This document shows positions 1 to 64,000 of a stretch of 64,000 bases of DNA, in pieces. The notes under the pieces were generated by a model. The model was not told the origin of the DNA. It saw only the letters and a program-made list of their open reading frames with translations, and did not search any database. The stretch spans positions 49,621-113,620 of the forward strand of contig JAUSHI010000007.1 in the NCBI GenBank assembly GCA_030648055.1, in the 5' to 3' direction. The position numbers were made by a program, and so were the translations under genes. Source of the DNA: a bacterium. GTDB lineage: Bacteria > Patescibacteriota > Minisyncoccia > Sungbacterales > SURF-37. How positions within the stretch are numbered: position 1 is the stretch's first letter; each line of letters opens with the position of its first letter.

Positions 1-29
1 GAACTTTCACATTCTAATAGGAGGAACAC

Positions 30-1526
30 ATGCGCAAAAGCAAGCGCTGGATTAAAAAAACGGTTGGAGCGTACCTCAAGAAAAAAGGGTTGCCGCCCGA
101 TATCGCGGTTACCTTCAAAAACGTCACAATTCCCGACCGCTATTCAAGGATTCCAACACGATACACACTCCAGGAAAAAATGCCTTCAAGCACCAGAACA
201 CGCGTCGCGCAAGATATATATCTGAACATTCCGATTACATCGGCAAATATGGATACGGTAACCGAATCACAAATGGCCATTGCCATGGCGCGCCTCGGCG
301 GACTCGGTTTTATCCATCAATTCCTGCCAATTGAAAAACGAGCAAAAGAGATTGAACTCGTGAAGCGCGCCGATTCAGGCGTCATTGAGCAGCCCCTGAT
401 GGCAAAACAAAACATAACGCTGGGTGGGGCAAAAACTCTTATGGCGAGTTACAAAATCTCAAGTTTGCTTGTGACTGATTCAACGGGCGAGCGCCTCATT
501 GGCATTCTGTCTCACCGCGACTATGCATTTGAAACTGATAACACCAAGCCTATTGGCAAGCTCATGACCAAAAAGAATCTAATCACAGCGCACCCCGAAA
601 CAACGACGGAACAGGCACGGCAAATTCTCAAGAAACACCGCATTGAAAAGTTGCCGCTTATTGACGCGGACGGAAAAATCGCCGGCCTCATCACATCAAA
701 AGATATTGAGAAGGCGGAACATTTCCTGAAAGCGGCGCGCGACGCCAAAGGCAGATTGATTGTCGGCGGAACCGTTGGTATCACCGGCAACTTTCTTGGT
801 GAAATCGAAAAACTTTTAATCGCGGAAGCGGACATTATCCTCGTTGATACCGCGCGGGGCAACTCAAAAAGAATGGTGGACACACTCCGTACAATCAGGA
901 GGCGATTCGGAAAAAAACTGCCTCTTGTTGCCGGAAACATAGACACGCCTGATGGCTGTATCCGTTTAATTGAAGCGGGCGCGGACTGTGTAAAGGTCGG
1001 CATCGGCGGAGGCTCCGCGTGCAAAACTCGGGAAGGCCCGGGTATCGGCATTCCGCAGCTTTCAGCAATCGCTGAATGTTTTGCGGTTTCCCGCCATTAC
1101 GATATTCCGATTATTGGCGACGGCGGTATTACAACCTCAAGCGATCTAAGTAAAGCTCTTGTTGCCGGCGCGGCCGCGGTTATGCTTGGAGGAATACTCG
1201 CCGGCACCCAGGAAACACCGGGTAGGTCATTCTATGAAGACGGCAAACGGTGGAAAATATTCAGAGGGTCAGCTTCAGTAGAATTCCAAATGTCGCGAAT
1301 TGATCGGGAAGACCATCAGGGCCTCATCAGGGCGCCGGAAGGGGTGCCGAAACGAGTAGAGCCTAAAGGTGAGGTCCAAGAAGTAATTGAGGAACTCATG
1401 GGGCATCTTTATTCCGCTATGAGTTATGTTGATGCCGAATCGCTTGATGAATTGCAAGAAAAGGCCTTTTTCAGACACCAAACATCTTCGGGGTACGAAG
1501 AGGGCAAACCGCATGATGTGTTCTAA
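30..1526 (+). CDS. guaB: IMP dehydrogenase family protein with CBS-pair insert
   Basis: 498-aa ORF with AGGAGG 5 nt upstream of the ATG. IMPDH-like catalytic loop GIGGGSACKTREGPGIGIPQ and IGDGGI motif. CBS-like segment lies between the barrel halves. Confidence 0.85.
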   Translation: MRKSKRWIKKTVGAYLKKKGLPPDIAVTFKNVTIPDRYSRIPTRYTLQEKMPSSTRTRVAQDIYLNIPITSANMDTVTESQMAIAMARLGGLGFIHQFLPIEKRAKEIELVKRADSGVIEQPLMAKQNITLGGAKTLMASYKISSLLVTDSTGERLIGILSHRDYAFETDNTKPIGKLMTKKNLITAHPETTTEQARQILKKHRIEKLPLIDADGKIAGLITSKDIEKAEHFLKAARDAKGRLIVGGTVGITGNFLGEIEKLLIAEADIILVDTARGNSKRMVDTLRTIRRRFGKKLPLVAGNIDTPDGCIRLIEAGADCVKVGIGGGSACKTREGPGIGIPQLSAIAECFAVSRHYDIPIIGDGGITTSSDLSKALVAGAAAVMLGGILAGTQETPGRSFYEDGKRWKIFRGSASVEFQMSRIDREDHQGLIRAPEGVPKRVEPKGEVQEVIEELMGHLYSAMSYVDAESLDELQEKAFFRHQTSSGYEEGKPHDVF

Positions 1527-1540
1527 AAATGAGCAACTAA

Positions 1541-1564
1541 ATCCCGCATTGTGCGGGATTTTTA
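1541..1564 (+). terminator. Rho-independent terminator after guaB
   Basis: ATCCCGCA/TGCGGGAT stem (1541-1548/1552-1559) followed by a T run. Confidence 0.7.
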
Positions 1565-1703
1565 TTTGTTTGTCTGAATTTTAAAGCGTACCGCAAACAA
1601 AATTTTTCACCACAAAAAAGCTTAAAACGGAACTTGACTTGATGTTTTTTACATGCGTAGATGTAAATAAGTGTGTACTTTGAAAACTAAAAAGGAGACC
1701 ATC

Positions 1704-4499
1704 ATGGCCATATCACGCAAAAAGATACTTGCCAACAATAAGGTGATGCGTAAGTACATTCAAGATGTCTTCCCGGCGGAGGGCGCCCGCGGAGTACAGA
1801 AAGCGCTTATCAAAAAAGGCGTCAACCGCTCCATTCAAACCATCCGTAATACCGCATCGGAAATGGGTATTACCTTGAAAAAGATAAAAGCATCACTGGT
1901 TACGGTTGCAAAACTGAACCTGGAAATTGACCCGGCCCAACTCATTGCAGAGGCCACAGCCATGCCGGAAAAAAAGATTTCAGAAACGCACCTTATTGAA
2001 GCGTCGGTTTTTCCGATGATTGTTGAAGAGACGACGCTTGAAAATCCTTTCGTGGTTGAAATCCCTTCCGGACAGATGCCTATTATCCGCTGTATTAACA
2101 CTCCCATGATAGGTGTTTGCGCAGACACGCATCCTTTCAGGAATCCGCTTTCAAACACTTTGCGCCTCTCCGAAGTATTGCGTGGGCACGCTGACACGGC
2201 CGGATTTCCAGTGGTTGTTGTTACCGGCAACTTTATTCACGTGGACACGCTAAAATATTCCAAGCTCCGGGCGCATCGTTCACTCGTTTCTCAAACCAGG
2301 CCGATTGTACTTTCCGATCTCACAATGGAAGAAGACCGCGAAGTTAACTTTGTAAGCGTTGAAGACCGCATTAAAGACCGCATTGCAATGATGAAGAAAG
2401 CGGCAACCGATGAAGAAGGGCGTCCCCTCTATAACGGCCCTATTTACTACCTTTACGGCAAACGCGAAGAAGAAATCGTCACCTTCTGGGTAGACGAGCA
2501 TGTCCGTAAGGTCACTGCTGAAAAGCAGGACGAGCTTCGCGCGAAACGCACGATACTCAGCAAAGCATTTCGTGTTGCTACCGCGCAGGTAAGCGACTTC
2601 CAAGAATACATTGAGATGTTGCGTCTTGAGGCACAGAATCCGAGTATCACGGAAGAACGGCGCCAAGCCGTCCCTGGTGAAATCAGAGGGCTGGAAAGCT
2701 CACTCGTGTCGGCACAGAATGCTCTTGTTAGCGCCAAAGCTGAACTGAAAAAGGTGCGCGACCAGCTTGAAATCACGCGCGCCACGAACGTTGACGATGC
2801 GGACCTCAAGCGCTGGTTCTTTGAAGGACAACTGCGGCTAAAGCAGATGGTTGAAGAATCAGTACCCAACGCGAAGGTCATCGCTACGGGGGACTGCTTC
2901 ATGAATCTTGGCGGAAAGATTATTCAGATAGTTCAGGACAACTCCGACCTGCCAACCGACAGCTTTCTGGATAAGCAGGCGCAGAAAATCCAGCGACAAC
3001 TCAAAAACGGAGGAAAACAACCTGACCTTATTCTTGTCGGCGGACTAAATCTTGCTCCGACGGATTTTTCGGTCAAATACCCGAAAGCCGAAGGCCTGCC
3101 GAGAGAAATCACCGAAGTTGCGGTAGTTCAGCTCCCGACATGCCTGGATAACGACTTCATCAGAAGAATTACCACAAGAGGAGTGAAGATCGGTTCAGAA
3201 ATCACCCGGCTCGTCAAAGACGAGGACTTCACTTCAGGTGTTGTTGACTACTGCTGGCCGTGCGAATTTCCGCAACTTCGTTTCTGGTCGTCTACGGATC
3301 TCGTCAACGAAGAAATCTTTTCTAAATCCGAAGAGATCGAGAAGATGATTCTCAGCCCGTATCAAGTTTACGGCGAGTATGAAAGCGACATGCAGGAAGG
3401 CGCGCATCATCAGGCCTATTACACCATTCCGGAATTCCCATTCAAGGTGCCGCTTTATGTGATCCATCATAAATTCTTCGTGGATACTGCCGCACCTATC
3501 CATTACTACGCCAACCTCGGCGACATTGTGCAGGGTGAAAACCATGACTACCATCTCGAGGTTCCCGGAGACTTCAAAATCACGCACCAGCTCGAAAAAG
3601 AGATCGACAAGATATTCCGCGATCAAACTCTCACTTGGGAGCAGAAAACGGAACGAATCGCGAAACTCTCAATGACAAACTCGATTCTCGGCGGCACGCC
3701 CCGAGTCGACGATCAGCTTAAGAACTACAAAGAGCGCGCGATCATTCCGGGTGCCAAATATTTCTGCATGGTGCTCACAAACGCCCAAAAGGCCAGACTT
3801 GAGTTTATCGAAAAAGCAAACATCATTTCTCTGCTCGGCGGAAACCACTTCGAAAATACTGGAGGTAAAAATCCTGGTGGAGTAGGAAAACACTTTAATG
3901 AAGCCGAGATCGTGCGAGAATATATCATCAAAGCACTCCGTGTTTGCCGTGAATTTTCAGAAGAAGACCTCGAGCGACTTGTCGTTGCACACAAAATCTC
4001 CGGCGTGTCGGGGGCCCTCGGCGCTTTCGGAATCCTTCCGGAAGGCATGAGTCGCGACGACATTCCGAAGCTTTCTAAAGCAGAACTGAAAAAACTTTTT
4101 CCGTATTGCTTTTCAGCAAAACATAAGCCCTCCGGCAAAGGCACTTCTACCAGAGGCCTGCCGGTAAAATCACTCCGCAAAGCCCGCTCCGAGCGCGGCC
4201 CGACGGATCCTCTTTACGAAGGGCGCTTTGCCCTTGAGGTCGCCGGCCACATTGACCGCGACACTTCTTTCATTTCTCGCGGCTCGCTTTACTCGGTGAG
4301 TCCGGCTCAGGAATTCCGAAGCCCATTTGCGGAAGGCCTTGACTTCGGTCTCGGCGACATCGGGACAAAAGTCATCGGCGTACCCAAAGACCGCAAAGGC
4401 CCTATCGTCATTACGCGCTTTACCTACGAAGTATTCTTCAAGTACCTGAAGAATCCCTGGCCAATCAACGTAAAACAGCTCTTTCCCAACGCTCTTTAA
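1704..4499 (+). CDS. Large hypothetical protein with a basic N-terminus, a long coiled-coil-like middle and metallophosphoesterase-like motifs
   Basis: ATG 1704 has AAGGAG 6 nt upstream (the track ORF starts at GTG 1671). Motifs CADTHP, LGDIVQGENH, GGNHFE and AGHIDRD appear in calcineurin-like order. A heptad-rich stretch spans about 2500-2850. Confidence 0.6.
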   Translation: MAISRKKILANNKVMRKYIQDVFPAEGARGVQKALIKKGVNRSIQTIRNTASEMGITLKKIKASLVTVAKLNLEIDPAQLIAEATAMPEKKISETHLIEASVFPMIVEETTLENPFVVEIPSGQMPIIRCINTPMIGVCADTHPFRNPLSNTLRLSEVLRGHADTAGFPVVVVTGNFIHVDTLKYSKLRAHRSLVSQTRPIVLSDLTMEEDREVNFVSVEDRIKDRIAMMKKAATDEEGRPLYNGPIYYLYGKREEEIVTFWVDEHVRKVTAEKQDELRAKRTILSKAFRVATAQVSDFQEYIEMLRLEAQNPSITEERRQAVPGEIRGLESSLVSAQNALVSAKAELKKVRDQLEITRATNVDDADLKRWFFEGQLRLKQMVEESVPNAKVIATGDCFMNLGGKIIQIVQDNSDLPTDSFLDKQAQKIQRQLKNGGKQPDLILVGGLNLAPTDFSVKYPKAEGLPREITEVAVVQLPTCLDNDFIRRITTRGVKIGSEITRLVKDEDFTSGVVDYCWPCEFPQLRFWSSTDLVNEEIFSKSEEIEKMILSPYQVYGEYESDMQEGAHHQAYYTIPEFPFKVPLYVIHHKFFVDTAAPIHYYANLGDIVQGENHDYHLEVPGDFKITHQLEKEIDKIFRDQTLTWEQKTERIAKLSMTNSILGGTPRVDDQLKNYKERAIIPGAKYFCMVLTNAQKARLEFIEKANIISLLGGNHFENTGGKNPGGVGKHFNEAEIVREYIIKALRVCREFSEEDLERLVVAHKISGVSGALGAFGILPEGMSRDDIPKLSKAELKKLFPYCFSAKHKPSGKGTSTRGLPVKSLRKARSERGPTDPLYEGRFALEVAGHIDRDTSFISRGSLYSVSPAQEFRSPFAEGLDFGLGDIGTKVIGVPKDRKGPIVITRFTYEVFFKYLKNPWPINVKQLFPNAL

Positions 4500-4521
4500 T
4501 CTAAAACATAATCCAATCATA

Positions 4522-4545
4522 AGACCCTTTCCGGGTCTTTTTTAT
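4522..4545 (+). terminator. Rho-independent terminator
   Basis: AGACCC/GGGTCT stem followed by TTTTTT. Confidence 0.65.
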
Positions 4546-4580
4546 TTGCTCCGCCCATCTTTTCCGATACGATACATATA

Positions 4581-6347
4581 ATGACCGATGCCTGGCAAAA
4601 ACTCGTTAACGGCATTATTTCTATGGGCTACCTAAAAACGCCCATTATCATTGATGCCTTCAAAACTGTAGACCGCGCGGATTTTGTGTTGCCAGAATAC
4701 AGAGCCATGGCATACGAAGACCGCGCCCTGCCGATTGGCGAGGGCCAGACGATTTCCCAGCCGCTCACCGTCGCTTTCATTCTTGAACTTTTACAACCAA
4801 AGAAAGGAGAAAAAATACTTGATGTCGGCCACGGCTCCGGATGGCAAACGGCGCTCATCGCTAAACTTGTCGGGGAGAAAGGAACAATAATCGCCGTTGA
4901 GCGGCTTCCCGCGCTTTGCAAGCTGGGAAAACAAAATCTTGAAAAATACAATCTTACTCAGAAAGGAATAGTAAAAACAATCTGCGGGGACGCAAGCGGG
5001 GGAATCCCAAATGAGGCGCCGTTTGATAAAATAGTTGCCGCCGCGTCCCTAAATGGGCGAGCCCTAGGGCGCCCGGCGCCCGGGCTAGCCCATCGGGCTT
5101 TAGCCGCCACAAAAGAACTTCCCAAAGAATGGAGAAATGAACTTAAGATCGGCGGAATAATTGTCGCGCCCATCGCCAATTCAATATGGCGCTTCACTAA
5201 AAAAAGCAAAAGCGAATGGCAGGAGGAAGAATTTCCGGGTTTTTCATTTGTTCCGCTAATCACGGAAGAAAAGAGGCTCGTGTTGCCAAAAAGGGGGAAC
5301 GCGCCCGATGAACCCGCGAAAATAAAAATCGCATTTTCTTTTTTAGTGCTGACCATGATTGCGGGCTACTTATTTTATGAACTTTTTGCTCCGCTTAAAC
5401 TTGAACAGCAAAAAACAGAAATTGAAATAAAAGAAGGCGCGGGCCTTCGTGAAATTGCCTCGGAACTAAAAAATAAAAAAACAATCCGCTCGCGCTGGCT
5501 TTTTATCGGCTGGGCTATTACCGGCGGAAACGCGCGTAATTTAAAAGCTGGAAATTATGTTTTTGAAAGTGCTGCCGATATTCCCGATACCATAAACCGG
5601 TTAGTTAGAGGCGAAGAATTGCCCAATGAACGAATTATAACCATACCGGAAGGATGGAATATAGACGATATCGGCATATATCTTGAATCGCAAAACATAA
5701 CTGCAAAAAAGGATTTATTTGTTGCTACGGGCGCGCCGCGCGTTTTAAATAAAGAAACGGAGCTCAAAAAACGTTTAAAGACGCGCTTTGCTTTTTTAAA
5801 CGAACTGCCTGCGGGACTAAGTTTTGAAGGATATCTTTTCCCGGACACCTACCGCGTTTTTAAAGATTCACCCGCGGAAGAAATAACGGAAAAAATGCTG
5901 GATAATTTTCAAAGAAAAATAACTCCAGAAATGCTTATTGAAATAAAAAAACAAAAAAAGGGTCTTTTTCAAATAATCACCGTGGCCTCGCTCATTGAAA
6001 AAGAAGTGGCCAAGGTCGAAGACCGCGCAATTGTGTCCGGAATATTGTGGGAGCGTCTGGAAATAGGAATGGGGCTTCAGGTAGACGCGACTATTTTATA
6101 TATCGCAAATAAAAAAGCCGGACACATATCGCCGGACAATTTTCTTATTGACTCACCGTATAACACCTACAAATATCGCGGCTTGCCCCCCGGCCCGATC
6201 GCAAACCCCGGACTTTCAACAATACGCGCGGCAATATATCCGAAATCTTCGCCGTATCTTTATTATCTTTCCGCGCCCGACGGCCGAACTATTTTTTCCA
6301 AAACGCTTGAAGAACACAACATCGCGAAGGCGAAATATTTAAAGTGA
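4581..6347 (+). CDS. Fusion of protein-L-isoaspartate O-methyltransferase (Pcm) with an MltG/YceG-like endolytic transglycosylase
   Basis: N-terminal part carries the SAM-MTase motif DVGHGSGWQTA and Pcm-like PFDKI..AAA. A TM segment FSFLVLTMIAGYLFY follows. C-terminal part has YceG-like LQVDATILY and SPYNTYKYRGLPPGPIANPG. Confidence 0.75.
   Translation: MTDAWQKLVNGIISMGYLKTPIIIDAFKTVDRADFVLPEYRAMAYEDRALPIGEGQTISQPLTVAFILELLQPKKGEKILDVGHGSGWQTALIAKLVGEKGTIIAVERLPALCKLGKQNLEKYNLTQKGIVKTICGDASGGIPNEAPFDKIVAAASLNGRALGRPAPGLAHRALAATKELPKEWRNELKIGGIIVAPIANSIWRFTKKSKSEWQEEEFPGFSFVPLITEEKRLVLPKRGNAPDEPAKIKIAFSFLVLTMIAGYLFYELFAPLKLEQQKTEIEIKEGAGLREIASELKNKKTIRSRWLFIGWAITGGNARNLKAGNYVFESAADIPDTINRLVRGEELPNERIITIPEGWNIDDIGIYLESQNITAKKDLFVATGAPRVLNKETELKKRLKTRFAFLNELPAGLSFEGYLFPDTYRVFKDSPAEEITEKMLDNFQRKITPEMLIEIKKQKKGLFQIITVASLIEKEVAKVEDRAIVSGILWERLEIGMGLQVDATILYIANKKAGHISPDNFLIDSPYNTYKYRGLPPGPIANPGLSTIRAAIYPKSSPYLYYLSAPDGRTIFSKTLEEHNIAKAKYLK
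5046..5110 (+). other. In-frame GC-rich quasi-palindromic insertion inside the Pcm domain
   Basis: The sequence tccctaaatgggcgagccctagggcgcccggcgcccgggctagcccatcgggctttagcc encodes SLNGRALGRPAPGLAHRALAAT. It sits between the conserved PFDKIVAAA and ELPKEW segments. It contains GGGCGCC/GGCGCCC and GGGC..GCCC self-complementary blocks. Confidence 0.5.
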
Positions 6348-6350
6348 AAT

Positions 6351-6499
6351 ACCCCAGCACCAATTTTGCGAAATAATGTGTTGGCGAAGCGCTTCGTTCA
6401 TTAAGGGATGTGCCTATTCGGCACCCGCGCTTCGCGCTGTTTACTGAAATTTCTATGCCTGGTATTTTGCTGTCTTAGAAAGCAAAATTGGTGCGGGGT
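6351..6499 (+). repeat. Hairpin element family B, copy B1
   Basis: Terminal inverted repeats ACCCCAGCACCAATTTTGC (6351-6369) and GCAAAATTGGTGCGGGGT (6482-6499). Core GGCGAAGCGCTTCG..GGGATGTGCCTATTCGGCACCCGCGCTTCGC is shared with 11371-11515. Starts 4 nt after the stop codon. Confidence 0.8.
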
Positions 6500-6541
6500 T
6501 CTATTGTTTGCCGCTCCGACTAAACGTCGGAGGCAAACAAT

Positions 6542-6565
6542 GAAAAATCCCCGAATGATTCGGGG
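6542..6565 (-). terminator. Rho-independent terminator for the PDZ gene
   Basis: CCCCGAA/TTCGGGG stem; on the minus strand it is followed by ATTTTT. Confidence 0.65.
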
Positions 6566-6584
6566 TGTACTGCGTGCGCGTCTT

Positions 6585-7307
6585 CTACTTCACCGCGAGC
6601 AGTTCATCAATCTCCGCATATTGCTTATCGGCCCACTGATAGTATGCATCAAGGATCTGTCCGACTGGCGTAATGCGCGAATCCACCCTACTGGTAAGCG
6701 GAGCGGCATTGGCGGCCTCAAGTACTTTCACCGCCGCCTCGGCGGCACTCACAAACTTGGCAATAAGGTTCGCGCCTTCTTTGCGTATGCGCGCCTGCAA
6801 AATCTCCGCCTCGGCGGTCTTGTCGGGCCGAAGCACTGCCGTGTTCGCAGTGATGTTTATCTTCGCATCCTTCCGTTGGAGCTCAAAGACCACCGCTCGC
6901 CCGGGCTTGCCGTCGCCACGAATCTCTTTCATAAACTCTTTGGATGTCGTAAACGGCTTGCCGTTGACAGAAAGCACCAGATCATTTTCCTCTATACCGG
7001 CCTTTTCCGCGGGCTTCCCCTTTATGGTGCTGTAGATTGCGGGAAGCGTCTTGCCGTTCAGTTCGAAGAGCTCAAACTTAACGCCAATGCCCACGATCTG
7101 GCCTGCGTTGTCAAGCCGCCTCACCATTCCATCGATCTCTTTCTGAATTTTCTGTGGCGTCTCCTTCATCCTTCTCACCATAACCGCCTTTTCATCCGCC
7201 TTCTCGGCTTGGGCATCCTTCTCGGCGGCGAAAATGGAAAAGTGAGATGCGGGCAGGATAATCAAAACCAGCATCGCGACAAGCGCCAGTACAAGCACTC
7301 TTTTCAT
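6585..7307 (-). CDS. Secreted PDZ-domain protein
   Basis: AGGAGG upstream of the ATG. Signal-like N-terminus MKRVLVLALVAMLVLIILPA. PDZ-like GKPAEKAGIEENDLVLSVNGKPF. Confidence 0.7.
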   Translation of the reverse strand: MKRVLVLALVAMLVLIILPASHFSIFAAEKDAQAEKADEKAVMVRRMKETPQKIQKEIDGMVRRLDNAGQIVGIGVKFELFELNGKTLPAIYSTIKGKPAEKAGIEENDLVLSVNGKPFTTSKEFMKEIRGDGKPGRAVVFELQRKDAKINITANTAVLRPDKTAEAEILQARIRKEGANLIAKFVSAAEAAVKVLEAANAAPLTSRVDSRITPVGQILDAYYQWADKQYAEIDELLAVK

Positions 7308-7472
7308 GCTTCCTCCTTTCTTTTTTCAAAAGAACAAACAAATGCAGGTGTAAACACCCGCTTTCACAAAATAACATGCGAACCTTACCCCTGTCAATAT
7401 TCGGGGGATTGCCTATTTGCGAGTTCTTGAGTACTATCCAAGTATTGAACTTTTACATACAAGGAGGCAGCA

Positions 7473-8084
7473 ATGGCCCGTACAGCTATGTCGCTTGACG
7501 ACTTCATAGCAAAAACAATCGAAGCCATTCTCAGTTTCTGTGGCGAACATTTCACACCTCTCGATTCCGAGGAACGCGCACAAAGCATCACAAGTATGCT
7601 AACAAGCCTCCGCGGGAAAAAAGTGCCGAAACGCTTCCTCGGATTCCTCGAAACAACCAAAAACCCGCAAGTCCTCATTGAAGATGCCTTTGCAAACATC
7701 AAAGGTAGCTCAATGATGTTCCAGTTCCACTCCGCCCCGAACAAACTCCAAAAAGAAGACATCCTCCAACATGCCGGCGCTGTGGTCGCCCAACAAATCG
7801 TTTTCGATATATTCGGTCCGATCATCGAAACCCCCGCAGGGCCAGTGCTCAAATTCACCGACGACCTTGTGCAGATCTATACGTTCCTCCAACAAAAAAT
7901 CGACCAGGCGGCGGTCGAAAATTCCGCAGAACAAGAATCGAACGGAAACGGTCTTTCGCCAATCACACTCCGCGAAGAGGAAAAGAAAGCTCTAATCCAA
8001 AAGCACACGGATACACTCTTCTCAATCCCTCTCTTCATACAAAAAATATCAAAAAAGGAAACGGAATGCGGCCAATATCTTTAA
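7473..8084 (+). CDS. Hypothetical protein
   Basis: 203-aa ORF with AAGGAGG upstream, followed by a terminator. No motif recognised. Confidence 0.55.
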   Translation: MARTAMSLDDFIAKTIEAILSFCGEHFTPLDSEERAQSITSMLTSLRGKKVPKRFLGFLETTKNPQVLIEDAFANIKGSSMMFQFHSAPNKLQKEDILQHAGAVVAQQIVFDIFGPIIETPAGPVLKFTDDLVQIYTFLQQKIDQAAVENSAEQESNGNGLSPITLREEEKKALIQKHTDTLFSIPLFIQKISKKETECGQYL

Positions 8085-8090
8085 TTCCCC

Positions 8091-8111
8091 CCGCGCAATG
8101 CGCGGTTTTTT
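8091..8111 (+). terminator. Rho-independent terminator
   Basis: CCGCGC/GCGCGG stem followed by TTTTTT. Confidence 0.7.
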
Positions 8112-8174
8112 ATTAATTAAAAATTCTAAACCGCGCATTGCAGAATCATAATGATTATGTTATGATTTAAATAC

Positions 8175-8441
8175 ATGCTTACTACCAAGAAAAAGACTAC
8201 AATAATCGAAAAATTTAGAGGTCACGCGACCGATACCGGCTCGGTTGATGTACAAATAGCGCTCTTAACCGAGGAAATCAAACGCCTCACCGACCACCTC
8301 AAAAAAAATAAAAAGGACAATCACTCAAGAAAGGGACTTTTGGGAATGGTGGCTAAAAGGAAAAAACTTTTGGATTACCTCAAGCGCGAAAACGCGCGCC
8401 GCTATAATACGGTTGCAAAAAAACTCGGCTTAAAAAAGTAA
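8175..8441 (+). CDS. rpsO: 30S ribosomal protein S15
   Basis: 88 aa. Contains TGSVDVQIALLTEEIKRLTDHLKKNKKDNHSRKGLL, typical of S15. Confidence 0.9.
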   Translation: MLTTKKKTTIIEKFRGHATDTGSVDVQIALLTEEIKRLTDHLKKNKKDNHSRKGLLGMVAKRKKLLDYLKRENARRYNTVAKKLGLKK

Positions 8442-8450
8442 AACCGGATA

Positions 8451-8966
8451 ATGCAGACAGCTCTGGCAAAACACAAAGAACAACGCGTCGCCGTATTCAT
8501 TGATGTGCAAAATATGTACCACTCGGCGCGCAATCTGTTTAACGCGCGGGTAAATTTCGGGGAAGTGGTAAAGGAGGCGGTGGCCGGAAGAAAACTCATC
8601 CGGGCGTTTGCTTATGTGGTGCGCACTAAAACTGGGGAAGAAAAAGCTTTTTTTGACGCGCTCGTCAAATCGGGAATAGAAACCAGAGTAAAAGACCTGC
8701 AGGAATTTTTTGGAGGCGCAAAAAAGGCCGATTGGGATGTGGGCATGGCGATGGACGCCGTACGCACCGCCGAAATTGCCGATAACATTGTTATAGTGTC
8801 CGGCGACGGAGATTTTGTGCCCTTAATTGAATACTTGAAAGGAAGAGGGCGCAGGGTTGAGGTAATCGCCTTTGACCGCACCGCTTCGCAAAAACTAAAA
8901 GAGGCGGCGGACGATTTTACCGACCTTGGCGCGAAACCGCAAAAATTCTTACTGCGAAATCAATAA
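8451..8966 (+). CDS. NYN/LabA-like (DUF88) nuclease-domain protein
   Basis: VAVFIDVQNMYHSA near the N-terminus and IVIVSGDGDFVPLIEYLKGRGRRVEVIAF later, matching the LabA/NYN pattern. Confidence 0.75.
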   Translation: MQTALAKHKEQRVAVFIDVQNMYHSARNLFNARVNFGEVVKEAVAGRKLIRAFAYVVRTKTGEEKAFFDALVKSGIETRVKDLQEFFGGAKKADWDVGMAMDAVRTAEIADNIVIVSGDGDFVPLIEYLKGRGRRVEVIAFDRTASQKLKEAADDFTDLGAKPQKFLLRNQ

Positions 8967-9021
8967 TTAAAAAACTAAATAATTAATTTAAGAAATCGTA
9001 ATCCGAAAAGGGAAGTGCACG

Positions 9022-9089
9022 CTAAAATTTCTTTTGTTCTTCAAACAGTCCTCCTTCGCTAAAGCTTCGGAGGATAAAAGAAATTTTAG
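9022..9089 (+). promoter_or_regulatory. Long stem-loop in the pnp 5' leader
   Basis: CTAAAATTTCTTTT (9022-9035) pairs perfectly with AAAAGAAATTTTAG (9076-9089). Inner stem is TCCTCC/GGAGGA. Ends 44 nt upstream of the pnp ATG. Confidence 0.6.
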
Positions 9090-9132
9090 AGAAAGCTCTT
9101 CCGCTTGCGGACACGAATCCAATCATATATTT

Positions 9133-11334
9133 ATGGAAGGAAAAAAATTCAATATGGAAATCGGCGGAAAACTTATTTTCGCTGAACTCACTCCGCTCGC
9201 TTGGCAGGCAAACGGCCATGTTATCGTGCGCCTGGGCGATACGACAGTTTTAGTTACCGCGGTAATGTCCAAAGACCCGAGAGAAAGCGGGGATTTTTTC
9301 CCGTTAACTGTAGAATACGAAGAAAAGTTCTATGCCGCAGGAAAAATTTTCGGAAGCCGCTTTATTAAGCGCGAGTCCCGGCCATCGGAAGAAGCAATTC
9401 TTTCCGCGCGACTGATTGACCGCACCATCCGCCCGCGATTTGACCTCCGCATGAGAAACGAAGTGCAAATTGTCGCAAGCATTCTTTCTTTTGATGAGCA
9501 GAACGATTCCGATATCCCAGCACTCCTCGGCGCTTCTCTGGCGCTCTCGCTTTCAAACATTCCTTGGGACGGTCCAGTGGCTGCAGTGAGAATCGGAAAA
9601 ATAAACGGAGAACTCATAATTAACCCGACGCTTGAAGAACGGCAAACCTCCACGCTTGATTTAGTTGTCTCCGGCACTGAATCAAAAATCAACATGGTTG
9701 AGGCCGGCTCCAACGAAGAACCCGAGGCCGAGATACTGCGGGCCATGGCCTTCGCTCATGAACAAATCAAAAAACTCATCGCGTTTGAGCAAGAAATAAT
9801 TAACTTCGTGCGACCAGAAAAAACTTCCGTTAAGCTTTCCGAAAAAACCGGCCCAATGCATGAGGCGCTGTTAAGTAATTTCTCAAAAGAGCTTGAAAAG
9901 GCGCTTTGGGAAAAAAATAAAATAGAAAGAAACTCCAAACTTTCTTCAATAAAATCAGAATGGATGGAGCATGCCAAAACAAATTTCGCCGATACTTTTA
10001 CTCCGCAGTCGGCAAATTATATGTGGGAAGAAGAAATAGACAGCATAGTACACCGAAGAATTATTGATAAGGGCGAGAGGCCCGACGGAAGAAAACTTGA
10101 TGAATTGCGCGCCCTTTCGGCTGATGTCGGGATATTGCCGCGGGTGCATGGTTGCGGGCTTTTTGTGCGGGGAGAAACGCAGGCCCTTTCTGTGTTAACT
10201 CTTGGCGGTCCGGGGGACAAATTAATCATTGAGGGCATGGAGGTCAGAAAGAAAAAACGCTTCATACACCAGTATAATTTCCCGCCCTTTTCTGTGGGCG
10301 AAGTTAAGCCGATGCGCGGCCCGGGACGCCGCGAAATCGGGCACGGGGCCCTGGCCGAACGGGCTTTAACGCCTCTTATCCCTTCAGAAGAAGATTTTCC
10401 TTACACCATACGGATTGTTTCGGAAATTCTTTCTTCTAACGGTTCATCTTCCATGGCTTCGGTCTGCGGCTCTACTCTCGCGCTTTTTGACGCAGGAGTA
10501 CCAATGAAAAAACCTGCGGCCGGAGCGGCTATGGGCCTTATGATGAAAAACGAAAAAGAATACGCGGTCCTCACCGACATTCAGGGACCAGAAGACCACT
10601 ATGGAGATATGGATTTCAAGGCCGCGGGAACCAGAGACGGCATTACAGCACTCCAGATGGACGTCAAAATTGACGGCGTAACCTTGGAGATGCTTGAAAA
10701 AACTCTTACTCAAGCAAAAGCCGCCAGAATGCAAATTCTGGATGTGTTGGAAAAAACCCTGCCCGCCCCAAGACCGGAACTTTCCCCCTACGCCCCGCGC
10801 ATTATTACTCTTAAAATAAATCCTGAAAAAATCGGCGCGCTCATTGGCCCTGGTGGCAAGGTCATCAACGAGATTATCGCCCAAACCGGCGCGCAAATAG
10901 ACATAGAAGACGACGGCACCGTATTTATTACATCGGATACTAAAGAAGGAATGGACAAAGCGGTAAATATGGTAAAAAATGTCACCAAAGAAATTAAGGC
11001 CGGCGAACTGCTTGAAGGCAGGGTGTCGCGCATGTTTGATTTTGGAGTGATGGTAGAAATCGGACCGCGGCTTGAAGGCATGGTGCATATATCTGAACTG
11101 GCCCCATGGAGAGTTGAACGAGTAACCGATATAGTTAATGCGGGTGACATAATTCCTGTTATAGTAAAAGAAATTGATGATCAGGGCAGAATCAACTTAT
11201 CGCTAAAGCGCGTACCGGGACGCTATTCTGAAGAAGAGATGGCTAAACACGCCTCGGAGGGGGGTGGCTTCGGAAGACCGAGCCACGAAGGAGGCCCGCG
11301 AGGACACAGTAGCGGACCGAGGCGCCATCATTAA
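9133..11334 (+). CDS. pnp: Polyribonucleotide nucleotidyltransferase (PNPase)
   Basis: Start chosen at ATG 9133 (MEGKKFNMEIGGK). Two RNase PH-like halves (FPPFSVGE, GRREIGHG), then KH (GPGGKVINEI) and S1 (GRVSRMFDFGVMVEI) domains, plus a Gly/Arg-rich tail. Confidence 0.9.
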   Translation: MEGKKFNMEIGGKLIFAELTPLAWQANGHVIVRLGDTTVLVTAVMSKDPRESGDFFPLTVEYEEKFYAAGKIFGSRFIKRESRPSEEAILSARLIDRTIRPRFDLRMRNEVQIVASILSFDEQNDSDIPALLGASLALSLSNIPWDGPVAAVRIGKINGELIINPTLEERQTSTLDLVVSGTESKINMVEAGSNEEPEAEILRAMAFAHEQIKKLIAFEQEIINFVRPEKTSVKLSEKTGPMHEALLSNFSKELEKALWEKNKIERNSKLSSIKSEWMEHAKTNFADTFTPQSANYMWEEEIDSIVHRRIIDKGERPDGRKLDELRALSADVGILPRVHGCGLFVRGETQALSVLTLGGPGDKLIIEGMEVRKKKRFIHQYNFPPFSVGEVKPMRGPGRREIGHGALAERALTPLIPSEEDFPYTIRIVSEILSSNGSSSMASVCGSTLALFDAGVPMKKPAAGAAMGLMMKNEKEYAVLTDIQGPEDHYGDMDFKAAGTRDGITALQMDVKIDGVTLEMLEKTLTQAKAARMQILDVLEKTLPAPRPELSPYAPRIITLKINPEKIGALIGPGGKVINEIIAQTGAQIDIEDDGTVFITSDTKEGMDKAVNMVKNVTKEIKAGELLEGRVSRMFDFGVMVEIGPRLEGMVHISELAPWRVERVTDIVNAGDIIPVIVKEIDDQGRINLSLKRVPGRYSEEEMAKHASEGGGFGRPSHEGGPRGHSSGPRRHH

Positions 11335-11370
11335 TAAGATTTTTAAATTGAGATATCCTATGTAATATGG

Positions 11371-11515
11371 CCCCCCGCCAATTTTGCAGGGCGTACCCCG
11401 GCAAAGCGCTTCGCCCATATGGGATGTGCTATTCGCACACGCGCTTCGCACAAGTTATACATGCGCATCTTTCCTCCAATTTTTACAATTTCTGACGGCA
11501 AAATTGGAAGGGGAT
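11371..11515 (+). repeat. Hairpin element family B, copy B2
   Basis: Terminal inverted repeats CCCCCCGCCAATTTTGC and GGCAAAATTGGAAGGGGA. Core GGCAAAGCGCTTCG..GGGATGTGCTATTCGCACACGCGCTTCGC. The inner hairpin GTGC-TATTC-GCAC is a paired 1-bp shortening of B1's GTGCC-TATTC-GGCAC. Confidence 0.8.
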
Positions 11516-11568
11516 GCTCATGATTGTAACTAAATTTTATTCGCTAAAGCTCTAAAATTTAGACAATC

Positions 11569-12486
11569 ATGGCAGATCAAGGACGACAAAATCAACAACC
11601 CTCCGGACAAAGGCCCGAGCCAAGCTCCGCTCGGCCAGAACCAAAAATTCGGACCATGAAATCGGATATTGATAAGTTCATGAAGGATACGAAACCCTCG
11701 CTTATTCAAATGATGACTAAGCAAGCGGAATACCGGTCCCCGGAAATAGAGAAAGAGGAGAAAAAGTTCCCGACAAAAATCATTTTAATAGTCGCGGGTT
11801 CCATGGTTGTCTTGGCGGTTTTGGGTTGGCTTGGCTATATCCTGCTCACACCGCAAACCCCGCCACAACAGGCAAAAACTTCCGCGGGTAAAACCACGAC
11901 GGGCGAAGAAATTCCCGCCTCTCCAATTTTGACTGAAAAAACACAAACCGCGACTTCATTGCGAAACCCGATTCAATTGCAAAAAATAATTTTTGACGCG
12001 GCTCAAAACGCAGAACGCCCCCAGTCCCTCAAGCGCCTGGTAATCAAAATTAAAGAAGCCGACGGCGGCACCGGTTTTCTTACGGCAAAAGATTTTTTTG
12101 ATATTCTTAACATCCCCGCACCCCAGCAAGTTCAAGACACCCTTAGAGACCAGCTATTCTTATACATTTACTATACTTCAACCGGCCTCCCGCGCGCGAT
12201 ATTTATCGCACCCTCACGCAACCCCGAACGTATGCGCGGAGGAATGTTCGCTTGGGAAAGTTCTATGGAGCGCGACTTGGACACTCTTTTTCTCGGTGCC
12301 ACACCAAATCAAATTGTCGCCCCCTTTTTTGACAAGACATTCAGAAACATAGATTACCGCACCCTTGCCTTAGAACCCGGAACCGAGGTGGGATACTTTA
12401 TGTTTTCCGCGAAAAACTTCCTGGTTATAACGACTTCCGATGAGGCGCTTCAGGTCGCCATCAATCGGCTATTTGAATCAAGGTAA
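11569..12486 (+). CDS. Hypothetical membrane-anchored protein
   Basis: 305-aa ORF. Disordered basic N-terminus, a single TM (IILIVAGSMVVLAVLGWLGYILL), then an extracytoplasmic domain. Confidence 0.55.
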   Translation: MADQGRQNQQPSGQRPEPSSARPEPKIRTMKSDIDKFMKDTKPSLIQMMTKQAEYRSPEIEKEEKKFPTKIILIVAGSMVVLAVLGWLGYILLTPQTPPQQAKTSAGKTTTGEEIPASPILTEKTQTATSLRNPIQLQKIIFDAAQNAERPQSLKRLVIKIKEADGGTGFLTAKDFFDILNIPAPQQVQDTLRDQLFLYIYYTSTGLPRAIFIAPSRNPERMRGGMFAWESSMERDLDTLFLGATPNQIVAPFFDKTFRNIDYRTLALEPGTEVGYFMFSAKNFLVITTSDEALQVAINRLFESR

Positions 12487-12527
12487 ATATAGCGCACCGC
12501 GCCTTATTAGTGTTAAAATAAACTGGT

Positions 12528-12908
12528 ATGACACTAGACCAAAAAACAATTGAAGAATTAAAGCAAAAATTGCTGTCGGAAAAAAAGATACTGGAAGGAA
12601 CCCTTTCCTCTATTGCCTCGCCCGACCCGAAAATGAAAGGGGATTGGGATACTAAATTTCCGAGCATGGGCGATAAATCAAGTTTTTCATCGGGAGCGCT
12701 GGAAGAAAGAGCAGACGAAATTGAAGAATATTCCACCGAGCTTGCCGAAGAATTTAGCATGGAATCGCGCCTTAAAGAAGTAAATTCGGCGATGGAAAGA
12801 ATGGAGAAAGGAACATACGGAACGTGCGCAAGGTGTGGAGAAGAAATACCGCTTGAGCGTCTCCAGGCCAATCCTGCCGCGGCAACGGACATTAAACACG
12901 CCGAATAA
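12528..12908 (+). CDS. DksA/TraR-family zinc-finger-like protein
   Basis: C-terminal GTCARCGEEIPLERLQANPAAAT matches the DksA/TraR pattern. The second CxxC is replaced by DIKH. Confidence 0.6.
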   Translation: MTLDQKTIEELKQKLLSEKKILEGTLSSIASPDPKMKGDWDTKFPSMGDKSSFSSGALEERADEIEEYSTELAEEFSMESRLKEVNSAMERMEKGTYGTCARCGEEIPLERLQANPAAATDIKHAE

Positions 12909-12913
12909 TACTC

Positions 12914-13067
12914 GCAATTCCTTTTTCGCACGACGCTTCGGTTTTGGATATGCGAAGCCGAAAAGCTTCGGGGAGCCCTCCCTTACGCTGCGGCTCGGGT
13001 TTCCCTTCTTGCTTTTCTCACCGCATATTTTCCAAAACCTCCGCTATTGTGCGAGAAAAGGAATTGC
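12914..13067 (+). repeat. Long branched hairpin element C just after the dksA-like stop
   Basis: GCAATTCCTTTTTCGCAC (12914-12931) pairs with GTGCGAGAAAAGGAATTGC (13049-13067). Inner pairing GGTTTTGGATATGCG / CGCATATTTTCCAAAACC. Tip hairpin GAAGC-CGAAAA-GCTTC. Confidence 0.7.
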
Positions 13068-13690
13068 TCGCTTTGGGGAGAGTATTAAAGGAAGCGCTTA
13101 AGCGCCACTTTTTATTTTGTAGCCGCGCCTTCGCAATGAAAAATTTTTGCTACTGCTCCGCTAATATATAATATGAAATAAAAAAGCCCTGATTCATTCG
13201 GGGTTTTGTGTTGCGCGCCCTGCGCATTTTTCCGCTTTAGCACTATAAGAAAACAGTGGTTCAAGAAAACGAACAATAAGCCGCTCACCAATCTCACGAG
13301 TATTATTGTTGTGTGAATATTCGAGAGAACACAAGCATGCGACAAGCACAAACCACTTTTACATGGATTAATTTTCCCAAAACATACCGCAAATAAGCGC
13401 GCCCACATCCGGCGCGAAGCGACCCGTAATCGCAATCGCTCCTCTCACCCGTCTCTTAAAGACACCGGTCTATCTCTCTGAAAAAACCAGACAATCGTCC
13501 GGATATGGCCTGGTTGGTATAAATAGGGCTAATGATACTGTCAATTTTGACAACCGCATTGCGCCTTGCTACGAATGGTTTATCACAATTCATAGAACAT
13601 GAAGCTCATAGCATAAAAAACACTGCGTAAAACATCTAACACAGAACAGGCGCGTGCTCCATGTTTTATGTTATATGTGTTATAACACTT

Positions 13691-15211
13691 ATGGTCAAAC
13701 TCTCCTCCGCGCAACTTACCGGACTCGACGCAACAATCATAACAGTAGAAGTGGACCTATCGCCCGGCCTTCACATTTTTTCAATTGTCGGCCTCGCCGA
13801 TAAAGAAATTCAGGAGTCCCGCGAACGGATAGGCGCGGCGGTAAAAAATATCGGCGGCAGAGCTCCGCACAAAAAAGCCCAGCGTATAATAGTCAACCTC
13901 GCCCCGGCCGACATAAAAAAAGAAGGGCCGGCTTTTGATTTGCCCATTGCTCTTGGTTTTTTGCTTGCCTCGGAACAGACAAGATTCAATCCGGAAGGAA
14001 AACTGTTTTTAGGCGAGCTCGGACTAGACGGTTCGGTAAAACCGATACGCGGGGCGCTCGCTTCAACAATTGAGGCAAAAAAACATTCTTTCAAAACTAT
14101 TTATGTTCCAAAAGGCAACGGAAACGAGGCCGCCCTTGTCGGAGGCATTGAGGTCAAAGAAGTGGGAAGCATACTGGAACTTCTTGATGATCTGGAAAAT
14201 AAAAAAGAAATTGCCGCGCACATCCGTGAAGAAAAAGCAGGAGAAGATATTATTTTTTCTAATTTTTCATTAATCAAGGGACAGGAACACGCCAAACGCG
14301 CTCTGGAAATCGCCGCCGCTGGGGGGCATAATCTTCTAATGCAGGGGCCTCCGGGCACGGGCAAAACCATTCTTGCCCGTTCACTTCCTGAAATCCTTCC
14401 AAAACTCTCATACGAAGAAACAATTGAAGTTACAAAAATTTACAGCGCTACCGGATTTTTAAAAGCAAGCGATGAGGCTGTCATTAAACGGCCCTTCCGT
14501 TCGCCTCACCACACCGCCTCCCCCGTTTCAATCGCCGGAGGAGGAAACCCGATGCGCCCGGGAGAAATAACGCTTGCCCATCGCGGAGTTCTTTTTCTTG
14601 ATGAACTGCCGGAATTCCAATCAAACGTGCTTGAGGCTCTTCGCGAACCTCTAGAAGAGCGCGTCATCACCGTATCGCGCGCGCAAGGAACCGTCGCGTT
14701 TCCGGCACATATAATTTTAGTCGGGGCAATGAACCCGTGCCCGTGCGGACACTTGAATAATCCTCCCCATGAATGCGTCTGCACGCCAGGCCAAATTACA
14801 AAATACCAAAGAAAAATATCAGGCCCGTTGCTCGACCGCATTGACTTATTTATTGAAGTGCCGCCGGTAGAAATCAAAAAAATTGATGAAGAACACCAGG
14901 AAACGAACGAGGCGGAAGCGGCCCGGCAAAGAGTGAAAAAGGCGCGGGGAATCCAGCGCGAACGATTTTTAAACGAAAAACTTCTTACCAACTCCGAAAT
15001 GGGCCTTCGCGAAATTAAAAAATACTGCCCGCTTAATGAAGAAACTAAAAAAATCCTGCGCCAGGCCTACGAACAATACGCCATGTCGGTGCGCTCATAT
15101 TACCGAACCATCAAAACCGCGCGCACCATCGCCGATCTCGCCGAATCTCAAAACATAGAAACACCCCATCTCCTTGAAGCCCTTCAGTATCGAGCCAGAG
15201 TAGAAATTTAA
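13691..15211 (+). CDS. comM: Mg-chelatase-like AAA+ ATPase, YifB/ComM family
   Basis: Start chosen at ATG 13691 (MVKLSSAQLTGLDA). Walker A GPPGTGKT, Walker B VLFLDELPEF, ChlI-like core. Confidence 0.85.
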   Translation: MVKLSSAQLTGLDATIITVEVDLSPGLHIFSIVGLADKEIQESRERIGAAVKNIGGRAPHKKAQRIIVNLAPADIKKEGPAFDLPIALGFLLASEQTRFNPEGKLFLGELGLDGSVKPIRGALASTIEAKKHSFKTIYVPKGNGNEAALVGGIEVKEVGSILELLDDLENKKEIAAHIREEKAGEDIIFSNFSLIKGQEHAKRALEIAAAGGHNLLMQGPPGTGKTILARSLPEILPKLSYEETIEVTKIYSATGFLKASDEAVIKRPFRSPHHTASPVSIAGGGNPMRPGEITLAHRGVLFLDELPEFQSNVLEALREPLEERVITVSRAQGTVAFPAHIILVGAMNPCPCGHLNNPPHECVCTPGQITKYQRKISGPLLDRIDLFIEVPPVEIKKIDEEHQETNEAEAARQRVKKARGIQRERFLNEKLLTNSEMGLREIKKYCPLNEETKKILRQAYEQYAMSVRSYYRTIKTARTIADLAESQNIETPHLLEALQYRARVEI

Positions 15212-15295
15212 CAATTACGGTTCTTCACAAATTCCCGTTAAATATGCTATCGCTTGTTAAAACGGCATTTACTAATATCCTAATCCTAATAACTA

Positions 15296-15388
15296 ATGGC
15301 ATTTAGAGCCTACCTCGCCGAATCCCAAAACATAGAAACGCCTCATCTTTTGGAGGCGCTGCAATATCGGGCAAAGGTTGAGATATAA
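15296..15388 (+). pseudogene. Displaced, diverged duplicate of the comM 3' end
   Basis: Encodes MAFRAYLAESQNIETPHLLEALQYRAKVEI*, versus the true C-terminus ..IADLAESQNIETPHLLEALQYRARVEI*. A 26-nt near-identical core occurs at 15137-15162 and 15314-15339. Confidence 0.7.
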
Positions 15389-15907
15389 AAGAACGAACCC
15401 CGACCGTGCTAGCACGAATCCGGGGTTAAGGTGTGGGGATTGTTTACCCCACTGCATGTTTTTACCTTGTCCCGAGGGACACGGTCAGGTAGCCTCCACA
15501 TGGGTTTTGGTAAACGGTTTCCCGTCTGCCTTATTCGGCTTTGCCGAACCATGCTTCAAACCTGCCTCGTAAGCCATGACCTCACGAGGATTTTGTTTTT
15601 GCGGCACATCATGTTGCGCCGAAGATGTTTTTATTATGTGCGGGTGAAAAAAACGCGCTCCTCTTGCTGAGCCGTAACCGACTATCAGTTTTCCTAATCC
15701 TTCCGCCAATAGATTGCTCTAAGGGCGATCTTTTTCTCCTCTCTACTCCCGATTCTCACCGGGTTGTAGTATGAGGAGCCCGCTCCATGGGAGTGGAGCA
15801 TGGCCGGTTGCAACGATTGCAACCGAGGTTCTTAGTTTTCAAGATAACCGTCTCCCGTGGCGCCCATCTCCGAATGCCCGCACTCATCCGGTAGGTCTCC
15901 AAGGTAC
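15385..15907 (-). ncRNA. Candidate large structured RNA of unknown class
   Basis: Consensus promoter sits immediately upstream on the minus strand. No convincing ORF. Many local hairpins (GGTTGCAA-CG-ATTGCAACC, GCTCCA..TGGAGC, GTGGGG..CCCCAC). 3' terminator-like AACCCCG..CGGGGTT followed by CGTTCTTTT. Confidence 0.4.
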
Positions 15908-15913
15908 ATAGGC

Positions 15914-15941
15914 ATTATAACATATACAAAAATTCTGTCAA
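15914..15941 (-). promoter_or_regulatory. Near-consensus sigma70 promoter with extended -10
   Basis: Minus strand reads TTGACA (15941-15936), a 16-nt spacer ending in TGT, then TATAAT (15919-15914). Confidence 0.65.
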
Positions 15942-16136
15942 GCAAAAATCCAAAAATACCAGTGTTTGCTAGTTTTTTTATTCTCTTTTCTAGACCCTAT
16001 CTTCTAAATTCTAATCTAAAAACGGATTCTTCGCCCTAAACCGCTTAACGGTCGGGCGAAATCCCTAAACAGGGCGCGCCTGTCAACTATAGCCTTAGAA
16101 AAGATTTTTTAGCTCCTCTACCTTAAAATATATAAA

Positions 16137-17291
16137 TTATCTGCTTGCCCAGGAATTATCAGCTCCTGGATTTCTTGCGCCCAGCACACCAAAATGAACA
16201 TGACAGCCGGACGAATTGCCGGTAGAACCAACCGTTCCAATAATAAACCCTTGAGACACATATTGGCTGACGGAAACAAAAACCTGCGATAAGTGCGCGT
16301 AAACCGTCTGTGTGTTTGAATGAGCGATCACGACGTATTTTCCATAACCACCGTTCCTGCCGGACCCTTTCGCAATAATAACCGTACCTTCAACCGCGGC
16401 ATAAATTGGCTCCGCGCACGAAGTTGCTAAATCAACTGCATTATCCTTTCCATGAAGCCCCTGCGTCCTCACCCCGCCCTGAATAGGCCTGATGTAGTAC
16501 CCAAAATATGTTGGAAGTTTGGAATTCTGTGTTGGCGCGCTCGGTTGGGTTGACGGCGTCCACGGCAATTCTCCGTCAGAAATAAAAAGAAGGGTTCCGG
16601 GAACTAACCGCTCATCAATAGAAAGGCTATTTAAACTTAAAATATCTTCAATATTTCCTTTGTATTTTTGGGCTATGGAATTAATCGTATCTCCTTTTTC
16701 TACCTTGACCTCTACGCCATCTATGGAACGAACAACAAGCTTGTCTCCAACCTGAATTTTACGCACATCGGAAATATCATTGGCCCAGAGCAGGGTGTTT
16801 ACCGTAATGCCATGCGCTTTAGCAATAGACGAGGGGGTGTCGCCGAGTTCTACTGTGTGGATAAAAATCTGCCCATCGTTTATGAATGAATCATCCCGCA
16901 TAATGTTATTGGGATTCTGTGGGGCGACAATAGCACTACTCTGCACAACTATTGAGTTTGTGTTTTCGGCACTTTTTAAATTTACATCGGGATTAGGGGT
17001 TGAATCCAAAACAGGCATGGCGACTGTCGCCGCCCGGGTTTCTTTTATAAAAAGAGGAGAACGCTCTTCTGTTATCTGCTTAGAATTGCAAAAGATCCCC
17101 AAAACGTCACAAAAAAATCCGGCATGTGCATGGACCGGAAAAGCAAAAAGTATTAAAAAGCCAAGAAAAACCGAGGTAATTGCGGTTTTAGCCTCTAAAC
17201 CAGTCGCTCTGCGATTGGTCAAGCGATCAGCCGATAAAATCGGCTGATTTAGCTTTAAAAAAGCCGAATGCTTCTTTTGAAGAAGAAGCAT
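16137..17291 (-). CDS. LysM-domain M23 family peptidoglycan endopeptidase
   Basis: Two LysM-like repeats (HTVELGDTPSSIAKAHGITVNTLLWAN and VKVEKGDTINSIAQKYKGNIEDIL). M23 motifs HGKDNAVD and GCHVHFGV. Confidence 0.8.
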   Translation of the reverse strand: MLLLQKKHSAFLKLNQPILSADRLTNRRATGLEAKTAITSVFLGFLILFAFPVHAHAGFFCDVLGIFCNSKQITEERSPLFIKETRAATVAMPVLDSTPNPDVNLKSAENTNSIVVQSSAIVAPQNPNNIMRDDSFINDGQIFIHTVELGDTPSSIAKAHGITVNTLLWANDISDVRKIQVGDKLVVRSIDGVEVKVEKGDTINSIAQKYKGNIEDILSLNSLSIDERLVPGTLLFISDGELPWTPSTQPSAPTQNSKLPTYFGYYIRPIQGGVRTQGLHGKDNAVDLATSCAEPIYAAVEGTVIIAKGSGRNGGYGKYVVIAHSNTQTVYAHLSQVFVSVSQYVSQGFIIGTVGSTGNSSGCHVHFGVLGARNPGADNSWASR

Positions 17292-17677
17292 TTGTGCAGT
17301 TTTTACTTGTTCTTTTGATGTTCCAGGCCCGCGCCAGAAAATGAACCGCCGCGTAACTGGATTTGATATCTTACTAATAGGCGTTTAATAACGCGGCTTT
17401 TACACTAAAATCATTAAAACACCAGATTTTAAGCCACATTTTAAGATTAACTCTCTTTACTTATAGCCCATCCGTCTATGGATAGAGTAAGCCAGAAATG
17501 TGGTTTAGGCAAGCTCAAATATCCACAAGAAGGAGTACCGCCCGAAACAGGACTTGCCGCAAAATCCTCTTTGTCTTTGCGTTTTTTCCTGCTACGATAG
17601 CGACATATTAATAATCGGCGGCAAAAATATCAACATAAAATTTTAAAATCGGCGCACCGATCATCCTGCCTAATCTC

Positions 17678-19648
17678 ATGGACTCCATCCTGGAAGGCTT
17701 AAACAACAAACAGCTTGAAGCGGTAACGGCCGTAGAAGGACCGGTATTGATAATTGCCGGGGCCGGCTCCGGAAAAACAAAGGCCCTCACGCACCGGGTG
17801 GCCCATTTAATATCACGCGGGATAAACCCATCATCAATTCTCGCGGTCACCTTCACCAATAAAGCGGCGGATGAGATGAAGACAAGAATCGCCGACCTCT
17901 TAAAAAAACACACTGCCAAAGAATCTCCAAAACTATTCCAAAAAGGAACGGCATCGCCTTTCGTCGGGACTTTTCACTCTCTTTGCGTATCAATCCTCCG
18001 TGAAGAATGCTCCAAAATAAAATTTCAAAGAAATTTCTCAATTTTTGATGAGGATGATTCGCTTTCACTCTTAAAAGAAATCATAAAAGAATTTAACATC
18101 TCTACCAAACAATACCCGCCGGGCATGGTCAGACACACGATCTCTAACCTAAAAAATGAACTAATAAGCGACGAAGAATATTCGGTCACGGCCGGAGAAG
18201 AAATTTTCTCAAAAAATGTTTCAAAAGTTTATGCCGAGTATCAGACGCGCCTGAAAAAAGCCAACGCTTTTGACTTTGATGATTTAATAACAAGCGTGGT
18301 GCGTATCTTCAAAGAAAATCCGGATGTCCTAAAAAAATACCAAGAACGCTTCTCCTACATCCACGTGGACGAATTTCAAGATACCAATATGCCCCAATAT
18401 CTTCTGGTCAGCCTTCTTACCAAATCGCGAGGAAACATCTTTGTTATCGGAGACGACGCGCAATCAATTTATTCATGGCGCGGAGCCGACATGCGAAACA
18501 TTTATAACTTTGAAAAAGAATGGCCTAACACCAAAGTCATACTTTTGGAACAAAATTACCGCTCAACCCAGACGATTTTGGGCGCGGCGAATGATTTAAT
18601 CACCAACAACCCCAGCCAAAAAAAGAAAAATCTATGGACGGAAAACACGGCCGGAGAACCGATAACCCTGATTTCAACCGAAAGCGAGCGGCATGAAGCA
18701 GGGCTAATCGCTGAAGAAATAATTCACTCAATTGAAAATGAAAAGCGCAAACCAAACGACTTTGCCGTACTGTATCGCACCAACGCTCAATCGCGATCAT
18801 TGGAAGAAGCACTACTTGATTCCTCCCTACCCTATGTCATCATCGGCGGCATTAAATTTTTCCAAAGAAGAGAAGTCAAAGACATCGTCGCTTATCTAAG
18901 ATTTCTGCAAAATCCTTCGGATAGCATCAGTTTAAAAAGAATAATAAACCTTCCTCCGCGCGGCATCGGGAGGGTTGCTTTCTTAAATTACATCGGGGGA
19001 GTAAGCGGAAAAAACGGAAGGAAAGAAAAAATAATTTTAGAAAAATTTGAAAGCCTCGTTGAAAAATTGCGCGAAGAACTGGAAAAAAATAATCTCTCAC
19101 AATTCATAAAAACATTAATAAAAAAAATAAATTACCGCGAGTATCTTGATGACGGATCTAATGAGGCCGAGATGCGCTGGGAAAATGTTCAAGAACTTGT
19201 AAGTTTAGCCAAACGCTTTGACAATGTCCCAACAAAAGAGGGGCTCGTGGAACTTCTAAGCGATATCGCGCTTGTGTCTTACGACGACGCGGACAAAACA
19301 GGCCCGAAAGAAAAAATATCACTGATGACCCTGCACGCGGCAAAAGGCCTTGAATTTCCGGTTGTTTTTATCGCCGGACTTGAAGAGGGTATTTTTCCCC
19401 ATTCCAAATCACTTTTAGAGCCCTCCTCACTTGAAGAAGAACGGCGCCTTTGCTATGTGGGAATCACCAGAGCCAAAGAAAAACTTTATCTTTTATGGGC
19501 AGGAAGAAGAACAATCTTCGGCGAAATACAGGCTAATATTCCTTCACGCTTCATAAAAGAAATACCGGAAAAATATCTGGAGGTTTCTGAAACAAGAAAC
19601 ACGGAACAAGGCGGCGGAGAATACGAAGACGAATCTCTTATTTTTTAA
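17678..19648 (+). CDS. pcrA: ATP-dependent DNA helicase, PcrA/UvrD family
   Basis: Walker A AGAGSGKT. Helicase motifs TFTNKAADEM, VDEFQDTN, QNYRST and VGITRAK. Confidence 0.9.
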   Translation: MDSILEGLNNKQLEAVTAVEGPVLIIAGAGSGKTKALTHRVAHLISRGINPSSILAVTFTNKAADEMKTRIADLLKKHTAKESPKLFQKGTASPFVGTFHSLCVSILREECSKIKFQRNFSIFDEDDSLSLLKEIIKEFNISTKQYPPGMVRHTISNLKNELISDEEYSVTAGEEIFSKNVSKVYAEYQTRLKKANAFDFDDLITSVVRIFKENPDVLKKYQERFSYIHVDEFQDTNMPQYLLVSLLTKSRGNIFVIGDDAQSIYSWRGADMRNIYNFEKEWPNTKVILLEQNYRSTQTILGAANDLITNNPSQKKKNLWTENTAGEPITLISTESERHEAGLIAEEIIHSIENEKRKPNDFAVLYRTNAQSRSLEEALLDSSLPYVIIGGIKFFQRREVKDIVAYLRFLQNPSDSISLKRIINLPPRGIGRVAFLNYIGGVSGKNGRKEKIILEKFESLVEKLREELEKNNLSQFIKTLIKKINYREYLDDGSNEAEMRWENVQELVSLAKRFDNVPTKEGLVELLSDIALVSYDDADKTGPKEKISLMTLHAAKGLEFPVVFIAGLEEGIFPHSKSLLEPSSLEEERRLCYVGITRAKEKLYLLWAGRRTIFGEIQANIPSRFIKEIPEKYLEVSETRNTEQGGGEYEDESLIF

Positions 19649-19650
19649 TT

Positions 19651-19760
19651 CCGTTAGAAGCCGCGGTCGCGGTACGAAAAACATCAAAATATGACTATAA
19701 TTGAGGAAAATTATAAGATCAATAATCAGCGGGTACTAACCGCGGCCTGCTTCTAACGGG
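19651..19760 (+). repeat. Hairpin element family A, copy A1
   Basis: Left arm CCGTTAGAAGCCGCGGTCGCGGTAC, right arm GTACTAACCGCGGCCTGCTTCTAACGGG. It fills the whole pcrA-rsmA spacer and ends at the rsmA ATG. Contains a 21-codon ORF at 19691-19756. Confidence 0.8.
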
Positions 19761-20546
19761 ATGAAGCCAAACAAACTTCTCGGACAACATTTTTTAAAAA
19801 ACAAAAAGGTGATTGAAATAATGATAAGGGCCGCAAAAAACGAGCCTGCTGTTGAGTATGTGCTTGAAATCGGACCGGGCCACGGAGTCCTCACGCGAGC
19901 CCTCGCTGAAAAGTTTAAGCATGTTATCGCCATAGAAAAAGATGCATGGCTTGCCGGAGAGTTGGCAAAAAAATTAAACACTGAAAAAATAACAAATTGC
20001 AAAATTATCGCTGGCGATATATTAAAAATAAATTTCCAAAAACTTCTTGGCAAGGCTCCATATGCGGTAATCGCAAATATCCCTTATTACCTTACCGGCC
20101 GCCTTATTCGCCTGCTCTTAGAAACAAAACATAGGCCCTCCTACATAATTTTAATGGTGCAAAAAGAAGTCGCCGAACGAATTACCGCTGGTCCGCCGGA
20201 AATGAATATGCTCGCCCTGTCGGTACAGGCTTTCGGAAAGCCGCGGATTATGGAACACGTTTCAAAAAAAGAATTTTCTCCGCCGCCGCAGGTTGATTCG
20301 GCCATAATAAAAATTTCGGGAATTTCTGAAAAATTTTTTGTTAAAAATAAAATTTCCGAAAAAGAGTTTTTCGCCATAATACGCGCCACCTTTTCTCAAA
20401 AAAGAAAGCGCCTCGCCAATACGCTTGCGAAATTCTACGGAGACAAAAAAATCGCCGAAGAAAAAATAAAAAAAACGGGCCTCTCTAAAAACGCCCGCCC
20501 GCAAGAGCTTACGCTCAAAAAATGGCTTAAACTCTCTGATAAGTAA
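19761..20546 (+). CDS. rsmA: 16S rRNA (adenine1518/1519-N6)-dimethyltransferase
   Basis: LGQHFL, SAM motif EIGPGHGVLT and ANIPYY. Confidence 0.9.
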   Translation: MKPNKLLGQHFLKNKKVIEIMIRAAKNEPAVEYVLEIGPGHGVLTRALAEKFKHVIAIEKDAWLAGELAKKLNTEKITNCKIIAGDILKINFQKLLGKAPYAVIANIPYYLTGRLIRLLLETKHRPSYIILMVQKEVAERITAGPPEMNMLALSVQAFGKPRIMEHVSKKEFSPPPQVDSAIIKISGISEKFFVKNKISEKEFFAIIRATFSQKRKRLANTLAKFYGDKKIAEEKIKKTGLSKNARPQELTLKKWLKLSDK

Positions 20547-20553
20547 GGCGAAA

Positions 20554-21762
20554 TTACCCACAACCGCATACTTCCGTCATGGGATCCCAAATCACACCCT
20601 GATATCCAGCATCATAACAAGAATTAATACACCCCAACGTATCTAATCCTGAGCAATTAGTTACAACGTAACAGCAGGTTTTCCCGGCAAGATTCACTCC
20701 GGGTGTTTTTGGATTTCCTCCTTCAACGTAACAGACCGGCATGACACCACAGTAAAAATAACAATACGCATTGGCATTAGGAATAGTAAAAATTTCTTTC
20801 AGCATTTTTATGTAATCTCTCAAATTCCACGAAAGTATAACCCCCCGCGGGGTGTCGTAAGAAAGAAGCCCAGCCGAAGAGTTAAAAAAGGCGCTCTTCC
20901 CGCTGTTTAATATGGCATTAATGTCATCATTATATCCTTGCGAGCGCATCAACTCCTGAAATTCCTTTAATGCTTCTTCGCGCGAAACCTTTTGTGCTGA
21001 AGGCGGAACCAAAATACGCCCTTCGTTTATTGCCTTTGCCACAGCCGCCTCTCTCAACTTAAACTCATACGGACGATCATAAAAATTCTCCGCATTCTTA
21101 AATGCTTCATACCGTTCTTTCGTAATATACCCCTTGTCAAAAAGATATTTCCTCACCACAAGATTAAACGCCCTCATTTCTTGCTCAGACTTAAATTCGT
21201 ACTTACTCTCCTGTTGCATCACCCCCTCGCTTATAAGAAAATCCTGAACCTGCCTAAGGCCCGCTATGTAATAATCTGGATAAAGGGTGTTAAAAACCTC
21301 CTCCTTGGTGAGAGTTTTGGTTAAGCTCGCAATGACTCTTTCAATATCATTGCCCACCAAAGCGCTATTTAACTCTTTCGCTTCAAAAAGCCCGGCGGGA
21401 TTTCCTTGACTTTCCTTAAGAAAATCTAAAACGTTTTGGGAAGTAAGTCGCGCTACGGCTGACGAAATTAACGGCTTCAAATCTTGAGTAATTACGCCGT
21501 AAAAATCCGTTGTTATGCCAAAAAGCGGCCGTTTTTGTGTTTCAAAAACACCAGTTAAGCCTATCTTCCCTGGGTCCTGAACACCTTCCGATGTGCTCCC
21601 TACTTTTTCTGGAACATTCAGAGCTTTTCCGCCCCCAGACACCGGGAGGCCGTCGCCGTTTAGTGTCGCAACTGGCCCGGAAGAACGAAAAAACAAAATA
21701 CCAAGAGCGACGCCGCCCACAATCAACACCACCGTAGCCAAAACAACAATACGCTTATCCAT
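20554..21762 (-). CDS. Membrane-anchored hypothetical protein with a cysteine-rich C-terminal module
   Basis: N-terminal TM IVVLATVVLIVGGVALGILFF. The last ~75 aa contain 11 Cys (..CYFYCGVMPVCY..KTCCYVVTNCSGLDTLGCINSCY..VCGCG). Confidence 0.55.
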   Translation of the reverse strand: MDKRIVVLATVVLIVGGVALGILFFRSSGPVATLNGDGLPVSGGGKALNVPEKVGSTSEGVQDPGKIGLTGVFETQKRPLFGITTDFYGVITQDLKPLISSAVARLTSQNVLDFLKESQGNPAGLFEAKELNSALVGNDIERVIASLTKTLTKEEVFNTLYPDYYIAGLRQVQDFLISEGVMQQESKYEFKSEQEMRAFNLVVRKYLFDKGYITKERYEAFKNAENFYDRPYEFKLREAAVAKAINEGRILVPPSAQKVSREEALKEFQELMRSQGYNDDINAILNSGKSAFFNSSAGLLSYDTPRGVILSWNLRDYIKMLKEIFTIPNANAYCYFYCGVMPVCYVEGGNPKTPGVNLAGKTCCYVVTNCSGLDTLGCINSCYDAGYQGVIWDPMTEVCGCG

Positions 21763-21804
21763 GACACAATAATTATACCGTGAGCCGCTCCAAAAGCATA
21801 TTGG

Positions 21805-21834
21805 TTATCCACAGAAAAGCGTTTTTTATACACA
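21805..21834 (+). promoter_or_regulatory. DnaA-box-like pair in a divergent promoter region
   Basis: Perfect TTATCCACA at 21805-21813 and one-mismatch TTATACACA at 21826-21834. Confidence 0.4.
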
Positions 21835-21854
21835 ATTGTACTATAATTAAACCA

Positions 21855-22865
21855 ATGAGAAATAATAGGTTTTCTTGGAAAACTCTAATCCTTGGTAAGA
21901 GGTTGCTTTTGCTTCTCGTCCTGCTTGTCGCAATGTCAGCCGTGGTTATTCTGGTAGTACCTTTTGGACCGCGCGGAAAAAAGAATATTGCCTTCACGCC
22001 CCCTAAAACAAAAGAAGAAGCATTAGCCAATCTCAATAGAGATTCTGACAATGACGGACTAAAAGATTGGGAAGAAAAAATTTACGCGACCGACCCCGCC
22101 AACGCCGATACTGACGGCGACAGCACTCCTGACGGCCAAGAACTTAAAGACGGCAGAAACCCTTTAAAACCCGGGCCAGACGACAAACTTGAAATACCTC
22201 TGCCCCAGCCTGAAAACAACAATAAAACCGAACTGCTCGCAAGCAGTATTGCCAGCAAATCGCTTACAAAAATTGTAATTCAGGCCGCGAATGGAGAATC
22301 AGTGAACAACGCGCTTGATGAATTCAAAGACCCAAAAGAAATAGACAATCTGATTGCATCTCTGGGTAAAGAACAGCCGTTAGACAAAGTTATCCAGCCC
22401 CAATTAAAAGAACTCATCACAACTGCCGATAATTCCCCGGAGGCGGTAAAAAAATATTTCAACACCATCGCCAAAATTCAGCTTGTTAACTTTTTAAATA
22501 TGGAAAGCGACATAAGCATTTTATACCTTGCCCAGTCTTCCGGAAACGTGAAGGCTTTCCGGCGGCTTGACGCAAATATTGCCACCATTGAAAAAGTCAT
22601 CGCGGAAATAAAACAAACACCGGTGCCGACCAAATGGGTCTCTTTCGCGAAAAATCTCGTCTGGTATCTTTCAAAAACTCTCGCCGCGGTAAAAATACTC
22701 CGCGACACCGAAAATGATCCGGTCTCGTCTCTTCTTATCCTTCAGGGCCGCATACAACTTATTGACGACTTCGCGAACCTATATCAGGACACAAAATTAC
22801 AACTCACCGGAATAGATTTTTCGGAAAACGAGCCGGCTTATGGCCTATTTCTTAAAATAAAATGA
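21855..22865 (+). CDS. Membrane-anchored protein with thrombospondin type-3-like Ca-binding repeats
   Basis: Start chosen at ATG 21855 (MRNNRFSWK.., with a TM). DSDNDGLKDWEE and DTDGDSTPDGQE repeats. Confidence 0.55.
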   Translation: MRNNRFSWKTLILGKRLLLLLVLLVAMSAVVILVVPFGPRGKKNIAFTPPKTKEEALANLNRDSDNDGLKDWEEKIYATDPANADTDGDSTPDGQELKDGRNPLKPGPDDKLEIPLPQPENNNKTELLASSIASKSLTKIVIQAANGESVNNALDEFKDPKEIDNLIASLGKEQPLDKVIQPQLKELITTADNSPEAVKKYFNTIAKIQLVNFLNMESDISILYLAQSSGNVKAFRRLDANIATIEKVIAEIKQTPVPTKWVSFAKNLVWYLSKTLAAVKILRDTENDPVSSLLILQGRIQLIDDFANLYQDTKLQLTGIDFSENEPAYGLFLKIK

Positions 22866-24670
22866 GTATACTTTCTTTTGACCACAAATCAATAATCGCG
22901 GGGGTACTTCTCTTCGTAGTAATGGCAGGCTTAATTTTGGCGCCACTCACCATAAGAGCCGTGGTGACAACCGAAAGCCCATCGGAAATTGCCAAACTCG
23001 TAACCCTCATCGGCAACGCGGTTAAACAACTTGCCGAGCTAATTTTTCAAAGTGGCCAGCTTAGTTCTCTCAACACCTACTTTATTGTTTGGAAGCCGGC
23101 GGTAAAATTTCTTTCCTCCTTGATTCTCAAAGCGCTCACCGAAAGCATCATCAGGTGGATCCAAGACGGAGGCAATACCAATTTCGTATCAAATCTCCAG
23201 GGCGCGCTTGTGAGAGCCGCGGATGAGGCCGCTGGGGAGTTTCTAAATTATTTTGCAGGAATAAACTTATGCGGTCCCATAGCCAACCCCTTGCGGGGCA
23301 TACTAAGAATACCGAGATTAAGTCTGGACTCCCGCTTAAGCTGTACCGCGACAGGCATTTTCGCGAATCTCCAAACAACTTACCAAGAATTTTTGAACGA
23401 TTTCACCAGTGGCGGCTGGATTGCTTATGAATCAACATTTTACGGCAGTAACAATTACATTGATGGCCTAATTAATTCAATTGACGCAAAACTTGAAGCC
23501 GAGTCGCGACGAACAGCGATAGTGCAGGCAAGATTTGACGCGGGACAAGGATTCCTAGGCATAACTGTCAAAAAGCAAGACTGTAGAAATGCACTACCGG
23601 ATAACACCTATAATGACGGAAGTCTTATCTGCGAAACCGTGGATGTACAAACAACGCCCGGCCGACTCGTTGCCGATACATTATCAAAAGCTGTCGGCTC
23701 GGGCATTGATCAGGCAGTCAACATAAACGATATTGGCCAGGCGCTTGACGCAATAATCGGCGCGCTCATCTACAAACTCGTCACTTCAGCGCAAGCCGGT
23801 CTTTTTTCAAACAATGAACAAAGCGGACTATTTGATCGCGACCTTCTATTAATACCTTCGCCTGAAGAAACACCGCCCATACCTTCACCCCAAGGAACGC
23901 CGCCAATGCCTACGCCTCAAGGAACGCCTCCCGACTTGTATATCTCCACAAGCCCGACACCAATTCAAACAAACATCCTCGCCGGAGATTTGATAGAGTT
24001 TTCTGGCACAATAAAAAACCAAGGGGGAACGGCAATTAATACTCCGTTTAACGCAAGGTTTAAGATTGACGTGGATGATGACGGAACTTTTGATGAAACA
24101 ATAAACGCAAATTCACTAATTTTTAATGTTCCTGCCGGCGGAGAAGTGAAAGTAACTTCAGTATCATGGAGAGCGTCCAACGGTACGCACCGAGTTATAC
24201 TCTGCGCGGAGGCTCTTCCTGCGGAAGCATTGCAAGAAAATAACTGCAGTTTAGGCGGGACCGGAATTTTCGCTGTGGGGCAAAAACCCGATCTTACAAT
24301 ATCCGAAAACCCATCAATATATTCAGGAATACCAAACCCCGGTCAATTAATAATTTTCAAAGGCGAAATTAAAAACCAAGGCGGAGCCGCGGCAACAGCA
24401 ACATCAACATTTGAAAATCGCTTCCAAATAGACCTCAACAATGACGGTACAACCGATATAACTCTCTCCCCGAATCCGACCATAGCCAGTCTCGCCGCGG
24501 GTGCTACACAAACAATTATTTCTCCATCCTGGTCGGCAATTCTGGGCACACACCGAGTAATTCTATGCGCCGACATACCAAGCCGGGTAATAACCGAATC
24601 AGATGAACTTAATAATTGCAATCCGGCGGGTACCGGATTATTTACCATTGGACCTTTTATCTCGCCATAA
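22862..24670 (+). CDS. Membrane-anchored surface protein with a Pro-rich linker and two CARDB/Ig-like repeats
   Basis: Start overlaps the previous stop (ATGA). N-terminal TM. PSPEETPPIPSPQGTPPMPTPQGTPP linker. Two ~115-aa internal repeats (..KNQGG..THRVILCA..NNC..GTG.F..G). Confidence 0.6.
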   Translation: MSILSFDHKSIIAGVLLFVVMAGLILAPLTIRAVVTTESPSEIAKLVTLIGNAVKQLAELIFQSGQLSSLNTYFIVWKPAVKFLSSLILKALTESIIRWIQDGGNTNFVSNLQGALVRAADEAAGEFLNYFAGINLCGPIANPLRGILRIPRLSLDSRLSCTATGIFANLQTTYQEFLNDFTSGGWIAYESTFYGSNNYIDGLINSIDAKLEAESRRTAIVQARFDAGQGFLGITVKKQDCRNALPDNTYNDGSLICETVDVQTTPGRLVADTLSKAVGSGIDQAVNINDIGQALDAIIGALIYKLVTSAQAGLFSNNEQSGLFDRDLLLIPSPEETPPIPSPQGTPPMPTPQGTPPDLYISTSPTPIQTNILAGDLIEFSGTIKNQGGTAINTPFNARFKIDVDDDGTFDETINANSLIFNVPAGGEVKVTSVSWRASNGTHRVILCAEALPAEALQENNCSLGGTGIFAVGQKPDLTISENPSIYSGIPNPGQLIIFKGEIKNQGGAAATATSTFENRFQIDLNNDGTTDITLSPNPTIASLAAGATQTIISPSWSAILGTHRVILCADIPSRVITESDELNNCNPAGTGLFTIGPFISP

Positions 24671-24705
24671 CAGCAATAGCAACAACAATTCTTCTTTGGT
24701 TAGCC

Positions 24706-27093
24706 ATGAAAAATAGCTTAATCCAAAAATTGATTTTTTCTCTCGTTCTCACAAGCGTGATTTTGCCGGTTTTTGCGTTTTCGCTCTCACCACTTCCGGC
24801 CCAAGCCGAGGTTAACGCAAGTAGTGCAGGGCTAAGCACGATTAAAGAAAATGTGGACAAACTTGGAGAGGCCTGCAACGGATGGAACTTGATTTTAAAG
24901 ATTAAGCTAGACTGCATTATCTTAAACACCGTCTGGCTTGTAGATAAATTTTTGGCTGGAACATTTCTTGCCGCCGCTACTTATATTTTTGACATATCAA
25001 TATCGTACAACTTAACGGACATAGCCGGCACAAGCCCGTTTGTAAAAGTCGGATGGGGAATAGTACGCGATATTGCCAACCTGTTTTTTATCTTTATTCT
25101 CTTGTGGATCGCTCTGGCGACTATTTTTGATATTTCCGGTTACGGCGCCAAAGACCTCCTGCGCCAACTCATTATCGCCGCTCTTCTTATTAATTTTAGT
25201 TTGGCTATTGGGGGATTTTTTATAAACTTTACCAACGCGCTTGGAAGAGCTTTTTTAGGATCTCTTCGCGGCGGAAGCTGTGTAATAGGCAACGACCTAT
25301 CGTGCGCAATATCCGCTAAACTGCTGGCCTTTACTCACATACAGCAAGTCACAAATGAACCGACATCCGCCGCTGAACGGAAATCAATTTGTGAAAAAGA
25401 GTATCCTACTTCTGCGTCAAGAGGCGGCGCTGATAAAGCAAAGCTTTATTACGAATGTTTAATATATGACTCCGTGGCACAAACAGTTAGGGCCGGTCAA
25501 CAGGGTGCCGTCCAGAGCGCCATCTACCAAGCCCTTTGGCTTATTGTCATAATCCCCATACTTTCCTTTGTTTTTTTTGCCGGAGCAATCTTTTTCCTTG
25601 CCCGTTATCTTATGCTTTCCTATCTTTTGGTTTTCGCGCCGATAGTTTTCCTGTTTTTCATTCTTCCCACCACCAAACACTATTGGACCGAATGGTGGAG
25701 CAATTTAATAAAATGGTCGTTCTTCGCGCCGGCTTTTTTCTTCCTGCTCTTCCTTACTATTGAAACATTTGATCAGCTTGCCAAAATAAATGTCGCCCAA
25801 GGTAAAGGATTCTTTGGCATCGGCTTTGATATGATTCTTTTAATCGCCATGATGGTTATAAATCTTATGCTCGCGCAAAAAATGGGTATTTATGGAGCAA
25901 GCACGGTAACCGGATGGGGCAAAAGCGCGCAAAAATGGGCCGGCACAACAGCGCGCGGTATCGCCTACCGTGGAGCGGTCAGAGGCGCGGCACCAATGGC
26001 AAAAGCACTTACCGAAAGCCGTACCGGCCGGTTCCTTGCCGGAACACCCGGTCTTCGCGCCTTAACAACTCCGGCGCTTGCCATACAAGAACAGCGAGAG
26101 AAAATTGACGCCGACCGCGCAAAACAAATTGAGCGGGCATCAGCCGTATCTCCAGACCTTGCTCTCGCACGCCTTAATGGCGAGGCCATAGGAGTACAAG
26201 CCGCGTTCGCAAAATCAGCAAGCCCTGAAAATCTGGGCAAGCTCTTAAAAGCAATGCCCGATGCCAAAGCCCAGGAAAACTTTATATCAAGACTTTCTGC
26301 CAATAAAGAAGCCTATGGACTTACCGACATTCTTGATAAAAAAGTAGGCGAAGCAATGGTAAACGAGGCAAATGGGCTTACCTTAAGAGTTGTCGCTAAA
26401 ACCGGCAAAACCAGCGACAACCGCGCAGAATTCCAACAACACGTTAATAATTATCTTGGTGGATTAACCGACCCAGAACTGGCGCAGGCCATGACCGCTA
26501 AATCAATTTCAGGAAACGCATTTGTGTCGGAATATATCCTGAAAAACTTCAAAAACGAAATGCGAATCGGACGAGCCACCCTCGACACTCCGGAGAAAAT
26601 AAAGGAACTTAACGAAATAATTAAAGCGGCGGGAGGAAAAAGAGCGTTTGCGCAAGAAATGAAAAACCGTGGAAATGACCAAGGCGCTAAAGATATTCTA
26701 ACTAGCTTAATCATGAACGTATTAGATGGAGCCGCGGCGCGACCGTTTATAGCGCGCCAAGGCAGAAGGAGAAATGAACAAAACGAGGATTATGAAGACG
26801 AAGACGACGAAGGAGGTGAAGATGGTGGAGGTGAAGGCAATAGTAGACCAAGAAGACCTACGCCAACACAACCAACTTCACCATCGCCATCAACTCCACC
26901 ACCAGCTCCGCCAACACGGCCGCCGCCACCGATAACAACTCCGCCAACAAGACCAACTCCGCCACTACCGCCATCAGCACCATCACCAAAACCCATCCCC
27001 CCAACAGAAAGACCACGCGTAACATATGTACCACCGCCATCAACGCCACCGCCGACTCCACCAACACGGTCAACTCCACCAGCACAGCCGTAG
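24706..27093 (+). CDS. Polytopic membrane protein, VirB6/TrbL-like, with a long tail (acidic patch plus proline-rich tract)
   Basis: Start chosen at ATG 24706 (signal/TM MKNSLIQKLIFSLVLTSVILPVFAF). At least 6 hydrophobic helices. Tail carries NEDYEDEDDEGGEDGGGEG followed by ~90 aa of PTPP/PPTRP repeats. Synteny with virB4. Confidence 0.5.
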   Translation: MKNSLIQKLIFSLVLTSVILPVFAFSLSPLPAQAEVNASSAGLSTIKENVDKLGEACNGWNLILKIKLDCIILNTVWLVDKFLAGTFLAAATYIFDISISYNLTDIAGTSPFVKVGWGIVRDIANLFFIFILLWIALATIFDISGYGAKDLLRQLIIAALLINFSLAIGGFFINFTNALGRAFLGSLRGGSCVIGNDLSCAISAKLLAFTHIQQVTNEPTSAAERKSICEKEYPTSASRGGADKAKLYYECLIYDSVAQTVRAGQQGAVQSAIYQALWLIVIIPILSFVFFAGAIFFLARYLMLSYLLVFAPIVFLFFILPTTKHYWTEWWSNLIKWSFFAPAFFFLLFLTIETFDQLAKINVAQGKGFFGIGFDMILLIAMMVINLMLAQKMGIYGASTVTGWGKSAQKWAGTTARGIAYRGAVRGAAPMAKALTESRTGRFLAGTPGLRALTTPALAIQEQREKIDADRAKQIERASAVSPDLALARLNGEAIGVQAAFAKSASPENLGKLLKAMPDAKAQENFISRLSANKEAYGLTDILDKKVGEAMVNEANGLTLRVVAKTGKTSDNRAEFQQHVNNYLGGLTDPELAQAMTAKSISGNAFVSEYILKNFKNEMRIGRATLDTPEKIKELNEIIKAAGGKRAFAQEMKNRGNDQGAKDILTSLIMNVLDGAAARPFIARQGRRRNEQNEDYEDEDDEGGEDGGGEGNSRPRRPTPTQPTSPSPSTPPPAPPTRPPPPITTPPTRPTPPLPPSAPSPKPIPPTERPRVTYVPPPSTPPPTPPTRSTPPAQP

Positions 27094-27177
27094 TCGCCAA
27101 CGCCTTAAACATTAAACAAACCGCACAAAAAGTGGTTTGTTTAATAAAACCACCGCATGTGTGCACACTATGATAAT

Positions 27178-27206
27178 TTGACAGAAAACTAAAATTAGTT
27201 TATAAT
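27178..27206 (+). promoter_or_regulatory. Perfect-consensus sigma70 promoter
   Basis: TTGACA (27178-27183), 17-nt spacer, TATAAT (27201-27206). Confidence 0.7.
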
Positions 27207-27272
27207 TCATATAATACCTTAAAAACCAGCGCTTAAAACAACCCGCAATTATAGCCAGACGGAGGGCTAAAG

Positions 27273-27647
27273 ATGACCTCAGAAGAGATCGTTGCCCAAG
27301 TGAGGAAAAACAAAGAAGCGGCAAACCCGAAAAAGTGCGCGCCGGAATGCCCGACCGCGGACATGACCGTCTTCTGGACGCTCAGCATCGGCGGAGTGGT
27401 AGGCCTGATTCTCATTGCCGCAATCGCCGCCATGGAGCGCCCGGCGGCCCTCCTCCCGCTCGTCCTCGTCTTCGGAGTCCCTATGTTCATGGGCCTCCGC
27501 AAGATGTACAAGTTTTTAACCACTGGCACTTCGGTGATGGAAGGCTATCTACGGCGTCTTTTCACCGGCTACGGCATCTTCATCGCCATAGCTCTCACCG
27601 GAGGGTCACTGATAATGCTCCCCGCGCTCTTTTCCAAGCTCTTTTAA
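27273..27647 (+). CDS. Small GC-rich membrane protein
   Basis: GGAGGG upstream of the ATG. 124 aa with about 3 hydrophobic helices. G+C is far above the neighbouring sequence, and several frames are open. Confidence 0.5.
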   Translation: MTSEEIVAQVRKNKEAANPKKCAPECPTADMTVFWTLSIGGVVGLILIAAIAAMERPAALLPLVLVFGVPMFMGLRKMYKFLTTGTSVMEGYLRRLFTGYGIFIAIALTGGSLIMLPALFSKLF

Positions 27648-27660
27648 TAACGCCCACCCC

Positions 27661-27688
27661 AAGAGGCGACCAACCGGTCGCCTCTTTT
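27661..27688 (+). terminator. Rho-independent terminator
   Basis: 11-bp stem AAGAGGCGACC/GGTCGCCTCTT followed by TTTT. Confidence 0.75.
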
Positions 27689-27691
27689 GCT

Positions 27692-27700
27692 TTATCCACA
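27692..27700 (+). promoter_or_regulatory. Perfect DnaA box sequence
   Basis: TTATCCACA. Confidence 0.3.
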
Positions 27701-27734
27701 CCACCCCAAAAGTGCATATTTTAGTGTTTTCTTG

Positions 27735-27848
27735 CCCCGTACTAAAAATGGCCTTTCCCACGCGTCTTTGTAGCCGATTGCTGGAATTCTCCATTATGAA
27801 ACGACTTAGCAGAAAGGTAAAATAACTGTGCCATTTTTTAGTACGGGG
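27735..27848. repeat. Long-range inverted repeat (hairpin D)
   Basis: CCCCGTACTAAAAATGGC (27735-27752) pairs with GCCATTTTTTAGTACGGGG (27830-27848). An extended -10-like TGGTATAAT follows at 27851-27859. Confidence 0.65.
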
Positions 27849-27906
27849 TGTGGTATAATACAAATAATGCCCTCAAAAGAAGGTATGTAGAAATAGTTTA
27901 ATTAAA

Positions 27907-28025
27907 CCCCGTTAGAAGTAGGACGCGAGTGCACATTTCATTAGAGATTCTTCATGATTATAAAGTTGCCCATACTTGAGAATTTGTCTCTAACGAGAGT
28001 AAGCGTCCGCGACTTCTAAACGGGG
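27907..28025 (+). repeat. Hairpin element family A, copy A2
   Basis: Left arm CCCCGTTAGAAGTAGGACGCGAGTGC, right arm GTAAGCGTCCGCGACTTCTAAACGGGG. Contains a 21-codon ORF at 27954-28019. Confidence 0.75.
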
Positions 28026-28042
28026 TAAAGAGGTGCGGCCTT

Positions 28043-28103
28043 GGTTTTAAGTGTTTTATCTGTATTTGCAAGACAGCGTCGCGGCAAATACAGCCATAAA
28101 ACC
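28043..28103. repeat. Hairpin E
   Basis: CTGTATTTGC (28060-28069) pairs with GCAAATACAG (28083-28092). Outer pairing GGTTTTA/TAAAACC. Confidence 0.6.
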
Positions 28104-28250
28104 TTAACCCAGCCCTTTATGCAGTAAAAATTACTTCAATGTCAATATGAAAAGCATATCAACATCAAAATTAAAATTAAATTCAGCCGGCTTAAAGGGT
28201 TGGGTGCTGAATTTTATAATTATTCGCTAACACTCATAAATAAAATTCGC

Positions 28251-29132
28251 ATGCCCACAACACACATAAACGAAGAAGAAATTTTAAAGCGTTATGAGTC
28301 TTTGCCCCAAGACCTTAAAGACGCAATGATGGGCATTTCCACGGCCGACGCAATTAGCGAAATAGGCCGTAAAACAAATCTAAATATAGAAAAGATGGGG
28401 GCGCTGGCTGAAGAAGTGGGGCTTATTATCCTGGGATTTATTCCATCAGCAAATTTTATTTCCGATATCAAAACCGTGCTTGATATAGATGCGGAAAAGG
28501 CGGCGGAAATCGCAAATGAAGTAAACCAGCACATATTTTTACCGATACGCGAATCATTGAAACGCCTGCATGGCGCCTCCTGGAGTGAGGGAATCACCAA
28601 GCCCCCGGTAAAATTTGAAGGACAAAAAGTTGCCGAATTTAAACCCGCGCCCCCCGTTCCGGAAATAAAACCTTCCGGTCCGGTAAGCGCACCCGAAGCA
28701 AAACCGCAACCACCAGCGCTACCCGCCCCGAAAGAACCGATGATAATAAGACCAATGGGTCTGCCCGCGCCGCTACCCAAAGAAGAAAGATTCGGCGCAA
28801 AAGAAATTACCATGCCGCCCGCGCTACTCCCAACCCCAACATTGCCACCCGCGCCAGCGCGAACTGTTCCTACGATTCCTCCCATTGCTCAAAAAATTAT
28901 AACTCCTGAAATAAGACCTCAAGAAATTAAACTTCCGCCATCAGCTTTACCAATTTCAGAAAAAGAACAGGAAATGCCGTTCTCTCCATTTTCTTACGCC
29001 ACGCCCAAACCCGCTTTCCCAGCACCTACGATTCCATCGGCCCCAAAACCGATTATTCCGCAGCAAAAAATATTTGTCCCCGCGCCCCAACACCAACCAA
29101 GTTCTGACCCCTATAAAGAGCCGCTTGAATAA
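28251..29132 (+). CDS. Hypothetical protein with a helical N-domain and a long proline-rich C-terminal half
   Basis: Start chosen at ATG 28251 (MPTTHINEEE). The C-terminal ~170 aa are rich in P/A/K. Confidence 0.5.
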   Translation: MPTTHINEEEILKRYESLPQDLKDAMMGISTADAISEIGRKTNLNIEKMGALAEEVGLIILGFIPSANFISDIKTVLDIDAEKAAEIANEVNQHIFLPIRESLKRLHGASWSEGITKPPVKFEGQKVAEFKPAPPVPEIKPSGPVSAPEAKPQPPALPAPKEPMIIRPMGLPAPLPKEERFGAKEITMPPALLPTPTLPPAPARTVPTIPPIAQKIITPEIRPQEIKLPPSALPISEKEQEMPFSPFSYATPKPAFPAPTIPSAPKPIIPQQKIFVPAPQHQPSSDPYKEPLE

Positions 29133-29235
29133 ATCCCCACACCTTCCCGCGGGGTATTGAACCCTGCGGGCAGGACTTGAAACCGCCATTCATCCCCGCG
29201 GCAAGACCGCAGGGTATTCTGGAAGGTGTGGGGAT
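29133..29235 (+). repeat. Three-way-junction-like hairpin element G just after a stop codon
   Basis: Perfect 15-bp closing stem ATCCCCACACCTTCC/GGAAGGTGTGGGGAT encloses two local hairpins, CCCGCGGGG..CCCTGCGGG and CCCCGCGG..CCGCAGGG. Confidence 0.7.
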
Positions 29236-29296
29236 AAAGGGCTTGCTCTAAATTCTGAAATTCGCAGGCGAACAAAATTTATTTAGCAAACCTTTA

Positions 29297-29342
29297 CCCA
29301 GCACTTATTTTCATGCGTCCGATCGTAAAAATAAGTGCTGGG
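29297..29342. repeat. Hairpin H
   Basis: Perfect 15-bp stem CCCAGCACTTATTTT/AAAATAAGTGCTGGG with a 16-nt loop. Confidence 0.7.
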
Positions 29343-29404
29343 CGCAAGCGGTAGCTTGCATATCGCTCGCATTGGGCTCGCTCATAAATTTAAACAACAT
29401 TGGC

Positions 29405-29815
29405 ATGCAGCAATTTCAAGTTCCGCAATATATTAATATAGAAGACCGCATCATCGGTCCGCTCACCATGAAACAATTTCTATACCTTCTCGGGGGGGCA
29501 GCCGCGATACTTTTGGCTTGGTTTTTTTTAAATCCTTTCTTTTTTTCTGTTATTGCCGTACCGGTGGCTCTTTTTTCCGGCTCTATGGCTTTTTTAACAA
29601 TAGGCGGCCGACCATTTCCCACAGTATTATTTAACGGAATAAATTTTTATCTAAAACCACGTTTATATATATGGAAGCGCGCACCGAATAAAAAAATGGC
29701 TACACCAAAACCCTTAGAAATAAACGAAAAACAGCTGAAAACTCCGTCGCTTACAGAAAGCAAACTTTCTGATCTTTCATGGAGTTTAGACATAAAAGAA
29801 AAAATCGGCCGTTAA
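29405..29815 (+). CDS. PrgI/VirB3-like small T4SS membrane protein
   Basis: Start chosen at ATG 29405. MQQFQVPQYINIEDRIIGPLTMKQFLYLLGG followed by two TM helices fits the PrgI-family pattern. Lies upstream of virB4. Confidence 0.55.
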   Translation: MQQFQVPQYINIEDRIIGPLTMKQFLYLLGGAAAILLAWFFLNPFFFSVIAVPVALFSGSMAFLTIGGRPFPTVLFNGINFYLKPRLYIWKRAPNKKMATPKPLEINEKQLKTPSLTESKLSDLSWSLDIKEKIGR

Positions 29816-29902
29816 TTAGAACTAAGAGATAGAAACCAAGAACAAGGGGCTGGAGAAATAAGTCCCCTAGTTCCTCCAACTTAATTCCTAATTCCGATAT
29901 AA

Positions 29903-30580
29903 ATGCCCCCAAAAGAACAAACTGAATCGCAAAAAGCAAAAGGAGCGCGCGCCGCGCAAGAATTTCTCGCAGTTGACGCAATACGCGACGGCATAATTAT
30001 CCTTAAAAACAACGAGGGCATGAGGGCTGTAATTATGGCCTCCTCTCTGAACTTCGCGCTAAAATCTGCCGAAGAACAGGATGCGATTATTTTCCAATAT
30101 GAAAATTTTTTAAACTCAATTGATTTCCCGCTACAATTCGTCATTCAATCGCGCCGTCTCAATATTCTGCCTTATATAGAGCTCCTTAAGGCGCGGGAAA
30201 AAGAAGAATTCAACGAACTTCTTAAAATTCAAATAGGCGAATATATTGAATTTATTAAAAGCTTCGTGGAACTTACCAACGTTGTAACAAAAACTTTTTT
30301 TGTCGTTATACCTTTCACACCTACCATAGCTGAGAAAGCTGGTGTTGCTTCATTTCTAAGTTCGCTAATTGGTTCAAAAACAGCACCCGCTCTCACAAGC
30401 GATGAAAAATTTTATGAATACAAAAATCAGCTCACGCAAAGAACCGACGCCGTTTCAACCGGTCTTCGACGGATTGGCCTGCGAAGCGCGGTCCTGAACA
30501 CCGAAGAATTGATTGAACTTTTTTACGGCCTTTATAACCCGGCCGAAGCCGAACGCCAAAAATTAAGCGAAACAAAATAA
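29903..30580 (+). CDS. Hypothetical protein tightly coupled to virB4
   Basis: 225-aa ORF whose stop lies 2 nt before the virB4 ATG. No catalytic motif seen. Confidence 0.55.
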   Translation: MPPKEQTESQKAKGARAAQEFLAVDAIRDGIIILKNNEGMRAVIMASSLNFALKSAEEQDAIIFQYENFLNSIDFPLQFVIQSRRLNILPYIELLKAREKEEFNELLKIQIGEYIEFIKSFVELTNVVTKTFFVVIPFTPTIAEKAGVASFLSSLIGSKTAPALTSDEKFYEYKNQLTQRTDAVSTGLRRIGLRSAVLNTEELIELFYGLYNPAEAERQKLSETK

Positions 30581-30582
30581 AA

Positions 30583-32403
30583 ATGACTTTTGGAGGATTT
30601 GGGGGAAAAGATACAACAGCAAAGGAAATTTTTCCGGTTTTCCCGGAAGAAATTTACCGTGCGGCGGAAGTAACGCTCAAAGATGTTATCGCCCCGGCGG
30701 CCCTTGAAATCAATCCAAGTTTCCTTCGGCTGGGCGAACGAGTAAGCCGTACATTGTTTGTTTTTTCATATCCGCGCTTTTTACATACCAACTGGTTTTC
30801 ACCGATTATTAATCTAGACAAGATTTTTGACATAGCAATTTTTATTCATCCGGTAGACACCGTAATAATTATGCGCGAGTTGAGAAAGCAGGTCGCCAGA
30901 GTGCAGTCTCAAATCTCGCTTCGCGAAGAAAAAGGGCTGGTGCGGGACCCGATGTTAGACACCGCTTACCGCGATCTTGAGTCCCTGCGAGACAGACTTC
31001 AACAAGCCCAGGAAAGATTGTTCAATGTCGGGCTTTATTTTACCCTCTACGGCGCCAACGAAAACGAGCTGGATAAAACCGAAAATGAAATACGATCCAT
31101 GATGGAATCAAAACTCGTTTATATAAAACCCGCGCTCTTCCAGCAAGAAGAAGGATTCAACTCCACCCTGCCCCTGAATACCGACCGCCTGCTCGTGCAC
31201 AATTATCTTAACTCCGGTCCGGTATCTTCAACTTTTCCATTTGTCTCTTTTGACCTCACCTCAAACAAAGGAATCCTCTACGGCATAAATAGACACAACA
31301 ACAGCTTGATCCTTTTTGACCGCTGGTCTCTTGAAAACTCCAACTCGGTAACATTTGCCGTCTCAGGTGCTGGTAAATCATACGCTACAAAACTGGAAAT
31401 CTTGCGCTCTCTTATGTTTGCGGCTGAAGTTATAGTTATTGACCCCGAAAGAGAATATAAACACCTCTCGGACACAATAGGTGGGGCTTATTTCAACATT
31501 TCGCTCACCTCACCCCACCACATAAATCCGTTTGACCTGCCCGTTCCGCGCGAAGACGAAGCGCCCTCCGACGTTCTTCGCTCAAATATCATAAATCTTG
31601 TCGGGCTTTTCCGAATAATGCTCGGCGGCTTAACCCCGACCGAAGACGCGGTTCTGGACCGGGCCATTACCGAAACTTATGCGGCGCGAGACATAACTTC
31701 CGAATCGGATTTTTCAAAAATTTCGCCGCCGACTCTTTCAGATTTAGCGCTCATACTTGCCAACACTGAAGGGGGAGACGAACTTGCGATAAAACTAAAA
31801 AAATACACCGAAGGAACGTGGTCGGGATTTCTAAATCAGCAGACCAATCTAAATGTACGCAACCGTTTAGTCGTCTTCAGCGTGAGAGACATGGAAGAAG
31901 AACTGCGACCAGTCGCGATGTATATAATTCTTCACTATATCTGGAATATCGTCCGCTCCGAATTAAAAAAACGGCTTCTAATAGTGGATGAGGCCTGGTG
32001 GTTGATGCGGCACGAAGACGGCGCCTCTTTTCTTTTTGGTATTGCCAAGCGCGCGCGCAAATATTATCTCGGGCTTTCAACCATCACCCAGGACGTATCC
32101 GACTTTTTAAGCTCACCCTACGGGAAACCAATCGTTACCAACTCTTCGGTACAACTTCTCCTAAAGCAGTCCCCGGCAACAATTAAAACTCTGGTAGACA
32201 CCTTTAATCTTACCGAGGAAGAAAAATTTTTGCTCCTTGAGTCTGGGGTGGGAGAGGGAATTTTCTTCGCGGGGCTTAAACACGTAGCCATCAAAATTAT
32301 CGCTTCGTACACTGAAGACCAGATTATAACTTCCGACCCGGCCCAGCTCTTGCAGATTCAGAAAGCCAAAGAAGAATTCCAAAAAACTGGCCAACTGACT
32401 TAA
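30583..32403 (+). CDS. virB4: VirB4/TrbE/PrgJ-like type IV secretion ATPase
   Basis: Walker A VSGAGKSY and Walker B LLIVDEAW. N-terminal CagE/TrbE-like region (RTLFVFSYPRFL). Also LSTITQD. Confidence 0.8.
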   Translation: MTFGGFGGKDTTAKEIFPVFPEEIYRAAEVTLKDVIAPAALEINPSFLRLGERVSRTLFVFSYPRFLHTNWFSPIINLDKIFDIAIFIHPVDTVIIMRELRKQVARVQSQISLREEKGLVRDPMLDTAYRDLESLRDRLQQAQERLFNVGLYFTLYGANENELDKTENEIRSMMESKLVYIKPALFQQEEGFNSTLPLNTDRLLVHNYLNSGPVSSTFPFVSFDLTSNKGILYGINRHNNSLILFDRWSLENSNSVTFAVSGAGKSYATKLEILRSLMFAAEVIVIDPEREYKHLSDTIGGAYFNISLTSPHHINPFDLPVPREDEAPSDVLRSNIINLVGLFRIMLGGLTPTEDAVLDRAITETYAARDITSESDFSKISPPTLSDLALILANTEGGDELAIKLKKYTEGTWSGFLNQQTNLNVRNRLVVFSVRDMEEELRPVAMYIILHYIWNIVRSELKKRLLIVDEAWWLMRHEDGASFLFGIAKRARKYYLGLSTITQDVSDFLSSPYGKPIVTNSSVQLLLKQSPATIKTLVDTFNLTEEEKFLLLESGVGEGIFFAGLKHVAIKIIASYTEDQIITSDPAQLLQIQKAKEEFQKTGQLT

Positions 32404-32497
32404 AAATTAATCCTATTAGAGATCCAAACGTTATACACTGCAATTAATATAAAATACACTATAAAAATCCGGATTGTTTATTATTCTTCACTAATAA

Positions 32498-33037
32498 ATG
32501 GAAATCTTTGATTTCCTATCTCTAACGGGATTAAATTTTACCCCAATGAACGGCATACAGGCACCAACAAATCAAAAATCTCCGGCGAACGATACCCCGT
32601 GGCAAAACGAAAAACTTGCGCGCGCGCCGAAGCAAGCGGAAGCAAAAACACCATCGCCTCAAACCAAAATTTCCGTTGCAATGGGCGGACTTCTTATCGC
32701 AACCGCCTTATTTTTTGACGGCGGACAGTTTGTTCTTGAAGCCTTAACCGGACTTACCGCCGTTCTTCTACCGCTTGGAATTGCTCTTAGTTGGGCAATT
32801 GACGCGATTGCTTGGCTAACTTTTTTCTTATGGTTTCACTCCCTCGGATTAGGTACAATAAAGAAAGGCGGACCCGGAGAAACCACCCTAAATCAGGCGC
32901 CGTTTGTTATCATCGCGTTTGCCCTGGGCATTGAAATAATACCTTTCGTAAACATGCTCCCGGCGTGGACCGCGGCTATCGTAATCGTAATAGTAAAAGA
33001 GCGGGTATTGGCGCTCGCACAACAAAAAAACAAATGA
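32498..33037 (+). CDS. Integral membrane protein (T4SS-locus associated)
   Basis: 179 aa with about 4 hydrophobic helices after a polar N-terminus. Its stop overlaps the next start (ATGA). Confidence 0.5.
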   Translation: MEIFDFLSLTGLNFTPMNGIQAPTNQKSPANDTPWQNEKLARAPKQAEAKTPSPQTKISVAMGGLLIATALFFDGGQFVLEALTGLTAVLLPLGIALSWAIDAIAWLTFFLWFHSLGLGTIKKGGPGETTLNQAPFVIIAFALGIEIIPFVNMLPAWTAAIVIVIVKERVLALAQQKNK

Positions 33038-34005
33038 AATTTTTCCTTTCACTTTTAGTATTAGGGGTTCTGCTTTTTGCATCAGGGGCCGCGGTTAAGG
33101 CGCAATTTGCCGAAAATCTTTCAATTGCTATTGATGTCGCGTCTCCTCAGCCCGGCCAGACCATTAACGCAAAAGCTTTACTTTCAACAAACAACCCGGC
33201 TCAAGCCACATTCCAATGGCTATTGAACGGAAAAGGTGTACCATCTGCTTCCGGCATGGGAAAAGATACTTTTACGTTTACCATGCCAACAGGAAGCCGC
33301 ACCGCCGTTGATGTCGTTGTCGTCACCTCCGATGGCACTCGCCTTGAGGCCACAAAAGCCATAACATTGGCCAAGGCAGTCATCGTCTGGTGGGCAGACA
33401 CATCTGTTCCAATCTGGTATCAAGGCAAAGCAATCTCAAGCACTGGCTCAACGGCGACACTATACGCGATACCCGGAACCGGATTCAATGAAAATCCATC
33501 AACTCTTTTTTACTTCTGGACAATTAACCTTGAAGCACACCCGGAGGTCTCGGGCGTCGGACGAAATAGTTTTGACTTGAAAGTTTCGCTGGCTGAAAAC
33601 GTAACGCATCAAATAAATGTTCGCATATCCAATGCCACCCAGACCATAACGCAGGAGGCCATGGTTTTGCTCCAAACAAAAACGCCGGAACTTATGGTCT
33701 ACCAGCTTACCCCGACCGGAGGGGTTGATTTTTCACAAATGCTTTCAATCTTTAATGGAAACTCGGGCGAAACATATGACTTTATCGCCGAACCTTTTTT
33801 CTTCCGTCCCGACCAGATTAAAGTGTTGAAATTTTCCTGGCAATTAAACGACAAAACTCTTGAGGGAGATTTTACAAAACCAAATATTTTAACTTTGGAA
33901 ACAACATCCGGCGGAACTTCGCAAAACACGGTTCAGGTGGATGCCAGCGGCTTAGGAACAAACACACAAGAATCTTCAACCTTTTTTACAGCTAACTTCC
34001 GTTAA
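33034..34005 (+). CDS. Secreted hypothetical protein, beta-rich
   Basis: Start chosen at ATG 33034. Signal peptide MKFFLSLLVLGVLLFASGAAVKA. Confidence 0.55.
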   Translation: MKFFLSLLVLGVLLFASGAAVKAQFAENLSIAIDVASPQPGQTINAKALLSTNNPAQATFQWLLNGKGVPSASGMGKDTFTFTMPTGSRTAVDVVVVTSDGTRLEATKAITLAKAVIVWWADTSVPIWYQGKAISSTGSTATLYAIPGTGFNENPSTLFYFWTINLEAHPEVSGVGRNSFDLKVSLAENVTHQINVRISNATQTITQEAMVLLQTKTPELMVYQLTPTGGVDFSQMLSIFNGNSGETYDFIAEPFFFRPDQIKVLKFSWQLNDKTLEGDFTKPNILTLETTSGGTSQNTVQVDASGLGTNTQESSTFFTANFR

Positions 34006-34018
34006 CAAACTTATGAAT

Positions 34019-34137
34019 CCCGTTAGAAACCGCGGTCGCAGTACGTAAAATAAATATCATCAAAATTATGAAGGAAAAAATTATAAACCATCAATATAAT
34101 AACCAGCAGGCGCTGACCGCGACCTGTTTCTAACGGG
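34019..34137 (+). repeat. Hairpin element family A, copy A3
   Basis: Left arm CCCGTTAGAAACCGCGGTCGCAGTAC, right arm ..GCTGACCGCGACCTGTTTCTAACGGG. Ends at the ATG of the pilin-like gene. Contains a 21-codon ORF at 34068-34133. Confidence 0.8.
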
Positions 34138-34545
34138 ATGAAATTCTTTCTTTTTTCCGTTGCCTTTATCGCCGTGTTAGTTCTTGCCCCTGCCGCAAGC
34201 CATGTATCTTTGGCTGAACCTAACCCCACGAGCATAGTTGTACCCACATCAATAACATCGGGAACCACCGGCGCAAAACCCACCACAGCAACAGGCTACC
34301 TTGATTATCTTTATACATGGATGCTGGGATTTGTGGGTATTGCCGCGCTTTTTGCTATAGTTTATGGCGGAGTGCTTTATATTTTCTCAGGGGCTATTGA
34401 GTCAACCGCTGAAGCGCGAAGGTGGATTACCAACGCCATTATAGGCCTCCTTATTGCCGGCGGCTCTTACGTTATTCTTCGCACCATAAACCCAGATCTG
34501 GTTAAAAAATTTGATGTGCAAACCATTATCCAAAAAAATAGATAA
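34138..34545 (+). CDS. VirB2/TrbC-like pilin candidate
   Basis: Signal peptide MKFFLFSVAFIAVLVLAPAASHVSLA followed by two hydrophobic helices (MLGFVGIAALFAIVYGGVLYIF and IIGLLIAGGSYVIL). Located in the T4SS locus. Confidence 0.5.
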   Translation: MKFFLFSVAFIAVLVLAPAASHVSLAEPNPTSIVVPTSITSGTTGAKPTTATGYLDYLYTWMLGFVGIAALFAIVYGGVLYIFSGAIESTAEARRWITNAIIGLLIAGGSYVILRTINPDLVKKFDVQTIIQKNR

Positions 34546-34577
34546 CCGCTAATGGTTTTGAACAAATAAATTTAAAT

Positions 34578-35774
34578 ATGAATAGAAGAAATATTATAAT
34601 AATTTCAGTTATCGTTGGACTACTAATTATTGGCGGCGTTGTTTTTTTCCTTCTTTCCCGCCCTTCGGGCACAACTACGGGCGAAACGCCATTAACATCA
34701 CTCTTCGGAAGATTGCCGCTTATTGGCGGCCGCGTTGGTCCGACACCACCATCCGGAAACGAAGCTACCACGCAGGATGAAACTCTACCGCCATCAACCA
34801 CAGAGACAAGACGACGAATCGTACAACTTACCGACGAGCCCGTAATCGGACCCGCGTTTGACGTAAAAACACAAAAGATTTTTTATTACAAAAAAAGAGA
34901 CGGCCATCTTGTATCAAATACTCCGTCAAACGGCAACGAAGAAACGGTTTCCAACCTGACCATCCTGAATATACTTGAAGTATTTTGGTCTCCGGACAAA
35001 AAAAAGACAGTTATCGTCTATCAAGACAGCGCCGATATTAAAAAATTCATCAGTGAGGCAACCTCAACGCCGAAAGTGGCTTTTCTCCCAAAAGAAAGCT
35101 CATCTTTGGTCTGGTCGCTGGACGGAAAAACAATCTGGTGGCTCCAAAAACAAGATCAAACCTACGCGCTTATCTCATCTGACACCAATGGCAAAAACCA
35201 AAGCAGGAAAAATTTTACCACCCCCATACCGGAACTTAAGCTCTCAATTATTTCCTTAGACACCATTATGCTTGTCCCCAAAACCGTTTCCTATTTTGAA
35301 ACACCATTACTATTATTTAGTTTAAAAACTTCGGCTCTTAGCCCGATCCTCACAGCATTCGGTCTCACAGCACTTCGCGACCCGAACCCTAAAACGCAAA
35401 ATATCCTCTACACAAACACGAGCCGGGGGGGGGCCCTTGATAACATACATCTTCTGGACCTAAAAACCGGAAAAGATACTTTCTGGCCACTTAAAACCCT
35501 GGCTTCAAAATGCGCGTTTTCGCCAGACTCTAAACTTGTTTTCTGCGCAGTTCCTAAAAACCCTCTTTTGCGCGACCTGCCGGAGGCATGGTTTGAAGGT
35601 AAAACAACATTTTCCGACTCAATTTATAAGCTTGATCTTACAACCAGCAAAGCGGAAGAAATATTCAACGAGGGTGATTACGATGCCACAAGTCTTGTCA
35701 TAAGCGATGACTATAAAAATCTTTTCTTCATAGACAAAAAAACGGGCTTTCTTTACGGCCTATCCACCGAGTGA
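34578..35774 (+). CDS. Membrane-anchored extracytoplasmic hypothetical protein
   Basis: 398 aa with an N-terminal TM. Repetitive beta-strand-like segments, possibly a propeller (weak support). Confidence 0.5.
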   Translation: MNRRNIIIISVIVGLLIIGGVVFFLLSRPSGTTTGETPLTSLFGRLPLIGGRVGPTPPSGNEATTQDETLPPSTTETRRRIVQLTDEPVIGPAFDVKTQKIFYYKKRDGHLVSNTPSNGNEETVSNLTILNILEVFWSPDKKKTVIVYQDSADIKKFISEATSTPKVAFLPKESSSLVWSLDGKTIWWLQKQDQTYALISSDTNGKNQSRKNFTTPIPELKLSIISLDTIMLVPKTVSYFETPLLLFSLKTSALSPILTAFGLTALRDPNPKTQNILYTNTSRGGALDNIHLLDLKTGKDTFWPLKTLASKCAFSPDSKLVFCAVPKNPLLRDLPEAWFEGKTTFSDSIYKLDLTTSKAEEIFNEGDYDATSLVISDDYKNLFFIDKKTGFLYGLSTE

Positions 35775-35870
35775 ATTTCTAAATCCTAATTTCTACTCTC
35801 TAAATAATCTCAAATTTCCAAATTTTGATATTTGGTTTTATTTAGATATTAGGATCAAGAGCTTAGAAAT
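35775..35870. terminator. Long inverted repeat between convergent genes (hairpin I)
   Basis: ATTTCTAAATCCTAAT (35775-35790) pairs with ATTAGGAT-caagagc-TTAGAAAT (35848-35870). Inner stem CCAAAT..ATTTGG. Confidence 0.5.
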
Positions 35871-35875
35871 TAGTT

Positions 35876-36331
35876 TTACGGATACGGTTTAATTACCACC
35901 CTCCTCCGCTCGCCCTCGCCGACAGATTCGGTGGTGATATCGGGATACTCAGCAAGCGCCATATGTATAATTCTCCGCTCAAAGGGCGCCATAGGTTTCA
36001 ACACCATCTCCTTTCTGTAAAGCCGGACTTTTTTAGCCATCTGTTTTACTTCTTCTTTCAAGGTTTCAATTTGATGCAAACGATACCCGTTGATATCCAA
36101 AAAAAACTTCGGGGACTCGCCCATTTCTTTTTCCAGCATCCGCTTTAAAAGATACTCCAAAGCAAAAAGACTCTCCCCGCCAGGGCCAATCAGCAAACGG
36201 GCATCATTGGCAACAATATTTATATAATTAGTTGCTATTTCCAAATTGAGATTAGATTCTACTTCAACTTCAATGCCTGTCCATCCAAGAACCTCCTTTG
36301 TTTTTTTAACTATAACCTCGTTCGCTTCCAT
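35876..36331 (-). CDS. jag: Jag/SpoIIIJ-associated KH-R3H RNA-binding protein
   Basis: KH-like GPGGESLFALEYLLKR and R3H-like ERRIIHMAL. Lies downstream of yidC. Confidence 0.8.
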   Translation of the reverse strand: MEANEVIVKKTKEVLGWTGIEVEVESNLNLEIATNYINIVANDARLLIGPGGESLFALEYLLKRMLEKEMGESPKFFLDINGYRLHQIETLKEEVKQMAKKVRLYRKEMVLKPMAPFERRIIHMALAEYPDITTESVGEGERRRVVIKPYP

Positions 36332-36343
36332 TATATTGAAATA

Positions 36344-37075
36344 TTAACGGCCTTGCTGAAACCTTTTTTTAATTAAAATTTGCTCTACTATAGCAAGTAA
36401 ACTCATGGTTGTCCAGTAAAGCGGCAAGGCCGACGGAAGCGAAAAAGACCACACCGCGATCAAAATAGGGAGAAAATATTTAGTCTGAAACATTAATATT
36501 TTTGAAAGATCCGGCTCTTTACTACTCCCGCTTTGGGGTGTGGGCACGGAAAGTTGCGGAATGAACCGTGCTTGAAAAAATTGTGAAACGCCGGCAAGAA
36601 TCGCCAGTGGAATACTGCTCTTGGCTATATCAATAAAACCAAAAGCGATTAAATTAAGTGCGGCTGGGGCGGCGACAAAATAATAAAGAACTCCAAATTC
36701 ACCGGACTTCAACCCGACCCAAAACACCCTATAAAGAGCAATAAGAATCGGTAGCTGAATAAGAATGGGCAAACAACCCGAAAAGGGATTCATTTTGTGC
36801 TCGGCATAAAGTGCCATTATGCGCTTGGTTTGCTCTTCTTTGTTGCCCTTAAATTCTTCTTGTATTGCTTTTAATTTGGGCTGTATGACTCTAAGTGCGG
36901 CCTGACTTTTAAAAGCTTTAATTGTCGCGGGAAAAAGAACAAGACGCACAAAAAAAGTGAGGATAACTATAGATATCCCAATATCGTGTATGGGCAAAAA
37001 AGAGTAAATTAAAATAAGGCCGTTAAAAAGCGGCCTATACAACACCTCATTATATAAAAAATAGACAATGTTCAT
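36344..37075 (-). CDS. yidC: Membrane protein insertase YidC (short form)
   Basis: 243 aa. Contains MNPFSGCLPILIQLPILIALY, typical of YidC/Oxa1. Confidence 0.85.
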   Translation of the reverse strand: MNIVYFLYNEVLYRPLFNGLILIYSFLPIHDIGISIVILTFFVRLVLFPATIKAFKSQAALRVIQPKLKAIQEEFKGNKEEQTKRIMALYAEHKMNPFSGCLPILIQLPILIALYRVFWVGLKSGEFGVLYYFVAAPAALNLIAFGFIDIAKSSIPLAILAGVSQFFQARFIPQLSVPTPQSGSSKEPDLSKILMFQTKYFLPILIAVWSFSLPSALPLYWTTMSLLAIVEQILIKKRFQQGR

Positions 37076-37213
37076 AATGTTTAGAGATAGAAAGTCAAAA
37101 GTCTGCGTCTATTAACGTTAAAATAATAAATAGTCTTAGTTTTTATAATATAATTTATACTGCTTGCGACACATAACGCTTGGATCTCTAGCAGAACTCA
37201 TTGAATTTTAAAT

Positions 37214-37450
37214 CTAACGAAGCGGATCGTAGCCGCCCCGCGACAGGGGATTGCAGGAAAGAATTCTAAACAATGAAAACACAGAACCTTTACAGGGTCC
37301 ATATTGACGAACGGCCGCCACTGCGTATTCTGAACAGGAGGGATAAAAACGACACCTTCTAAAACTGCCGGGATAAAAATCCGAGTGACCTGGTGAAAAT
37401 GTTTTTTGATAAAAACGTATAAGTAGAATAATGAGTCTGGTCATGACCAT
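37214..37450 (-). CDS. yidD: Membrane protein insertion efficiency factor YidD
   Basis: LIRFYQKTFSP..CRFYPSCSEYA..GGYDP. Confidence 0.85.
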   Translation of the reverse strand: MVMTRLIILLIRFYQKTFSPGHSDFYPGSFRRCRFYPSCSEYAVAAVRQYGPCKGSVFSLFRILSCNPLSRGGYDPLR

Positions 37451-37782
37451 AGTGGGGTTTTTTTAAAAAGTCTTTCGAGAGAAAAATATAATCCGTTGCG
37501 AGTTAATTCCGAAGCTTTTGGCTTGTATATTATAACTACACCAAACCCTTGGAACATCCGCTCCATATTCCGCGAAAACCACCCACTGGTTCTTCGCCTA
37601 AGAACATTCCTTTTAACACTGGATGAAGCAACCTTTTTTGATACCACGACGGCAAAACGACTCTCCGAGCCCTGATGTCGCATAAAGCGAATGGTAGCGA
37701 CATCGTCTGACGCAATGTTGGCCCTCCTTAAAAGGCTTTTTACTTCCTTTGCGGAAAGCCGGTTGGCTGGAGAAAGCGCCAT
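37441..37782 (-). CDS. rnpA: Ribonuclease P protein component
   Basis: RFAVVVSKKVASSSVKRNVLRRR matches the RnpA pattern. Lies downstream of rpmH. Confidence 0.8.
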   Translation of the reverse strand: MALSPANRLSAKEVKSLLRRANIASDDVATIRFMRHQGSESRFAVVVSKKVASSSVKRNVLRRRTSGWFSRNMERMFQGFGVVIIYKPKASELTRNGLYFSLERLFKKTPLWS

Positions 37783-37916
37783 TATGGAGTTAACTTAAAG
37801 CGTCCCTTTTTGCGGCGTCTCGCAAGAACCCGCCGCCCGGGAGCAGTTCGTGTCCTTTTCAAAAAACCGTGAGTTCGGCTTCGTTTCCTCTTTTTTGGCT
37901 GATAAGTAATCGACAT
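37782..37916 (-). CDS. rpmH: 50S ribosomal protein L34
   Basis: Not in the ORF track because it is only 44 aa. [44 protein letters not shown]. Its stop overlaps the rnpA ATG (ATAATG). Confidence 0.85.
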
Positions 37917-37923
37917 AGTTTAA

Positions 37924-37965
37924 CTTCATGTCTGCCCATTATTAAGACTACGGGGAGACATGAAG
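37924..37965 (-). promoter_or_regulatory. Hairpin in the rpmH 5' leader
   Basis: CTTCATGTCT (37924-37933) pairs perfectly with AGACATGAAG (37956-37965). It ends 7 nt from the rpmH ATG. Confidence 0.5.
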
Positions 37966-38321
37966 AGAGTATACTTAATTTTTTGAATTAAATAAACCCC
38001 GTGCCTAATATGAGTATGGGAAAGAAGAAATAACCATTTAAAAAACAAAAGCCGAACAAAAGTATTCGCATTTTTTACTAACAGCATATAAACAGGTTCT
38101 TAAGTTAAATAGCTGTTTTGCTGTTTGTACCCTAACGTCATCTTATTGCTATACTACAAACATACTGTTTGAATTTAAAAATAAAATTGAAGTATAGACT
38201 TTATCCATAACCTTTTGCTACATGTCTAACGGCAGAAATAAGGGGACTGCAAGTAAATTGGTTTCCTTTCGCGAGGTGTGACACGAAACCGACCAAAACC
38301 GTTTAACGTGGGGGTTGCCAA
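37966..38321. other. rpmH-dnaA spacer, candidate oriC/dnaA promoter region
   Basis: Classic rpmH<>dnaA divergent arrangement and AT-rich sequence. Only one near-consensus DnaA box, TTATCCATA at 38201-38209. Confidence 0.35.
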
Positions 38322-39728
38322 ATGTCATACCAAAAAACTATGGAAAACCATGACTTATGGAGGGCGGCACTAGCCGAAATTGAGCTTGCGATTCCTCGCG
38401 CAAGTTTTGTCACGTGGTTTAAGGGGACTTCAATTGCGGAAGTTGCTAATGGATCCATAGTTATATCGGTACCTAACGGTTTTGCCAAAGAATGGCTTCA
38501 AAACAAATACAATAGATACATCGTTAGAGCATTGCGGGGTGTTGGGGGAGAAACTGTAAAAGAAATTTCTTACGTTATCGGCAAGACATCTGAGGAAACA
38601 TCATTAAAATCAAAAGACCGGACTAATCGGGCGGCTCTTGCCGTAAAAAATGAAATATCAGTTACCGCGGAAGAAGTACCGTTAAAAGATTTTCAAATTG
38701 ACCCAGAAACCGGTCTTAATCCGCGTTATACTTTTGACGGTTTTGTGGTCGGCTCTTTTAACGACCTCGCGCACGCCGCGGCACAGGCAATTATTAAAAA
38801 TCTTGGGTCCGCGTATAATCCGCTTTTTATTCATGGGGGGGTTGGCCTTGGAAAAACCCATTTAATACAAGCCATTGGCAATGAAGTATTAAAGCAAAAT
38901 CCGTCTAAAAAAGTAAAATACATGACCTCGGAAAAATATATGGGGGAGCTTGTTGAAGCACTCAACAACCAAACCATGAACCAATTTAAAGACCGCTATC
39001 GCAAATTTGACCTGCTTATAGTTGATGATATCCAGTTTTTGGGACAAACGGAGAAATTGCAAGTTGAATTTTTCCATACATTTAATACTCTATACCAATT
39101 AAACAAACAGCTTGTTATTTCTTCAGATAGGCCGCCTTCTGCTGTGCCGACGCTTGATGCCAGACTAAGATCGCGTTTTGAGGGCGGGATGCTCGCTGAT
39201 GTGGGGGAACCAGATTTTGAAACACGCCTGACGATTTTAAAAGCAAAAATAAGCCAAAAAGGGGTGTCCATACCGGAAGAATCATTAAAATACATAGCGC
39301 TTAACATTAAAAACAACATCAGAGAGCTAGAAGGAGCTCTTAATCGTTTAATTTTAAACTCCAAAATGAATTCGTTGCCGCTTGATCTCGAAGAAACCAA
39401 ACGAATTTTGGCTCAGGTTACTCAAGCGCCTAAAAGGTTTACTTCTCCCAAAAAAATAATCAAAACTGTTGCTGATTTTTATGAAATTCTTGAAAAAGAG
39501 CTTATTACCACAAGCCGCCGTAAAGAAATAGTTAAACCGCGACAAATTGCGATGTATCTTCTTAGGGACGAACTTAAATGCTCCTTTCCTTTTATAGGTG
39601 ATCGCCTTGGTAAAAAAGATCACACCACGGCAATCCATGCTTACAAAAAAATAGACGAAGAACTCAAAAAAAACACCGACCTTCAAAACGAATTAAAAAT
39701 TATAAAAGAAAAAATATATTCCGCATAA
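38322..39728 (+). CDS. dnaA: Chromosomal replication initiator protein DnaA
   Basis: Walker A GGVGLGKTHL and LIVDDIQF. C-terminal DNA-binding helix region ..DHTTAIHAYKKI. Confidence 0.95.
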   Translation: MSYQKTMENHDLWRAALAEIELAIPRASFVTWFKGTSIAEVANGSIVISVPNGFAKEWLQNKYNRYIVRALRGVGGETVKEISYVIGKTSEETSLKSKDRTNRAALAVKNEISVTAEEVPLKDFQIDPETGLNPRYTFDGFVVGSFNDLAHAAAQAIIKNLGSAYNPLFIHGGVGLGKTHLIQAIGNEVLKQNPSKKVKYMTSEKYMGELVEALNNQTMNQFKDRYRKFDLLIVDDIQFLGQTEKLQVEFFHTFNTLYQLNKQLVISSDRPPSAVPTLDARLRSRFEGGMLADVGEPDFETRLTILKAKISQKGVSIPEESLKYIALNIKNNIRELEGALNRLILNSKMNSLPLDLEETKRILAQVTQAPKRFTSPKKIIKTVADFYEILEKELITTSRRKEIVKPRQIAMYLLRDELKCSFPFIGDRLGKKDHTTAIHAYKKIDEELKKNTDLQNELKIIKEKIYSA

Positions 39729-39986
39729 ATAAACCGGTGCATTGGTTGTGCGTTTTATGTGCAGATCAATACCGGCGCGCGCTTAATTAAATGGGTACTG
39801 TTGCTTAACAAAAAAGCTGTGGTTTCCCAGCTCAGGATTTAATTCTAGGGTAATAATATAGTTTTCCCCTTTCTGCTAAACTATTTATTGATAGTTAACA
39901 GAACAAAAACCGCGATTTATTAAGTTCTCCCCTGTTTATTCGTCTATAATAAAAACAATAAGTTATATATAAATAGTATTATTGTT
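39729..39986. other. dnaA-dnaN spacer with an AT-rich tract (alternative oriC/DUE candidate)
   Basis: Ends in ATAATAAAAACAATAAGTTATATATAAATAGTATTATTGTT. Only degenerate DnaA-box-like words are present (TTATGTGCA, TGTGGTTTC). Confidence 0.3.
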
Positions 39987-41084
39987 ATGAAATTAGTTTG
40001 TACAAGAAACAACATACGTGACGCCTTTCAGCTTGCCGAACGCTTTGTTGGAAAGAATCTTACTCTTCCTATTCTTGGAAATATTTTATTGGAGGCTATC
40101 GGAAAAAGTGTCCGCTGTGTGGCAACAAATCTTGAAATTGGCGTTGAGGTTTCAGTACCATGTAAAATAATCAAAGAGGGCTCTGTAACGATGCCCGGGA
40201 AGCTTATAAATTCTCTCCTTTCATCCATTGACGACGAAATAATAACTTTTGAAGAAAAAGATTGCGCACTGACCGTAAAAACCGATTCCTCCCATTTTTT
40301 AATACAAGGAATTTCTTCCAAGGATTTTCCCATACTGCCTAAGTTTAAAAAAGGGAAAGAATTTTCTATTTCGTCGAAAGAGCTTAAAACAAGCCTTACT
40401 CAGGTGGCACCATCCGTGGCTTCGTCGGATTTTCGTCCAGAACTATCCGGAATTTTTTTTAAGAAAGAGCTAAAATCGCTTATTCTTGCCGCGACCGATT
40501 CTTTCCGGCTTGCTGAAAAAACAATAAATCTAAATTCGTCTCAAGGAGAGTCTTTTTCGTTTATTCTCCCCGCAAGAACGGCGCAAGAACTTTTGCGAAT
40601 TCTTTCCGATTCAGACGATGACGTTTTAGTGCGCGAAAGCGAGAATCAGGTTTTTTTTGAATTAAACGATACGCATATAGTTTCGCGTGTCGTTGACGGA
40701 AACTATCCGGATTATACGGCTATTATCCCGAAAGGATTTGACGCGCATGTTTCTGTTGCCCGCGACGAACTTGTAAAAAAAATAAAAGCGGCCAGCGTTC
40801 TGGCTTCAAAATTAAACGATGTGTCGCTTAGCTTTTCTTCCGGGGAATCATCGGTTGAAGCCATAAATTCAGAAGTTGGCAAGAGCAAAATTATTTTTTC
40901 CTCCAAAATAAAAGGAAAGGACTCGCGTGTTTCGTTTAATTTTCGTTATCTTTTGGACGGCCTTGAATCGCTATACGGAGAAGAACTTCTAATATCTTTA
41001 AACGGCGATTCTGCTCCGGCACTTATAACTGACCCTCAAAATTCTTCATTCCGATATGTAGTAATGCCAATTAGAAACGTGTAA
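39987..41084 (+). CDS. dnaN: DNA polymerase III beta sliding clamp
   Basis: 365 aa located after dnaA. N-terminal MKLVCTRNNIRDAFQLAERFVGKN and three-domain length are typical. Confidence 0.9.
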   Translation: MKLVCTRNNIRDAFQLAERFVGKNLTLPILGNILLEAIGKSVRCVATNLEIGVEVSVPCKIIKEGSVTMPGKLINSLLSSIDDEIITFEEKDCALTVKTDSSHFLIQGISSKDFPILPKFKKGKEFSISSKELKTSLTQVAPSVASSDFRPELSGIFFKKELKSLILAATDSFRLAEKTINLNSSQGESFSFILPARTAQELLRILSDSDDDVLVRESENQVFFELNDTHIVSRVVDGNYPDYTAIIPKGFDAHVSVARDELVKKIKAASVLASKLNDVSLSFSSGESSVEAINSEVGKSKIIFSSKIKGKDSRVSFNFRYLLDGLESLYGEELLISLNGDSAPALITDPQNSSFRYVVMPIRNV

Positions 41085-41097
41085 TACAGAAAGTTTT

Positions 41098-41127
41098 AAA
41101 AAAACATCCGCCGATGATGTTTTTTTT
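41098..41127. terminator. Bidirectional terminator between dnaN and the PBP gene
   Basis: AAAAAAACATC/GATGTTTTTTT stem with A and T runs on both sides. Confidence 0.65.
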
Positions 41128-41130
41128 ATT

Positions 41131-43650
41131 TTATTGCCCAAACGGAAGAGAGATCTCGCTTGAATTTCCGACAGAATCATATGCTTTAAAAATTACCGGT
41201 GAAGGCGGGTTGCCCAACAAAGCTTTCTTAATTTCGAGAACTATTTTTCCGTCAGCCGTGTTTTGGCCACTGGCAATAAGAGAGTCAAGGACGGTCGCGT
41301 TAACTTCTTTTATGGGATAGCGCGAAGTTATCGCGATAACAAACTTATAATTTTCTCCCGAATCTTCCAGCTTTTCAATTGTAATTTTAGGTTTTGCGTC
41401 GGCGGTATGAACGTCATCGTAACTTGTGGGCATGTTGGTTAGGGGCTGAACTACAAAGTCCGATGTTTTGAGCCATATAGAAAAAGCCGCGGCCCAATTT
41501 TTATATTGGGGGTCACGGTAAGGATCCGCGGGCGGCTCTCCGGCCGGGTTAAATTTTGAAATCCAAAACAGAGGATCGTGTGGTTCGCCGAAAGCGATTT
41601 CCTCAATATTTTCTTCCGGAGTCAGGTCGGTAGCTATTTTTTTTGAAATTTTATCTACGCGTATTATTGTCTCGCCCTGCCACAGGCCGTTTAAAATCGG
41701 TTTGGAAGATTTTTTATTTTCAGATTTTGTAAAAAATTCAGGCAGAGTATCTTTTGTCGCGAACCTAATAAATTTATTCCAAATCGGGGCTGCGGCGAGG
41801 ACCCCGGAACCTTTTTGCTGCATCGGGGTGTTGTCATTGTTGCCCGCCCACACCCCCACGACAAGCGATGGAGTGTAACCGATGGTCCACGCGTCGCGAT
41901 ATTCCTGGGTGGTTCCAGTTTTTGCGGCAGCCGGCCTGTCTGGAAGCCAAAGCGAGCCGTGCGGCTGGAAAACAGGAACCCGCGCGTTGTCGTCAGAAAG
42001 GACATCATTGATTGTTTGAGCGACCTCGGTATCAATTACTTGTTGTGGCTGGTCTTGTTTTTCTTCTATCATTTTTTCTCCGGCCGTTATTTTAAGTATC
42101 GGGTTGGCTTTGTGTAAAATTCCATTGGCGGCAAAAACGCCGTAAGCCGACGTCATATCAAGTAATTTTACTTCTGCGCCTCCAAGGACAAGTGACAGCC
42201 CGTAACGGTCAGGATCGTTAAGGGTTGTGATTCCCATATCTTGGGCGGTTTTTATTGAATCCTGCACGCCGGCCAGGTAAAGCGTTTTTACTGACGGCAC
42301 GTTTCTTGATTGCGCGATTGATTTCCGGAGGGTTACCGGTCCTATGAATTTTTCATCGTAATTTCCCGGGTTGTAGCAATCTTCTTCTTTGACGGTTGAA
42401 GACTCCGGCTGGCCGCCGGGCGAGCAGAGCGGATTAAATTCCGTCGGAACGTCAAAAAGAACAGTATCTGGAGTAAGTCCTTTCTTAAAGGCTGTCGCGT
42501 AAACAAACGGCTTAAAGGCCGACCCCGGCTGTCTTAACTGCAACGCAATGTTCACCTGGGGATCAAAAGAGCAATTTATCCCCGGCGAACATCCCTCCGG
42601 TTCAGATTTTTTGAAATAATCTTTTGAGCCGACCATGGCGAGAATATCTCCGTTTTTCGGATCAATCGCAACAAGGGCAGCGTTATAGGACTTGATGGCA
42701 TTTTTATTGAACTCCGCTCCTTCGTTTACTATTTTTTCAGCTTCTTCCTGAAGCCGCGCGTCAAGCGTGGTTATAACGCTTAACCCGCCCTCTTCAATCG
42801 TTTGCTCGCCATATTTTTTGCTTAATAGTTCGCGAATATACATGACAAAATGGGGTGCGCGTATGCTCGACCGGCTTTGCGGCAGGAATTCCAACTTTTC
42901 TTTTTTGGCGAGCGCGGCCTCATTTTTTGAAATGTAACCGGTATCAGCCATGCGGTCTAAAGCAAGATTTTTGCGGTCCAGAAGTTCGTTTAAGTGGTTG
43001 CCATACGGAGAGTAGTAGCTGGGGGCTCTGGGTAGCGAGGCGAGGAGTGCGGATTCGGCCAAAGAAATATGGGCGGTAGATGTCCCAAAATATGTCTGGG
43101 CCGCGGCCTCAATGCCGTAAGCATTCGACCCATAAGGGATTTGGTTGAGATACATGTTCAGTATTTCGTTTTTTGAATATCGAGATTCAAGAAGCATTGC
43201 CAGAAGAGCCTCTTTTGTTTTGCGGCTGAAGGTACGTTCACGGCCCAACAGCGAGTTTTTAACGAGCTGTTGGGTTATTGTGGAACCCCCCTGGGAAAGA
43301 TTTTGTGAAGTTAGGTCGGCAAAAAAAGCCCGCGCTATTCCCCTGAAATCAATGCCGCCGTGCGAATAGAATCTTGCGTCCTCCAGAACGATGGTAGCGT
43401 TTTTGGCCTCCGGAGGAATAGAGTCAAACGGAATAACGGTTCTTTTTTCTTCGCCGTGGATTTCATAAAGAAGGGTTGTGCCGGCGCGGTCATATATTTT
43501 CGTGGATTCAATGATTTTTCTTTCTTTCAATTTTGACGGATCTGGCATGTCCTTGATGAGTGCCGCAAAAAGAAAACCGCCGGCGGTTAATCCGAGGAGA
43601 AGAATTGCCAGAAGTATTAACAAGCGTTTTTGTGTTTTTGTTCGGCGCAT
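41131..43650 (-). CDS. Class A penicillin-binding protein (transglycosylase/transpeptidase) with a C-terminal extension
   Basis: GT51 motifs EDARFYSHGGID, GGSTITQQL and RKTKE. Transpeptidase motifs SAFKP, SRN and KTGTT. Confidence 0.9.
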   Translation of the reverse strand: MRRTKTQKRLLILLAILLLGLTAGGFLFAALIKDMPDPSKLKERKIIESTKIYDRAGTTLLYEIHGEEKRTVIPFDSIPPEAKNATIVLEDARFYSHGGIDFRGIARAFFADLTSQNLSQGGSTITQQLVKNSLLGRERTFSRKTKEALLAMLLESRYSKNEILNMYLNQIPYGSNAYGIEAAAQTYFGTSTAHISLAESALLASLPRAPSYYSPYGNHLNELLDRKNLALDRMADTGYISKNEAALAKKEKLEFLPQSRSSIRAPHFVMYIRELLSKKYGEQTIEEGGLSVITTLDARLQEEAEKIVNEGAEFNKNAIKSYNAALVAIDPKNGDILAMVGSKDYFKKSEPEGCSPGINCSFDPQVNIALQLRQPGSAFKPFVYATAFKKGLTPDTVLFDVPTEFNPLCSPGGQPESSTVKEEDCYNPGNYDEKFIGPVTLRKSIAQSRNVPSVKTLYLAGVQDSIKTAQDMGITTLNDPDRYGLSLVLGGAEVKLLDMTSAYGVFAANGILHKANPILKITAGEKMIEEKQDQPQQVIDTEVAQTINDVLSDDNARVPVFQPHGSLWLPDRPAAAKTGTTQEYRDAWTIGYTPSLVVGVWAGNNDNTPMQQKGSGVLAAAPIWNKFIRFATKDTLPEFFTKSENKKSSKPILNGLWQGETIIRVDKISKKIATDLTPEENIEEIAFGEPHDPLFWISKFNPAGEPPADPYRDPQYKNWAAAFSIWLKTSDFVVQPLTNMPTSYDDVHTADAKPKITIEKLEDSGENYKFVIAITSRYPIKEVNATVLDSLIASGQNTADGKIVLEIKKALLGNPPSPVIFKAYDSVGNSSEISLPFGQ

Positions 43651-43753
43651 ATCCGGGTTGCCTAAGAATAAATAATAGCATTATCGGTGTTTTTTTCAAG
43701 CGCACAGGACTTAAAAAATTTTTAAGGCCAAATAGGCGCGGTTTAATAATGAA

Positions 43754-43782
43754 TTTACAAAACCGGGCCAGCGCCTTACAAT
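43754..43782 (+). promoter_or_regulatory. Promoter predicting a leaderless tyrS mRNA
   Basis: TTTACA, 17-nt spacer, TACAAT. The -10 element ends 8 nt before the ATG and no SD is present. Confidence 0.55.
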
Positions 43783-43790
43783 AAGTAGTA

Positions 43791-45041
43791 ATGAAACCAC
43801 TGCATAAATCAACCGACCAAAACTTAAAAAATTCAAAAATAATTACCGATAAAAAACGCATTGACGAGATTTTTAATCGTGGCATTGTGGCCGAAGTTCT
43901 GCCGTCTAAGGAAGGGCTTTTAAAAATATTAATGAGCGGCCGGAGATTAAAAATTTATATCGGCGCAGACCCAACCTCAGATGCCCTGCACCTGAGTCAC
44001 GCTAAAAATTATATGTTTCTTGAGGAACTGCGCCAGCTTGGGCACGAAGTTATTGTGTTGGTGGGGGACTTTACCGCGAAAATCGGGGATCCGACCGGTA
44101 AAAGCGAAACCAGAATGCAACTAACTGAAGAACGCGTAAAAGAAAATGTTAAAAGTTGGCTTACCCAGATTAAACCGCTGATGGATTTTGAAGATAAAAA
44201 AAATCCACCGAAGGTTACTTATAACAGCAAGTGGCTAGCGAGGTTGTCGCTTAATAATGTTGTTTCGCTCTCGGCGCAGTTTACCGTACAGCAGATGCTT
44301 GAGCGGGACATGTTTCAGCGGCGGGTGGAGGGAGGAAAGCCGATCTATTTGCATGAATTTTTATATCCCATCATGCAAGGGTACGACAGTGTCGCGCTTG
44401 ATGTTGACGTTGAGCTTTGCGGGACGGATCAGATATTTAATGCTTTAGCCGGACGAACACTGCTAAAGCGGCTCAAAAACAAAGACAAGTTTGTTTTAGC
44501 ACTTAACCTAATGGAAAATCCAAAGACGGGTGAATTAATGTCAAAGAGCAAAGGAGCGGGAGTGTTTCTTTCTTCTTTGCCTGAAGAAATGTACGGAAGC
44601 ATTATGGCTCAATCAGATGAAATGACCGAAGTATTATTTATTAATTGCACCCGGGTTCCTATTTTAGAAATAAAAGAAATCACGGCTCTTGGTCCGCGGA
44701 AAGCCAAAGCGCGGGTTGCGCTTGAAATTGTAAAGAAATTTTACGGAGAAGCGCGTGCCAAGAGGGCAGAGGAGGTTTTTGTTGCCCGTTTTGCCAGGAA
44801 GGGTAGCGCCGCGGAGGCCTATGAAGAAAAAACTTTTGCGCGCGGAGCGTATTCGCTGGTGAATTTTGTCGTTGGGCTTGGCGGAGCTTCATCCAAATCA
44901 GAAGCAAGGCGGTTGGTTCTTGGAAAAGCGGTTGAGCTGGAGCATAAGATAATAACTGATCCAAATTTTTCAGTTGAATTCCAAAAAGAAAGCATTATTC
45001 GCATTGGAAAAAAGAAGTTTTTTAGAATAGTTCCCAAATAA
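43791..45041 (+). CDS. tyrS: Tyrosine--tRNA ligase
   Basis: HIGH-region-like DALHLSHA, KMSKS-like LMSKSKG, and a C-terminal S4-like domain. Confidence 0.85.
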   Translation: MKPLHKSTDQNLKNSKIITDKKRIDEIFNRGIVAEVLPSKEGLLKILMSGRRLKIYIGADPTSDALHLSHAKNYMFLEELRQLGHEVIVLVGDFTAKIGDPTGKSETRMQLTEERVKENVKSWLTQIKPLMDFEDKKNPPKVTYNSKWLARLSLNNVVSLSAQFTVQQMLERDMFQRRVEGGKPIYLHEFLYPIMQGYDSVALDVDVELCGTDQIFNALAGRTLLKRLKNKDKFVLALNLMENPKTGELMSKSKGAGVFLSSLPEEMYGSIMAQSDEMTEVLFINCTRVPILEIKEITALGPRKAKARVALEIVKKFYGEARAKRAEEVFVARFARKGSAAEAYEEKTFARGAYSLVNFVVGLGGASSKSEARRLVLGKAVELEHKIITDPNFSVEFQKESIIRIGKKKFFRIVPK

Positions 45042-45050
45042 GCAAAAAAT

Positions 45051-45080
45051 AAAACTTCCGCGGCATGCCGCGGAAGTTTT
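45051..45080. terminator. Bidirectional terminator
   Basis: Perfect 30-nt palindrome AAAACTTCCGCGGCA|TGCCGCGGAAGTTTT. Confidence 0.8.
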
Positions 45081-45084
45081 GGAA

Positions 45085-45264
45085 TTAATATTCGCCGCCT
45101 TTGTCTGTGCCGCCCTCCTCCACTCCTCCGAGATCTTCCTCTCCTTCTTCGTCGTCTTCGTCTTCATAGTCTTCGTCTTCGTGAGGCTCTTCTTCCTCTT
45201 CTTCCTGGTTTATAACCCAAAGACCATGGAGCGTTTTTGGTGTAAGTGCATCAATCATGCTCAT
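45085..45264 (-). CDS. Small, highly acidic protein (59 aa)
   Basis: Below the track size cutoff. MSMIDALTPKTLHGLWVINQEEEEEEPHEDEDYEDEDDEEGEEDLGGVEEGGTDKGGEY. Lies between ruvC and the terminator. Shares a 22-nt identity with the VirB6-like tail. Confidence 0.35.
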   Translation of the reverse strand: MSMIDALTPKTLHGLWVINQEEEEEEPHEDEDYEDEDDEEGEEDLGGVEEGGTDKGGEY

Positions 45265-45324
45265 GATTTGATATATTGGTTGATTTTGATTTGAAATTAA
45301 AAATACTCGACCTTTTAATTTTTG

Positions 45325-45810
45325 TTAAGACATTTTTTGGATACTCGCCCCCAAGGCGGTAAAAGCAATCGCCATGGCATCTGTTACGTCATCTAGGGTC
45401 GGCAGTTCTTTTTCTTTTAGGAGAATTTTCATCATCTCCTTCACTTGTTTTTTGTTGGCTTTTCCGTAGCCGGTCACGGCTAATTTTACTTCATTTGGCG
45501 CGTATTCGCACACCTTAATCTTTTCCAGTTTAGCCGTCAAGAGGATAACTCCCCGGGCTTCAGCCACCCCAAGGGCTGTTTTTATGTTCTTAGAAAAAAA
45601 TATTTTTTCAAGGCTTATAAGGTCCGGCCTGTAAATATTCATGAGCTTTTTTAGGGCCGAATGTATTTCAAGAAGCCGCAACGAGGCATCTTTTGTTTCG
45701 GGGCGGATGGCTCCGGAGTCAATGAGTGAAGCCGAGCCGGTGCGCGCGTCTTTTTTAATAAGCGCATATCCGACGATCGCCGTTCCCGGGTCTATGCCTA
45801 AAATTATCAT
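45325..45810 (-). CDS. ruvC: Holliday junction resolvase RuvC
   Basis: MIILGIDPGTAIVGYA and the ..LDDVTDAMAIA acidic catalytic pattern. Confidence 0.9.
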   Translation of the reverse strand: MIILGIDPGTAIVGYALIKKDARTGSASLIDSGAIRPETKDASLRLLEIHSALKKLMNIYRPDLISLEKIFFSKNIKTALGVAEARGVILLTAKLEKIKVCEYAPNEVKLAVTGYGKANKKQVKEMMKILLKEKELPTLDDVTDAMAIAFTALGASIQKMS

Positions 45811-45836
45811 AAGCTATTGTAATTAGATATTTGGAT

Positions 45837-46562
45837 TTAGTTTTCCGCGTTGGTATATATTTCTTGTATATCTTCATCTTCATTAAGCGCGGTAATTAGT
45901 TTTTCAAGTAGTGCCTCATCTTTTTCGTTTAGTATTAGGGGGGTTTTGGGTAGATAGTCTATGCGCGCGTTTTCCGAAATTATATTTTTTTTATCAAGCG
46001 TTTCTTTGTATGATTCGGCTGATTGCGGCGCGATATAGGCCGTAACACCGCCCTCATAATCTTTTACATCTTTAGCGCCGGCGTCAATGAGAATAAGCAT
46101 TAAGTCGTCGCGCGGGATAGTATTTTTATTTTGCGGTATGTCCACGGCACCTAGTTTTTCAAATAACCACTCAACACTTCCTTTTCCGGCAAGCTTTCCT
46201 CCGTGTTCTGAAAGCGCGTGTTTGATCTCGTTAGTCGTTCTGTTGCTACTGTCGGTAATGCCATGAATCAGGAGAGCAGCTCCTCCGGGGCCGTATGCTT
46301 CATAAAATACCTCTTCAAGGCTTCCGGCTTCCATTGCGATTGAGCCGCGGACGATCGCTCGTTCTATATTGTCTTTGGGCATACCGATGCTCCTGGCTTT
46401 TTCTATGGCCATGCGCAGTTTTGGGTTCATGGTCGGGCCGCCACCCTTGTCTTTCGCGGCAACCATAATAAGGCGCACCATTTTTGAAAAGAGGGTGCCC
46501 TTTTTCGCGTCTGATGCCGCTTTTTTATGTTTTATTTGCGCCCACTTGCTATGTCCCGACAT
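45837..46562 (-). CDS. yebC: YebC/PmpR family transcriptional regulator
   Basis: MSGHSKWAQIKHKKAASDAKKG. Confidence 0.9.
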   Translation of the reverse strand: MSGHSKWAQIKHKKAASDAKKGTLFSKMVRLIMVAAKDKGGGPTMNPKLRMAIEKARSIGMPKDNIERAIVRGSIAMEAGSLEEVFYEAYGPGGAALLIHGITDSSNRTTNEIKHALSEHGGKLAGKGSVEWLFEKLGAVDIPQNKNTIPRDDLMLILIDAGAKDVKDYEGGVTAYIAPQSAESYKETLDKKNIISENARIDYLPKTPLILNEKDEALLEKLITALNEDEDIQEIYTNAEN

Positions 46563-46571
46563 GAAGATTAT

Positions 46572-47090
46572 TTAAGAACCATTGGAATTCATTTTAAGCC
46601 CCTGGGAATATCTTAGGATCAATTCCTTTGCTTCATAAAGATGCGGCGCGTCTTTAATAATAAATGTTGATTGTGACGCGGTTTGCACTTCCAGGTTTCC
46701 GAATTTCAGCATTGTTTGAACAAAGCCGTTGATTTTAATTGTGACGTCTTGCACTTTGTCCATTCCAAGTTCAGATACACTTCTGTTAAAAAGCCCTTTT
46801 TGTTGTATGTCTATGAGGCGTTTTGATGTAATTATCCAGACATCCAGATAATAATCAGCCCATAAAATGAAGCCGTAAAGCAGTATTCCAAGAACGTATA
46901 AACTGAAAATAAAATTAACAACCGGTTGAAGTTCCGGCTGTACGAATTTTTCGGCCGTAGCCCCCGCGAAACCGAAGACAAGCGAGGGCATAATAAGTAA
47001 AAAAAATAAAAAAGCGGTGGGCCTAGCTAGCGCGAACCAGTGCCTGCGCACGATCATAAGTACTCGTTCGTTTTCCGCAAGAGTTATCAT
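46572..47090 (-). CDS. Membrane protein with a bacterial PH (bPH_2/YdbT-like) domain
   Basis: Two N-terminal TM helices followed by YYLDVWIITSKRLIDIQQKGLFNRSVSEL... Confidence 0.55.
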   Translation of the reverse strand: MITLAENERVLMIVRRHWFALARPTAFLFFLLIMPSLVFGFAGATAEKFVQPELQPVVNFIFSLYVLGILLYGFILWADYYLDVWIITSKRLIDIQQKGLFNRSVSELGMDKVQDVTIKINGFVQTMLKFGNLEVQTASQSTFIIKDAPHLYEAKELILRYSQGLKMNSNGS

Positions 47091-47094
47091 GTTT

Positions 47095-47307
47095 TTAGTT
47101 CCCTAGCGCTTGCCAGGGGAAGTGCAAGAAGAAATAAGTAGCAAAGGCGAAAAATATCGCGGAGAGAAAGAAAAAAATCGGCACGACAAAACGCACCGCG
47201 GTCCAGCCGGCCATGGTGTAGTGATAAAGATGGTGAATTACCGCGGCCGTCAGAAATGCGTAGACCCCGGCAAAAGCCATGAAAACTCCGGCGGCGATTA
47301 AAAACAT
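47095..47307 (-). CDS. Small integral membrane protein
   Basis: 70 aa with two hydrophobic helices. Confidence 0.45.
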   Translation of the reverse strand: MFLIAAGVFMAFAGVYAFLTAAVIHHLYHYTMAGWTAVRFVVPIFFFLSAIFFAFATYFFLHFPWQALGN

Positions 47308-47325
47308 AGCAACGAGATTTAAATA

Positions 47326-48336
47326 TTAAATAAGATTGCCCTGTTGAGGCGGCGTTATTCCGAGATGGGAATAAGAAGATAGGGTAGCGCTTCGGCCTCG
47401 CGGGGTTCTTTCAATGAAGCCAAGCTGCATAAGGTATGGCTCATAAATTTCCTCAATGGTATCTTTTTCTTCGGACGCGGCCGCCGCGAGGGTTTGGATG
47501 CCTACGGGACCGCCGGCGAATTTTTTGATAATAGTTTCAAGGATTCTCCGGTCGGTCGGTTCAAGGCCGAGTTCGTCAATTTCAAGAAGTTTGAGCGCTG
47601 ACTGGGCATCGTTGACGGTAATGGCTCCATTGCCGTGAACTTCAGCATAGTCGCGCACGCGCTTAAGCAGGCGGTTGGCGACTCTCGGAGTAAAGCGCGA
47701 AGACCGGGCAATAATTTTTAAAGCATCCGTCTCGTTTTTTACGTTTAAGAGGGCCGAGCTTCGCTTCAAAATTTCTTGAATTTGTTTTTCATTGTAGAAA
47801 TCCAGCCGGAAAGTGACGCCGAAACGCGAACGGAGGGGTGAGGATAAAAGTCCAATTCTTGTTGTCGCGGCGATGAGCGTGAATGGCGGCAATTCAAGTT
47901 GAATAGTTCTCGCGGAGGGTCCTTTGCCGATTATGATATCAAGCATCCGCGTTTCCATCGCTGGGTAGAGGATTTCTTCAATTAGTTTATTCAATCGGTG
48001 TGCCTCATCAATGAAAAGAATATCGCCAGGCATCAGATTGGTAAGGATGGAAGCAAGGTCACCGCCTCGCTCTATGGCCGGTCCGGAAGTTACGCGGATG
48101 TTCGTGTTCATTTCGCGCGCGATCAGGTGCGCGAGCGTGGTTTTCCCCAGACCCGCTGGTCCGTATAAAAGCACATGTTCAATTGGTTCACCCCTTTTTT
48201 TTGCGGCACTTATTAAAATCCGCAGATTGTCTTTGGTGCGGTCTTGTCCTATATACTCGTCCCATTTTTGGGGGCGGAGGGCCGCATCAAGCGACGCATC
48301 TTCCTTTTCTTTTTTGGGGCTTACTACCTCTTCCAT
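47326..48336 (-). CDS. ruvB: Holliday junction branch migration helicase RuvB
   Basis: Walker [12 protein letters not shown], Walker [10 protein letters not shown], and a RuvB C-terminal winged helix. Confidence 0.95.
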
Positions 48337-48538
48337 GGCGGTAACTTTAGCATGTATTGCTATTGTTTTGCCTATTGACTTATTATTATTATTTTGGTAT
48401 AATTACTTTACATAAAATGGCATAAAAGAGGAGGGGGGTTTCTCTTCTTTTTATTTTGCTGTTTTTTGATATTGGGCCGAAACATTGTTTTGTGGGTGCC
48501 AGCCATAACCCCGCAAATAGGCTTAAAACATTTTTTGT

Positions 48539-48779
48539 CCGTTCATCTCTGGGCAATTAAGGTTCTCGAAGGGCCTTAATGGGGATTTCTTTTTGTCAGG
48601 TTATTCTGGGCCCCGCCCTCTATGCTGTTTATTATCAGTATTGCTTATTATGGCATGAACTTCTGTTCCGGCTGTTTCGGCAATTTATAGACGGCTTAGA
48701 GGGCGGGGTACTGGGGTATACCACGAGGAAATTCTGACCTCCGCGTTCCTAAACCGGAGTATTGCCCAGAGATGAGCGG
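48539..48779. repeat. Outer long-range inverted repeat enclosing element J1
   Basis: CCGTTCATCTCTGGGCAAT (48539-48557) matches the reverse complement of ATTGCCCAGAGATGAGCGG (48761-48779) at 18 of 19 positions. Confidence 0.7.
48611..48708 (+). repeat. Hairpin element family J, copy J1
   Basis: Ends CCCCGCCCTCTATGCTGTTT ... CGGCTTAGAGGGCGGGG are identical to those of J2; the interior is unrelated. Confidence 0.8.
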
Positions 48780-48843
48780 CCGGAATTGTGCCATAGAGCA
48801 CGCAGCACGAAACACTTATGTTGTTTGCTTCATTTTTTATGCC

Positions 48844-50532
48844 TCATGCTTCAGGTGATGTTTCCTCCGCGCCGGCTCCGACTACGCGCTTTACTTCATC
48901 TATACTTGTAATACCCGCAATCACTTTCAAAATGCCGTCTTGGCGCATAGTGATTTGGCCTTGATCAAATGCGCCTCTTTTTAATGCCGATTCCACGGGG
49001 CTTTCAAAAATTATGTGTTCAATTTTGTCGTCCAGAAGTATTATTTCATATACACTTATTCTGCCTTTGTACCCGGTGAAGTTGCATTTTTGGCACCCCC
49101 CAGTTTTATAGAGCGTCAGTTTGGAAATATCCGGTTTTTTTATTTTTGGAGGTAACGTGGCAAGCTCGGCCGCAAGTTGTTTTTTTTCTTCCACTGAGGC
49201 CGGATAAGATTTACGGCAAGTTTCGCAAAGCCGGCGCACAAGGCGCTGGGCCATGGCGACATTGATGGCTGGCGCGATTATGGCTGGCTTAACGCCTATG
49301 TCCAAGAGCCGCGGAATTGTGCCCGCGGCGTTATTAGTGTGAAGCGTTGAAAAAACTAAATGCCCGGTGAGTGCGGCATGCATTGCCGTTTCGGCAGTTT
49401 CAAGGTCCCGGATTTCGCCGACGAGTATAACGTCAGGGTCTTGGCGCAGGATAGAGCGGAGACCTGACGCGAAATCATATCCGCTTTTTGGCTCAATTTG
49501 GGTCTGCTCTACTCCTTTCAGATGGTATTCAATCGGATCTTCCAGGGTGATTATTTTAATGCCCGGCTCGTGAACTTTTTTTAAGAAGGCATAAAGCGTC
49601 GTGGTTTTTCCGGAGCCGGTAGGACCAGTGGTAAGAATCATTCCGTTGGGTTTTTTGAGCTCCTTCTCCATTATTTCGCGAATCCAGGGTTGCATGCCGA
49701 GATTTTCAAATTCCAGAGCGATTGTCTTCGGGTTCAAGATTCTCATGACTATATTTTCACCATATGGGCCAGGCAAAGTTGAGGTTCTGACTTCAAGCTC
49801 TTCCGTTTCGCCAGCTTTTATGGTGAAGCGGCCATCTTGGCCTTTTGTGGTGATGTTAAGTTTCAGCCCCGATATAAGTTTTACGCGGGAGAGCATGAAT
49901 TTGTAAGTTGGGTGGGTAATTTCAGAAACGTCGGAAAGCACGCCGTCTAGGCGGTATCTAATGCGCACCGCTTCGGCTTGCGGTTCAAGATGAATATCTG
50001 AAGCGTCGGTTTTGAGAGCGCCAGCGATGATTACTTCAAGAATTTCGGTGATGCGTTTGTGTGCTACTTCCTGTAAAATAGTTTCAATGTCCTTTGTGGT
50101 TGATACGCGCCCTTGGAATGCTCTAAGGCTTGCCGCGGAGACCTCAATTTGGCCGGTTATGGCTCCTCCAGCTTCAGCGATTTGCTTATAAAATTCCCAT
50201 GCTTTTTTTAAGCTGGTTTTGGAGACAAGATATAAAGAATAAGTAAATCGGTCTTCTTCCAGTTTTTTTAGCATCGCTTGCGTTTCAGGTTTTGTTGGGT
50301 TTCTGACCGCGATATCCAGATGCTTGCCAGTCTTTTGGAATGCCGCGAGTTCGGCGTTCTGGGCTTCGTTTTCAAGGACGACTTTCAGGGCGTCAATATT
50401 AACCGGCGTTATTGCCAGGTTAAGGTAAGGAATTTTGTATTTCTCGGAGAGAATTTTAACAGTATCCTCCTCTTCTTCCCGCAGGAGGCGGCTTATTTCT
50501 TTTTTTTGTTTTTCTTCTTCAAATATCGCCAC
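48844..50532 (-). CDS. GspE/PilB-family secretion/pilus assembly ATPase
   Basis: Walker A GPTGSGKTT, ILVGEIRD, a His box, and a tetracysteine CETC..CQKC. Confidence 0.85.
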   Translation of the reverse strand: MAIFEEEKQKKEISRLLREEEEDTVKILSEKYKIPYLNLAITPVNIDALKVVLENEAQNAELAAFQKTGKHLDIAVRNPTKPETQAMLKKLEEDRFTYSLYLVSKTSLKKAWEFYKQIAEAGGAITGQIEVSAASLRAFQGRVSTTKDIETILQEVAHKRITEILEVIIAGALKTDASDIHLEPQAEAVRIRYRLDGVLSDVSEITHPTYKFMLSRVKLISGLKLNITTKGQDGRFTIKAGETEELEVRTSTLPGPYGENIVMRILNPKTIALEFENLGMQPWIREIMEKELKKPNGMILTTGPTGSGKTTTLYAFLKKVHEPGIKIITLEDPIEYHLKGVEQTQIEPKSGYDFASGLRSILRQDPDVILVGEIRDLETAETAMHAALTGHLVFSTLHTNNAAGTIPRLLDIGVKPAIIAPAINVAMAQRLVRRLCETCRKSYPASVEEKKQLAAELATLPPKIKKPDISKLTLYKTGGCQKCNFTGYKGRISVYEIILLDDKIEHIIFESPVESALKRGAFDQGQITMRQDGILKVIAGITSIDEVKRVVGAGAEETSPEA

Positions 50533-50601
50533 ACTTATATTCTAACTCAGCATTTTAATATAGGCGAGGCCTTTTTTATTAATGTGTCGGCAGAGACCTA
50601 A

Positions 50602-51723
50602 TTAGCGGCCAAGCAGGGCAGTGATTGCTATTTCAGCCTCAGGGAATGATTTAAATTGCGTTTTTAAAATTTGGCAGTTTTCTCTTGATTCAAAAGGCGC
50701 GAGCTTTTCCGCGTTTATTGGATTTTTTCCTGATGTCCTTAAAATTGCCTGTATCATGCCGTCTTCAATTTTTTGCCAGAGAAGGACGAGCGTTTCCGGC
50801 AGAGAAAAGTGTTCTTCAATATGGTCTATTACAAAGGGAATTGCTTCTTCGGGCGCGGTTTTGGTTTTGGCAAAATCGTCCTTAGTCAGCACGGACCATA
50901 AAATTCCTCTTTCTTGGTCCAGTCGCGAGCGCACCGAAGCGCGGCCCCAAATTTGGAGTAGGGGCAAGGGCTTAGTTTTCCATAAAATCCTCACGATATC
51001 ATCTTTTTTTGCCCCCCTTTGTACGAGCGAAGAGGCCGTTCTAAGAGTTGATGGTTTAGTGTGGCTGTTTTGGAAATTTTTTGTTTTATTTATCATACCG
51101 AATAGCAACGCGGTTGCCGTGTTTTCGTCCACAAGGGCGGGTGCGAGCGAAAGCAGAAGATCGGCAGTTATTTCAGATACGGAACTTTGTGTCATATCAG
51201 TTAAACTGATTTCCGCGTAAGGACCGTGGTTGGGGCTGGGGTCAATGGCGATTGTCTGGTTTTCATAAAACATTTCGGGAGATTCTTCAAAAGCTCGCCC
51301 CAAGTCTTCTAGGTTGTGGACCCCAAGCGTGATTATGGCGTCAAATTTTGATTTGCCCCGCCGAAAAGAGATGTCTTCTTTTTTTATTGGGTGCTCTTTC
51401 GGAGTCAAAATTATATTAAGTGCGCCTCCTTCATGTTCATAGCGTAGTTCTTTTACCGGAGAATTTTGATTATTAATGGCAATTATAAATTCGCATGGCG
51501 CGTTATCGCTGGAATTATTAAATGATTCTTTTGGCAGTACTTCGTATAAGTTTTTAGGGAATTCTCCCGAGAAAATTATTCCGGTTTCCTTTTTAAGTTT
51601 TGCAAGAACGCGCGAGAGTGCGAAAAAAGAAGCGCTTTCGTCAACGCCGGGTTTTTCCGGAAGAGCGATGCCGATAGAATGGCTTTTTTGTATTAGGTTT
51701 ATGGCTTGGTCTTGGGGTGACAT
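50602..51723 (-). CDS. DHH/DHHA1-like (NrnA-like) protein with degenerate catalytic motifs
   Basis: NrnA-like length and layout. DGD is replaced by GVDES, DHH by DPSPNH, and no GGGH is seen. Confidence 0.45.
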   Translation of the reverse strand: MSPQDQAINLIQKSHSIGIALPEKPGVDESASFFALSRVLAKLKKETGIIFSGEFPKNLYEVLPKESFNNSSDNAPCEFIIAINNQNSPVKELRYEHEGGALNIILTPKEHPIKKEDISFRRGKSKFDAIITLGVHNLEDLGRAFEESPEMFYENQTIAIDPSPNHGPYAEISLTDMTQSSVSEITADLLLSLAPALVDENTATALLFGMINKTKNFQNSHTKPSTLRTASSLVQRGAKKDDIVRILWKTKPLPLLQIWGRASVRSRLDQERGILWSVLTKDDFAKTKTAPEEAIPFVIDHIEEHFSLPETLVLLWQKIEDGMIQAILRTSGKNPINAEKLAPFESRENCQILKTQFKSFPEAEIAITALLGR

Positions 51724-51768
51724 GCGAATTTTGTCTATGAGTGTAGCGAATAGTTATAAAATTCAGCA

Positions 51769-51869
51769 CCCCGCCCTCTATGCTGTTTGACCACAGACAA
51801 TAAATAAATTTATTAAGAAAAGGGTGTATAAAAAGAGGCTAATGAATATTTGCGGCTTAGAGGGCGGGG
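51769..51869 (+). repeat. Hairpin element family J, copy J2
   Basis: CCCCGCCCTCTATGCTGTTT (51769-51788) ... CGGCTTAGAGGGCGGGG (to 51869). Confidence 0.8.
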
Positions 51870-51870
51870 T

Positions 51871-51930
51871 AAAGGTTTGCTGGTCAAATTTTGTTCGTCC
51901 TGCGGACTCCAAAATTTGGAGTAAGCCTTT
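51871..51930. repeat. Mini hairpin K (family-B-like ends)
   Basis: CAAATTTTG (51885-51893) pairs with CAAAATTTG (51910-51918) around GTCC-TGC-GGAC. Outer pairing AAAGGTTT/AAGCCTTT. Confidence 0.55.
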
Positions 51931-51981
51931 AATTCGTAGCGCATTTCACTCCAGGGGTCAATTATGGGGCTTAATTTGCCC

Positions 51982-52010
51982 TTGACAAATTCTTTGTAAT
52001 TTGCTATACT
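51982..52010 (+). promoter_or_regulatory. Near-consensus sigma70 promoter
   Basis: TTGACA (51982-51987), 17-nt spacer, TATACT (52005-52010). Confidence 0.7.
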
Positions 52011-52069
52011 TGAGCCAAGAAAGTCAGTTCCTTTCCTTGAGAAAAACAGGCCTTAGGAGGGCCTAAATC

Positions 52070-52501
52070 ATGAAGAAGATGCTCGCATTCGCGCTCATCA
52101 TCGCGTTCGTGTCGCTCGTTTTCGCTCCGCTACCGGCCTTCGCTGGTGGCGGCCGTAACCACTACGGTCACGGTGGCAACCACGGCGGGTATCGCGGCCA
52201 TAGCGGCATCTCGACTGGCGCTGCCGTCGGTATCGGTCTCGCGCTCGTGCTCGGCGTTCTGGTCGGGCGGTCGCAGCAGGCCACGGTGGTCTATGGTCCG
52301 CAGTACCCGCAGCCGCCCGTCGTGGTATACCCCGGTTATCCGCAACCGGCGCCCGTCGTGGTTGTTCCGGAAGGGACGAACTGCAGGCCGTCGTATGACA
52401 ATATTTACGACGACCCCTTCAATCCGGGTCTCGCCCGGATGGTTGCCAACCCCTACCGGCTGATCTGCTCCAACGGGCAGGTCGTCGTGATCCCCAGGTA
52501 G
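52070..52501 (+). CDS. Small GC-rich secreted/membrane protein (Gly/His-rich, then TM, then Pro/Val-rich)
   Basis: AGGAGG upstream of the ATG. Signal peptide MKKMLAFALIIAFVSLVFAPLPAFA, then GGGRNHYGHGGNHGGYRGHSG, then YPQPPVVVYPGYPQPAPVVVV. G+C is 42/60 and 40/60 in the lines starting at 52141 and 52201. Confidence 0.55.
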   Translation: MKKMLAFALIIAFVSLVFAPLPAFAGGGRNHYGHGGNHGGYRGHSGISTGAAVGIGLALVLGVLVGRSQQATVVYGPQYPQPPVVVYPGYPQPAPVVVVPEGTNCRPSYDNIYDDPFNPGLARMVANPYRLICSNGQVVVIPR

Positions 52502-52510
52502 AAGCTTCAA

Positions 52511-52570
52511 GACCCCGATTCGTTCTTCGCCAGAAAGTTGGCGGAGGCGAGTCGGGGCCGTTTTATTTTA
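52511..52570 (+). terminator. Long compound terminator hairpin
   Basis: GACCCCGA..TCGGGGCC outer stem, CGCCA-GAAAGT-TGGCG inner stem, followed by a T-rich run. Confidence 0.65.
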
Positions 52571-52594
52571 AATTTTTTCTTTGCTACGCTTGAA

Positions 52595-53071
52595 ATGATG
52601 AGCAAAAGGATTATTACTAAAAATTCCGAGGAAACTAAAAAAATTTCCGGCATAATTTTAAAAAAACTTCTTTCCCAAAAAGAACTTAAGCGGGCCGGTA
52701 TCGTTGCTCTATCCGGCGAATTGGGCTCGGGTAAAACAACTCTTGTTCAGGGCCTTGCCCGGCTTATGGGAGTAAAAGAAAAAATCCACAGTCCGACTTT
52801 TGTGTTCATGAAAATTTATAAAGTTTTCCCTAAAAAAAAATTACTTTGGAAAAATTTAGTGCATATTGACGCCTATCGTTTTAGAGGCGCTAAGGAAGCA
52901 GAAATACTTGGCGTAAAAGAAATTTTTAAAAATCGGCAAAATCTTGTAGTTATTGAGTGGCCGGAAAAACTGGGCCGGCTTATTCCAAAAAACGCGCTTT
53001 GGATTGAGTTTCTGCATCGCGGGGAAAATCACCGTCATATATTTGTTCGTGATATTTATGGCAAAAAGTAA
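52595..53071 (+). CDS. tsaE: tRNA threonylcarbamoyladenosine biosynthesis protein TsaE
   Basis: Start chosen at ATG 52595. P-loop GELGSGKTT and ..SPTF...Y motifs. Confidence 0.8.
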   Translation: MMSKRIITKNSEETKKISGIILKKLLSQKELKRAGIVALSGELGSGKTTLVQGLARLMGVKEKIHSPTFVFMKIYKVFPKKKLLWKNLVHIDAYRFRGAKEAEILGVKEIFKNRQNLVVIEWPEKLGRLIPKNALWIEFLHRGENHRHIFVRDIYGKK

Positions 53072-55694
53072 AAGCATAAAAAAACAGGAACGGCTGGTGA
53101 TTATTGATTCAAACGCGATTATTCACCGCGCCTTTCACGCTCTTCCTCCTCTTACTTCCCCGAAGGGCGAGCCGACCAACGCCGTATATGGTTTTACCAC
53201 CATGCTTCTTCGCATTATAAGAGAATTAAAACCCGACTACATTGCCGGCGCTTTTGACACACCCAAACCGACTTTTCGCCACATCGCTTATGAGCAATAT
53301 AAAGCAACGCGGACAAAGGCCCCCGACGAACTATATGTTCAGATTCCCCGTGTTAAAGAAATGCTCGGCGTTTTCGGAATTCCGGTTTTTGAAAAAGAAG
53401 GATTTGAAGCAGATGATGTGATTGGCACAATTGTGGAAATAGCGGGGAAAAAATATCCCGGCCTTGAAATTGTCATTGTTACCGGCGACATGGATACACT
53501 TCAGCTTGTAAACGATAAAACAAAAGTGTGGACGATGCGCAAAGGCATTACCGACACGGTATTTTACGACCCGAAAGCGGTTGTGGAGCGCTTTAACGTC
53601 CCTCCGGAGTCCATGCCCGATTACAAAGGATTAAGAGGGGATCCTTCGGACAATATAATCGGCGTCAGGGGTATCGGTGAAAAAACGGCCTCCGAGCTTT
53701 TGGGCAAGTATAAAACTTTGGAGAAACTGTATCAGGCGCTTGAGAAAGGAACCCTTTTGGCATCAGTTTCGGTTAAAACCAAGCTCCGCGACGGCAAAGA
53801 AGGTGCTTTTTTCTCGCGAACTCTGGCAACAATCAGGCGCGATACGCCGCTTATTTTTGATTTGGCGGCCCTTGCTTTGAAACGCGCTCCTGAAAGTCAC
53901 AAGCGTGAAAAATTATTCCGTGAGCTTGGTTTTTTCAGTTTGTTGAAGCGGATAAGCGAAGAAAACACCGGAAGTAATAAAAAAGCGGCCGCAACACCCG
54001 CTCTCGCGCAGGGCTCGCTTTTGACCGAAATTTCTTTTCCGGGAAGCGCAGCATTTAAAAAATTTATCGCAAAAAAAAATCACAAGGAAGCAGCTCTGGA
54101 ATTCTTTCCGGATAAAAAAACATTATTGGCAAGTTTCCCAGGCGGCGAAATTTTTTCGTTAAAGATAGTAGGACCTTTTTCCGTTGAAGTAAAAAACTTT
54201 CTTGAATCTGAAACGCTTAAATATATTTTTGACGCAAAACCTCTTTATCGGGAGCTTGTTGGCTCGGGGGTTGTAGCTAAAAATGTTTTTGATTTTTTAC
54301 TTGCCGCTTACCTTTTTGACTCGGGGCGTGGTGAGTACGCCGTTGATGAGTTTTTATCGGAAATCCTCGGTGTTAACGAGGTGCCGCAAAAAATGATGGA
54401 AAAATTCAAAAGCTTTTTTAAGGCCGGGAGTATTGCGCGAGAACGCCTTGAAAAAGAGGAGTTAACTGGTGTTTTTAAAAATATTGAATTGCCCCTGACA
54501 CCCATTCTTGCCGAGATGGAGGCTTTTGGAATTTATTTGGATCAGGGTTTGCTCAAAAGGCTTTCTAAAAAAGTTGATAGAGAGCTTGCCGATCTTACAG
54601 GAGTAATTTATAAAGACGCCGGAGGAGAGTTTAACATAAATTCCCCCCAGCAGGTTTCGGAAATTCTTTTCGTTAAGCTCGGCATCGCGGTTAAGGGAGT
54701 AAGAAAAACTGGTGGCGGGAAAATTTCTACAAAATTTTCCGAGCTTTCCAAACTTATCGGACGGCATCCTGTTATTGAAAAGCTTATCCGTTTTCGTGAG
54801 CTTTCAAAATTAAAGAGCACTTATGTTGATGTTCTGCCTTCTTTTTTGGGCAAAGACGGCCGGCTACACACCACATTTAATCAGGCCGGAACTCAGACTG
54901 GGCGCATGTCTTCGGAAAACCCCAATCTGCAAAATATTCCGATTAAAACAGAGTTTGGGCGCGAGGTCAGGAAAGCGTTTGCTGCAGAAATTGGATGGAC
55001 CTTAGTTTCATTTGATTATTCACAAATTGAATTGAGAATTGCTGCGGATTTGTCGGGGGACAAAAAAATGATTGAGGCCTTCAAGAAAGGATTGGACATT
55101 CACGCTTTAACCGCTTCTGAAGTAAACAATGTGCCACTTGAGAAAGTAACCCCGGAGTTGAGGCGTAAGGCCAAGGCGCTTAATTTTGGGGTGCTTTATG
55201 GAATGGGGGCTAGGGGGTTTGCCGAATCGGCAGGCATAAATATCGGCGAGGCGCAAATTTTTATTGAAGAATATTTTGACGATTTTAAGGGTGTTGCCGA
55301 GTTTATTGAAAAAACAAAAAAGTTCGCGCATGATCACGGATTTGTAAAAACCGCGTTTGGACGCAAGCGCTACTTGCCGGGCATTCTTTCGGCCAATCCC
55401 ATGATACGGAGTGAAGCCGAACGCATGGCGGTAAACATGCCCATACAGGGAACAGCGACGGGAGATGTTATGAAGCTTGCTATGATCAGCGTTCACGGAC
55501 TTCTTGAAAAGAATTATTACGCGAAGGCGCGCATGCTTTTGCAGATTCACGATGAACTTTTATGCGAGATAGAAGAAAGCGCGGTATCGGCCGTTGTCCC
55601 TGTTATTAAAACGGCAATGGAAAGTGTTTGGCACGGCAAGGTGAAACTTAGGGTTGATGTGAAGACCGGAAAAAATTGGGCGGAGCTGGAGTAA
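53058..55694 (+). CDS. polA: DNA polymerase I
   Basis: Start chosen at ATG 53058 (overlaps tsaE by 14 nt). 5'-nuclease domain (LVIIDSNAIIHRAFHA, GDPSDNI). Pol motifs DYSQIELR, RRKAKALNFGVLYG and QIHDEL. Confidence 0.9.
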   Translation: MAKSKSIKKQERLVIIDSNAIIHRAFHALPPLTSPKGEPTNAVYGFTTMLLRIIRELKPDYIAGAFDTPKPTFRHIAYEQYKATRTKAPDELYVQIPRVKEMLGVFGIPVFEKEGFEADDVIGTIVEIAGKKYPGLEIVIVTGDMDTLQLVNDKTKVWTMRKGITDTVFYDPKAVVERFNVPPESMPDYKGLRGDPSDNIIGVRGIGEKTASELLGKYKTLEKLYQALEKGTLLASVSVKTKLRDGKEGAFFSRTLATIRRDTPLIFDLAALALKRAPESHKREKLFRELGFFSLLKRISEENTGSNKKAAATPALAQGSLLTEISFPGSAAFKKFIAKKNHKEAALEFFPDKKTLLASFPGGEIFSLKIVGPFSVEVKNFLESETLKYIFDAKPLYRELVGSGVVAKNVFDFLLAAYLFDSGRGEYAVDEFLSEILGVNEVPQKMMEKFKSFFKAGSIARERLEKEELTGVFKNIELPLTPILAEMEAFGIYLDQGLLKRLSKKVDRELADLTGVIYKDAGGEFNINSPQQVSEILFVKLGIAVKGVRKTGGGKISTKFSELSKLIGRHPVIEKLIRFRELSKLKSTYVDVLPSFLGKDGRLHTTFNQAGTQTGRMSSENPNLQNIPIKTEFGREVRKAFAAEIGWTLVSFDYSQIELRIAADLSGDKKMIEAFKKGLDIHALTASEVNNVPLEKVTPELRRKAKALNFGVLYGMGARGFAESAGINIGEAQIFIEEYFDDFKGVAEFIEKTKKFAHDHGFVKTAFGRKRYLPGILSANPMIRSEAERMAVNMPIQGTATGDVMKLAMISVHGLLEKNYYAKARMLLQIHDELLCEIEESAVSAVVPVIKTAMESVWHGKVKLRVDVKTGKNWAELE

Positions 55695-56038
55695 GCGCTA
55701 ATATAAAATTTATAAGATAAAAATCAGCGGGTGCTTGGGATGAACGCTAATTTTTTTACGAATTTGTTTTTGTTATCGTACTCTCTGCTCCCGGTCAAAA
55801 ACCGTTCGTTGTTTCGCTTTCAAAATTCCCTCGGCCGTAAGAGTCTATTTTCCTAAATTCCGCGGTCAGTACGCCCATACTTAGTTCGATCATTATTAAA
55901 ACCCAGAACTAAACCACGTTTTGCGTGGTCATAGCCGCTTCCGTGTATTTCCCCACAAGGAAAACAAATTTGGTTGAGCTTCCGCTTGATCTGGCGGGTG
56001 GTGTTAAAACCCGGGAAAGGCTTAAGGTGTAGCGGGGG

Positions 56039-56066
56039 GCTTGCTACCGTTTTTTGGGTGATATAT
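56039..56066 (+). terminator. Weak terminator-like hairpin about 340 nt after polA
   Basis: GTAGC/GCTAC 5-bp stem with a G-rich loop, followed by TTTTTT. Confidence 0.3.
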
Positions 56067-56087
56067 TATATACTATATAGTGATATT

Positions 56088-56492
56088 ATGGTTGACGAAA
56101 CATTGCGCGTTAAAACAGTTGTTCTTATTGTTGAAGACGATAAGTTTTTAAGCACGCTTCTTTCCGAAAAGCTTCAGCGAGAAGGAATTTTTGTCGTTAG
56201 CGCGGAAAATGGCGAAGAGGCGTTGATTAAAATGAAAGCTGACCCCCAGCCGCAGGTGATACTTCTTGACCTTCTTTTGCCAATAGTTGACGGGTTTGAG
56301 GTTTTGCGGAGGATGAGAGAAGACCAGGAGTTAAAACGTATTCCCGTATTAGTGCTTTCAAATCTTGGACAAGAGAGTGACATTAAGAGGGCGAAAGATT
56401 TGGGAGCGGTGGATTATATGGTCAAGGCCTATTTCACTCCGGGTGAAATTGTTGATAAGGTCAGACGCATCATTCGCGAAGAGTACGTATAA
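56088..56492 (+). CDS. Single-domain response regulator (CheY-like receiver)
   Basis: Start chosen at ATG 56088. LIVEDD, ILLDLLLP, LSNL and VDYMVKA. Confidence 0.8.
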   Translation: MVDETLRVKTVVLIVEDDKFLSTLLSEKLQREGIFVVSAENGEEALIKMKADPQPQVILLDLLLPIVDGFEVLRRMREDQELKRIPVLVLSNLGQESDIKRAKDLGAVDYMVKAYFTPGEIVDKVRRIIREEYV

Positions 56493-56529
56493 GCCAGTTT
56501 GTAGGAATTAGCTGGTAGGAAAAACCTAA

Positions 56530-56553
56530 AGCCACAAGCCACAAGCCACAAGC
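56530..56553 (+). repeat. Heptanucleotide tandem repeat (AGCCACA) x3.4 just upstream of holA
   Basis: AGCCACAAGCCACAAGCCACAAGC, ending 2 nt before the ATG at 56556. Confidence 0.85.
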
Positions 56554-56555
56554 TA

Positions 56556-57467
56556 ATGATTCATCTTATTTACGGTCCGGATACTTTTCGGAGCCGCCGC
56601 TGTCTTGCTAATATTGTTGGTAATTTTGTAAAATCGGCTGGAGACGGAATTCCGGCTGTTTTTTATTTTGATGCCGAAGAAAGCGATTTTTCGCGTATTT
56701 TGCAAATGCATAACAGTTTGTCGCTTTTCAGTGCAAAAAGGATTATCGTGCTTGAGCGTGTTTTTTCCGCGAAGAAGAGTGTGTTTTCAAGCATTGAACA
56801 TTTGCTTAAAGAATGGGTGTCTTCTCCTGATACCACTTTTGTTTTTTGGGATGGCGATTGCGTGGAAAGCGCGGCCCTTTCGCGGGTTAAAAAATCCGCG
56901 CACGGAGTTGAAGAATTTTCTTTGCTTAATGGCGCATCTCTTGAAAAATGCGCTGAAGAAGAAATTAAAAGGCGCGATATTAAACTTTCCCAAGGACTTA
57001 AGGCGGCATTATTAATGAGTAGTGGTGGGGATCTTTGGAAGTTTTCCATGGACCTTGATAAATACGAGGTCGGCGGACTTTTTCAGGAAAGGAAAACCAT
57101 AAGTGAAGAGAAGATGTGGAATTTTACCGATGCATTTTTGGTAAGAAAGCGCTTGGCTCTCGCGTCTGCCGTCCGCCTTTTATCCGGTGGCGCGGACATG
57201 CTTTATCTTATGGGCGCTCTCAGCAAAACACTTCGCGCGACCCTTGCTCTTCGCGACGCGATTGAAAAGAAAATAGCCATTTCGGATGTAGCGCAGAAAC
57301 TTGAGTTAAAGCCATTTGTGGCGAATAAGCAGGCGCGCGTCGTTCGCGACATTAAGCCGGAAACTCTTGCCGGCAACTATCGTCTTTTGCTTAACACGGA
57401 TGAAAACATAAAAACCGGGAAACTCCCGGCGCCAATTGCGTTTCTTAGTCTTTTCGTAAAAAATTGA
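56556..57467 (+). CDS. holA: DNA polymerase III delta subunit-like protein
   Basis: 303 aa. N-terminal IHLIYGPDTF and length fit HolA; similarity is weak by eye. Confidence 0.55.
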   Translation: MIHLIYGPDTFRSRRCLANIVGNFVKSAGDGIPAVFYFDAEESDFSRILQMHNSLSLFSAKRIIVLERVFSAKKSVFSSIEHLLKEWVSSPDTTFVFWDGDCVESAALSRVKKSAHGVEEFSLLNGASLEKCAEEEIKRRDIKLSQGLKAALLMSSGGDLWKFSMDLDKYEVGGLFQERKTISEEKMWNFTDAFLVRKRLALASAVRLLSGGADMLYLMGALSKTLRATLALRDAIEKKIAISDVAQKLELKPFVANKQARVVRDIKPETLAGNYRLLLNTDENIKTGKLPAPIAFLSLFVKN

Positions 57468-57588
57468 TTGTTAACAATTAATTAATAATCGTTGTAGAGG
57501 TGTTAACAATTCCTTTTCGGTTTTTTATTGGTATATTTATCCGCCCTAAAACAATTTTTGCAAAAATGTTCGGGCGACCCCGCGGGGT

Positions 57589-57858
57589 TTAGCCGCCTTT
57601 TGCTTTGCGAATAGATTTCATCAGCCGTGATTTTTTTCTGGCGGCGGCATTTTTTTTGATTACATTTTTTTTAGCCGCTTTATCCAGCGCTTTATAGGCC
57701 TTCGGTACGAGAGCCTCGGCCTCCTTTATTTTTTTGTTCATTATAAGTTTTTGGATTTCTTTAAGGACATCTTTAAAAGCCTCTTTTTGTTGGAGGTTCC
57801 GTTTTTGTCGTCGTAATGATTGGCGGAGCGCTTTTTTAGCTGATTGAGTTATTGGCAT
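57589..57858 (-). CDS. rpsT: 30S ribosomal protein S20
   Basis: MPITQSAKKALRQSLRRQKRN. Confidence 0.9.
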   Translation of the reverse strand: MPITQSAKKALRQSLRRQKRNLQQKEAFKDVLKEIQKLIMNKKIKEAEALVPKAYKALDKAAKKNVIKKNAAARKKSRLMKSIRKAKGG

Positions 57859-57902
57859 ACTTGATTCAGGATAGCAAAAATGGACATTTTGTCAAATAGA
57901 TA

Positions 57903-59876
57903 TTATTTATTCTTATACATTTTTATTCGGTCGCGTATTCTTGCCGCCAGCTCAAAATCCATCGCCTTAGCCGCCTTTTTCATTTCGTGTTCAAGGGCAG
58001 AGATAATCTCCCGCGTAGGCGCGTTTGGTGGCGCAAATACGTCTTCTTCTTTTTTCGGGGCGAGTTCTTCTAAAAGTGATTTCCTGATGGCTTTTTCTAT
58101 TTTTGTCGGTGTCAGTCCGTGTTCGCGGTTATATTCTTCCTGAATTTTACGGCGTCTCTTTGTTTCTTCCATCGCGCGTTTCATGGAGTCAGTAATGGTA
58201 TCGGCGTAAAGAATTACTTCGCCGTCAATGTGGCGCGCGGCGCGGCCTATAATTTGCAGAAGAGTGGTTTTGTTTCGCAGAAAACCCTCTTTGTCCGCGT
58301 CTAAAATAGCAATGAACGAGACCTCGGGCAGATCCAGTCCTTCCCGCAAAAGATTGATGCCGACGATTACATCGTGTTCTCCGGTGCGGAGTTTTTTTAG
58401 GACATCCGAGCGTTCAAGTGTTTTTATCTCAGAATGCAGGTATTCGGCTTTTATGCCCGCCTCTTTAAGGTATTCGGCAATGTCTTCCGCGAGGCGTTTG
58501 GTAAGCGCTAAAACAAGCGAGCGCTCTTTTTTCGCTATTCGCTTTTTAATTTCGGTGATCACGCTTTTTATCTGTCTTCTTGTCGGGCGGATTTCTATTT
58601 TGGGGTCAAGCACGCCAGTCGGCCTGATTAGTTGTTCTGCTATATATCCTTTTGATTTTTCAAGTTCATAATCATTAGGCGTGGCCGAGACATAAATACG
58701 CTGGTTTATTTTTTTATCAAATTCCGTAAATTTTAACGGGCGGTTATCAATTGCCGACGGCAGACGGAAGCCGTAGTCAACCAAAGTTTGTTTTCGCGCA
58801 AAATCTCCGTTGTACATTCCGCGGATTTGGGGAAGCGAGACGTGCGACTCATCAAGAAATACCAAAAAATCTTTTCCAAAGCGGTGGCGGTAGTAGTCAA
58901 TCAGGGTGAAGGGTGGCGAGCCTGGCTCACGGAAGGAGAGCTGGCGCGAATAATTTTCAATGCCGTTGGTGTATCCGGTTTCGGTCAGCATTTCCAAATC
59001 AAAGTTTGTGCGTTGTTCCAGCCGCTCGGCCTCTAACAATCGCCCGGCTTCCTTAAGTATTTTTAGTCGCCTTTTTAACTCTTGTTTTATATTCTCTATG
59101 GCAAGTTTAAGTTTTTGGCGGGGCGTGACAAAGTGTTTTGCTGGAAATATTTTTACAGAATATAGAATTTGGAATCTAGAATCTAGAGCGCGATGTTGCT
59201 GTGCGCGCTTTTTGAGTGAAGTAATAGTATTGTTTTCCAGCTCAACGGTAATGGTTTCTTCTCCCGACGGCAGATAAATTTCAACCGCGTCTCCGCGCGC
59301 CCTGAAGTGCCCCTGCCGCGGGTCAAAATCGTTTTTGGCGTATTGTAAAAGTATTAGATAGCGGAGTAGGTCCCTTCTGGTCATTTTTTCACCTATTTTC
59401 AGTTCAAGCGCTATTTTTTCGTATTCTTCCGGGTCGCCAATGCCGTAAATGCAGGAAACGGACGCCACGATTATTACATCATCTCTTGTTAGAAGCGAGG
59501 CGGTTGAGGCATGTCTCAATGCGTCGATGATTTCGTTAATTTTAGCGTCCTTTTCTATGTAGGTATCGCTCTGCGGAATATAGGCCTCGGGCTGGTAGTA
59601 ATCGTAATAAGAAACGAAATAATGTACCGCATTTTCGGGGAAGAATTCTTTAAATTCCTGATAGAGTTGGGCGGCCAGAGTTTTATTGTGCGAAATAATG
59701 AGGGCCGGTTTTTGTGCGCGTTCAATTACATTCGCCATAGTGAATGTTTTTCCCGATCCCGTGACCCCCAAAAGTGTTTGATGCGTTACGCCGGAACGCA
59801 AATTTACCGCCAACTGGTCAATGGCTTTTGGCTGATCGCCGGTTGGTTTAAATAGCGAGGCGAGTTTAAAATCCAA
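57903..59876 (-). CDS. uvrB: Excinuclease ABC subunit B
   Basis: [13 protein letters not shown], and a C-terminal UVR motif [13 protein letters not shown]. Confidence 0.95.
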
Positions 59877-59899
59877 AGTCGTGTTATAATTGGAATAAG

Positions 59900-60487
59900 A
59901 TGATAAGTTTTCTTGCAGGCAAAATTGAATTTAAAGGAGAAAAATTTGCCGTGATAAACGTCGGTGGCGTGGGTTACCGTGTTTTTGCTTCAGCCGACAC
60001 GCTTAAAAAAATACCAGAAAAAGGTGAGAGTGTCAAACTTTGGACGAATTTGTATGTTCGGGAAGATGCGCTTGAGCTTTACGGATTTATCCATCAGTCG
60101 GAGCTTGAACTTTTTGAAACGCTTATTCATGTCTCGGGCATCGGCCCCAAGACCGGGCTCGGTGTTATGGGTGTTGCTCCGGTTGATATATTAAGGCGCG
60201 CTATTGCTTCCGGGGATACCTCATATCTTACCCGTGTTTCTGGTATTGGGCGCAAAATTGCGGAAAAAATAATTTTGGAACTTAAAGAAAAAATGGCCGG
60301 CAAGGGAATTACGGTTGAAGCCCCGGAACTTAAAGAAGAGGCCGACGCGCTTGAGGCACTGGTCTCGCTCGGCTATTCGCAAAGAGAAGCGCGCGAGGCC
60401 CTGCAGGAAGTGTCCCGCGATATTAAGAGTCCGGAGAAGCGGATAAAAGAGGCCTTAAAAAAATTAGGAGGAGGAATTAGGAGATAA
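59900..60487 (+). CDS. ruvA: Holliday junction DNA helicase RuvA
   Basis: [18 protein letters not shown].., HhH motif VSGIGPKTG, and domain [15 protein letters not shown]. Confidence 0.9.
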
Positions 60488-60501
60488 AAAAGCGTTCCTT
60501 T

Positions 60502-60960
60502 TTAGGAACGGGTTTTTTTGAGAGAAATATCGGTTTGGGGGAAAATGCGCATTATGCCTTCTTTGTAGAGCATTTCAATATCGTAGGTATAAAGCGGCAG
60601 CCGTGTTTTGAAATAAAACGTGCCGCCACCGGAAAGATCCAAAGGGATATCAGCTCTCATTACGGCCCAGGCGCTTTTTTTGAGGCGAATTTTCACCGGC
60701 CGATGCCCTTTGCCACGCAAAAATTCTTTACACTCTTTTCGTTGATGTTTTTTCCATCGTATTACGCCGGCACTCTTTGCTTTCGGGCCACTCAAAACAT
60801 ATTCAGGATTTGCCAGCCACACCTCTTCTACGATGCCGTTTATGTAGGCCACGGAGGAAATTGATTCGCGATGTTTTAGTTGCACGAGATCACCCGGAAG
60901 CAGGCGGAATTGGTCTAGGCGGATTTGTTTGGATTTCGGCACTTCATCCTTGTAATTCAC
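60502..60960 (-). CDS. Hypothetical protein
   Basis: 152-aa ORF. No motif recognised. Confidence 0.4.
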   Translation of the reverse strand: MNYKDEVPKSKQIRLDQFRLLPGDLVQLKHRESISSVAYINGIVEEVWLANPEYVLSGPKAKSAGVIRWKKHQRKECKEFLRGKGHRPVKIRLKKSAWAVMRADIPLDLSGGGTFYFKTRLPLYTYDIEMLYKEGIMRIFPQTDISLKKTRS

Positions 60961-60994
60961 TAATTCCTCCAGTAAGTTATTTTAAGGTGCTTCT

Positions 60995-61900
60995 TTGATT
61001 GAAATTAACACCACAAGAAACGAAATGCAACAATCTTTTCTTCAATCCCAAGAATGGGAAAAATTGCAGGAGCAGCTTGGCAGAAAAATCTGGCGGATAT
61101 GCGGGTATCTTGTTATCCGGCATGACTTGGCTGGCGGATTTAATTACCTTTATGCTCCGCGCCTGCCCGAGCTTGAAGACGAGTTTTTACAAAAAGTCCG
61201 CGAAGTAGCATTTAAGGAAAAGTCCTTCTTTCTGAAAGTTGACCCTATAAAAAATTTCCAATTTCCAATTTCCAATTTCCAATTTCACGAATCGCACGGT
61301 TTGCAGCCGAGGAAAACGATAATTATTGATCTTGCGAAATCGGAAGAAGAATTGCTCGGCGAAATGCATCCGAAAACCCGCTATAACATACGCCTCGCCG
61401 AGAAGCGCGGAGTCAATGTCGCCAAATATCACCCATTTATAGCAAAAGACATTATGGAAACCTTCGGGGAGCTTATGGAAGAGACGGCACGTCGTGATAA
61501 ATTTCGTCTTCATCCGGCAGAGTATTATCATAAGCTTTTAAAAATCCGAGGAACGCGTTTTGAAAATGCTTTGTTTCTCGCCGAATACAGGGGCAGAGCG
61601 CTTGCGGCCGCCTTGGTCAATTATTATGAGAAGAGCGTGACTTATTTGCACGGCGCCTCTTCCAGTTTTCATCGCGACATGATGGCCCCGCATCTCGTGC
61701 ATTGGCGCGCGATTCAGGACGCTAAAAAAAACGGGTTTTTGTCGTACGACCTCTGGGGGATTGATGAAAAAAAATGGCCGGGTATAAGCAGGTTCAAAAC
61801 CGGCTTCGGCGGAAATATTGTTGAATATCCGCAATCAATTGATATTATTTTTCGGCCGGTGTGGTACAGGATATATAAGTTAGCCCGTAAGGTGTTTTAA
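60995..61900 (+). CDS. FemAB/FemX-family peptidoglycan interpeptide-bridge aminoacyltransferase-like protein
   Basis: FLQSQEWEKLQ, YLHGASS and HLVHWRAIQDAKKNGFLSYDLWGI. The track start is TTG 60995; ATG 61025 is an alternative. Confidence 0.65.
   Translation: MIEINTTRNEMQQSFLQSQEWEKLQEQLGRKIWRICGYLVIRHDLAGGFNYLYAPRLPELEDEFLQKVREVAFKEKSFFLKVDPIKNFQFPISNFQFHESHGLQPRKTIIIDLAKSEEELLGEMHPKTRYNIRLAEKRGVNVAKYHPFIAKDIMETFGELMEETARRDKFRLHPAEYYHKLLKIRGTRFENALFLAEYRGRALAAALVNYYEKSVTYLHGASSSFHRDMMAPHLVHWRAIQDAKKNGFLSYDLWGIDEKKWPGISRFKTGFGGNIVEYPQSIDIIFRPVWYRIYKLARKVF
61253..61287 (+). repeat. Heptanucleotide tandem repeat (AATTTCC) x4 plus AATTTCA inside the FemX-like CDS
   Basis: Four perfect units at 61253-61280 and a fifth unit with one change. 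Encodes NFQFPISNFQF. Confidence 0.9.
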
Positions 61901-61904
61901 AGAA

Positions 61905-63197
61905 ATGGAATTTATACTTCGTGCCGTCAAAAAAATTATTCCCCCATTCCTTTTTCGTGTTTTACAGCCGGTGTATCATTTTGCGCTGGCGTTTTTGGCG
62001 GCACTCATTTTCGGGTTTCCTTCTAAAAAGATAAAAGTGATTGGCGTGACCGGCACGGATGGAAAATCAAGCGCGGTTGAGATTTTGCACGAAATTCTCC
62101 GCAACGCTGGTTTTTCCGTTGCCTCAGCCTCTTCTCTTCGTTTCAAAATAAACAGCGAGGAAGAGGTGAATTTGAAGAAAATGACTATGCCCGGGCGTTT
62201 CTTCACCCAGAGATTTCTTTTGAGAGCGGTAAAAGCCGGCACCGATTTCGCGATACTTGAAGTGACCTCTGAGGGTATCAGGCAGTTTCGCCATAAATTC
62301 ATTGAGTTTGATGGCGCCCTGCTTACCAATCTCACGCCGGAGCATATTGAATCGCACGGTAGTTTTGAAAATTATCGCGAGGCAAAAGAAAAACTTTTTT
62401 CCTCGCTTCCGGGGGGCGGGTTTGCCGTCATAAACCGCGACGACCCGTCGTGGAAGCATTTTTCAGACGCGACAAGGGCCCAGAAAATTTTTTATAGCAA
62501 AGAAGCGATAAGCGAAAACGGAACTTTTCATCGGGTGAGCGGCGTAGAGCGGAAAGGCAGGATTTCTTTTGAAATTGAGGGGGTTCGTTTTGAGTCAAAT
62601 CTTTTTGGCGCGTTTAACGTGATGAATATTCTCGCGGCAGTGGCCATGGCTCATGCTTTCGGCGTTTCCTTTATGAGAAGTGCTGACGCGTTGAAAAAAA
62701 TTTCCGGCGTTCCCGGCCGGCTGGAAATTGTCGCGGAAAAATCGTTTCGCGTCGTGGTTGATTACGCGCATACGCCCAACGCCCTCAAAAGTGTTTATGG
62801 CGTTCTTAAAGACGCGTTTCCCTCTTCAAAACTTATCTGTGTGCTGGGGGCGGCCGGTGGGGGGCGGGATAAATGGAAGCGGTCGGAATTCGGAAAAATA
62901 GCCGGAGAATTTTGCGGCGAAATTATTTTGACCAACGAAGACCCGTACGATGAATCGCCCCGTGAAATTGTAGACCAAATCGCTTCCAGCATTCAGCATT
63001 CAGCATTCAGCATTCAGCATTTAAGAAGGATATTGGACAGGCGAATGGCAATTCACGAAGCGTTGCATCTTGCGAAACCCGATGACACGGTTATTATCAC
63101 CGGTAAGGGTGCCGAGCAATGGATTATGGGTCCGGCAAACATAAAAATTCCATGGGATGACAGGAGGGTTGTAAGAGAGGAATTGGGAAATTTATAG
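61905..63197 (+). CDS. murE: Mur ligase, MurE-like
   Basis: P-loop GVTGTDGKSS, DYAHTP and GAAGGGRDKWKR. Lies next to the femX-like gene. Confidence 0.8.
   Translation: MEFILRAVKKIIPPFLFRVLQPVYHFALAFLAALIFGFPSKKIKVIGVTGTDGKSSAVEILHEILRNAGFSVASASSLRFKINSEEEVNLKKMTMPGRFFTQRFLLRAVKAGTDFAILEVTSEGIRQFRHKFIEFDGALLTNLTPEHIESHGSFENYREAKEKLFSSLPGGGFAVINRDDPSWKHFSDATRAQKIFYSKEAISENGTFHRVSGVERKGRISFEIEGVRFESNLFGAFNVMNILAAVAMAHAFGVSFMRSADALKKISGVPGRLEIVAEKSFRVVVDYAHTPNALKSVYGVLKDAFPSSKLICVLGAAGGGRDKWKRSEFGKIAGEFCGEIILTNEDPYDESPREIVDQIASSIQHSAFSIQHLRRILDRRMAIHEALHLAKPDDTVIITGKGAEQWIMGPANIKIPWDDRRVVREELGNL
62988..63021 (+). repeat. Heptanucleotide tandem repeat (AGCATTC) x4 plus AGCATT inside the MurE-like CDS
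   Basis: Four perfect units at 62988-63015 plus a partial unit. Encodes SIQHSAFSIQH. Confidence 0.9.
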
Positions 63198-63281
63198 AAA
63201 TAAAATAGCGGCGGGCGTAATACACCTATCATTATTTATTGAGAGAATGTTTAAATAATTATTGGGATTTATTTTCTTGAT

Positions 63282-63418
63282 CCTGTAGTGAAAGTTCGAA
63301 TTTGTCGCTGTAGGCGACCAAATATGAAATCGCTATTGGGATCAAACAAATTTAACTAATTTATTGAATAAGATTATGGACAAGTGAACTGTTTCATAAT
63401 TTGAACTTCTACTACGGG
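63282..63418 (+). repeat. Long-range inverted repeat, possible diverged family-A copy (A4)
   Basis: CCTGTAGTGAAAGTTCGAATTTG (63282-63304) pairs (about 20 bp including G-U) with CATAATTTGAACTTCTACTACGGG (63395-63418). The right arm ..CTTCTACTACGGG abuts ATG 63419, as in A1 and A3. Confidence 0.5.
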
Positions 63419-64000
63419 ATGAATACATTTGATTTACAAATTCAAACCTCGGCCTCTGATGGCCGATACACGTCGCGCGAACTTGTTAAGCGCGCCTCGC
63501 TTTTAAAATTAAAAACCATAGCCATAACCGATCACGACACCGTATCCGGAGTTTCCGAGGCGCTATCTGCTGGCGAGGATTACGGCGTTGAAGTTATTCC
63601 TGGAATTGAAATTTCCGCGCACGATGAAGCCGGCGATTTTCACATACTCGCTTTTGGCTTTGATTATAAAAATCCGGCACTTCTTCAGGCACTGGAAGAA
63701 GCCCAGCGCGTAAGGGTTGGGAGGGCAAAAGAAATGGTTGGGTGGCTTCAGAAAATCGGTTTTCAGATAACTTATGAGGATGTGCTACGTTATGCCACCG
63801 GCTCATCGGTAGGCAGGCCGCATATCGCCTCAGCCATACTCGCGAACCCCGAGAACAAAAAAATGCTTGAAGGAATTAATAATGTCGGAAGTTTTATAAG
63901 AGCTTATCTTGTGCCCGGAAAAGGAGCTTATGTTAGTCATGAAAATATATCGGTGCAATCAACGATAAGTTTGGTTCATCAGGCGCGAGGGGTTGCCGTG
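63419..64000 (+). CDS. PHP-domain phosphoesterase-like protein (partial, runs off the window)
   Basis: MNTFDLQIQTSASDG.. and ..IAITDHDT..GIEISAHD. The canonical DLHxHT histidines read Q..Q here. Confidence 0.6.
   Translation, partial: MNTFDLQIQTSASDGRYTSRELVKRASLLKLKTIAITDHDTVSGVSEALSAGEDYGVEVIPGIEISAHDEAGDFHILAFGFDYKNPALLQALEEAQRVRVGRAKEMVGWLQKIGFQITYEDVLRYATGSSVGRPHIASAILANPENKKMLEGINNVGSFIRAYLVPGKGAYVSHENISVQSTISLVHQARGVAV

Follow-up and report, generated by a model that had tools for sequence, protein, structure and literature searches.

MITEs are defined by terminal inverted repeats, target-site duplication, small size and many copies, and in the Correia elements the duplicated target is TA. 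Among described systems, the closest to the one reported here are Correia/NEMIS of Neisseria and ERIC/IRU of enterobacteria, which are ~100-150 bp long, carry no transposase, make a short target duplication, occur in many dispersed copies, form a hairpin of their terminal inverted repeats in mRNA and affect the expression of neighbouring genes (PMC3184786, PMC10969869). Dispersed repeats that lie just 5' of ORFs and give them their initiation codon are also known, namely Borrelia IR-A and Neisseria REP2, the latter before pilC1 among other genes (PMC3184786). Additionally, the palindromic RPE MITEs of Rickettsia survive in expressed regions, where their sequence is compatible with translation and in frame (PMC10969869), and piggyBac has been paired with bacterial IS1380-like elements (PMC5718144). 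Termination-reinitiation coupling is itself established, in systems where a stop codon lies 4 nt before or overlaps the next AUG, and where that AUG is sequestered and is opened by ribosomes coming from upstream (PMC6728339, PMC12548453).

We report that a hairpin over the start codon of a T4SS pilin gene is very probably a copy of a MITE family that was inserted at the pilin start, where it would preserve, probably with some attenuation, the coupling that preceded it and is no dedicated switch. The family shares with Correia and ERIC the features just listed. However, the reviews cited do not describe those elements on start codons, whereas here the ~4 bp that are duplicated run from the second base of the start codon, the last base of the element completes that codon, and the element keeps one orientation with respect to the gene. 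REP2 lacks terminal inverted repeats and brings a whole ATG together with a promoter and an RBS; the present elements, in contrast, have terminal inverted repeats and a target duplication, bring no RBS and supply only the first base of the codon. RPE copies lie inside ORFs and add peptide segments, and some copies of our family (L005, L045) are likewise read in frame into the gene, but most sit at the ORF boundary, outside the protein. As for piggyBac and IS1380, the 4-bp duplications found here are of the T..A type (TGAA, TAAA, TTCA, TATA) and the ends read CCC(GT)TAGAAA, recalling the piggyBac end, CCCTAGAAAG flanked by TTAA. We treat this as a lead only; here an extra T/C or A/G stands between the duplication and CCC, and the duplicated sequence is variable in length (3-5 bp) and differs from TTAA. 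The coupling signals (TAA-N4-AUG, AUGA and an in-frame path) resemble those of coupled gene pairs, but they are known here from sequence, and they reside in a mobile repeat rather than having evolved in place. The literature searched, of which coverage was incomplete, describes no MITE that sits on start codons, rebuilds them and keeps a single orientation; nor did work on MITEs, or on leaderless or SD usage in CPR/Patescibacteria, describe the family.

The window, by which we mean the whole 64-kb stretch of DNA that was analysed, holds the features collected in Table 1. By its best protein matches, the source organism falls near Candidatus Sungbacteria, within the Parcubacteria of the candidate phyla radiation (CPR). 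The ATG at 34138 opens a 135-aa ORF that matches T4SS_pilin in Pfam (PF18895, E 5.9e-7) and lies in a PrgI / TraC-like / VirB4-like gene cluster. Because its N terminus lines up with those of its orthologues, we regard 34138 as the true start, and not a codon further downstream, as the initial annotation had allowed for. This ATG stands immediately 3' of a terminal stem whose arms, CCCGTTAGAAAC at 34019-34030 and GTTTCTAACGGG at 34126-34137, are perfect complements by direct reading (12/12), as had been described. In the predicted fold, A-T at 34017-34018 pairs with A-T at 34138-34139, which brings the stem to 14 bp and places the A and the U of the pilin AUG within it; a second helix, GGUCGC/GCGACC, is predicted beyond. 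The minimum free energy of A3 is -39.3 kcal/mol, compared with -20.95 +/- 3.06 in 200 dinucleotide shuffles (z = -6.0; 0/200 as good).

A 21-codon uORF at 34068-34133, encoding MKEKIINHQYNNQQALTATCF, ends at the TAA at 34131-34133, which is followed by CGGG and then by the ATG; the uORF stop thus lies 4 nt before the pilin start, again in agreement with the first description. The reported lack of an SD also held, as no GGAGG-like motif lies ahead of the pilin ATG. However, only ~4-5 of the 48 long ORFs in the window have such a motif and its absence at the pilin gene is therefore not distinctive. Several window genes have a TATAAT-like box a few bases 5' of their ATG. An intrinsic terminator scan called none at A3, where a U-tract abutting the stem is absent. 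Rfam returned no match at the gathering threshold and only chance-level miRNA matches under permissive settings (E 0.086 or worse), and neither tRNA nor tmRNA was found in the window.

Table 1. Positions of the elements, repeats, reading frames and genes discussed, in window coordinates
Feature	Position	Strand	Basis or context
Element A1, 113 bp; same subfamily and orientation as A3; flanks TTAA / TGAA	19649..19761	+	Between PcrA/UvrD stop and ksgA ATG
Element A2, 119 bp; C..G ends; TAAA target duplication	27907..28025	-	Orientation opposite by the subterminal AGG side
Relic-start ORF, MNPVRNRGRST then stop, 11 codons; crosses the left arm; opens at the original pilin ATG	34013..34048	+	
Left target-site duplication, TGAA; with A34013 forms the relic pilin start codon	34014..34017	+	
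Element A3, 121-bp MITE, T-CCCGTTAGAA...TTCTAACGGG-A; final base is the A of the pilin ATG	34018..34138	+	Repeats, duplication, empty site in L120
Left terminal inverted repeat, TCCCGTTAGAAAC	34018..34030	+	Direct reading, fold
Promoter-like match, TAGAAA in left repeat, 16 nt, TAAAAT	34024..34051	+	Weak evidence
Left subterminal imperfect repeat half, GGTCGC; pairs with 34119-34124; 'CGCGGTC' side faces away from the gene	34034..34039	+	
Loop uORF, 21 codons; ends at the right-repeat TAA, 4 nt before the pilin ATG	34068..34133	+	
Right subterminal imperfect repeat half, GCGACC, then CTG; gene-facing in nearly all family members	34119..34124	+	
Right terminal inverted repeat, GTTTCTAACGGGA; holds TAA 34131-34133 and gives the A of ATG	34126..34138	+	
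T4SS_pilin (PF18895) gene; start codon occupied by A3	34138..34545	+	Pfam, orthologue alignment
Right target-site duplication, TGAA; bases 2-5 of the pilin ORF	34139..34142	+	

The decisive evidence for an insertion at this site comes from comparison with related genomes. In L120 (GCA_964505815.1), the closest relative with the same gene order, the VirB4-like protein is 90% identical and the site is empty: the junction there is cgcTAAacaacaATGAAATTATTC, that is stop-ACAACA-ATGAAA with 6 nt between stop and ATG, where the window has cgtTAAcaaacttATGAA-element-TGAAATTC. Set out by codon, L120 reads ...cgc TAA acaaca ATG AAA TTA TTC and the window ...cgt TAA caaactt ATGAA(T CCCG...CGGG A)TGAA ATT C, with the element in brackets, and subtracting A3 plus one TGAA from the window leaves an L120-like junction. 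The element is absent from the pilin junction of L122 as well. Judged by these junctions, the staggered target of A3 was TGAA, bases 2-5 of ATGAAA, which now stands on both sides of the element. The original pilin ATG persists as a relic at 34013, 7 nt past the stop of the upstream gene (34003-34005), and the working ATG at 34138 is rebuilt from the terminal A of A3 and the duplicated TG. The 12-bp perfect stem is nothing other than the two terminal inverted repeats of A3. ORFs of the MNPVR... type, like the one opening at the relic ATG of A3, are also seen in other family copies.

Two further copies lie in the window. The bare 12-mer is not enriched alone (9 matches with <=2 mismatches, compared with 6.1 +/- 2.4 expected in the window), and the real signal is in its paired copies, at 19650/19760, 27908/28024 and 34019/34137. 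The corresponding elements, A1, A2 and A3, all fold as long hairpins. A1 is 84-85% identical to A3 in both arms and follows the PcrA/UvrD helicase gene, of which the stop TAA is at 19646-19648. Its right end reads ...CTAACGGG-ATG-AA at ksgA/rsmA, with the ATG at 19761, in the same way as A3 ends at the pilin gene, and the window targets of A1 and A3 are both tightly coupled gene junctions. The flanks of A1 differ by one mismatch, and reconstruction of its target as ...TTTTT-TGAA-GCC points to an earlier TTG start that overlapped a TGA stop. L123 has no element at the orthologous PcrA-ksgA junction; it has an unrelated 64-nt hairpin spacer there, and the flanks have diverged, which makes this an absence only and not a clean empty site. 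A2 has its termini in common with A1 and A3 and differs from them in subterminal sequence. It lies in an intergenic region of ~600 nt, abutting no gene and distant from start codons, and this region is too diverged among relatives to be aligned for an empty site.

The three elements belong to a dispersed family. We scanned one genome per species for CCGTTAGAAR-N75-105-YTTCTAACGGG, specifying the arms only and leaving the flanks free, which returned at least 119 loci; 131 copies among the matches listed were analysed. Among these matches, hosts are mostly members of the candidate phyla radiation (Saccharibacteria, Paceibacterota/Parcubacteria, Nomurabacteria, Kaiserbacteria, Moranbacteria and others), and a few come from MAGs labelled Omnitrophota, Planctomycetota or Deltaproteobacteria. 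Interiors are largely unrelated across the family and contain only ORFs of up to ~40 codons. The common part is the termini alone (11-13 nt), with the consensus (T/C)CCCGTTAGAAR...YTTCTAACGGG(A/G), and element size is about 100-135 bp.

Every boundary register was tested for flanking direct repeats, and the best lay one base outside CCCG/CGGG. At this register, (T/C)CCCGTTAGAA...TTCTAACGGG(A/G), identical 4-nt flanks were found in 84 of the 131 copies listed, compared with 0-9 at most other registers; the score of the register one base inward, at length 2, comes only from the final two bases of this 4-nt repeat. Among the copies listed, the 4-mers duplicated are TGAA/TTCA (38), TAAA/TTTA (12) and TGGA/TCCA (9), with TGAG, TCAA, CATG and TATA also present. 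A3 is flanked by TGAA/TGAA and A2 by TAAA/TAAA. Duplication length is not strictly 4, as some flanks fit 3 or 5 nt. Relic and functional codons differ in several copies: a GTG or TTG relic on the left accompanies a functional ATG on the right in L034, L149 and A1 of the window, and a relic ATG on the left accompanies a functional GTG on the right in the C..G-ended copies L010, L025, L194 and L201. Thus, the terminal base is the element's and not the target's.

Compared with the defining features of MITEs, the family has terminal inverted repeats (13/13 perfect in A3), a target-site duplication at one boundary register only, small elements with no transposase gene inside, multiple dispersed copies (3 in the 64 kb of the window, in addition to the genome loci and at least 120 metagenome loci) and presence/absence at orthologous sites (L120, L122). 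A search of ~1.8 Mb of locus context for inverted arms spaced 0.2-5 kb revealed neither a cognate autonomous IS nor a transposase with these termini, and the long ORFs reading inward from an arm were only host genes, such as LemA and HtpX. A scan of 2.9 million viral contigs gave 0 element matches.

Other classes of palindromic repeat were considered and rejected. In the attC consensus, 5' RYYYAAC pairs with 3' GTTRRRY and target duplication is absent; an integron attC is rejected here on reversed polarity, with GTTAGAA 5' and TTCTAAC 3' on both strands, and on the presence of a target duplication. Polarity and target duplication also exclude an IS200/IS605-type palindrome. REP palindromes, described in part in PMC3184786, are GC-rich, have a conserved 5' tetranucleotide and lack target duplication, whereas A3 has an AT-rich interior, long terminal repeats and a target duplication, and a REP/REPIN identity was set aside.

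Many copies of the family coincide with gene starts. Among the 131 genome-scan copies listed, 76 lie on a start codon (ATG or GTG) that opens an ORF of 60 codons or more, a count that does not represent independent events, as the copies are phylogenetically related. T..A ends occur in 62 of these 76 copies but in 9 of the 55 elsewhere, and C..G ends in 13 copies at start codons and 41 elsewhere, again among the copies listed. Where the left subterminal motif of A1 and A3 is shared, the gene is at the same end in 29 of 31 copies. An independent scan of metagenome contigs for the A1/A3 subfamily, also with free flanks, returned at least 120 loci and 114 unique copies, and among the latter, as listed, 113 have an ATG or GTG at the right end, 106 a long ORF downstream and 109 T..A ends. 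Ten downstream proteins taken at random are mutually unrelated; they include a glycosyltransferase, an RNase T-type exonuclease, T2SS-F, a CAP-domain protein, a PD-(D/E)XK nuclease, MurB and a bPH-domain protein, three belong to no family, and none of the ten genes has a link to pilins. These data show that the lineage of A1 and A3, with T..A ends, is almost confined to the start codons of mutually unrelated CPR genes, which it faces in a single orientation. Additionally, -10-like hexamers peak 6-8 nt before the relic ATG (26 of 122 copies, compared with ~2 per other position), and this peak suggests that the target genes may often be leaderless.

The initial annotation had proposed that the hairpin gates the pilin gene and that pilin supply would be the controlled step of the T4SS-like apparatus. 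Stated in full, the hairpin and the uORF would have evolved as a dedicated cis-regulatory RNA that gates the pilin and thereby T4SS-like assembly. The AUG paired in the stem, the highly significant fold, the uORF stop 4 nt 5' and a palindromic spacer of some kind ahead of the pilin gene in 3 of 5 related genomes are all in its favour. However, the reading is largely refuted, because the orthologous site is empty and the downstream genes are so varied, and we give it hardly any credence. The structure is an element with a target-site duplication and is lacking in L120 and L122, the same element occupies the start codon of ksgA and those of many other, unrelated genes, Rfam has no match and the lack of an SD is the rule in this genome. 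The idea of a gate survives in part: with the AUG paired in the stem, free initiation would plausibly be impeded as a side effect of the hairpin, but a dedicated pilin regulator is unsupported. A pilin or T4SS leader RNA was likewise rejected, since it is not conserved upstream of orthologues and the downstream genes (ksgA, glycosyltransferase, exonuclease, T2SS-F, MurB, nuclease) lack a common functional class. A leader-peptide attenuator was rejected as well, there being no conserved leader peptide or regulatory codons in 52 uORFs.

At the same pilin junction, L121 and L246 have palindromic spacers of ~100-125 nt that are unrelated in sequence, which also counts against a cis-regulatory RNA. 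Each begins at a relic ATGAA just past the upstream stop and has an ORF of 28 or 42 codons. We favour recurrent insertion of other hairpin elements at the pilin start as their origin, given that a hairpin spacer of unrelated sequence likewise occupies the PcrA-ksgA junction in L123. Alternatively, the pilin gene could benefit from having a structured spacer ahead of it. In our report, ALTERNATIVES heads the list in which these spacers appear together with the promoter-like match and RNase III processing.

The probable consequences of A3 for translation may be modelled from the layout of the junction. Before the insertion the pilin ATG stood 6-7 nt past the upstream stop, a spacing typical of translationally coupled genes. 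On a polycistronic mRNA, a hairpin of this stability (-39 kcal/mol), in which the AU of the AUG is paired, would block direct initiation in a genome without SD use, and pilin translation would then probably depend on ribosomes from upstream, by way of the relic ATG and the uORF. Ribosomes leaving the upstream gene would restart 7 nt on at the relic ATG and melt the left arm over 11 codons. The 21-codon loop uORF would take ribosomes through the right arm to the TAA of the repeat, with reinitiation 4 nt on at the AUG. Of the frames through the right repeat (TTCTAACGGGATGA), one stops at TAA-N4-AUG, another at the AUGA overlap, and the last continues in frame into the coding sequence; given these three outcomes, the frame of arrival would matter little. 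The net effect would be that the coupling in place before the insertion is preserved, probably with some attenuation.

The distribution of ORFs across the family gives moderate support to this coupling reading. On the gene-facing strand, 54 of 76 copies have an ORF with an ATG start that reads into the right arm; the opposite strand has 35 of 76, and shuffled interiors give 31.8 +/- 4.1 (max 42). Among these ORFs the frame that ends at TAA contributes 40 versus 13. Counted separately, uORFs that end at the repeat TAA, from an internal or a relic ATG, are found in 42 of 76 copies facing the gene and in 16 of 76 on the opposite strand, and in 15 copies an ORF from the relic ATG spans the whole element. 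Among the metagenome subfamily copies listed, 62 of 114 have a uORF that ends at the TAA and 46% are without one. No codon-position constraint was detected in 52 aligned uORFs, in which all three positions are equally variable, and the nucleotides of the repeat account for the one constant stretch, the C-terminal TATCF. A simulated relay of ORFs from the relic ATG to the gene start was completed in 77 of 122 copies and in 67 +/- 5 with shuffles, which is barely above, and we do not use it as evidence. Fold prediction also counts against the coupling reading, as the right arm still refolds locally when the left arm is removed.

The same figures bear on whether the element does anything at all. 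It might be a passive, neutral passenger, with the hairpin opened by ribosomes or helicases, pilin output unaffected and its position reflecting only where insertions are tolerated in a compact genome. The near-shuffle result of the relay simulation, the many copies that lack a uORF, the unconstrained peptide and the scarcity of intergenic space (coding fraction ~0.85) agree with such neutrality. However, C..G-ended relatives are tolerated off start codons, and uORFs are enriched on the gene-facing strand. Because 113 of the 114 subfamily copies listed are on start codons, in one orientation, random insertion followed by tolerance is hard to reconcile, on its own, with the data, and we judge the neutral account rather unlikely.

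Tentatively, and with confidence somewhat short of even, we suggest that the T..A lineage homes to CPR start codons, often those of leaderless genes, inserting the same way round each time between their first and second bases, and that it is adapted to live there. Its last base would regenerate the ATG (GTG in the C..G form), the stops in the repeat would hand ribosomes to the start, and the promoter or coupling context of the relic codon would drive translation inward.

An effect through transcription rather than coupling was also considered. TTAGAA in the left repeat could act as a -35 box with a -10 box ~17 nt on, making the element a mobile promoter; the loop-initiated transcript would then be without the left arm, and the hairpin would not form. 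A3 itself has TAGAAA, 16-17 nt and TAAAAT, and across the family a -10-like box at 15-19 nt is present in 13 of 76 gene-facing copies but 2 of 76 opposite (~20% vs 3%), with a positional excess 25-31 nt from the end (39 vs 11); Correia elements have been reported to carry promoters (PMC3184786). Yet such a box occurs in only ~20% of copies, A1 has no good example, the AT-rich interior makes matches of this kind cheap, -10-like hexamers are equally numerous in total on the two strands (311 vs 306) and the spacing of the -10 box to the uORF ATG is not clear. We regard a mobile promoter as unlikely.

RNA processing would offer another route to the same start codon. Correia elements are reported RNase III substrates, and the duplex here is long, nearly perfect and ends exactly at the AUG. 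Cleavage by RNase III would detach the pilin mRNA from that of the upstream genes, and its new 5' end would lie at the AUG with almost no leader, in a genome that appears to use leaderless starts. However, cleavage leaves the enrichment of uORFs at the repeat TAA unexplained, and we consider this account very unlikely.

The hairpin at the pilin locus should not be taken for a T4SS control element, and the pilin start at 34138 is correct. At ksgA the start was mis-set by automatic annotation of the element-bearing gene: the KsgA recorded for the source genome is 20 aa short, and look-ups of the exact protein found neither the window pilin nor the window KsgA on record.

If the homing proposed above is true, the transposition machinery would recognise translation or transcription starts, or a mobile element would have adapted to a start-codon 'safe harbour'; in the literature searched, neither such targeting nor safe-harbour adaptation was found described for bacterial MITEs. 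A start-codon MITE family spread across many CPR lineages would represent an unusual choice of target, or an unusual adaptation, by a bacterial transposable element. These insertions are also a natural experiment on translation in organisms where the SD is largely absent and leaderless mRNAs are apparently used, as after each one a start that had been leaderless or tightly coupled is internal, structured and SD-less, and the gene survives.

The pilin junction (the stop of the upstream gene to the T4SS_pilin start), which holds element copy A3 in the window, carries unrelated palindromic spacers in two related genomes. Both open at ATGAA directly after the upstream stop, and each contains a short ORF (28 or 42 codons), whose stop overlaps the pilin start in the case of L246. 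The arms of the L121 spacer are ATGAATAATGAATTA and TAATTCATTATTCAT, and its fold has a z of -4.5. Coordinates of these and the other features are listed in the table.

Repeats and small genes in the window and in loci from other genomes (L-numbers)
Feature	Location	Orientation or source	Remark
Palindromic spacer, pilin junction	L121 8015-8110	related genome	unrelated
Palindromic spacer, pilin junction	L246 4548-4668	related genome	unrelated
Tandem element pair	L017 7672-7896		single shared spacer TTCA
Tandem element pair	L174 12626-12869		single shared spacer TGGA
Second repeat family, copy 1	window 32395-32530	+	upstream of ORF 32498-33037
Second repeat family, copy 2	window 37065-37215	-	upstream of yidC-like gene starting at 37075
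Inverted pair, ~70 nt each	window 28183-28253 and 51721-51790	inverted	83-92% complementary
Direct repeat, 81 nt	window 15131-15211 and 15308-15388	direct	77% identical
Small gene, 23S_rRNA_IVP / bAvd domains	L124 1775-2146, L125 734-1105, L122 2899-3261

Family A also occurs in paired arrangements elsewhere. In each tandem pair one 4-5-nt spacer is common to both elements, which indicates that one element arrived first and the other then inserted into its duplicated target. At L100 (5056-5166), two inverted family-A arms lie on both sides of a sequence that reads as a tRNA gene (GGGCCCGTAGCTCATCTGGTAGAGCGC...); no matching target duplication was found around these arms, the flanks being TTTA and CGAG.

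Other repeats adjoin genes in the window. The two copies of the second family, ~135 nt long and 82% identical, contain a TATAAA-rich, promoter-like stretch, and the genes downstream of both face inward; the last bases of the + copy, TCTCTAACGGGAT, differ from the family-A terminus by one mismatch. Members of the inverted pair each lie directly upstream of a gene start, at 28253 (+) and 51723 (-). The direct repeat is the 3' end of ORF 13661-15211, stop included, duplicated ~100 nt downstream of that ORF. The small 23S_rRNA_IVP / bAvd gene separates PcrA from ksgA in one relative, and in another it is part of the T4SS-like cluster.

Public gene calls place the start of KsgA (19761-20546; P0121, P0131) 20 aa short, at 241 versus 261 aa, and the same 20-aa shortening recurs in a relative (L123, 2443 versus 2501). 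Apparently the true start lacks an RBS, and in the window genome it also sits behind the element. When all gene starts in the window were examined, SDs were missing from most genes, and a TATAAT-like box stood 7-9 nt before the ATG at several, for example 20554-21762 (-), 59900 and 43791. Together, these boxes and the missing SDs suggest that leaderless or SD-independent initiation is widespread in this genome.

What the first reader, a model, noticed from the sequence alone, without database searches (positions are those of the whole stretch)
62988..63021. Second heptanucleotide array (AGCATTC x4 plus a partial unit) inside the MurE-like ligase
It has the same design as the FemX-like array (four perfect units plus a partial one, 34 nt, in frame, encoding SIQHSAFSIQH). 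It lies in the variable segment before the conserved C-terminal DRR..AI region. Two neighbouring peptidoglycan-precursor genes carrying independent heptamer arrays with different unit sequences argues for a process that generates or selects such arrays, rather than shared ancestry.
Basis: seen in the sequence. Interest (0 to 1): 0.55.

Follow-up and report, generated by a model that had tools for sequence, protein, structure and literature searches.

The report
In-frame heptamer repeat in MurE gene
A perfect five-copy 7-base repeat sits in frame in a surface loop of a cell-wall enzyme gene of an uncultured ultra-small (CPR) bacterium; it is one of many such repeats in this lineage, most likely made by DNA-copying slippage, and looks like a tolerated 7-amino-acid insertion rather than a genetic switch.

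Summary
Window 62987-63021 is (CAGCATT)x5.0, 35 nt with no mismatch, in frame in a 430-aa MurE-type ligase. It encodes residues 361-373 (SSIQHSAFSIQHL). Chance predicts no such array.

It is not special to peptidoglycan genes:
- The only perfect short tandem arrays in the 64 kb are three heptamer arrays. A fourth, decayed one lies in uvrB.
- In 1.27 Mb from 99 related CPR loci, 32 of 46 perfect arrays of period 5-9 have period 7. That is 25/Mb, against 2/Mb in Bacteroidota.
- None exceeds 5.0 units. The long arrays are almost all coding.
- The two variable MurE loops are recurrent sites, with different units in different lineages.
- Loop lengths are bimodal, the upper mode 6-7 residues above the lower, and the long loops carry 7-aa-periodic peptides.

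Best reading: slippage added three units (21 nt, 7 codons) to a two-unit seed, and selection kept an in-frame, stop-free product in a permissive loop. A change of one unit truncates the enzyme with no alternative C-terminus.

I found no copy-number polymorphism, but this species has been assembled only once. This is a new member of a known kind: heptanucleotide repeats are the commonest long SSR class in prokaryotes. The 7-aa loop steps in CPR proteins are a modest new twist.

The parts
62987..63021 (+). The finding: perfect heptanucleotide array (CAGCATT)x5.0, 35 nt, in frame, encoding residues 361-373 (SSIQHSAFSIQHL) of the MurE-type ligase.
   Evidence: The AF2 model places it at the end of helix 352-364, loop 365-371 and the start of strand 372-375, with block pLDDT 70.
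61905..63197 (+). Host gene: MurE-type Mur ligase, 430 aa (middle and C-terminal domains). It is identical to NCBI MDO8560925.1 from a 117,725-bp MAG contig.
61253..61286 (+). Sister array (AATTTCC)x4.86, 34 nt, in frame in the FemAB-family gene. It encodes NFQFPISNFQF in a loop that varies in length among homologues.
60995..61900 (+). FemAB-family (FemX-like) gene, 301 aa, immediately upstream of the ligase.
56529..56553 (+). Third perfect heptamer array (AAGCCAC)x3.57. It is non-coding and ends 2 nt before the ATG of holA (DNA polymerase III delta, 56556-57467).
59157..59187 (-). Decayed heptamer array (TCTAGAT-like, 83% matches) in frame in uvrB (57903-59876, minus strand). The syntenic locus L162 has a perfect (AGGTTGT)x4.7 array in the same UvrB loop.

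Best explanation
The array is a young, selectively tolerated by-product of a lineage-wide mutational bias towards 7-nt tandem expansion. It is replication slippage, or an equivalent strand misalignment during repair synthesis. A chance two-unit seed (CAGCATTCAGCATT, encoding ..ASSIQHLRR..) gained three more units, which is 21 nt or 7 codons. One or two added units would shift the frame and truncate an indispensable enzyme. So inside genes, selection lets through only net additions of three units whose unit has no stop codon in any frame, and only in loops that tolerate 7 extra residues. The result is a 7-aa lengthening of a surface loop in the C-terminal domain. It has no designed function. 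It leaves a latent frameshift hotspot that will either decay by point substitution or be lost. Shown: the array, its frame, its loop position, the lineage-wide period-7 excess, the 6-7-residue loop-length steps, and the consequences of unit changes. Inferred: slippage as the mechanism, the two-unit ancestor, and neutrality.
For: 1. Period specificity. In 1.27 Mb from 99 related CPR loci, perfect arrays of at least 3 copies number 32 for period 7, against 6, 4, 4 and 0 for periods 5, 6, 8 and 9. That is 25/Mb, against 2/Mb in Bacteroidota of similar G+C. Random sequence gives none.
2. Frame filter. Arrays of 28-35 nt are 16 coding to 1 non-coding. Arrays of 17-20 nt are 39 to 22, so short steps survive mainly outside genes. 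All 29 tabulated units (28 coding, plus the one upstream of holA) are stop-free in all three frames.
3. Loop-length steps. MurE loop 1 has length modes at 9 and at 15-16 aa; loop 2 at 17 and at 22/24 aa. Signals with 7-aa periodicity occur in 0/37 short against 25/60 mid-length loops for loop 1, and in 3/47 against 23/40 for loop 2. The window's loop 2 is 21 aa, or 14 + 7. The two-unit version gives QIASSIQHLRRILDRR, matching the shortest homologues.
4. Independent origins. Different units occupy the same loops in different lineages: AACCTAC x4.86 in loop 1 of the closest relative (L166), and AATTTCC, AATTTCA, AAATCCG and CAATTAC in loop 2. FemX and UvrB loops are also recurrent sites.
5. All stages of decay exist.
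6. Polarity expected of serial backward slippage. The 5' flank is never related to the unit, whereas 6 arrays continue 3' after 1-2 mismatches.
7. Permissive position. The array spans the end of a helix, a loop and the start of a strand, at the lowest confidence in that part of the model. The homologous segment varies in length in solved MurE structures.
8. No nucleic-acid structure and no Rfam hit.
9. Literature. Heptanucleotide repeats are the most abundant long SSR class in many prokaryotes. The proposed cause is that about 7 nt interact with the polymerase active site (Mrazek 2007, as summarised in PMC4692102 and PMC4679880).
Against: No direct evidence of slippage at this locus: there are no reads, and no second assembly of the species. 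Going from 2 to 5 units in an essential gene needs a single multi-unit event, or a short-lived frameshifted intermediate. Several details do not follow from simple slippage:
- No array exceeds 5.0 units, even outside genes.
- Ten of 34 coding arrays have a stop-containing consensus unit whose in-frame stop is removed by a substitution. In three of them that is the only mismatch.
- Some arrays of 3.x copies (L088, L097) leave less than one unit of seed when 21 or 24 nt are removed.
- Units are more biased towards AATTTYC-like words (11/29) than A+T richness plus stop avoidance predicts (10-17%).
- The one strain-level presence/absence difference I found is a 60-nt patch replacement, not a unit change.
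The CPR sample is centred on murE, which holds 16 of the 32 arrays, so genome-wide densities are approximate.
Confidence: 0.65

Rival explanations
1. Contingency locus. The array is kept because unit gain or loss switches the ligase (and the FemX-like gene) off and on in part of the population. That would give an episymbiont heterogeneity in cell-wall synthesis.
For: A 7-nt unit is not a multiple of 3, so every +1/-1 change is a frameshift. Modelled products are 370 or 395 aa for MurE and 106-113 aa for FemX, all lacking conserved C-terminal parts. Five perfect units are more slippage-prone than unique sequence. Heptanucleotide repeats do drive phase variation elsewhere, for example the 7-bp repeats of H. 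influenzae hmw1A/hmw2A (PMC8262952, PMC10127715).
Against: The host genes are cytoplasmic housekeeping enzymes, not surface or host-interaction genes. The array lies at codon 361 of 430, whereas phase-variable SSRs are enriched near N-termini (PMC3315296). No alternative open frame lies downstream. Arrays also occur in uvrB and many unrelated genes. Arrays never exceed 5 units and are found at all stages of decay, which points to frozen rather than maintained tracts. No in-frame unit-number variants appear in ten multi-member strain clusters; the only loop difference found there is the patch replacement. A decayed array is identical in strains that differ at 8 of 1287 nt.
Confidence: 0.07
2. 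Imported loop. The array arose elsewhere, in another lineage or allele. It was then pasted into this gene by short-patch homologous recombination between the conserved blocks that flank the loop.
For: Two groundwater strains that are 99.5% identical over 2.2 kb (L161, L162) differ only in a patch of about 60 nt at MurE loop 1. One carries a G+C-rich array-less version (ATLRSSHSR). The other carries an A+T-rich decayed (AACCAAA)x4.7 array together with diverged flanking codons. Identical array-derived peptides, such as NLQPTTYNLQP and NSKFQIPNSK, recur in homologues only 54-65% identical to the window protein.
Against: The window array has the same G+C (43%) as the genome (45%). Its flanks align normally with homologues. 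The unit is found in none of 166 loci. Import only moves the question of origin elsewhere, and is compatible with the best explanation.
Confidence: 0.12
3. Dedicated insertion process. A lineage-specific enzyme activity, such as a specialised polymerase, primase or reverse-transcriptase-like activity, writes short bursts of about three heptamer units at breaks or stalled forks. This would not be ordinary slippage.
For: There is a hard ceiling of 35 nt. 'Three identical units plus a hybrid fourth' patterns occur, with strict 5'-to-3' polarity. Some arrays have units that are not present in the reconstructed ancestor (L097, L088). The bias in unit composition exceeds the simple expectation.
Against: No candidate enzyme or template was found. 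Units differ at every locus: four arrays and four units in this window. The ceiling follows from a roughly five-fold drop per added unit (22: 4: 1 in non-coding DNA) combined with the multiple-of-three filter. The hybrid fourth unit can be derived from slippage on an imperfect seed.
Confidence: 0.08
4. Selected function. The seven extra residues, or the DNA/RNA repeat itself as a binding site, are maintained because they are useful.
For: Arrays recur at the same loops. Two arrays sit directly upstream of start codons: holA here, and a pilM-like gene in L112. This recalls the TAACTGA repeats upstream of start codons in Beggiatoaceae (PMC4679880).
Against: The peptide sequence at the loop differs entirely between lineages and decays freely. 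Many homologues have the short loop. The repeat has no predicted structure (z-scores 0.14 and 0.75) and no Rfam match.
Confidence: 0.05
5. Assembly or sequencing artefact.
For: This species is seen in a single assembly.
Against: A 35-nt repeat is shorter than a read. The reading frame is intact. Equivalent arrays occur in assemblies from NCBI, JGI, ENA and Logan, made with different pipelines.
Confidence: 0.02

Closest known systems
Long simple sequence repeats of prokaryotes, with heptanucleotide units the most abundant class (Mrazek, Guo & Shah 2007, as summarised in PMC4692102 and PMC4679880)
   Same: Perfect head-to-tail copies of a 7-nt unit, far longer than chance. Period 7 is strongly preferred over 5, 6, 8 and 9. 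Units differ between loci. Polymerase slippage is the proposed origin.
   Different: That survey reported that repeats inside genes mostly have units that are multiples of three. Here the long heptamer arrays are almost all inside genes (16:1), are capped at 5 units, and appear as net three-unit additions that lengthen loops by 7 residues. The lineage (CPR/Patescibacteria) does not appear in any heptamer-repeat paper in the searched library.
Dispersed heptamer repeat families: cyanobacterial STRR, Xanthomonas/Nostoc GGGAATC-type repeats (PMC4692102), Beggiatoaceae TAACTGA repeats (PMC4679880)
   Same: Tandem heptamers of 2-6 or more copies scattered over a genome, with no established mechanism. 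Some lie just upstream of start codons, as the holA array does here. When inside ORFs they encode 7-aa repeats.
   Different: Those families reuse one unit, or a few, at tens to hundreds of mostly intergenic sites. Here every array has its own unit (CAGCATT is unique), and most long arrays are coding.
Contingency (phase-variable) loci, e.g. the 7-bp repeats of H. influenzae hmw1A/hmw2A and tetranucleotide repeats in surface-structure genes (PMC8262952, PMC2651432)
   Same: An SSR whose unit is not a multiple of three, so a unit change alters the frame or expression.
   Different: Those tracts are long and variable between and within strains. They sit in promoters or 5' ends of surface or host-interaction genes. 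This one is short, lies at 84% of a cytoplasmic housekeeping gene, and shows no variation in the little comparative data available.
MurE (UDP-MurNAc-L-Ala-D-Glu: diamino-acid ligase), the host protein
   Same: The best solved relatives are MurE enzymes (E 1e-47 to 1e-38; 8f5d, 4bub, 2wtz, 4c12, 1e8c). The middle and C-terminal domains are present.
   Different: No Pfam N-terminal Mur ligase domain was detected. A helical N-terminus is predicted instead. The motif at the position of E. coli DNPR reads EDPYDE (comparison with E. coli from my own knowledge). The amino-acid substrate was not determined.

Membership tests
Heptanucleotide long SSR (slippage-type microsatellite) | Uninterrupted head-to-tail copies of a short unit, longer than expected by chance | tested here: met
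   5.0 perfect copies, 35 nt. None arose in 100 random sequences.
Heptanucleotide long SSR (slippage-type microsatellite) | Genome- or lineage-wide excess of the same period with varied units | tested here: met
   Period 7 gives 32 arrays, against 0-6 for periods 5, 6, 8 and 9, in 1.27 Mb of related CPR DNA. That is 25/Mb, against 2/Mb in Bacteroidota.
Heptanucleotide long SSR (slippage-type microsatellite) | Unit-number differences between close relatives | tested here: inconclusive
   No second assembly of this species exists. Exact look-ups of the 2-, 4-, 6- and 8-unit products found nothing. Ten homologue clusters showed no unit-number variants. One presence/absence case is a patch replacement.
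Contingency locus / phase-variable gene | A repeat whose unit change shifts the reading frame or alters expression | tested here: met
   A change of +1 or -1 unit gives truncated products of 395 or 370 aa.
Contingency locus / phase-variable gene | Tract polymorphic within or between strains | tested here: inconclusive
   no variation was seen, but no same-species data are available. Reads cannot be tested with these tools.
Contingency locus / phase-variable gene | Located in the promoter or 5' part of a dispensable surface, host-interaction or restriction-modification gene | tested here: not met
   Codon 361 of 430 in a cytoplasmic Mur ligase. N-terminal enrichment of phase-variable SSRs is described in PMC3315296.
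Dispersed single-unit heptamer families (STRR, GGGAATC, TAACTGA) | The same unit reused at many loci of one genome | tested here: not met
   CAGCATT x2 occurs only at this site in the window and in none of 166 loci. The four arrays in the window have four different units.
Dispersed single-unit heptamer families (STRR, GGGAATC, TAACTGA) | Predominantly intergenic location | tested here: not met
   Arrays of 28-35 nt are 16 coding to 1 non-coding.
MurE ligase (host gene) | Mur ligase middle and C-terminal domains, with closest solved relatives being MurE | tested here: met
MurE ligase (host gene) | N-terminal UDP-MurNAc-binding domain, and a DNPR / D(D,N)P(N,A) specificity motif | tested here: inconclusive
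   No Pfam N-terminal domain hit. The motif position reads EDPYDE. Substrate specificity cannot be tested with these tools.

The most novel reading that the evidence does not exclude
The arrays are not passive scars. They would be the output of a lineage-specific, directional burst process, capped at about five units, that stays hypermutable. Essential cytoplasmic genes such as murE and femX would then be switched off by frameshift in a fraction of cells of an episymbiotic CPR bacterium. The same process would be the main engine of loop-length evolution in its proteome, in steps of 7 residues.
Probability: 0.07. Interest if true: 0.7.

Novelty: new member of a known kind. Interest (0 to 1): 0.35.

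Why it matters
Taken alone, the array is an ordinary microsatellite. The context is the useful part. In this group of CPR/Patescibacteria, heptamer expansion appears to be the dominant source of short tandem arrays, and it visibly steps up the length of permissive loops in conserved enzymes (MurE, FemX, UvrB) by 6-7 residues at a time.

Three things follow:
- It gives a simple mechanistic origin for part of the many insertions seen in CPR proteins.
- It gives a sequence signature (7-aa-periodic peptides rich in N, S, K, F, Q, I, P) that annotators and structure predictors can recognise as non-functional filler.
- It provides a natural data set for asking why 7 nt is the favoured slippage register in bacteria, a question left open since 2007.

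It also warns against reading every non-triplet repeat in a gene as a phase-variation switch.

Tried and rejected
- Same-species comparison failed. The exact protein is in one NCBI MAG contig only. The metagenome and genome scans returned relatives of at most 55% identity. Close pairs among the fetched loci (L128/L129, L133/L135, L122/L158) carry no perfect array of 21 nt or more.
- Exact look-ups of the modelled MurE products (2, 4, 6 and 8 units) and FemX products (1, 3, 5 and 7 units) found nothing. This is uninformative, because the species was assembled only once.
- Most length differences inside ten 90% clusters turned out to be start-codon calls, not loop changes.
- L108 and L112 arrays with the same unit at similar coordinates are not orthologous.
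- A hairpin or other structured element was rejected: folding is no better than shuffles on either strand, and there are no Rfam hits in 55-64 kb.
- A dispersed repeat family or a template-and-copy system (DGR-like) was rejected: there is no second copy of the unit anywhere.
- An accumulation of transposon target-site duplications was rejected. No element is present, every site has a different unit, and that model predicts single-unit steps that would be lethal in genes.
- A replication-terminus or origin-proximal hotspot was rejected as the cause of the clustering. oriC is at about 38 kb, 18-25 kb away. The same genes carry arrays in other genomes.
- A 'seed plus exactly 21 nt' rule does not fit every array.
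- The original Mrazek 2007 paper could not be opened. It is cited only through two papers that summarise it.
Full report
**1. The observation**

The window reads ...caaatcgcttc CAGCATT CAGCATT CAGCATT CAGCATT CAGCATT taagaagg.... Tandem Repeats Finder reports 62987-63021, period 7, 5.0 copies, 100% matches. The tract lies in ORF 61905-63197(+). That ORF encodes a 430-aa protein with Mur ligase middle and C-terminal domains. Its best solved relatives are MurE enzymes, with E-values of 1e-47 to 1e-38.

The array is in frame and encodes SIQHSAFSIQH at residues 362-372. An exhaustive scan of the 64 kb for perfect arrays of period 2-15 with at least 3 copies finds only three, all of period 7:
- 56529-56553, (AAGCCAC)x3.6
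- 61253-61286, (AATTTCC)x4.9
- 62987-63021, the finding

One hundred Markov-1 random sequences gave none. A fourth, decayed heptamer array lies in uvrB at 59157-59187. The only correction is that the perfect run starts at 62987 and is exactly five units.

**2. Organism and relatives**

The protein is identical to one NCBI MAG protein (MDO8560925.1, contig of 117,725 bp). The next relatives are 64-65% identical and are labelled Candidatus Sungbacteria/Sungiibacteriota, that is CPR/Patescibacteria. I fetched 80 loci from species-representative genomes and 80 from metagenomes. None belongs to the same species.

**3. Position in the protein**

In an alignment of 31 homologues the array falls in one of two length-variable segments of the C-terminal domain. 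It sits just before the conserved ILDRR..AI block. An AlphaFold2 model (mean pLDDT 88.4) places residues 361-373 at the end of helix 352-364, a loop at 365-371, and the start of strand 372-375. Its 10-residue block (361-370) averages pLDDT 70, tied for the lowest in the C-terminal domain. In the alignments to the two best solved matches (a MurE fusion protein and a plant MurE-like protein) this segment differs in length.

**4. The phenomenon is lineage-wide**

The homologues' two variable loops are full of 7-residue-periodic peptides, such as NLQPTTYNLQP, NPKSKIQNPK, NSKFQIPNSK and TLNPKPETLNP. At the DNA level these are heptamer arrays with other units:
- (AACCTAC)x4.86, perfect, in loop 1 of the closest relative (L166)
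- AATTTCC, AATTTCA, AAATCCG and CAATTAC in loop 2
- TCAAGAC, AAATTCA and ACAAAAT in loop 1

| Group | DNA | Period 5 | Period 6 | Period 7 | Period 8 | Period 9 | Period 7 per Mb |
|---|---|---|---|---|---|---|---|
| Related CPR loci (99) | 1.27 Mb | 6 | 4 | 32 | 4 | 0 | 25 |
| Bacteroidota (30) | 0.51 Mb | 1 | 0 | 1 | 0 | 0 | 2 |

Counts are perfect arrays of at least 3 copies. Half of the 32 CPR arrays lie in murE itself, on which the sample is centred. The rest are in many other genes and in spacers. FemX has a recurrent array site at the same loop as in the window (L081). So does UvrB (L162). This explains why the window's arrays cluster in 56.5-63 kb. The cluster is not a regional hotspot, because oriC (dnaA and dnaN with the GC-skew minimum) lies at about 38 kb.

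**5. Evidence for 'slippage plus frame filter'**

- Arrays of 28-35 nt are 16 coding to 1 non-coding. Arrays of 17-20 nt are 39 to 22. Short steps therefore survive mostly outside genes. Inside genes one sees the rarer net addition of three units. In non-coding DNA the three length classes fall off as 22: 4: 1. That also accounts for the absence of arrays longer than five units without any special cap.
- MurE loop lengths are bimodal:

| Loop | Lower mode | Upper mode | 7-aa periodicity, short loops | 7-aa periodicity, mid-length loops |
|---|---|---|---|---|
| Loop 1 | 9 aa | 15-16 aa | 0/37 | 25/60 |
| Loop 2 | 17 aa | 22 and 24 aa | 3/47 | 23/40 |

- The window's loop 2 is 21 aa. Removing three units gives a 14-aa loop, QIASSIQHLRRI, which matches the shortest homologues.
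- All 29 tabulated array units (28 coding, plus the one upstream of holA) are stop-free in all three frames. Their A/T-rich, G-poor composition is largely what A+T richness plus stop avoidance predicts, because only C can separate a T run from an A run without creating TAA or TGA.
- Arrays show polarity. The 5' flank (coding sense) is never related to the unit. Six arrays continue 3' after one or two mismatches, often as 'three identical units plus a hybrid fourth'. This can be derived from serial backward slippage on an imperfect seed.
- Every stage of decay is seen, including within one clade that shares a loop-2 array.

**6. What a unit change would do**

With 4 units the ligase stops right after the array, at the TAA, giving 370 aa. 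With 6 units it gains a 19-residue out-of-frame tail and ends at 395 aa. Both lose the conserved DRR..AI, TGKG and WDD blocks. Only 2, 5 and 8 units are in frame. FemX with one unit more or less ends at 106-113 aa. No long alternative frame lies downstream, so nothing suggests a designed alternative C-terminus.

**7. Is it a switch?**

- I found no unit-number variants in ten multi-member strain clusters of homologues. Most of their length differences are start-codon calls.
- A decayed array is identical in strains that differ at 8 of 1287 positions.
- The one presence/absence polymorphism is a 60-nt patch. Two strains 99.5% identical over 2.2 kb carry either a G+C-rich short loop or an A+T-rich decayed (AACCAAA)x4.7 array with diverged flanking codons. 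This looks like short-patch recombination, not slippage.
- Phase-variable repeats are typically long, near the N-terminus, and in surface genes (PMC3315296; PMC8262952). This one is short, lies at 84% of a cytoplasmic housekeeping gene, and has counterparts in uvrB and many other genes.

I rate the switch reading at about 7%. It cannot be excluded without reads.

**8. Other readings tested**

The repeat has no predicted structure on either strand, and there are no Rfam families in 55-64 kb. The unit occurs nowhere else. This argues against a dispersed repeat family of the STRR or TAACTGA type, and against a template-and-copy system. An artefact is unlikely: the tract is shorter than a read, and equivalent arrays occur in assemblies from four sources.

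**9. Unresolved details**

- Ten of 34 coding arrays have a consensus unit that contains a stop. Every in-frame stop is removed by a substitution, and in three arrays that is the only mismatch. This is too frequent for coincident random mutation. Decay of stop-free arrays (AACCTAC to AACCTAA/T) with some concerted evolution is possible but unproven.
- Some arrays of 3.x copies leave less than one unit of seed when 21 or 24 nt are removed.
- AATTTYC-like units are 2-3 times commoner than the simple expectation.

These keep a small probability on a more specific mechanism.

**10. Comparison with what is known**

Two held papers summarise Mrazek et al. 2007. Heptanucleotide repeats are the most abundant class of long SSRs in many prokaryotes. 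The suggested reason is that about 7 nt interact with the polymerase active site. Repeats inside genes mostly have units that are multiples of three (PMC4692102, PMC4679880). The present array belongs to that known kind.

It differs from the single-unit dispersed families (STRR, GGGAATC, TAACTGA) in having a private unit and a coding position. It differs from contingency loci in gene type, position and length. I found no paper in the searched library describing heptamer arrays in CPR bacteria, or 7-aa stepwise loop growth.

**Verdict**

This is a real, non-random feature. It is an ordinary heptanucleotide microsatellite, frozen in frame in a permissive loop, and a new member of a known kind. 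The lineage-wide pattern around it is moderately interesting.

Noticed in passing
window 37800-41100: The probable chromosomal replication origin lies here. dnaA is at 38322-39728 and dnaN at 39987-41084, with yidC (36344-37075, minus strand) upstream. This coincides with the cumulative GC-skew minimum and a G+C dip to 39%.
   Followed up: partly
window 56529-56553; L112 20957-20985: Heptamer arrays sit directly upstream of start codons. (AAGCCAC)x3.6 ends 2 nt before the holA ATG, where a ribosome-binding site would be expected. In L112, (GAAAATT)x4 on the gene strand ends 7 nt before the ATG of a 363-aa gene I guessed to be pilM-like (not checked against any family library). This recalls the TAACTGA repeats upstream of start codons in Beggiatoaceae.
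   Followed up: partly
L161 1785-1845 versus L162 3885-3965: Two Hainich groundwater strains, 99.5% identical over 2.2 kb, differ in a patch of about 60 nt at MurE loop 1. One has a G+C-rich short loop. The other has an A+T-rich decayed heptamer array with diverged flanking codons. This suggests short-patch recombination that swaps loops between lineages.
   Followed up: partly
L113 3465-3566; homologue loops in P0032, P0060, P0009, P0085, P0090: A second kind of loop insert: G+C-rich segments of about 33 nt encoding peptides such as TPAGGFPVG, SAFAEASAGRQ or SARGGSAFGGQ. They are sometimes inserted inside a decayed heptamer array. They look like a small G+C-rich, possibly palindromic, element that recurs in CPR protein loops.
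   Followed up: no
L120 10872-10904, L121 12042-12074, L136 1880-1913, L128 3949-3982, L144 8224-8264, L127 1455-1492: In these coding arrays the consensus unit contains a stop codon (AACCTAA, AAAATGA, AAATCTT, CTAAACC). The single unit where the stop would be in frame carries a substitution, which is often the only mismatch in the array.
   Followed up: partly
CPR loci, e.g. L141 10825-10861, L132 11347-11378, L004 14459-14487, L086 20384-20419: Arrays show polarity. In coding-strand orientation the divergent or hybrid unit is at the 3' end in 6 arrays. The 5' flank is never within 2 mismatches of the unit (0 of 27).
   Followed up: partly
window 61905-63197: The MurE-type ligase has no detectable N-terminal Mur ligase domain. 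Its helical N-terminus looks hydrophobic by eye. It has EDPYDE where E. coli MurE has the DNPR specificity motif. Together with the adjacent FemAB-family gene, this hints at a non-DAP peptide stem.
   Followed up: no
L075 8587-13072 (Chloroflexota MAG): Four perfect heptamer arrays occur within 4.5 kb of a non-CPR genome, including the telomere-like (AATCCCT)x4.9 in non-coding DNA. The period-7 preference is therefore not confined to CPR.
   Followed up: no
window 56500-63050; L162 1-4000: All four period-7 arrays of the window lie within 6.5 kb (rough chance of about 0.004 if placed at random). The syntenic uvrB-ruvA-femX-murE block of L162 carries arrays in the same three genes, with the uvrB array in the same loop.
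   Followed up: yes
L097 10888-10914; L132 10828-10855: Period-8 arrays (AGCTTACC x3.4, AACTCATC x3.5) occupy MurE loop 1 in two lineages, again as a three-unit (24-nt, 8-aa) addition. The multiple-of-three filter therefore also acts on a rarer slippage register.
   Followed up: partly
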